From IMG/VR virus record IMGVR_UViG_2526164632_000034: a stretch of 3,713 nt of DNA; one strand, 5' to 3'. A program made the translations under genes and the position numbers. This DNA is from a virus. Its lineage: Duplodnaviria; Heunggongvirae; Uroviricota; Caudoviricetes. Below the pieces are notes generated by a model. That model had not been told where the DNA came from, searched no databases, and saw nothing but the letters and a program-made list of their open reading frames with translations. This document shows positions 1 to 3,713 of this stretch, piece after piece. Each line of letters begins with the position of its first letter. Within the stretch, counting starts at the first letter, position 1.

Positions 1-1002
1 TTACCCTCTATTGTCAAAAGGGTTCAATTCAACAGCAGCCTCTAAATGACCTGGAGCAAAATGCGCATAACGCATAGTCATTTTTATATCGCTATGCCCC
101 AGTATTTTTTGCAACACAAGAATATTTCCGCCCCGCATCATAAAATGACTGGCAAACGTGTGACGTAGCACATGAGTTAATTGCCCATCAGGAAGCTCGA
201 TCTTCGCTCTCTTAATTGCAGCGTCAAAAGCCTCATAACATGGTGAAAATAGCGCTCCTCGTTTTTTAGGAAGCATAGCCTGCAATTGAGGTGAAATCGG
301 TACAGTGCGGTTCTTCTTTCCTTTAGTTTTAACAAATGTGATTCGACCGGGCAGTACTTGAGATTGCTTTAATCCTTCTGCTTCACTCCACCGAGCACCA
401 GTCGCAAGCCCAATACGGACAACAACCCCCAAATCTTTATTCCGTGACTCATCACACGCAATCAGAAGGCGTTCAATCTCATCTACATACAGAAACGCCA
501 GTTCCTTTTCTTCCTCACGAAACTTGCGAATACCAGTCAGGGGGTTTTCACCAGACCACTCCCCAAGGCGCTTCAGTTCGGCAAAAACAGCATGTAGATA
601 TGACTGCTCGCGATTAACGGTTGCTTCACTAAGTTTTTTCTTCCCCTTGGGATTCCATTCTCCTGATAGCCTTCTTTCCCGATAAGTAGCAAACATATTT
701 TTGTCAAACTGCGAAGCAAATGGATCTCCCAGCCTGGAACAAATCGCCTCAAGTTTGACTTTGCGCTCTGCACCAGAGGACAAGGTTTTACCGTACATCT
801 CAAACCAACGAGCAATCAACTCAGAAAGACGAGGACCAGAACCATCTTGAAACTCGTCTCCAACTCTACTATTCATTAAACGGCGCTCATAAGAGAGCGC
901 CTCACTTTTTGTCGCAAACTGTTTACGAATGCGTTTTCCCGATGCCCCGTAGGGATAACATTCGCAAAGCCATTTACCTGATGGAATCTTACGAACCGAC
1001 AT
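1..1002 (-). CDS. int: P2-family prophage tyrosine integrase (site-specific recombinase), 333 aa
   Basis: Full-length ORF with stop at 1..3. N-terminus (GKRIRKQF..KSEA) and catalytic-domain blocks (LATGARWSEA, RITFVKTKGKKNRTVPIS, HVLRHTFASHFMMRGGNILVLQKILGHSDIKMTMRYAHFAP) match my recollection of phage P2 Int nearly block for block, including the R..H-x-x-R..Y catalytic residues. The start codon lies 5 nt after the upstream stop with no Shine-Dalgarno. Confidence 0.9.
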   Translation of the reverse strand: MSVRKIPSGKWLCECYPYGASGKRIRKQFATKSEALSYERRLMNSRVGDEFQDGSGPRLSELIARWFEMYGKTLSSGAERKVKLEAICSRLGDPFASQFDKNMFATYRERRLSGEWNPKGKKKLSEATVNREQSYLHAVFAELKRLGEWSGENPLTGIRKFREEEKELAFLYVDEIERLLIACDESRNKDLGVVVRIGLATGARWSEAEGLKQSQVLPGRITFVKTKGKKNRTVPISPQLQAMLPKKRGALFSPCYEAFDAAIKRAKIELPDGQLTHVLRHTFASHFMMRGGNILVLQKILGHSDIKMTMRYAHFAPGHLEAAVELNPFDNRG

Positions 1003-1007
1003 TTTAG

Positions 1008-1355
1008 TTACTTATCACATAAATCAAATGCAGCCTTAGTGACATCCCCCAGACTCTTTTTTAACCCTGGGGCGGCATCATTATCTAGCCAAAATGGATT
1101 ATTGTTATCTAACGGTAACGCACCAAATGTTTTACCTTTTATTCGAGCCAAACCTGTAAGTGCATATAACTTATTATCGTCAAAATTCATTACATAAGGA
1201 TTACCATCAAGACACTGTAATTGAACCTCATCAGTATTAAATGGCCACACCCCATTGAAACTCTCACGTTCAATGGTTTTAAAAGGCATTGCGACGGCGG
1301 AAAAAGAAAACATAGATAAAAAAGTAACTAATAGTTGAACCTTTTTAACTTTCAT
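1008..1355 (-). CDS. Secreted (periplasmic) YebY/DUF2511-like protein, 115 aa
   Basis: N-terminal signal peptide MKVKKVQLLVTFLSMFSFSAVA with an AxA signal peptidase I site and no lipobox cysteine. Two Cys (QLQC and FDLCDK at the extreme C-terminus) suggest a periplasmic disulfide. The blocks WPFNTDEVQLQC, GNPYVMN and C-terminal LC resemble E. coli YebY as I remember it. Good SD (GAGGT, about 6 nt spacer). Hand counts of two 60-nt samples give about 32-38% GC, lower than neighbouring genes. Confidence 0.6.
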   Translation of the reverse strand: MKVKKVQLLVTFLSMFSFSAVAMPFKTIERESFNGVWPFNTDEVQLQCLDGNPYVMNFDDNKLYALTGLARIKGKTFGALPLDNNNPFWLDNDAAPGLKKSLGDVTKAAFDLCDK

Positions 1356-1384
1356 ATCATTACCTCAATTTAGCTCAAGTAAGA

Positions 1385-2035
1385 TTACAAATTAAAAAAC
1401 GCTCTAGAAATGACACCGCCTACCAAACCCCCTACGCAGATAAAGAATATTATTTCTTTTGGATAAAGTCGGATTAATTCTGAAGCACGAAGTCGGACTT
1501 CTGGTAAGGTCGAACTCTCTGTGTGGCTTGATGCCGATTGTTGCTCTAACCACGACAATGCAGACTGTAACTGAGAACGAGTAAGATCGTTTAAACGTCC
1601 TGTACCGAAATTGATATGGCAATACCGCAGAAGTTTTTGTCGAAGTCCACAGTCTTCACTGTTACGTAGTAATAAACTTACAAGAGCCTTACAGGCATCA
1701 TGATCTTTACATCGCTCAAGCATTGCATGCAGAAAACTCTCCGCTGTTTTATATTGATTTACTGTCATATCATCAATACCAGCTACACCAATCTCCGCAT
1801 GTACTTTTTGCCAAATAATAAACGCTTCAGTATTGCTAGCTTCTGCAATAGCAGCAACCAAGCTATTTAGCTCCTTACGCTGAGCCTTAAGCAAAGGGCG
1901 ATCGTCATCATCATTATTCGAAGGGATTGCGATATTGACGGTATGAGAACCATCATATCGCTCTATCTGAATATTCTTTTCGTGAAAATCACGCCCAGCA
2001 ACGCGATTGTTTGAACCGTTTGAGTTGACGGCCAT
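1385..2035 (-). CDS. Tail-anchored membrane protein of unknown function, 216 aa; candidate effector of an accessory/defence module
   Basis: Strong SD (GGGAGGTG) just upstream of the ATG, 15 nt after the upstream stop. About 190 aa of soluble domain (poly-Asp stretch NNDDDD, helical-looking middle) is followed by one hydrophobic segment at the extreme C-terminus (EIIFFICVGGLVGGVISRAFFNL). The N-terminus carries the motif NNRVAGRDF shared with the upstream regulator. I recognise no family. Confidence 0.75.
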   Translation of the reverse strand: MAVNSNGSNNRVAGRDFHEKNIQIERYDGSHTVNIAIPSNNDDDDRPLLKAQRKELNSLVAAIAEASNTEAFIIWQKVHAEIGVAGIDDMTVNQYKTAESFLHAMLERCKDHDACKALVSLLLRNSEDCGLRQKLLRYCHINFGTGRLNDLTRSQLQSALSWLEQQSASSHTESSTLPEVRLRASELIRLYPKEIIFFICVGGLVGGVISRAFFNL

Positions 2036-2050
2036 GTCACCTCCCTACTA

Positions 2051-2455
2051 TCACCTGCCCTTAGTTTCGTTATAGTCACGACCAGCGATACGGTTATTAC
2101 CACCAGAAATATTTAACTCACGTCCTGATGGCTGAGTTTCCTTTTCACTGATCGCACCTTTTAAAGCCCCAATCACCGCGTTTTTCACATCTAACGAAGC
2201 TGCTCGAAAGCGAGTAATCAACTCCTGCTCATCATCGTTATAAGTTTCAGGTGAGTGAATTCCCAACACAACATACTGAACATCAAGGCCAAAACGAGAC
2301 AGCGCTGCCAAATACGCAGCATCAGGAAAGCTATCTCCTTTCTCATATCTAAGCTGAGTTAGCTTTTTGACTCCACCAATGTCGCTCATGGCAACTTGAC
2401 TAAGTCCCAATCTTTCCCTTTCCTCACGCAACCGCTGACCAATATCATTTTTCAT
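2051..2455 (-). CDS. XRE-family (Cro/CI-type) helix-turn-helix transcriptional regulator, 134 aa; candidate prophage repressor or module regulator
   Basis: N-terminal region GQRLREERERLGLSQVAMSDIGGVKKLTQLRYEKGDSFPDAAYLAALSRFGLDVQYVVLG is a textbook HTH_XRE fold pattern. It is transcribed divergently from the rightward small-gene operon, as in P2 C/cox or 186 cI/apl switches. The C-terminal tail carries NNRIAGRDY. No peptidase S24 domain is apparent. Confidence 0.8.
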   Translation of the reverse strand: MKNDIGQRLREERERLGLSQVAMSDIGGVKKLTQLRYEKGDSFPDAAYLAALSRFGLDVQYVVLGIHSPETYNDDEQELITRFRAASLDVKNAVIGALKGAISEKETQPSGRELNISGGNNRIAGRDYNETKGR

Positions 2456-2464
2456 ACAAAAACC

Positions 2465-2493
2465 TTGACAGGTATCTTTTTTGATACCAAAAT
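2465..2493 (+). promoter_or_regulatory. Candidate rightward (early/lytic-type) sigma70 promoter
   Basis: Perfect -35 consensus TTGACA at 2465..2470, with a weaker -10-like CAAAAT about 17 nt downstream (2488..2493). It sits in the 75-bp divergent intergenic region upstream of the 68-aa ORF, which itself has no SD. Confidence 0.35.
2471..2488. promoter_or_regulatory. Candidate operator: perfect inverted repeat GGTATC-TTTTTT-GATACC
   Basis: A 6-bp perfect palindrome with 6-bp T-rich spacer lies in the spacer of the putative rightward promoter. Further GATACC/TATACC half-site-like copies occur at 2522..2527 and 2549..2554. Confidence 0.4.
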
Positions 2494-2530
2494 GATTTCA
2501 CGAGCTATTAGATGATCACAATATACCACT

Positions 2531-2737
2531 ATGAAACAAGTTCTTCACGATACCAGATCACGCATTCCGCGTAACACCGCCACAGGTCCAAGACTGGCAC
2601 TTCGGCTGTCCCTCGAGGAGCGAGCCGTCATTGATGAAATGGCAGCTAAAGAACAACGCTCATCCTCTAACATGGCGCGCATGATCTTCCTTCGCGGCCT
2701 AGAACTAACCCAGAAAGAACAAAACAAATCTTCCTGA
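2531..2737 (+). CDS. Small ribbon-helix-helix-like DNA-binding protein (Arc/Mnt/CopG-like), 68 aa
   Basis: LALRLSLEERAVIDEMAAKEQRSSSNMARMIFLRGLE fits the RHH beta-strand, helix A, helix B pattern (R-L-[ST]-x-E-E ... [ST]-x-[ST]-x-x-x-R). It is the first gene after the divergent promoter. There is no SD and an antisense ORF overlaps, so the call is moderate. Confidence 0.5.
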   Translation: MKQVLHDTRSRIPRNTATGPRLALRLSLEERAVIDEMAAKEQRSSSNMARMIFLRGLELTQKEQNKSS

Positions 2738-2753
2738 TCAAGAGGCTAGTGGG

Positions 2754-2957
2754 ATGTCAGGTATAACCATCAATATCAATGTGAATGCCCCCTATGTATC
2801 CCTGCAGAAATATGCAGAGATAACAGGTATCCCTCTTAATACATGCAAAAAGATGTTGGCTGACGGTCGAATTATTATCCGCCCCAAACGCGCCAAAATG
2901 GAAAAGCCTGAAGTAAACCTTGTGGCGATGTTAAAAGACGCTTTGACTAACAGCTAA
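2754..2957 (+). CDS. Cox/excisionase-like small HTH DNA-binding protein, 67 aa
   Basis: SD AAGAGG about 9 nt upstream. The segment PYVSLQKYAEITGIPLNTCKKMLADGRIIIR has the same arrangement as the P2 Cox N-terminal DNA-binding segment as I recall it (P-Y-x-x-F/Y-A-x-x-x-G-x-x-x-x-x-x-R/K-M-x-x-x-G-x-x-x-I), and it sits where P2-type Cox would. Confidence 0.55.
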   Translation: MSGITININVNAPYVSLQKYAEITGIPLNTCKKMLADGRIIIRPKRAKMEKPEVNLVAMLKDALTNS

Positions 2958-2978
2958 AACAATGAACAGAGCACCATC

Positions 2979-3329
2979 ATGAAAAAAAACGCTAATAATC
3001 CATACTCCAAATTTCGTAATGGCGTAGAACGCCATGTACACCACGTCGCTACCAGTGCATCACGTAGTAACAGTCGCTATAACCTGAACGAGACGCACGC
3101 AACACCGGATGGCCACGCTGTAAAACAAATCGGCGAGCATGCCTGGCTGATTGAGAAAGCTGGAATCGTGGTCCACAAATGCCCACGCAATCCGTTTACC
3201 GGAAACCGCATTTTTGCTCTAAGCAGTGGCGACAATCAGTTCGGGCAGGATTTCACATTATACGAAGCACTTCGCACGGTTGATCGTCTGCTTCGCGGGC
3301 AAAGTTTTATTAAACAGGCTGATTTATAA
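2979..3329 (+). CDS. Hypothetical protein, 116 aa (prophage early-region gene of unknown function)
   Basis: Intact ORF with a weak RBS, same strand and tightly spaced after the Cox-like gene. No family recognised from the translation. Confidence 0.5.
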
Positions 3330-3339
3330 CAGGTGCTTT

Positions 3340-3355
3340 ATGACCAAAGACCATG
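3340..3355 (+). pseudogene. Possible 5-prime stub of a prophage gene truncated by the IS2 insertion
   Basis: AGGTG SD-like sequence at 3332..3336 followed by ATG at 3340 and five codons (MTKDH) that run directly into the IS2 terminal repeat at 3356. The reading frame continues into IS2 and stops after about 21 codons. Confidence 0.25.
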
Positions 3356-3396
3356 TAGACTGGCCCCCTGAATCTCCAGACAACCAGTATCACTTA
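3356..3396. repeat. IS2 terminal inverted repeat (orfA-proximal end), about 41 bp
   Basis: Begins with the characteristic TAGACTGGCCCC...CCAGACA...TATCACTTAA end sequence. The exact inner boundary is approximate without the partner end. Confidence 0.65.
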
Positions 3397-3446
3397 AATA
3401 AGTGATAGTCTTAATACTAGTTTTTAGACTAGTCATTGGAGAACAG

Positions 3447-3713
3447 ATGATTGATGTCTTAGGGCCGGAGAAACGCAGACGGCGTACCACACAGGAAAAG
3501 ATCGCAATTGTTCAGCAGAGCTTTGAACCGGGGATGACGGTCTCTCTCGTTGCCCGGCAACATGGTGTAGCAGCCAGCCAGTTATTTCTCTGGCGTAAGC
3601 AATACCAGGAAGGAAGTCTTACCGCTGTCGCCGCCGGAGAACAGGTTGTTCCTGCCTCTGAACTTGTTGCCGCCATGAAGCAGATTAAAGAACTCCAGCG
3701 CCTGCTCGGCAAG
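3447..3713 (+). CDS. insC: IS2 transposase OrfA (InsC), 3-prime partial (first 89 codons)
   Basis: Translation [86 protein letters not shown] is essentially the E. coli IS2 InsC sequence. The frame is open to the last base of the window. Confidence 0.92.

Follow-up and report, generated by a model that had tools for sequence, protein, structure and literature searches.

An XRE-type repressor and its predicted membrane-anchored Flk_N partner as a candidate prophage immunity module beside an exchangeable cargo slot

The window, which here means the whole stretch of 3,713 nucleotides that was analyzed, carries on its minus strand the genes for a P2-family integrase (int), a secreted DUF2511/YebY-like protein, a protein with an Flk_N domain (hereafter the partner), and an XRE-type HTH protein (Table 1). 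The integrase was assigned by its Pfam domains, Int_N (E = 5e-32) and Phage_integrase (E = 2.5e-22). As the original prediction had stated, two genes lie between the HTH gene and int, and the ORF listing reproduced the spacing exactly, with gaps of 15 nt between the HTH and partner genes (2036-2050), 29 nt between the partner and DUF2511 genes (1356-1384), and 5 nt between the DUF2511 gene and int (1003-1007). A simple consensus scan detected no terminator-like site on the minus strand of the whole window, again as predicted. Shine-Dalgarno sequences were read upstream of both accessory genes (GGGAGGTGA and GAGGT), and a promoter scan gave a promoter-like site within the DUF2511 gene (1108-1080). 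Given how the genes are ordered and how closely they follow one another, and with no terminator predicted, co-expression of the partner and DUF2511 genes with the repressor in the lysogen is plausible. From the spacing and the simple terminator scan, we infer that the genes at 1008-2455 are co-transcribed.

Table 1. Coordinates of genes and sequence features in the window
Feature	Position	Strand	Description and basis
int	1-1002	minus	333 aa, P2-family tyrosine integrase; ORF listing
Exchangeable segment (hotspot)	1007-1535	minus	Partner linker, anchor, and DUF2511 gene; blastn
DUF2511/YebY-like secreted protein, cargo gene	1008-1355	minus	115 aa; ORF listing
Flk_N protein, predicted tail-anchored (partner)	1385-2035	minus	216 aa; ORF listing
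Predicted membrane-anchor codons, aa 192-214, PKEIIFFICVGGLVGGVISRAFF	1394-1462	minus	AF2 helix; hydrophobic tail in family
Flk_N helical domain codons, aa 37-166	1538-1927	minus	NCBIfam Flk match
Partner N-terminal motif NSNGSNNRVAGRDFHE, aa 4-19	1979-2026	minus	Invariant residues in alignment A1; matches repressor tail
XRE-type HTH protein, presumed immunity repressor	2051-2455	minus	134 aa; ORF listing
Repressor C-terminal tail motif LNISGGNNRIAGRDYNE, aa 114-130	2066-2116	minus	Alignment A2; co-varies with partner N-terminus
Putative divergent control region	2456-2530		Between HTH gene and early operon
Predicted sigma-70-like early promoter	2465-2493	plus	TTGACA-17-CAAAAT, 10/12 matches; promoter scan
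Palindrome GGTATC-N6-GATACC	2471-2488		Direct sequence reading
Early operon start	2531-3329	plus	Arc-like, Cox-like, and DUF4761 genes; context defining immunity-module type
Arc-like gene	2531-2737	plus	phrog_3431, E = 9.8e-29
Cox-like gene	2754-2957	plus	phrog_575, E = 1.3e-27
DUF4761 gene	2979-3329	plus	PF15958, E = 1e-65

A repeat search of the control region did not yield a clear operator set. The order of the Arc-like, Cox-like, and DUF4761 genes that follow was identical in all P2-like relatives. The locus corresponds to prophage Sp13 of Escherichia coli O157:H7 Sakai (ECs_2617-2620). A search of 5,426 complete E. coli genomes recovered it from 504 at ≥80% coverage, O157:H7 Sakai and ETEC H10407 among them. 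Both accessory genes are kept at the protein level across genera, and this conservation, together with their presence in the 504 genomes, indicates that they are real genes. A literature search with the locus tags ECs2618-2620 returned a genome paper only. In P2 and 186, the C or CI repressor gene is adjacent to int, whereas two genes intervene in the window. The C repressor gene of phage P88, which belongs to the same genus, also directly adjoins int without intervening genes, and its repressor region had no detectable DNA similarity to the XRE repressor region of the window.

The HTH protein matched Pfam HTH_31/HTH_3 and PHROG repressor and regulator families, and it is annotated as "phage repressor protein" in Sakai Sp13. 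Its gene is divergent from the early operon, facing the Arc-like and Cox-like genes, and occupies the same position in all relatives. On the basis of this position and annotation, the protein is presumed to be the immunity repressor and is called the repressor below. When repressors were aligned (alignment A2), the HTH domains diverged to 33-62% identity while a motif in the C-terminal tail stayed conserved, with S117, G118, R122, A124, G125, R126, D127, and E130 invariant.

The partner gave a match to NCBIfam Flk (E = 8.6e-16, 58.1 bits) in which residues 37-166 aligned with profile positions 20-149 of 339, a score below the cut-off of 353 bits for the Flk equivalog NF007987, and it matched phrog_5825 with E = 2.3e-102. 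PF27202 (Flk_N) is assigned to nearly all listed partner homologues and to the neighbors in the context tables; this assignment comes from precomputed annotation, as the model was absent from the Pfam copy used to scan the window. The Flk_N domain was the most conserved part of the partner, with many invariant columns in alignment A1. In the AF2 model, a disordered N-terminus is followed by a helical domain (residues 50-171) and a terminal transmembrane (TM) helix (residues 192-214 of 216), and the alignment showed a hydrophobic C-terminal tail across the partner family. The partner is thus predicted to be a tail-anchored protein of the inner membrane with its Flk_N domain in the cytoplasm. 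At the N-terminus, S5, G7, N10, R11, R15, D16, and E19 were invariant in A1, in a region that AF2 leaves unstructured (pLDDT <50). A sequence search of the PDB with the partner gave only a chance TM match. In a tblastn search of 50,697 GenBank phages, relatives of the partner were found only in phage 520873 and three Ralstonia phages, so no characterized phage gene was available for comparison. Literature searches on phage proteins that resemble Flk or carry Flk_N, and on prophage repressors sequestered at the membrane, gave nothing relevant.

The second accessory gene encodes a protein that passed the cut-off of DUF2511 (PF10709; 28.4 bits against 21) over profile positions 2-87 of 87 and that matched phrog_2950 (E = 8.7e-40) and, through residues 34-113, the PDB entry of YebY, 7n0j (E = 0.0027). 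It has a signal peptide (residues 1-22, ending AVA), and its W37, C48, and C113 correspond to the Trp37 and the Cys48-Cys113 disulfide reported for YebY (PMC8689200). The phage-type DUF2511 proteins form a small, separate subfamily of only 18 clusters. In the window, the neighbors of the gene are the partner gene and int, not those of the copper operon yobA-yebZ-yebY. Like the superinfection-exclusion genes glo and ltp, it lies in a lysogeny module and its product is predicted to act on the envelope. Comparison with K139 Glo itself found the two proteins to be unrelated in sequence.

When the window was compared by blastn with the related loci L071, L008, and L073, homology extended over 2600/2092-1536 and over 1006-1, with none between. 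The slot thus runs from approximately codon 167 of the partner to the start codon of int, and one of its boundaries falls inside the partner gene. Its GC content was 0.371, compared with 0.41-0.47 in the flanks. The left edge is formed by int, which was 74-96% identical in all related loci. Among the relatives, the slot was 302-1850 nt long and held at least 10 unrelated cargo families; it was empty once, in L019. L071 and L072 have repressors that are 94% identical and carry different cargo. One cargo family, found in enterobacterial relatives, is a full-length homologue of K139 orf2, a BRCT protein (E = 3e-47). In L022, a TIR_2 protein is encoded close to the partner. PADLOC matched no defence model in either accessory gene of the window and gave only weak WYL and PDC-S48 matches, and no convincing defence family, for seven sampled cargo proteins.

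These results divide what had been predicted to be an inserted accessory cassette of two genes. The segment between breakpoints 1536 and 1006 (1007-1535) is indeed exchangeable, and the region between repressor and int is a variable hotspot as proposed, in the part next to int. The two genes, however, do not form a unit, and the partner is not accessory. The slot is a small locus with high turnover between conserved genes, which is the hotspot criterion used by Rousset et al. (2022). Those authors described a hotspot between cI and int that carries defence systems (RM, Septu, and PARIS) in K139-like, P2-related phages (PMC9122126), which bears out the prediction that this position is typical of exclusion and defence genes; the repressor-int slot is thus a known type of prophage hotspot. 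In P2 phages, 8% of defence systems are located in the region from int to the primase gene (bioRxiv 10.64898/2026.02.27.708500). A DUF2511 gene in the prophage repressor-int position had already been noted in passing, though not studied (PMC8689200).

The partner, by contrast with the cargo, was conserved together with the repressor. In every locus retrieved through the partner (46 non-identical and 42 near-identical loci), it lay directly downstream of an XRE-type repressor. The order HTH gene then partner gene, with a gap of 2-18 nt, was observed in Klebsiella, E. coli, Rosenbergiella, Mixta, Izhakiella, Enterobacter, Erwinia, Symbiopectobacterium, Hafnia, and Serratia, and the repressor-partner order recurred in 80 viral contigs and in Mu-like prophages with an rve transposase. 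In the reverse test, which started from the repressor, an Flk_N partner was directly downstream in 29 of 33 diverged loci; the remaining 4 loci encode another membrane protein that lacks Flk_N and starts with the matched N-terminal motif described below. The repressor and partner ORFs of the window are in frame and separated by TGA TAG TAG. An origin of the pair by splitting of a single gene has no direct support, as no HTH-Flk_N fusion was seen among 135 representatives of the partner family drawn from 1.8 billion proteins. The repressor-partner pair appears to constitute a prophage immunity module of one type, which P2-like and Mu-like prophages of Proteobacteria share, and we read the partner as belonging to the repressor rather than as a stand-alone defence gene.

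The N-terminus of the partner repeats the motif of the repressor C-terminal tail (NNRxAGRD[FY]xE, ~16 residues), and the variant of the motif was matched pair by pair across 11 motif types. For these 11 types, the cognate score was 498; permuted pairings averaged 294 and scored at most 470, so that none of 200,000 permutations reached 498. With 7 motif types, 3 of 5,040 permutations reached the observed cognate score. In the large NNRxAGRD group, the motif varies too little to single out the cognate pairs, which ranked 1-11 of 18, and the co-variation signal therefore comes from ~10 other lineages, some of them sampled once. The match was kept in a Ralstonia P2-like phage despite a convergent arrangement of the two genes. 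It was also present with unrelated partner middle domains, and relatives in which the middle domain had been swapped retained the design of motif plus anchor.

With moderate confidence, we favor the reading that the locus consists of a conserved repressor-partner pair and an exchangeable cargo slot in one leftward lysogenic unit. Because the motif variant changes together in both proteins across lineages and is kept when the middle domain of the partner is replaced, the matched motif would be a contact that couples the repressor to the membrane-anchored protein. This contact might be a direct strand-to-strand pairing or a competition of the two copies for the same binding site. Through it, the partner may tune or gate the activity of the repressor by tethering, buffering, or release; both the physical coupling and the membrane tethering are suggested by the sequences of the two proteins. 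Counting against such a mechanism, the regulatory logic of a tether that is co-expressed stoichiometrically with the repressor is not obvious without some further signal. The slot of this prophage would supply a secreted, disulfide-bonded, YebY-like periplasmic moron from the lysogenic operon. Its most plausible site of action is the envelope, either in superinfection exclusion like that of K139 Glo or in protection from an envelope-acting agent. We know of no DUF2511 phenotype for any phage, and by analogy any phenotype in the lysogen, superinfection exclusion included, is put forward as a candidate function.

A different role for the pair, which we regard as unlikely, is a toxin-antitoxin-like one: the partner would act on the membrane as a toxin or abortive-infection effector, the repressor would keep it inactive through the motif, and loss of the repressor to an incoming phage or an antirepressor would release it to arrest the cell. 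The gene layout does resemble that of toxin-antitoxin loci, in that a small membrane protein is encoded 2-18 nt behind an XRE protein. The matched motif also points to specific recognition, a membrane segment is retained by all partners even where their middle domains are quite different, and some neighbors are defence-like, namely the TIR_2 protein in L022 and the BRCT/WYL-like cargo. However, conservation is far stronger in the cytoplasmic Flk_N domain than in the anchor, and anchor and cargo are exchanged as one segment, which would not be expected if the anchor were the killing part. The Ralstonia homologue moreover lacks a TM segment, and the searches matched the partner to no known toxin and no PADLOC model.

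Somewhat less probable still is the view of the original prediction, in which the partner and the DUF2511 protein form one two-gene module for defence or superinfection exclusion, expressed along with the repressor in the manner of rexAB and lambda cI. The products of both genes are associated with the envelope, the genes are tightly spaced in a terminator-free lysogenic unit, their position is one known for exclusion and defence genes (K139 glo; PMC9122126; Ltp, PMC3952083), and the phage-type DUF2511 gene co-occurs with the partner in several genera. Nevertheless, at least 10 other cargo families also accompany the partner, the slot beside it is empty in one locus (L019), and the nearly identical repressors of L071 and L072 are combined with different cargo. 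The partner tracks the repressor rather than the cargo, and it occurs in Mu-like prophages without a nearby int. Together with the absence of a PADLOC match for either gene, these observations speak against a joint defence module of the two genes. For the partner, a conserved core gene of the lineage, they agree with the outcome that the prediction had named as evidence against it, apart from the known lysogeny function that the prediction had also specified.

It is highly improbable that the matched motif is functionless, a relic of a duplication at the gene junction or of repeated gene conversion, and that the partner is an ordinary conserved hypothetical gene. The geometry would permit slippage or conversion, with the two motif-coding stretches in direct orientation and only ~40-90 nt apart. 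The copies, however, were only 53-69% identical in nucleotides across loci (~59% in the window, 30/51), with many synonymous differences, and since identical motif residues shared codons only ~40-60% of the time, the match does not reflect recent gene conversion. Purifying selection acts on the motif in both proteins across genera, and the persistence of the match in the convergent arrangement and with unrelated partner domains is likewise not expected of a relic. The least credible alternative is that the partner is a phage copy of Flk that targets the flagellar type III export gate (FlhA/FlhB) and thereby alters the motility or flagellin export of lysogens, its adjacency to the repressor being an operon convenience: the two proteins do have the Flk_N domain and tail-anchor architecture in common, and Flk inhibits the flagellar secretion-specificity switch and interacts with the cytoplasmic domain of FlhA (PMC13344023), but the partner reached 58 bits against the equivalog cut-off of 353 with one Flk_N stretch instead of two, its homologues extend to a Ralstonia phage and Mu-like prophages outside the Flk-bearing enterobacteria, and the motif shared with the repressor, like the non-Flk_N partners that start with the same motif, would be left unexplained.

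The reading of a repressor-partner pair beside a cargo slot allows a further and more tentative proposal, which we consider possible. An XRE repressor coupled by a matched terminal peptide to a co-encoded membrane-anchored protein might constitute an undescribed and widespread switch that would place the control of lysogeny maintenance or immunity at the inner membrane, for instance through tethering, buffering against an antirepressor, or release in response to a signal from the envelope or from infection. This phage protein may also be the ancestor from which host Flk was domesticated. If the motif truly links the repressor to a membrane anchor, this would be a new wiring of the lysis-lysogeny switch, at a locus that about a tenth of complete E. 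coli genomes carry. It would also provide the first functional handle on the Flk_N domain, whose only other known bearer, to our knowledge, is the flagellar regulator Flk, itself poorly understood. The compact cargo slot has exact boundaries and can be mined in short contigs for new lysogenic-conversion and anti-phage genes, and the K139-type hotspot is thereby extended to enterobacterial P2-like prophages.

Among known systems, K139 is likewise a P2-family phage with accessory genes between repressor and int on the lysogenic transcript. Between cI and int, its annotated PL lysogenic operon contains orf2 and glo ("periplasmic protein; involved in phage exclusion"), so that a soluble periplasmic exclusion protein occupies the position corresponding to that of the DUF2511 gene, and cargo turns over between two conserved genes in both cases. 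K139 differs in having a CI-type repressor (PF07022 and CI_C) without an Flk_N partner and without the tail motif. Glo is unrelated to DUF2511, the slot boundary in the window falls inside the partner gene, and, unlike the contents of the K139-like hotspot, the sampled cargo of the window type was not recognized by PADLOC. Ltp is a further superinfection-exclusion protein encoded in a lysogeny module (PMC3952083). The DUF2511 protein passes the cut-off of the family to which YebY of the E. coli AZY operon and MlbQ belong, and it resembles YebY in its signal peptide, Trp37, and Cys48/Cys113, whereas its gene is prophage cargo and does not lie beside yobA-yebZ. Flk is a proven tail-anchored protein (PMC6794478) and shares with the partner the Flk_N domain and a cytoplasmic body on a C-terminal membrane anchor. 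The partner, however, has 216 aa and one Flk_N stretch, compared with 326-433 aa and two stretches in true Flk representatives; its N-terminal motif is absent from Flk, and it is carried by prophages, where an XRE repressor always accompanies it. In lambda, rexAB lies beside cI and is co-transcribed with the repressor in the lysogen, one product being a membrane protein. The inferred transcript of the window would have the same arrangement, but there is no similarity in sequence or domains, and in the window the membrane protein shares a motif with the repressor and the second gene is freely exchangeable. Finally, the soluble repressor Mlc of E. coli is sequestered at the membrane by PtsG. The likeness to the proposed module would be a functional analogy only, in that binding to an inner-membrane protein determines how active the repressor is; the two systems are not homologous, and the partner in the window is co-encoded with its repressor, which it would recognize through the matched terminal peptide.

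The layout of the window (see table) was drawn from six-frame open reading frames (ORFs), family scans, and database matches, all of which agreed, and the window covers the left end of a P2-family prophage. It shares 97% identity with Escherichia phage 520873 (Peduoviridae, Xuanwuvirus) and matches both prophage Sp13 of O157:H7 Sakai (ECs_2617-2620) and an ETEC H10407 prophage exactly or almost exactly. Of 5,426 complete E. coli genomes, 504 contain at least 80% of it. Phage 520873 is the closest sequenced phage; in its GenBank record (NC_049344, 1039-3065), int, the DUF2511 gene, and the gene of the 216-aa protein (hereafter, the partner) are each fragmented by frameshifts, arising from sequencing errors or decay. 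An ORF begun at 3340, which encodes 95 aa in intact relatives, is interrupted after five codons by IS2 (ATGACCAAAGACCATG/TAGAC). The E. coli matches listed all end at 3355, so the insertion is specific to the source strain, where it is likely to block the early operon. RefSeq records (e.g., ECs_2621) annotate a 45-aa minus-strand ORF at 2545-2682, opposite the 68-aa Arc-like ORF, which matched phrog_3431 (Arc-like repressor, E=9.8e-29); RefSeq has probably annotated the wrong strand.

Genes and elements of the window ("divergent", relative to the minus-strand genes)
Feature	Coordinates	Strand	Remark
int	1-1002	-	
DUF2511/YebY-like protein	1008-1355	-	115 aa, signal peptide
Partner	1385-2035	-	216 aa
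XRE-type HTH protein	2051-2455	-	134 aa
Arc-like gene	2531-2737	+	divergent
Cox-like gene	2754-2957	+	divergent
DUF4761	2979-3329	+	divergent
IS2	from 3356 onward		

The original prediction placed two extra genes between the regulator and int, and this arrangement was confirmed. The intergenic gaps in the ORF listing were 5, 29, and 15 nt as claimed, a scan for terminator-like sites predicted none on the minus strand, and both accessory genes had good ribosome-binding sites. In P88, which belongs to the same genus as the window phage, the C repressor directly adjoins int. A sigma-70-like site (ATAACA-17-GATAAT, 9/12 matches) lies on the minus strand at 1080-1108, inside the DUF2511 gene and some 80 nt before int begins; it may either drive int independently or have arisen by chance. 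A perfect palindrome, GGTATC-TTTTTT-GATACC (2471-2488), with more GATACC-like half-sites close by, overlaps an early-promoter-like site at 2465-2493 and is a candidate operator.

Relatives of the partner were gathered with their contexts from the protein database, species-representative genomes, and viral contigs. In every P2-like relative, the gene order was DUF4761 <- Cox <- Arc / HTH -> partner homologue -> [slot] -> int, with the partner homologue beginning 2-18 nt past the HTH gene. The part of the repressor-int region next to int was variable, in that the slot between the partner homologue and int differed in content among relatives. It held DUF2511 in this window, Rosenbergiella, and others; a BRCT plus WYL-like protein (288-295 aa) commonly in Klebsiella and Enterobacter; and, in several relatives each, an acidic DUF8087 protein (81-108 aa), a 291-298-aa protein with a C-terminal BRCT domain, a Zn-ribbon protein, an XhlA-like tail-anchored protein, or a 242-244-aa membrane protein. 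Small secreted proteins occurred at single loci, and the slot was empty at one (L019). The two BRCT-containing cargoes are unrelated. DNA comparison with relatives bearing another cargo placed breakpoints at 1536, around partner codon 167 just past the conserved domain, and at 1006, the int start. The segment that is exchanged thus spans 1007-1535, comprising the partner linker, the membrane anchor, and the cargo gene, with a GC content of 0.37 versus 0.41-0.47 in the flanks. In two relatives carrying DUF8087 (L071/L072), the repressor was 94% and int 94-95% identical to those of the window, but the partner only 71%, with divergence restricted to its linker and anchor. This pattern indicates a recent swap of the slot segment inside one immunity type.

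The cI-int hotspot of K139-like P2-related Vibrio phages carries RM, Septu, and PARIS (PMC9122126), and a 2026 preprint attributes 8% of P2 defence systems to the int-to-primase region (bioRxiv 10.64898/2026.02.27.708500). The present slot is a site of this kind. K139 orf2, a BRCT protein (L188, 2194-3099), is a full-length homologue of the 291-298-aa cargo (32% identity, E=3e-47), which P2-like prophages of enterobacteria carry in the corresponding slot (L078, L099, L103, L108, and L109). The two genes had been proposed to form a single undescribed defence module; they do not form one unit, in that the partner homologue is constant after the HTH gene whereas the slot content varies. The proposal is thus only partly supported. 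The int-proximal gene is a cargo gene, and so a new member, of a hotspot type that is already known. The repressor-proximal gene belongs to the immunity module as a conserved component, and its product unexpectedly shares with the repressor a peptide that co-varies in the two proteins.

A Flk_N domain spans residues 37-166 of the partner (NCBIfam Flk, E=8.6e-16), and PF27202 was precomputed for its homologues. In the AF2 model of the partner (mean pLDDT 70), the N-terminus is disordered (1-41), residues 50-171 fold into a helical domain, and a linker leads to a helix at the C-terminal end (192-214), by which the partner is a predicted tail-anchored protein. Flk is a proven tail-anchored protein (PMC6794478) and inhibits the flagellar secretion-specificity switch (PMC13344023). 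The two share a domain but are not orthologous; an assignment of the partner as a Flk orthologue was rejected at 58 bits against an equivalog cut-off of 353. When 1.8 billion representative proteins were searched exhaustively with a profile, only 135 family members emerged, in three groups. Phage-type proteins measure about 185-225 aa; true Flk (P0163, P0172, P0187, and others) measures about 330-430 aa, bears two Flk_N stretches, and lacks the N-terminal motif; and some forms have no anchor. Among sequenced, characterised phages, homologues were found only in 520873 and a few Ralstonia phages. Phage-type members are more widely distributed than true Flk, including in a Ralstonia phage; speculatively, Flk could have originated as a phage gene.

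The repressor tail (...LNISGGNNRIAGRDYNE) and the partner N-terminus (...NSNGSNNRVAGRDFHE) of the window share a motif. Both stretches were nearly invariant in enterobacterial relatives, while the HTH domains dropped to 33-62% identity. In distant relatives the motif was altered in the same way in both proteins (tail and N-terminus, respectively: L022, QQFNGPVGTVTTGDVVN and QQFHGAVEQVAAGDIKN; L026, GDVLGNVIKGNVTM and GEVGNVVSGDVTI; L028, FNAPISGGEFAARDIVNH and FNNQIHDGQFAGRDIVNN; L029, QVFNAEVGQAIRAKTLKQ and QEFNEPVGQVIQAETVTQ; L181-187, GEGQIAGGNIY and TAEQIAGRDIY). Among these relatives are Mu-like transposable prophages as well as a P2-like phage of Ralstonia; in the latter, the two genes are convergent and the match is kept. 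Tails were scored against N-termini in cognate and shuffled pairings. With 7 motif types, cognate pairings scored higher than shuffled ones, the observed sum being reached in 3 of 5,040 permutations; with 11, the observed sum of 498 (permutation mean 294, maximum 470) was reached in none of 200,000. Only about 40-60% of identical residues were encoded by the same codon, which argues against recent gene conversion.

Conversely, when loci were retrieved from the repressor side, a Flk_N partner lay directly downstream of the repressor in 29 of 33 diverged loci. The other four, which are the most informative, had a different membrane protein there, whose N-terminus matched the tail of its own repressor: a 118-aa Zn-ribbon plus TM protein (L173, 2902-3258), two-TM proteins of 151/152 aa (L163, 2912-3367; L168, 2912-3370), and a 341-aa coiled-coil plus TM protein (L178, 3008-4033). 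What stays constant is thus a membrane anchor together with the matched N-terminal motif, and the motif, kept on non-Flk_N partners, behaves as a portable module. On a Mu-like prophage contig (L022), a TIR_2-domain protein is encoded two genes downstream of the Flk_N partner (3990-4862), which suggests a defence-type gene adjoining the same repressor-partner pair.

Of all the results, the peptide match is the most interesting, and it can be tested directly; neither the pair nor its matched motif was found in the searchable literature. As the most likely mechanism, we infer that the motif is the contact linking the repressor to its membrane-anchored partner. The two copies might pair directly, or both might bind one site, on the partner domain, an antirepressor, or a protease. 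The partner would then be a component of the immunity switch.

The cargo protein of the window scored above the Pfam cut-off for DUF2511 and aligned to YebY (PDB 7n0j). It retains Trp37 and Cys48/Cys113, the latter being the pair that forms a periplasmic disulfide in YebY. The phage-type DUF2511 subfamily is small (18 clusters) and co-occurs with the partner at the genus level. The nearest precedent for this cargo by position and predicted location, although unrelated in sequence, is Glo of phage K139; its gene lies between cI and int, and the protein is soluble, periplasmic, and involved in exclusion.

Follow-up and report, generated by a model that had tools for sequence, protein, structure and literature searches.

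We analyzed a stretch of viral DNA of 3,713 nucleotides, which is referred to here in its entirety as the window. Bases 1-3355 match a prophage carried by ETEC H10407 and further E. coli strains at 100% identity and Escherichia phage 520873 (Peduoviridae, Xuanwuvirus) at 97% identity, and the window consists of IS2 from base 3356 onward. The prophage is P2-like (Xuanwuvirus) and carries a leftward operon in which the repressor gene is followed by the genes for an Flk_N-domain protein, a YebY-like protein and the integrase. The following features were located:

1..1002, minus strand: tyrosine integrase (int), last gene of the operon, 5 nt 3' of the YebY-like gene
1008..1355, minus strand: coding sequence of the YebY/DUF2511-like secreted protein, from the open reading frame list, 115 aa, ATG start, stop codon at 1008-1010
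1011..1289, minus strand: mature domain of this protein, 93 aa, 10.4 kDa, pI 4.7, with Cys48 and Cys113
1290..1355, minus strand: predicted Sec signal peptide, residues 1-22, MKVKKVQLLVTFLSMFSFSAVA, with cleavage before MPFK, based on charge, hydrophobicity and the A-x-A rule
1362..1366, minus strand: Shine-Dalgarno sequence GAGGT of the YebY-like gene, 6 nt 5' of the ATG, read from the sequence
1385..2035, minus strand: tail-anchored Flk_N-domain membrane protein, 216 aa, 5' neighbour of the YebY-like gene
2051..2455, minus strand: HTH (Xre-type) immunity repressor, with which the leftward lysogeny operon begins
2456..2530, no strand: divergent control region separating the repressor from the Arc/Cox early genes

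The integrase matches Pfam Int_N (E = 5e-32) and Phage_integrase (E = 2.5e-22) as well as phrog_1. In case of the repressor, matches to Pfam HTH_31/HTH_3 and to NCBIfam RstR/DicA-like models stayed below cut-off; the protein falls into the transcriptional regulator and repressor families phrog_8 and phrog_4, and its gene sits opposite the Arc/Cox genes. The plus strand carries the divergent Arc-like, Cox-like and DUF4761 genes. Within the control region, a rightward promoter-like sequence (TTGACA-17-CAAAAT, 2465-2493) and an inverted repeat (2444-2462/2478-2496) were found, and a simple scan recognized no leftward promoter there. This layout is that of a P2/186-type lysogeny operon. The gaps between its genes measure 15 nt (repressor/Flk_N), 29 nt (Flk_N/YebY-like, the intergenic stretch 1356-1384) and 5 nt (YebY-like/int), which confirms the position adjoining int inside a lysogeny operon that an earlier note on this DNA had given for the YebY-like gene. 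No minus-strand terminator was found between bases 1 and 2455 and no credible internal promoter for the YebY-like gene. The only promoter-like sites on the minus strand were a 9/12 match inside the YebY-like gene itself (1108-1080) and one site inside int (164-137), and the total number of such sites in the window was lower than the shuffled expectation. Judging by the layout, the YebY-like gene is probably co-transcribed with the repressor.

A secreted protein of the YebY family

The product of the YebY-like gene already carries the RefSeq label 'DUF2511 domain-containing protein' (WP_000865208.1). A Pfam HMM search returned PF10709 (DUF2511, now YebY) with an E-value of 2.3e-6 and 28.4 bits, above the gathering cut-off of 21 bits, and covered the whole profile (positions 2-87 of 87), in line with the family membership first proposed from the sequence by eye. 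A far stronger match was obtained for phrog_2950 (E = 8.7e-40), and precomputed PF10709 annotations are present on nearly all homologues. NCBIfam yielded no match, and neither did the PADLOC-DB 2.0 defence models at E-values up to 0.1. Using the single sequence, a search of solved structures returned E. coli YebY (PDB 7N0J, E = 0.0027) as the sole match, and a profile built from 15 orthologues found the same structure in the PDB at an E-value of 1.3e-6 with both cysteines aligned. The AF2 model of the protein is of mediocre quality (pLDDT 62, shallow 15-sequence alignment), adequate for fold assignment and not for surface analysis. With this model, Foldseek matched 7N0J (E = 9e-4, TM 0.75, probability 1.00) and MlbQ (PDB 2MVO, E = 0.017, probability ca. 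1) and no structures besides these two. From a model of this modest quality, we assign to the phage protein the YebY/MlbQ fold, a helix-packed four-stranded antiparallel sheet.

The predicted signal peptide is of the SPase I type and consists of the n-region MKVKK (+3), a 14-residue hydrophobic core and A-V-A followed by cleavage (AVA/MPF). The prediction is heuristic, and the junction [AS]-x-A/[MVI]PF is kept in all 15 orthologues, so that the cleavable signal peptide described in the earlier note is well supported by layout and conservation. No lipobox is present, the sole cysteines being residues 48 and 113. Both are invariant in the 15 orthologues and occupy the alignment positions of the YebY cysteines, which form a Cys48-Cys113 disulfide in this periplasmic protein (PMC8689200). 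The cysteine pair for which a probable disulfide had been suggested is thus conserved and aligned to a known bond; the bond in the phage protein is itself a prediction.

YebY is encoded by the third gene of the yobA-yebZ-yebY copper-uptake operon. It belongs to the same Pfam family (PF10709) as the phage protein and resembles it in precursor length (113-115 aa), Sec signal peptide, cysteine positions and fold. The two proteins differ in that they are only ca. 30% identical in the structural alignment and lie on separate branches of the family, YebY being more distant from the phage protein than are over 150 representative clusters. Further, the phage gene is part of a prophage lysogeny operon and does not lie beside copC/copD homologues, as no homologue of copD (yebZ) or copC (yobA) was found near it in the loci examined, and the mature phage protein has its own strongly conserved, invariant core (EVQLQCLDG..YVMNFDDN..YALTG). 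Against a profile of the phage subfamily YebY scores 31 bits, compared with at least 38 bits for all 150 representatives among the matches listed. We rejected a recent capture of host yebY based on this low score and on the lack of a DNA-level match to chromosomal yebY. MlbQ, a protein of the actinomycete Microbispora involved in NAI-107 self-resistance, shares with the phage protein its fold, the position of the disulfide and an extracytoplasmic location, and acts by binding. It is set apart by being a lipoprotein with a long linker, whereas the phage protein is without a lipobox, and the 15-orthologue profile matched it weakly (E = 0.11).

These relationships bear on one possible function, lysogenic conversion of host physiology, in which the YebY-like protein would have either a small ligand or a protein of the host envelope as its binding target. 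It might damp the YebZ/YobA copper importer in the manner of YebY or sequester an antimicrobial peptide or bacteriocin in the manner of MlbQ, and the lysogen would as a result be altered in copper handling, mar-dependent drug tolerance or sensitivity to toxins. We consider such a role conceivable but rather unlikely. It is in keeping with family membership and fold and with what is recorded for the two relatives: YebY lowers YebZ-dependent copper uptake and accumulation, with the AZY operon feeding the mar response (PMC11923076), and MlbQ, which has the same fold, serves in lantibiotic self-resistance and binds the lantibiotic (PMC8689200). The frequent occurrence of the gene in gut pathogens (O157:H7, ETEC and STEC) would fit as well. 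However, the low identity and profile score of YebY indicate that the phage gene is no recent copy of yebY, and copC/copD genes are absent nearby. In addition, YebY binds copper weakly and only when reduced, and in case of MlbQ the weak profile match and the missing lipobox also argue against this role. Our literature search found no paper that ties DUF2511 to phage biology beyond a context remark; a 'DUF2511 domain-containing protein' mentioned in a proteomics study (PMC9927464) is not assignable to the prophage copy.

A variable slot between Flk_N and int

The position occupied by the YebY-like gene was surveyed through exact-protein look-ups of abundant Flk_N proteins and in 80 IMG/VR loci. 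In more than 60 related prophages the repressor, Flk_N and int are constant and the Flk_N-int position is hypervariable. It spans 343-1881 nt and holds at least nine recurrent or distinct unrelated cargo families, or none. The following slot contents were recorded:

the YebY-like gene
an acidic 85-108-aa DUF8087 protein
a 288-295-aa BRCT/WYL-like protein
a 292-313-aa BRCT protein
a zinc-ribbon and coiled-coil pair
a secreted 198-202-aa protein
a two-TM 244-aa protein
a secreted 137-aa protein
other open reading frames, or no open reading frame

Secreted or membrane proteins make up four of these at least nine families. Several others are cytoplasmic proteins (BRCT/WYL-like, DUF8087), which means that the slot is not reserved for envelope functions. 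In the same-genus phages P88 and PhiR44_2, int lies directly beside the repressor, and neither Flk_N nor cargo is found. The 292-313-aa BRCT cargo is homologous to Orf2 of phage K139 (31-34% identity, E = 1e-45 to 1e-49), and the enterobacterial slot can therefore be regarded as the counterpart of the K139 cI-int interval. In K139-like phages the cI-int interval is a defence hotspot (Rousset et al. 2022, PMC9122126), and 8% of P2 defence systems are located between integrase and primase (PMC13586616). The gene is not new as such: it is annotated in RefSeq, has a PHROG and belongs to the repressor-integrase accessory hotspot cargo of P2-related prophages. The survey supports the view that it is, as far as comparison of loci can tell, an accessory gene in a known variable slot. 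This sustains one half of the earlier suggestion that the gene is a moron, as it is absent or replaced at the same position in close relatives. The other half falls away, as neither a promoter nor a terminator belonging to the gene was found, and a classical moron would have both.

The gene had also been called the most AT-rich in the window by hand count, which was taken to suggest separate acquisition. Per-gene computation agrees with the count. At 35.6% GC and 27.6% GC3, the YebY-like gene has the lowest values of all genes in the window, followed by a gene with 41.3% GC, and it differs from the other prophage genes pooled (44.5% GC, binomial p = 0.001). The conclusion drawn from it holds in part only. 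GC content is significantly below that of int, HTH, Arc and DUF4761, whereas the differences to Flk_N (p = 0.089) and Cox are not significant and GC3 is no different from that of the rest of the leftward operon (p = 0.11). Across hosts, the YebY-like gene has the lowest or second-lowest GC content in its module, and nearly every type of slot cargo is richer in AT than int. Because this property is shared by slot cargo across hosts, it is no sign of recent acquisition. AT-richness is a standing property of the slot, and partly of Flk_N, and no mark of recent entry into E. coli. Accessory status consequently rests on the variability of the slot and not on base composition.

We found the YebY-like gene in 507 of 5426 complete E. 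coli genomes (ca. 9%), many of them O157:H7. Orthologues with 59-70% identity occur in Klebsiella, Citrobacter, Serratia, Erwinia, Scandinavium and Rosenbergiella. They occupy the same slot in prophages of Klebsiella, Rosenbergiella and other Enterobacterales, and in Erwinia the gene lies in the same module but between HTH and Flk_N. In every locus examined it shares the module with int, Flk_N and the HTH repressor. Between orthologous loci all module genes have diverged, with identities of 34-56% for HTH, 55-66% for Flk_N, 74-78% for int and 45-70% for Arc and Cox. The constant module, read in every readable locus, and the divergence of all of its genes together point to long residence of the YebY-like gene in the lysogeny module, and its acquisition appears to be ancient, not recent. 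Other branches of DUF2511 occur elsewhere in P2-like prophages, namely beside ogr/delta, after an int and beside a WYL protein.

A small, AT-rich gene in a hypervariable slot could also be a functionless passenger, captured and drifting in a spot where the prophage tolerates it. Natural disruptions might be read in this way: in one cluster (P0004) the signal peptide is replaced by IS2-derived sequence, and the record of phage 520873 matches the gene in three frameshifted pieces. However, the gene is intact in 505 of the 507 carrier E. coli genomes. Among E. coli alleles dN/dS is 0.05-0.07 at a dS of 0.15, and more distant, unsaturated comparisons give 0.08-0.25. Further, 33 alignment columns are invariant across the 15 orthologues from several genera, both cysteines included. 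The open reading frame is a real gene under strong purifying selection, and this signal makes a passenger without function highly unlikely.

The Flk_N protein and a motif shared with the repressor

The Flk_N protein consists of a disordered N-terminus, a helical domain (residues 50-172) and a C-terminal transmembrane helix (residues 192-214). It matches the N-terminal part of Flk in NCBIfam (E = 8.6e-16) and phrog_5825 (E = 2e-102) and has a precomputed PF27202 (Flk_N) annotation. Its AF2 model has a pLDDT of 72, with the N-terminal 45 residues disordered, and has no significant PDB neighbour, the best being the SaPI2 Stl repressor (E = 0.57, ca. 65 columns). In the family alignment, most homologues end exactly at the transmembrane helix and the copy in the window extends 7 residues beyond it. 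With most homologues stopping at this point, Flk_N would expose essentially nothing in the periplasm. Further, at least 194 clusters were counted for Flk_N compared with 18 for the YebY-like protein, and Flk_N occurs with unrelated cargo or none in the slot. The gene that Flk_N constantly adjoins is the repressor and not the YebY-like gene.

These data do not support the earlier idea that the YebY-like protein might partner the membrane protein encoded just upstream. In an extended form of this idea, the YebY-like protein would be a partner or sensor of Flk_N that relays an envelope signal and tunes the lysis-lysogeny switch. Such an arrangement could draw on the finding that each member of the YebY-like subfamily seen in context shares its module with Flk_N, the order being swapped in Erwinia, and on a conserved motif common to the repressor tail and the Flk_N head. 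However, co-occurrence is accounted for by both genes residing in one prophage lineage, and both the termination of most Flk_N proteins at the membrane and the cluster counts oppose a partnership, so we consider a sensor of this kind very improbable. In two lineages, one of E. coli (L146) and one of Erwinia (L007), a secreted 198-aa protein is encoded along with the YebY-like protein, and the two copies of it are homologous (52% identity). This protein, which is absent from the window, is a better candidate than Flk_N for an occasional partner of the YebY-like protein.

The motif itself was observed throughout the lineage. Every repressor ends in SG.GNR[IV]AGRD[YF].E.KK, and every Flk_N protein starts with M.[VI][NS]S.G..NR.[AS]G[RQ]D[YF].EN. 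It is present exactly twice per locus in most loci checked, with only one copy matching the strict pattern in a few, and is kept although the HTH domains are only 34-56% identical. We rejected a DNA repeat or recombination scar as its origin, as no DNA-level direct repeat was found and the motif persists in Erwinia, where the two genes are non-adjacent. A read-through fusion of repressor and Flk_N was likewise rejected because three in-frame stops (TGA TAG TAG) separate the two reading frames in the window. The pattern may reflect a docking or degradation peptide that both proteins have in common and that connects the repressor with the membrane-anchored protein, and it is a more unusual finding than the YebY-like gene.

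Possible function at the lysogen envelope

Our tentatively favored interpretation, drawn by analogy, is that the YebY-like protein may exclude superinfecting phages at the envelope of the lysogen; we consider it possible, though somewhat less likely than not. Receptor masking and a block of DNA entry, both raised in the earlier note, would be plausible forms of action. Co-expressed with the repressor in the lysogen, the protein would reach the periplasm by export and acquire its Cys48-Cys113 disulfide there through DsbA. It would then protect the lysogen as a binding protein at the envelope, the likeliest mode being that it disturbs DNA entry of the superinfecting phage at a step in the periplasm or at the inner membrane. 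A binding or blocking mode fits the fold, since YebY, which damps the inner-membrane importer YebZ, and MlbQ, which captures a lantibiotic, both act by binding. On the other hand, the functions recorded within the DUF2511 family, copper handling and lantibiotic immunity, are not anti-phage.

The parallel that suggests exclusion is Glo of the P2-related vibriophage K139, which is periplasmic and non-homologous and whose gene has the same place in the operon. Glo of this Vibrio cholerae phage is described as periplasmic and involved in phage exclusion (Nesper et al. 1999, cited in PMC4870250). The K139 record (NC_003313) annotates it as 'periplasmic protein; involved in phage exclusion', gives the order PL, cI, orf2, glo, int and annotates the lysogenic transcription start as mapped. 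Both proteins are small and secreted, and each is encoded in the lysogenic operon of a prophage related to P2 (Peduoviridae), where its gene separates the immunity repressor side from int; both slots share a cargo family, the K139 Orf2-like BRCT proteins. They differ in that an exclusion phenotype is on record for Glo and none for the YebY-like protein. Homology between the two was rejected (hhalign probability 8%, alignment confined to the signal peptide), and Glo showed no DUF2511 match. We know of no resemblance to any other exclusion protein, the direct comparison having been made with Glo. Ltp of Streptococcus thermophilus phage TP-J34 and Sie2009 of lactococcal P335 phages are likewise encoded between int and repressor and block DNA injection. 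Repressor-integrase hotspots of these kinds (K139-like, Ltp, Sie2009) resemble the present slot in carrying variable cargo co-expressed with the repressor, often injection-blocking envelope proteins, and differ from it in that the present slot is flanked by the conserved tail-anchored Flk_N protein and int.

We rank envelope superinfection exclusion first, followed by a role in host physiology, a sensor acting with Flk_N and the repressor and, last, a functionless passenger, and leave some probability for none of the four. In a more specific proposal, which we consider improbable, the YebY-like protein would be a periplasmic blocker of a host inner-membrane transporter, either as a diverged 'safety valve' on the YebZ/YobA copper importer or by acting on a transporter that incoming phages use for DNA entry. 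If the first version were true, the prophage would reprogram copper entry and mar-dependent antibiotic tolerance of pathogenic E. coli; the second would provide the first function assigned to a phage-borne DUF2511 protein. A further, less likely version would have the protein feed an envelope signal into the repressor/Flk_N pair.

Of the complete E. coli genomes, about 9% have the YebY-like gene, and numerous strains of O157:H7, ETEC and other STEC are among them. Because the lysogeny operon should be expressed whenever the prophage is silent, any envelope phenotype conferred by the gene, with phage exclusion, altered copper handling and peptide resistance as candidates, would be constitutive in important pathogens. 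DUF2511 has only two studied members, whose proposed roles are unrelated, and the phage-borne branch, on which purifying selection is strong, would allow the role of this fold to be approached by simple genetics. Finally, the comparison of loci defines the Flk_N-int position as a compact variable slot of one large lineage among the P2-like prophages of enterobacteria. The slot adds to the K139-type repressor-integrase hotspot and could be a source of new exclusion or defence genes.

Control region and a peptide motif common to repressor and Flk_N protein

The gene at 1385-2035 (-) encodes a tail-anchored Flk_N-domain protein with kinship to Flk, a flagellar regulator, in the N-terminal part of the latter. 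The place of this protein next to the immunity repressor is constant across a large enterobacterial P2-like prophage lineage (at least 194 protein clusters). Its AF2 model comprises a helical domain at residues 50-172 followed by a C-terminal transmembrane segment; no significant PDB neighbour was found for this model, the best match being a weak one to the SaPI2 Stl repressor (E 0.57). The HTH repressor carries in its C-terminal tail the same conserved motif, [ST]G..NR.AGRD[YF].EN, that the Flk_N membrane protein encoded by the next gene carries at its N-terminus.

2072-2095 (-): repressor tail copy, …GGNNRIAGRDYNETKGR*
1985-2008 (-): Flk_N N-terminal copy, MAVNSNGSNNRVAGRDFHEKN…

Besides the window, the motif was followed in comparison prophage loci L003, L005, L007, L012, L056-58 and L110-L146. 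It is retained across all divergent modules, despite HTH domains at merely 34-56% identity, and is still present in Erwinia, where the repressor and Flk_N genes are non-adjacent. A DNA-level repeat as the source of the motif was ruled out. One possibility is that the motif serves both proteins as a docking peptide or degron, tying the repressor to the membrane-anchored protein.

Two further features were seen in the control region. An imperfect inverted repeat (2444-2462 / 2478-2496) lies either side of a TTGACA -35 element (2465-2470), with its right arm overlapping the -10 element of a rightward early promoter-like site (2465-2493), and could be the operator of the repressor/Cox switch. An Arc-like ribbon-helix-helix ORF at 2531-2737 (+) matches phrog_3431 (E 1e-28) and is annotated in phage 520873. 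In its place, RefSeq ETEC H10407 carries a 45-aa antisense 'hypothetical protein' call at window positions 2545-2682 (-), which is probably a mis-annotation.

The accessory slot between the Flk_N gene and int

The Flk_N-int interval, 343-1881 nt long, is a hypervariable accessory slot whose cargo spans at least nine unrelated families (loci L059-L067 and L107-L145). These include, besides others, BRCT/WYL-like proteins, a K139-Orf2-like BRCT protein, DUF8087, a Zn-ribbon and coiled-coil pair, and secreted proteins of 137 aa and 198 aa. Nearly all of this cargo is AT-rich compared with int, and a PADLOC search of it returned nothing above noise, save weak WYL and PDC-S48 matches.

A secreted 198-aa protein accompanies the YebY-like gene in two modules of different arrangement.

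L146:4370-4966 (+): gene in E. coli
L007:9014-9610 (+): gene in Erwinia

The two proteins are 52% identical and have no Pfam family, and the gene is not in the window. It is possible that this protein is a second periplasmic component beside the YebY-like protein.

Disrupted genes and distant DUF2511 branches

At the window's end, positions 3356-3713 belong to an IS2 inserted just 3' of the DUF4761 gene, and comprise its left end with the beginning of insA (IS2 repressor TnpA, 195 bits). The insertion breaks a small gene found after the DUF4761 gene in intact prophages (9340-9627 in H10407 locus coordinates).

Naturally disrupted alleles of the YebY-like gene are also on record. In the orthologue cluster P0004, IS2-end-derived sequence replaces the signal peptide; in the phage 520873 record (NC_049344 2048-2381) the match consists solely of three frameshifted pieces. 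These pieces may reflect assembly error, since int is split there as well.

More distant DUF2511 branches were found as follows.

L147:271-612: beside an Ogr/Delta gene
L011:613-954: straight after an int fragment
L148:352-723: beside a WYL-domain protein

Because these branches, too, occur in P2-like or integrase-linked contexts, the DUF2511 fold is carried by phages in more than one subfamily.

Follow-up and report, generated by a model that had tools for sequence, protein, structure and literature searches.

The closest described counterparts of the present locus are the amyloid signalling gene pairs, whose architecture was set out by Dyrka et al. (2020; bioRxiv 10.1101/2020.01.06.895854). 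One of them, the BASS11 pair Bab/Agp, operates in E. coli (bioRxiv 10.1101/2024.11.07.622273). The published BASS motifs favour Q, N, G, V, and I and tend to avoid K, P, and L. In HET-S/NWD2, in the Bell/NLR pairs of BASS1-10, and in Bab/Agp, one protein carries a motif of 15-25 residues at its C-terminus, and the product of the adjacent collinear gene carries it at the N-terminus; the same arrangement was observed here. The likeness extends to the very short spacing or overlap of the two genes, to motifs that are rich in Q, N, G, and V and poor in L, P, and K, and to the large number of motif families, in which the two copies of a pair match each other. In both cases the motif occupies an unstructured extension beside a folded domain, with pseudo-repeats in some copies. 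However, neither an NLR/STAND nor a TPR (TPR-GreAB-PIN) sensor is present here, nor is a HeLo, Bell, Bab, TIR, or CHAT effector, and there is no Pfam RHIM match. The C-terminal carrier is an XRE-family DNA-binding repressor and the N-terminal carrier a small membrane protein. Moreover, the known pairs belong to defence islands of multicellular bacteria, whereas the present one is found where temperate phages of Proteobacteria have their immunity region. An earlier note on this DNA had held that no described system has a peptide in common between a regulator and its neighbour. This does not hold for the architecture, which is that of the amyloid signalling gene pairs, but it stands for a phage repressor, for which no description was found. 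Nor was a description of the pair found in the literature on amyloid and prion signalling, phage repressors, P2-like membrane proteins, and gp17/gp18 of BcepMu.

Other systems share single features with the locus. SinR/SinI of Bacillus subtilis, like SlrR/SlrA, couples an XRE-type repressor with an adjacent antagonist that has a segment in common with it; SinI is a small antagonist that forms a heterodimer through a segment common to the oligomerisation surface of SinR (PMC3163267). SinR and SinI share folded helical hooks, whereas the two proteins here share, at opposite ends, a disordered peptide rich in G, N, and Q; the partner is also far larger and anchored in the membrane. RstC/RstR of CTX-phi/RS1 and Qtip/cI of VP882 are precedents for a phage protein that drives a prophage repressor into insoluble or polar aggregates. 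RstC and Qtip differ from the present partner in that they are small and soluble, have no reported similarity to the repressors, and are not co-transcribed downstream of them. Lambda CI and P22 C2 have a homologous HTH domain and the same genomic role and position as the XRE protein, but their RecA-responsive S24 domain is replaced here by two helices and the tail motif.

The window, that is, the whole stretch of 3,713 nucleotides analysed, corresponds to the immunity region of a P2-like prophage in E. coli. The leftward strand carries the XRE gene, the gene of a 216-residue tail-anchored membrane protein, a DUF2511 gene, and int. The DUF2511 protein (1008..1355, minus strand; Pfam PF10709, E 2e-6; phrog_2950), the third gene of this leftward, lysogenic unit, has an N-terminal signal-like sequence, and the unit ends with the P2-type tyrosine integrase gene (1..1002, minus strand; Pfam Int_N and Phage_integrase). 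No terminator-like site was found between the XRE gene and int. On the opposite strand lie two divergent early genes, an Arc-like gene (2531-2737, plus strand; phrog_3431, E 1e-28) and a Cox-like excisionase/repressor gene (2754-2957, plus strand; phrog_575, E 1e-27). A candidate early promoter, TTGACA-17-CAAAAT, was recognised by consensus match at 2465-2493 on the plus strand. Around it, a 19-nt imperfect inverted repeat (2444-2462 / 2478-2496) forms a putative operator at the consensus level.

The XRE ORF and the ORF of the membrane protein are in the identical frame and 15 nt apart. Their junction (2036..2053, minus strand) contains the in-frame stops TGA TAG TAG, followed by a Shine-Dalgarno-like GGAGGT 3 nt before the ATG. 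A read-through fusion of the two proteins was rejected, as these three successive stops separate the ORFs. An RNA-level explanation of the motif match was likewise rejected: no Rfam family was found within the whole stretch, and the junction RNA folded no better than shuffled sequences (z = -0.04).

The XRE-family protein (134 residues; 2051..2455, minus strand) was recognised by its ORF and HTH matches and occupies the prophage repressor position. Its HTH matched phrog_8 (E 2.5e-14) and, under the gathering score of 27, Pfam HTH_31 (E 8e-5, 23.2 bits). The nearest HTH is the N-terminal domain of the P22 C2 repressor (E 5e-7). PADLOC gave weak HTH-level matches only. In P2-like (Arc/Cox) and Mu-like phages alike, the XRE gene adjoins and diverges from the early operon, and the XRE-type genes of KS5, KS10, and Ps59 are annotated as repressor. 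Judged from position and homology only, the protein is considered to be the lysogeny repressor of the P2-like prophage. In the AF2 model, residues 1-104 are confidently folded into the HTH and two helices, and residues 105-134 (2054..2143, minus strand) form a tail predicted to be disordered (pLDDT about 40-50), which contains the motif, with a short basic stretch (ETKGR) at its end. An S24 autopeptidase (LexA-like) domain is absent from the protein, and two relatives (L048 and L051) have this domain instead of the tail. Replacement of S24 by two helices and a tail motif implies an input other than SOS.

The partner (216 residues; 1385..2035, minus strand; phrog_5825, E 2e-102) consists, according to the AF2 model, of an N-terminal region with the motif, a cytoplasmic helical Flk-like domain, and a C-terminal membrane anchor. 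Residues 1-44 (1904..2035, minus strand) are strongly conserved and predicted to be disordered (pLDDT 40-51); the invariant columns are G7, N10, R11, D16, E19, I24, D28, T32, N34, and P38. Residues 45-172 (1520..1903, minus strand) form the helical cytoplasmic domain, and residues 184-215 (1391..1486, minus strand) a confidently predicted transmembrane helix that serves as the tail anchor. Hydrophobic C-termini are kept among the homologues. Flk, a regulator of flagella biosynthesis in Salmonella and E. coli, has a similar layout, its helical domain facing the cytoplasm and its C-terminus anchored in the membrane. The Flk profile NF007987 matched the partner with an E-value of 8.6e-16, spanning residues 37-166 and only positions 20-149 of the 339 profile positions. 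The score of 58.1 bits lies far under the cut-off of 353. Chromosomal Flk (280-430 residues, with the N-terminus MQPxSGP...) has no head motif and is not beside an XRE gene. The Pfam search with the partner gave sub-threshold noise only, PF27202 being present as a precomputed assignment on its homologues, and the sequence search of the PDB gave no match. The fold search yielded only small three-helix-bundle analogues, e.g. the Red-beta C-terminal domain and NinB. These model-based matches suggest that the helical domain resembles a protein-binding module and do not indicate its function.

The best local alignment between the two full proteins is that of the tail copy LNISGGNNRIAGRDYNE (XRE residues 114-130; 2066..2116, minus strand) with the head copy VNSNGSNNRVAGRDFHE (residues 3-19 of the partner; 1979..2029, minus strand). 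It is gapless, has 10 identities in 17 positions, and scores 62 with BLOSUM62. When the termini were shuffled with their composition kept, the scores were 20.7 +/- 4.0 and the highest of 20,000 was 48, which places the real score at a z of about 10. The coordinates of the earlier note were confirmed, the minus-strand ORFs being 2051-2455 and 1385-2035; its count of about 11 identities in 19 positions became 10 of 19 upon recounting, and its DNA identity of 69% is true for the 39-nt core. Neither copy was assigned a strand in the AF2 monomers, where both are predicted to be disordered (pLDDT about 40-50). The pattern N.SG..(V/I).G..(D/N)Y resembles the core of the RHIM/BASS3 family; in Pfam, neither RHIM nor any other model matched either motif at E <= 0.1.

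Conservation of the motif in both families, which the earlier note had made a point for checking, was confirmed. The head motif is present in all of the 120 partner homologues listed. Among about 50 XRE homologues, the tail follows the consensus (I/V)N(V/I)SGxGNR(V/I)AGRD(Y/F)(N/H)ExKK. The XRE core is nearly invariant across the relatives, and the tails are variable; those relatives that have no motif tail also have no motif-headed neighbour. In IMG/VR, the upstream XRE ORF ends in the motif at 80 of 80 loci that encode the membrane protein (31 distinct pairs). Furthermore, in a degenerate-codon search of IMG/VR, the pattern G..NR[VIM]AGRD[YF].E was matched 108 times in the 80 loci that were read. 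All these matches are terminal and none is internal: they form either the very C-terminal end of an XRE protein or the very N-terminal end of a small protein, in most cases a membrane protein. The motif is thus not a generic low-complexity segment, the case which the earlier note had named as refuting its proposal.

The tail and the head change together. Each tail was scored against the head of its own pair in a non-redundant set of 23 pairs, which came from Enterobacterales, Gilliamella, Aeromonas, Pseudomonas, Bordetella, Burkholderia, and others; the scores summed to 946, whereas the best of 100,000 partner permutations reached 769 (p<1e-5). Distant P2-like and Mu-like prophages, including B3, BcepMu, KS10, and KS5, carry another motif, and the tail still matches its own head. 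Examples are TVDYGNAQIGQASAGDIVN with TVSFGGAQIDQAAAGDINN, QIFNGDISGQFAGNQIIN with QEFNGTAQGQFSSRDIIN in Pectobacterium, and ISVTGDGNRTAGRDFHE with IEVTGSNNIVAGRDFIE in phage B3. Even inside one genus (Pseudomonas, Gilliamella), there are different motif classes, each matching its own neighbour only. Co-occurrence at all 80 loci and this lineage-specific co-variation bear out the functional coupling of the two genes. Most of the other pairs are collinear genes with a gap of -20 to +34 nt; the neighbours are int, cox, and arc in P2-like prophages and the phrog_310 transposase and a divergent regulator in BcepMu/B3-like transposable phages. No conserved third gene was found beside the pair across the P2-like and Mu-like contexts. 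Relative to background, the composition of the motifs (814 residues) is enriched in Q (2.59x), G (2.36x), N (1.97x), V (1.72x), and I (1.12x) and depleted in L (0.15x), P (0.41x), and K (0.49x). Some heads contain two or three pseudo-repeats, as in L016, L046/BcepMu gp18, and L060. Finally, one and the same head class is found on unrelated partners: Flk-like tail-anchored proteins, proteins with two transmembrane segments and a coiled coil, and Cys4 zinc-ribbon proteins with a transmembrane segment. The membrane segment is absent in a few partners (L034, L060, and KS10 gp12).

The binding site of each motif is probably the other copy of the motif. Either folded domain is unlikely as the site, because the head class spans unrelated architectures and the XRE core is constant while the tails vary. 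We hold with moderate confidence that the tail pairs directly with the head through beta structure, probably of amyloid-like type, and that this pairing puts the repressor under the control of the membrane protein. In the proposed mechanism, the matching G/N/Q/V-rich peptides of 17-25 residues would bind each other like-with-like by stacking of beta-strands. The membrane protein would be the sensor or controller, and the repressor the output. The coupling would probably be a templated cross-beta (amyloid-like) co-assembly, after the manner of HET-S/NWD2, BASS, and Bab/Agp. A change in the membrane protein might lead to clustering of its heads, which would recruit and convert the tails of the repressor. 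The repressor would then leave the operator, which would free the Arc/Cox early operon from repression. The distinct self-matching motif classes might keep co-resident prophages from cross-talk. Since a single operon supplies both proteins in the lysogen, any inactivating interaction must be conditional. Among the points against this reading, the AF2 monomers give neither motif beta structure and simply leave both unstructured, a few partners have no membrane segment, and the motifs have no Pfam match. In addition, neither an NLR/STAND-type oligomerising sensor nor a cell-death effector was found at the locus by Pfam or PADLOC, so that the logic of the amyloid pairs is mirrored in part only.

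A further step, put forward tentatively, is that the pair might constitute a prion-like switch. The membrane-anchored sensor would template the repressor tail into an inactive cross-beta assembly, and signals from the membrane or envelope would be turned into an all-or-none, SOS-independent commitment to lysis. Many P2-like and Mu-like phages of Proteobacteria, the latter including B3 and BcepMu, might use such a switch, and the orthogonal motif classes would be its immunity-specific wiring. The tail/head motif pair points to an undescribed, and perhaps prion-like, membrane link to the lysis-lysogeny switch. If the tail and head truly pair, the wiring of this switch has gone unrecognised, and a small membrane protein would be the input device instead of a RecA-sensitive S24 domain. 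This would offer a handle on how P2-like and Mu-like prophages that are not SOS-inducible sense the host. It would also carry amyloid-type signalling beyond immune cell death, as known in fungi and multicellular bacteria, into the transcriptional control of Proteobacteria and their phages. The module is found in cultivable model phages (B3, BcepMu, KS5, KS10, and Escherichia phage 520873), and the orthogonal short peptide pairs might serve as a tool for coupling proteins.

All the evidence for direct contact between the two motifs would also fit a discrete, non-amyloid pairing like that of SinR/SinI or of an anti-sigma factor. The head would then mimic the repressor's own oligomerisation element, namely the tail, and a defined hetero-oligomer, reversible and stoichiometric, would tether the repressor to the membrane or split its tetramers. 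Sequestration of transcription factors at the membrane is established, e.g. for Mlc/PtsG and RseA/sigma-E. Moreover, SinR and its adjacent antagonist SinI have residues of the heterodimer surface in common (PMC3163267). We nevertheless regard this alternative as rather unlikely. Antiparallel strand addition and helical interfaces require complementarity rather than likeness, and the likeness between the tail and the head is best accounted for by in-register stacking. The disordered, pseudo-repeated motifs, rich in Q, N, G, and V and poor in L, suit amyloid signalling better than a folded interface. Furthermore, the two proteins would be co-expressed at roughly equal levels from one operon, and a constitutive titration would defeat repression.

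Another explanation supposes that the peptides are not in mutual contact and that both are read by one further factor, for instance a protease, a chaperone, an adaptor, or another phage protein. Conserved disordered terminal peptides are typical of recognition tags, and a basic cluster closes the XRE tails; the membrane protease FtsH is found close to tail-anchored proteins. However, host proteases are conserved, yet there are many motif classes, each matching its own neighbour only, and a third factor would therefore need to co-vary with the pair as well. The lack of a conserved third gene in the P2-like and Mu-like contexts also stands against it. The N- and C-terminal tags of ClpX type are not known to have one sequence at both ends, in contrast to the matching copies here. 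This explanation is considered improbable, and the degron or docking tag for a conserved third party that the earlier note had envisaged fits poorly with mutually different motif classes that match their own partners only.

We would give as little weight to a role of the pair in anti-phage defence or abortive infection, with the membrane protein as the killer and the XRE protein as its regulator or trigger, as in Bab/Agp with the roles redistributed. The pair would then not be a control on the lysis-lysogeny decision of the prophage itself. The amyloid-signalling effectors HET-S and Bab do act on membranes, P2-like prophages do bear defence cargo, and the lysogenic operon includes genes of secreted proteins or lipoproteins of a kind that possibly mediates exclusion. 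However, no family among the PADLOC defence models matched the partner at E <= 0.1, and at all loci examined, no candidate repressor other than the XRE protein faces the early operon. In addition, the partner has its motif at the N-terminus and a simple tail anchor as its transmembrane segment, unlike the HeLo, Bell, and Bab effectors, and its helical domain is like phage protein-binding modules and not like pore formers. The term effector, which the earlier note had used for the 216-residue protein, is therefore unsupported, given the missing PADLOC match and the position of the pair, which is that of the repressor in P2-like and Mu-like phages.

As for the origin of the match, the DNA identity over the aligned 51 nt is 59%, and the same codon is used at 4 of the 10 identical residues. 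Among 25 pairs, 115 of 241 identical residues have the same codon (0.48), as compared with 0.45 expected from codon usage. The earlier proposal of selection on the peptide without recent duplication is supported by this result, because the synonymous sites are saturated while the peptide is kept. Recombination, gene conversion, and translational bypass between the motif segments were rejected, because each requires nucleotide identity, whereas DNA identity is 59% and codon choice at identical residues is random. A functionless remnant of a junction duplication or gene split, which the adjoining ORFs in the same frame in this stretch might suggest, is a negligible possibility and is effectively refuted by the co-variation of tail and head across bacterial orders and by the codon result, the motif being moreover invariant in each family and no fused XRE-partner protein being found among 1.84 billion representatives (the 138 matches from these proteins included no all-in-one XRE and Flk-like protein). 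The locus has P2-like prophage surroundings in ETEC H10407, and the region is present at a coverage of at least 80% in 504 of 5,426 complete E. coli genomes.

The best local alignment between the whole XRE-family HTH protein (134 aa; 2051-2455, minus strand) and the whole 216-aa partner encoded by the next gene (1385-2035, minus strand) pairs residues 114-130 of the former (LNISGGNNRIAGRDYNE; the tail) with residues 3-19 of the latter (VNSNGSNNRVAGRDFHE; the head). The alignment is gapless, with 10 of 17 residues identical. Its score is 62; shuffling the termini gives 20.7 ± 4.0, and no score that high occurred in 20,000 shuffles. The likeness described in the earlier note thus emerges, at the same segment, from the full proteins. 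At the DNA level, the 51 aligned nt are 59% identical and the 39-nt core is 69% identical, and the same codon is used at only 4 of the 10 identical residues. The junction reads TGA TAG TAG GGA GGT GAC, that is, three in-frame stop codons followed by a Shine-Dalgarno-like GGAGGT, and the partner ORF lies in the XRE reading frame, 15 nt downstream (2036-2053 region, minus strand). The triple stop seems to guard against read-through that would fuse the two motif copies. At other loci, the gaps and frames vary. The junction had no Rfam match, and its predicted RNA structure was not beyond chance.

The motif is conserved in each family and co-occurs across loci, two points that the earlier note had left to be checked. 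N[ST].G..NR.[AS]GRD[FY].E opens all 120 listed partner homologues (at least 59% identical, Enterobacterales), and (I/V)N(V/I)SG.GNR(V/I)AGRD(Y/F)(N/H)E.KK closes about 50 XRE homologues. When IMG/VR loci were retrieved with the membrane protein, the motif ended the directly upstream ORF in 80 of 80 (31 distinct pairs). IMG/VR was also scanned for codon runs that encode G..NR[VIM]AGRD[YF].E, and the 80 loci read contained 108 matches. Fifty-two lie at most 12 residues from a stop codon, 48 of them in proteins matching the XRE HTH and 4 in contig-edge fragments. The remaining 56 are found only a few residues from a start codon, in 41 Flk-like partners and in 15 other small proteins having a hydrophobic segment and, in some cases, a Cys4 zinc-ribbon. 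Because these matches sit at XRE C-termini or partner N-termini and none of the 108 is internal, a common low-complexity segment is ruled out.

An XRE-alignment scan using one genome per species returned 80 loci. Where the G/N/Q-rich XRE tail has another sequence, the directly downstream ORF opens with that same other sequence, as seen for tail and head, respectively, in Jeongeupia (TVDYGNAQIGQASAGDIVN and TVSFGGAQIDQAAAGDINN), Pectobacterium (QIFNGDISGQFAGNQIIN and QEFNGTAQGQFSSRDIIN), Pseudomonas (QQFNGPVGSVTSGDVVN and QQFNGAVEQVAAGDIKN), and Rhodocyclaceae (TVTGDINGIMAGRD and RVGGGVHGVLAGRD). The gaps between the two ORFs are -20 to +34 nt. For 23 non-redundant pairs, the own-pair scores sum to 946, and 100,000 random re-pairings reached at most 769. 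Had the motif been duplicated once, long ago, and the copies then drifted independently, a tail would be no closer to its own head than to any other; the contrary was seen. In 25 pairs, 115 of 241 identical aligned residues have the codon in common, a fraction of 0.48 versus 0.45 expected from the genes' own codon usage; the synonymous sites are therefore saturated, which rules out gene conversion or recent duplication as the source of the likeness. Judged from these sequences, the likeness is maintained by selection on the peptides, and the earlier proposal of such selection without recent duplication is borne out.

Tail-less XRE relatives had no head-bearing neighbour, as at Pseudomonas loci adjoining a response-regulator gene. 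At L048 and L051, loci of Halomonas and Vreelandella, 223-aa XRE relatives have the same N-terminal HTH and a LexA/S24-like end (…DVEILGRCEIRIGRVV); no neighbour with a head was found at either. This comparison shows that the S24 domain and the tail-plus-partner module are alternative C-terminal input devices of one repressor family.

From position and HTH homology, we infer a role as prophage repressor for the XRE protein. Among solved structures, the P22 C2 N-terminal domain is its nearest relative (E = 5e-7). In the AF2 model built with alignments, residues 1-104 are confidently predicted as the HTH and two helices, and residues 105-134 have a pLDDT of about 40. In XRE proteins, the motif nearly always precedes a short Lys/Arg-rich end, such as ETKGR, NENKK, GGSKRKK, TTRRRKTK, or GRKKKREG (2054-2068 in the window; loci L002-L067), and head copies have no Lys/Arg cluster. 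This end may serve as a solubilising "gatekeeper", contact DNA or the membrane, or act as a degradation signal.

In the partner, AF2 gave a pLDDT of 40-51 for residues 1-44, though they are the most conserved part of the family, a helical domain for residues 45-172 (pLDDT 82-94), and a C-terminal transmembrane helix for residues 184-215. The helical domain partially matches the Flk profile (58 bits; cut-off 353). An exhaustive search of 1.84 billion representative proteins with the partner profile gave only 138 relatives. The phage-type members bear many G/N/Q head classes; chromosomal Flk proteins among the 138 have no such head, and none of the 138 is fused to an XRE protein. Other partners have two TM segments and a coiled coil; a Flk-like domain, coiled coil, TM segment, and small periplasmic Cys-containing domain; or a zinc-ribbon and TM segment. 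Nearly all are membrane proteins, the exceptions being those of loci L034 and L060 and KS10 gp12. In the larger partners (260-329 aa; loci L012, L013, L019, and L046/BcepMu gp18, and KS5 gp12), the TM segment is followed by a short domain that is probably periplasmic and has the conserved Cys-containing pattern C.(F/Y).G(K/E)P(Y/F)..G(S/T)...C. For some versions, this architecture points to sensing beyond the cytoplasm.

Since unrelated partner domains can carry the same head class, and the tails vary on a nearly invariant XRE core, either folded domain seems unlikely to be what the motif binds. A conserved host factor recognising the motif cannot account for the many orthogonal classes. Mutual binding of tail and head is the most economical interpretation. 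In-register parallel beta stacking has the property of requiring likeness, not complementarity. The motifs are enriched in Q (2.6x), G (2.4x), N (2.0x), and V (1.7x) and depleted in L (0.15x), P (0.41x), and K (0.49x), the same composition bias as reported for bacterial amyloid signalling sequences; AF2 predicted no strands in them. The gene-pair layout is also that used to discover amyloid signalling motifs, in which the C-terminus of an output protein matches the N-terminus of an adjacent collinear gene product, with similarly tiny gaps or overlaps. On the basis of the orthogonal classes, the likeness requirement, the composition, this layout, and the Bab/Agp anti-phage pair, in which amyloid signalling was shown to work in E. 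coli, we propose that the membrane protein would control the repressor by homotypic co-assembly of tail with head, most likely in a templated, cross-beta form. A discrete, non-amyloid hetero-oligomer is a serious rival. Because the lysogen co-expresses both genes, any interaction that inactivates the repressor has to depend on a signal. In the proposed co-assembly, a membrane-side signal would lead to inactivation of the repressor and de-repression of the early operon. Alternatively, the membrane protein may have a role in exclusion or abortive infection.

Known amyloid signalling systems are defined by an NLR-like sensor and a death effector, whereas the XRE/partner pair has neither. Two systems are precedents for part of the proposal: in SinR/SinI, interface residues are common to an XRE repressor and its adjacent antagonist (PMC3163267), and in RstC/RstR the antirepressor forces its repressor into aggregates. 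Full-text searches turned up no description of a motif that a phage or XRE repressor has in common with the product of an adjacent gene. The amyloid-signalling gene-pair architecture itself is already known; we rate as new its use, with a proposed amyloid nature, on other protein classes and in another biological setting.

The loci of Enterobacterales and Aeromonas are P2-like, with int, cox, and arc as neighbours. Many others are BcepMu/B3-like transposable prophages, in which the phrog_310 transposase and phrog_1368 regulator genes are divergent and holin and endolysin genes lie downstream. Among cultivated phages, the pair is ORF18/ORF20 in B3 (ISVTGDGNRTAGRDFHE / IEVTGSNNIVAGRDFIE), gp17/gp18 in BcepMu, gp13/gp12 in KS10, gp11/gp12 in KS5, and gp17/gp18 in Ps59; it is also present in Escherichia phage 520873. 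The annotations are "repressor" and "membrane protein", given without further comment in the KS5 paper (PMC3091744). At two loci, a second downstream ORF has a head-like start (L052, 4861-5628, MESGNGLTQEFNGNVGQVAGGNIYNYY; L015, 4838-5137, ...ISVKGDRNIVAGGDIYITL); therefore, one repressor may be wired to two head-bearing proteins. In many loci, the product of the gene 3' of the partner is a lipoprotein or is secreted: in the window a DUF2511 protein whose N-terminus is signal-like (1008-1355, minus strand), a phrog_10370 lipoprotein in Gilliamella and Pseudomonas, and the ORF22 lipoprotein in B3. The gene after the partner is at 4999-5687 in L006, 5076-5573 in L024, and 3592-3978 in L163. A periplasmic component may belong to the tail/head module.

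Many E. coli strains, ETEC H10407 among them, carry a chromosomal segment that nucleotides 1-3355 match at 99.9-100% identity, and 504 of 5,426 complete genomes have a place covering at least 80% of the window. In H10407, this segment forms the left end of a P2-like prophage, and genes for replication endonuclease, portal, terminase, and P2-family capsid proteins follow. In the window, the integrase gene (1-1002, minus strand) lies beyond the DUF2511 gene, and no terminator-like site was found between the XRE gene and int. Arc-like (2531-2737), Cox-like (2754-2957), and DUF4761 genes are divergent, on the plus strand. A candidate sigma-70-like promoter for these rightward genes (2465-2493) lies inside a 19-nt imperfect inverted repeat (2444-2496), the arms of which, ATCATTTTTCATACAAAAA and TTTTTGATACCAAAATGAT, flank the -35 TTGACA; this repeat is a candidate operator for the XRE repressor. 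The 68-aa Arc-like ORF matches the PHROG Arc-like repressor family phrog_3431 end to end (E = 1e-28), and KS5 has an annotated Arc-like gp10 at the equivalent position. For this stretch, RefSeq annotates a 45-aa hypothetical protein on the opposite strand in H10407 (17545-17682 in L001, the H10407 locus); the plus-strand gene is probably the real one. Beyond 3355, the match to H10407 and the other best-matching genomes ends; 3356-3713 contains one end of an insertion sequence, in which an orfA-like ORF begins at 3447 and resembles InsC of the IS2/IS3 family. The insertion sequence interrupts an ORF starting at 3340, annotated in L001 as a "hypothetical protein" (18340-18627).
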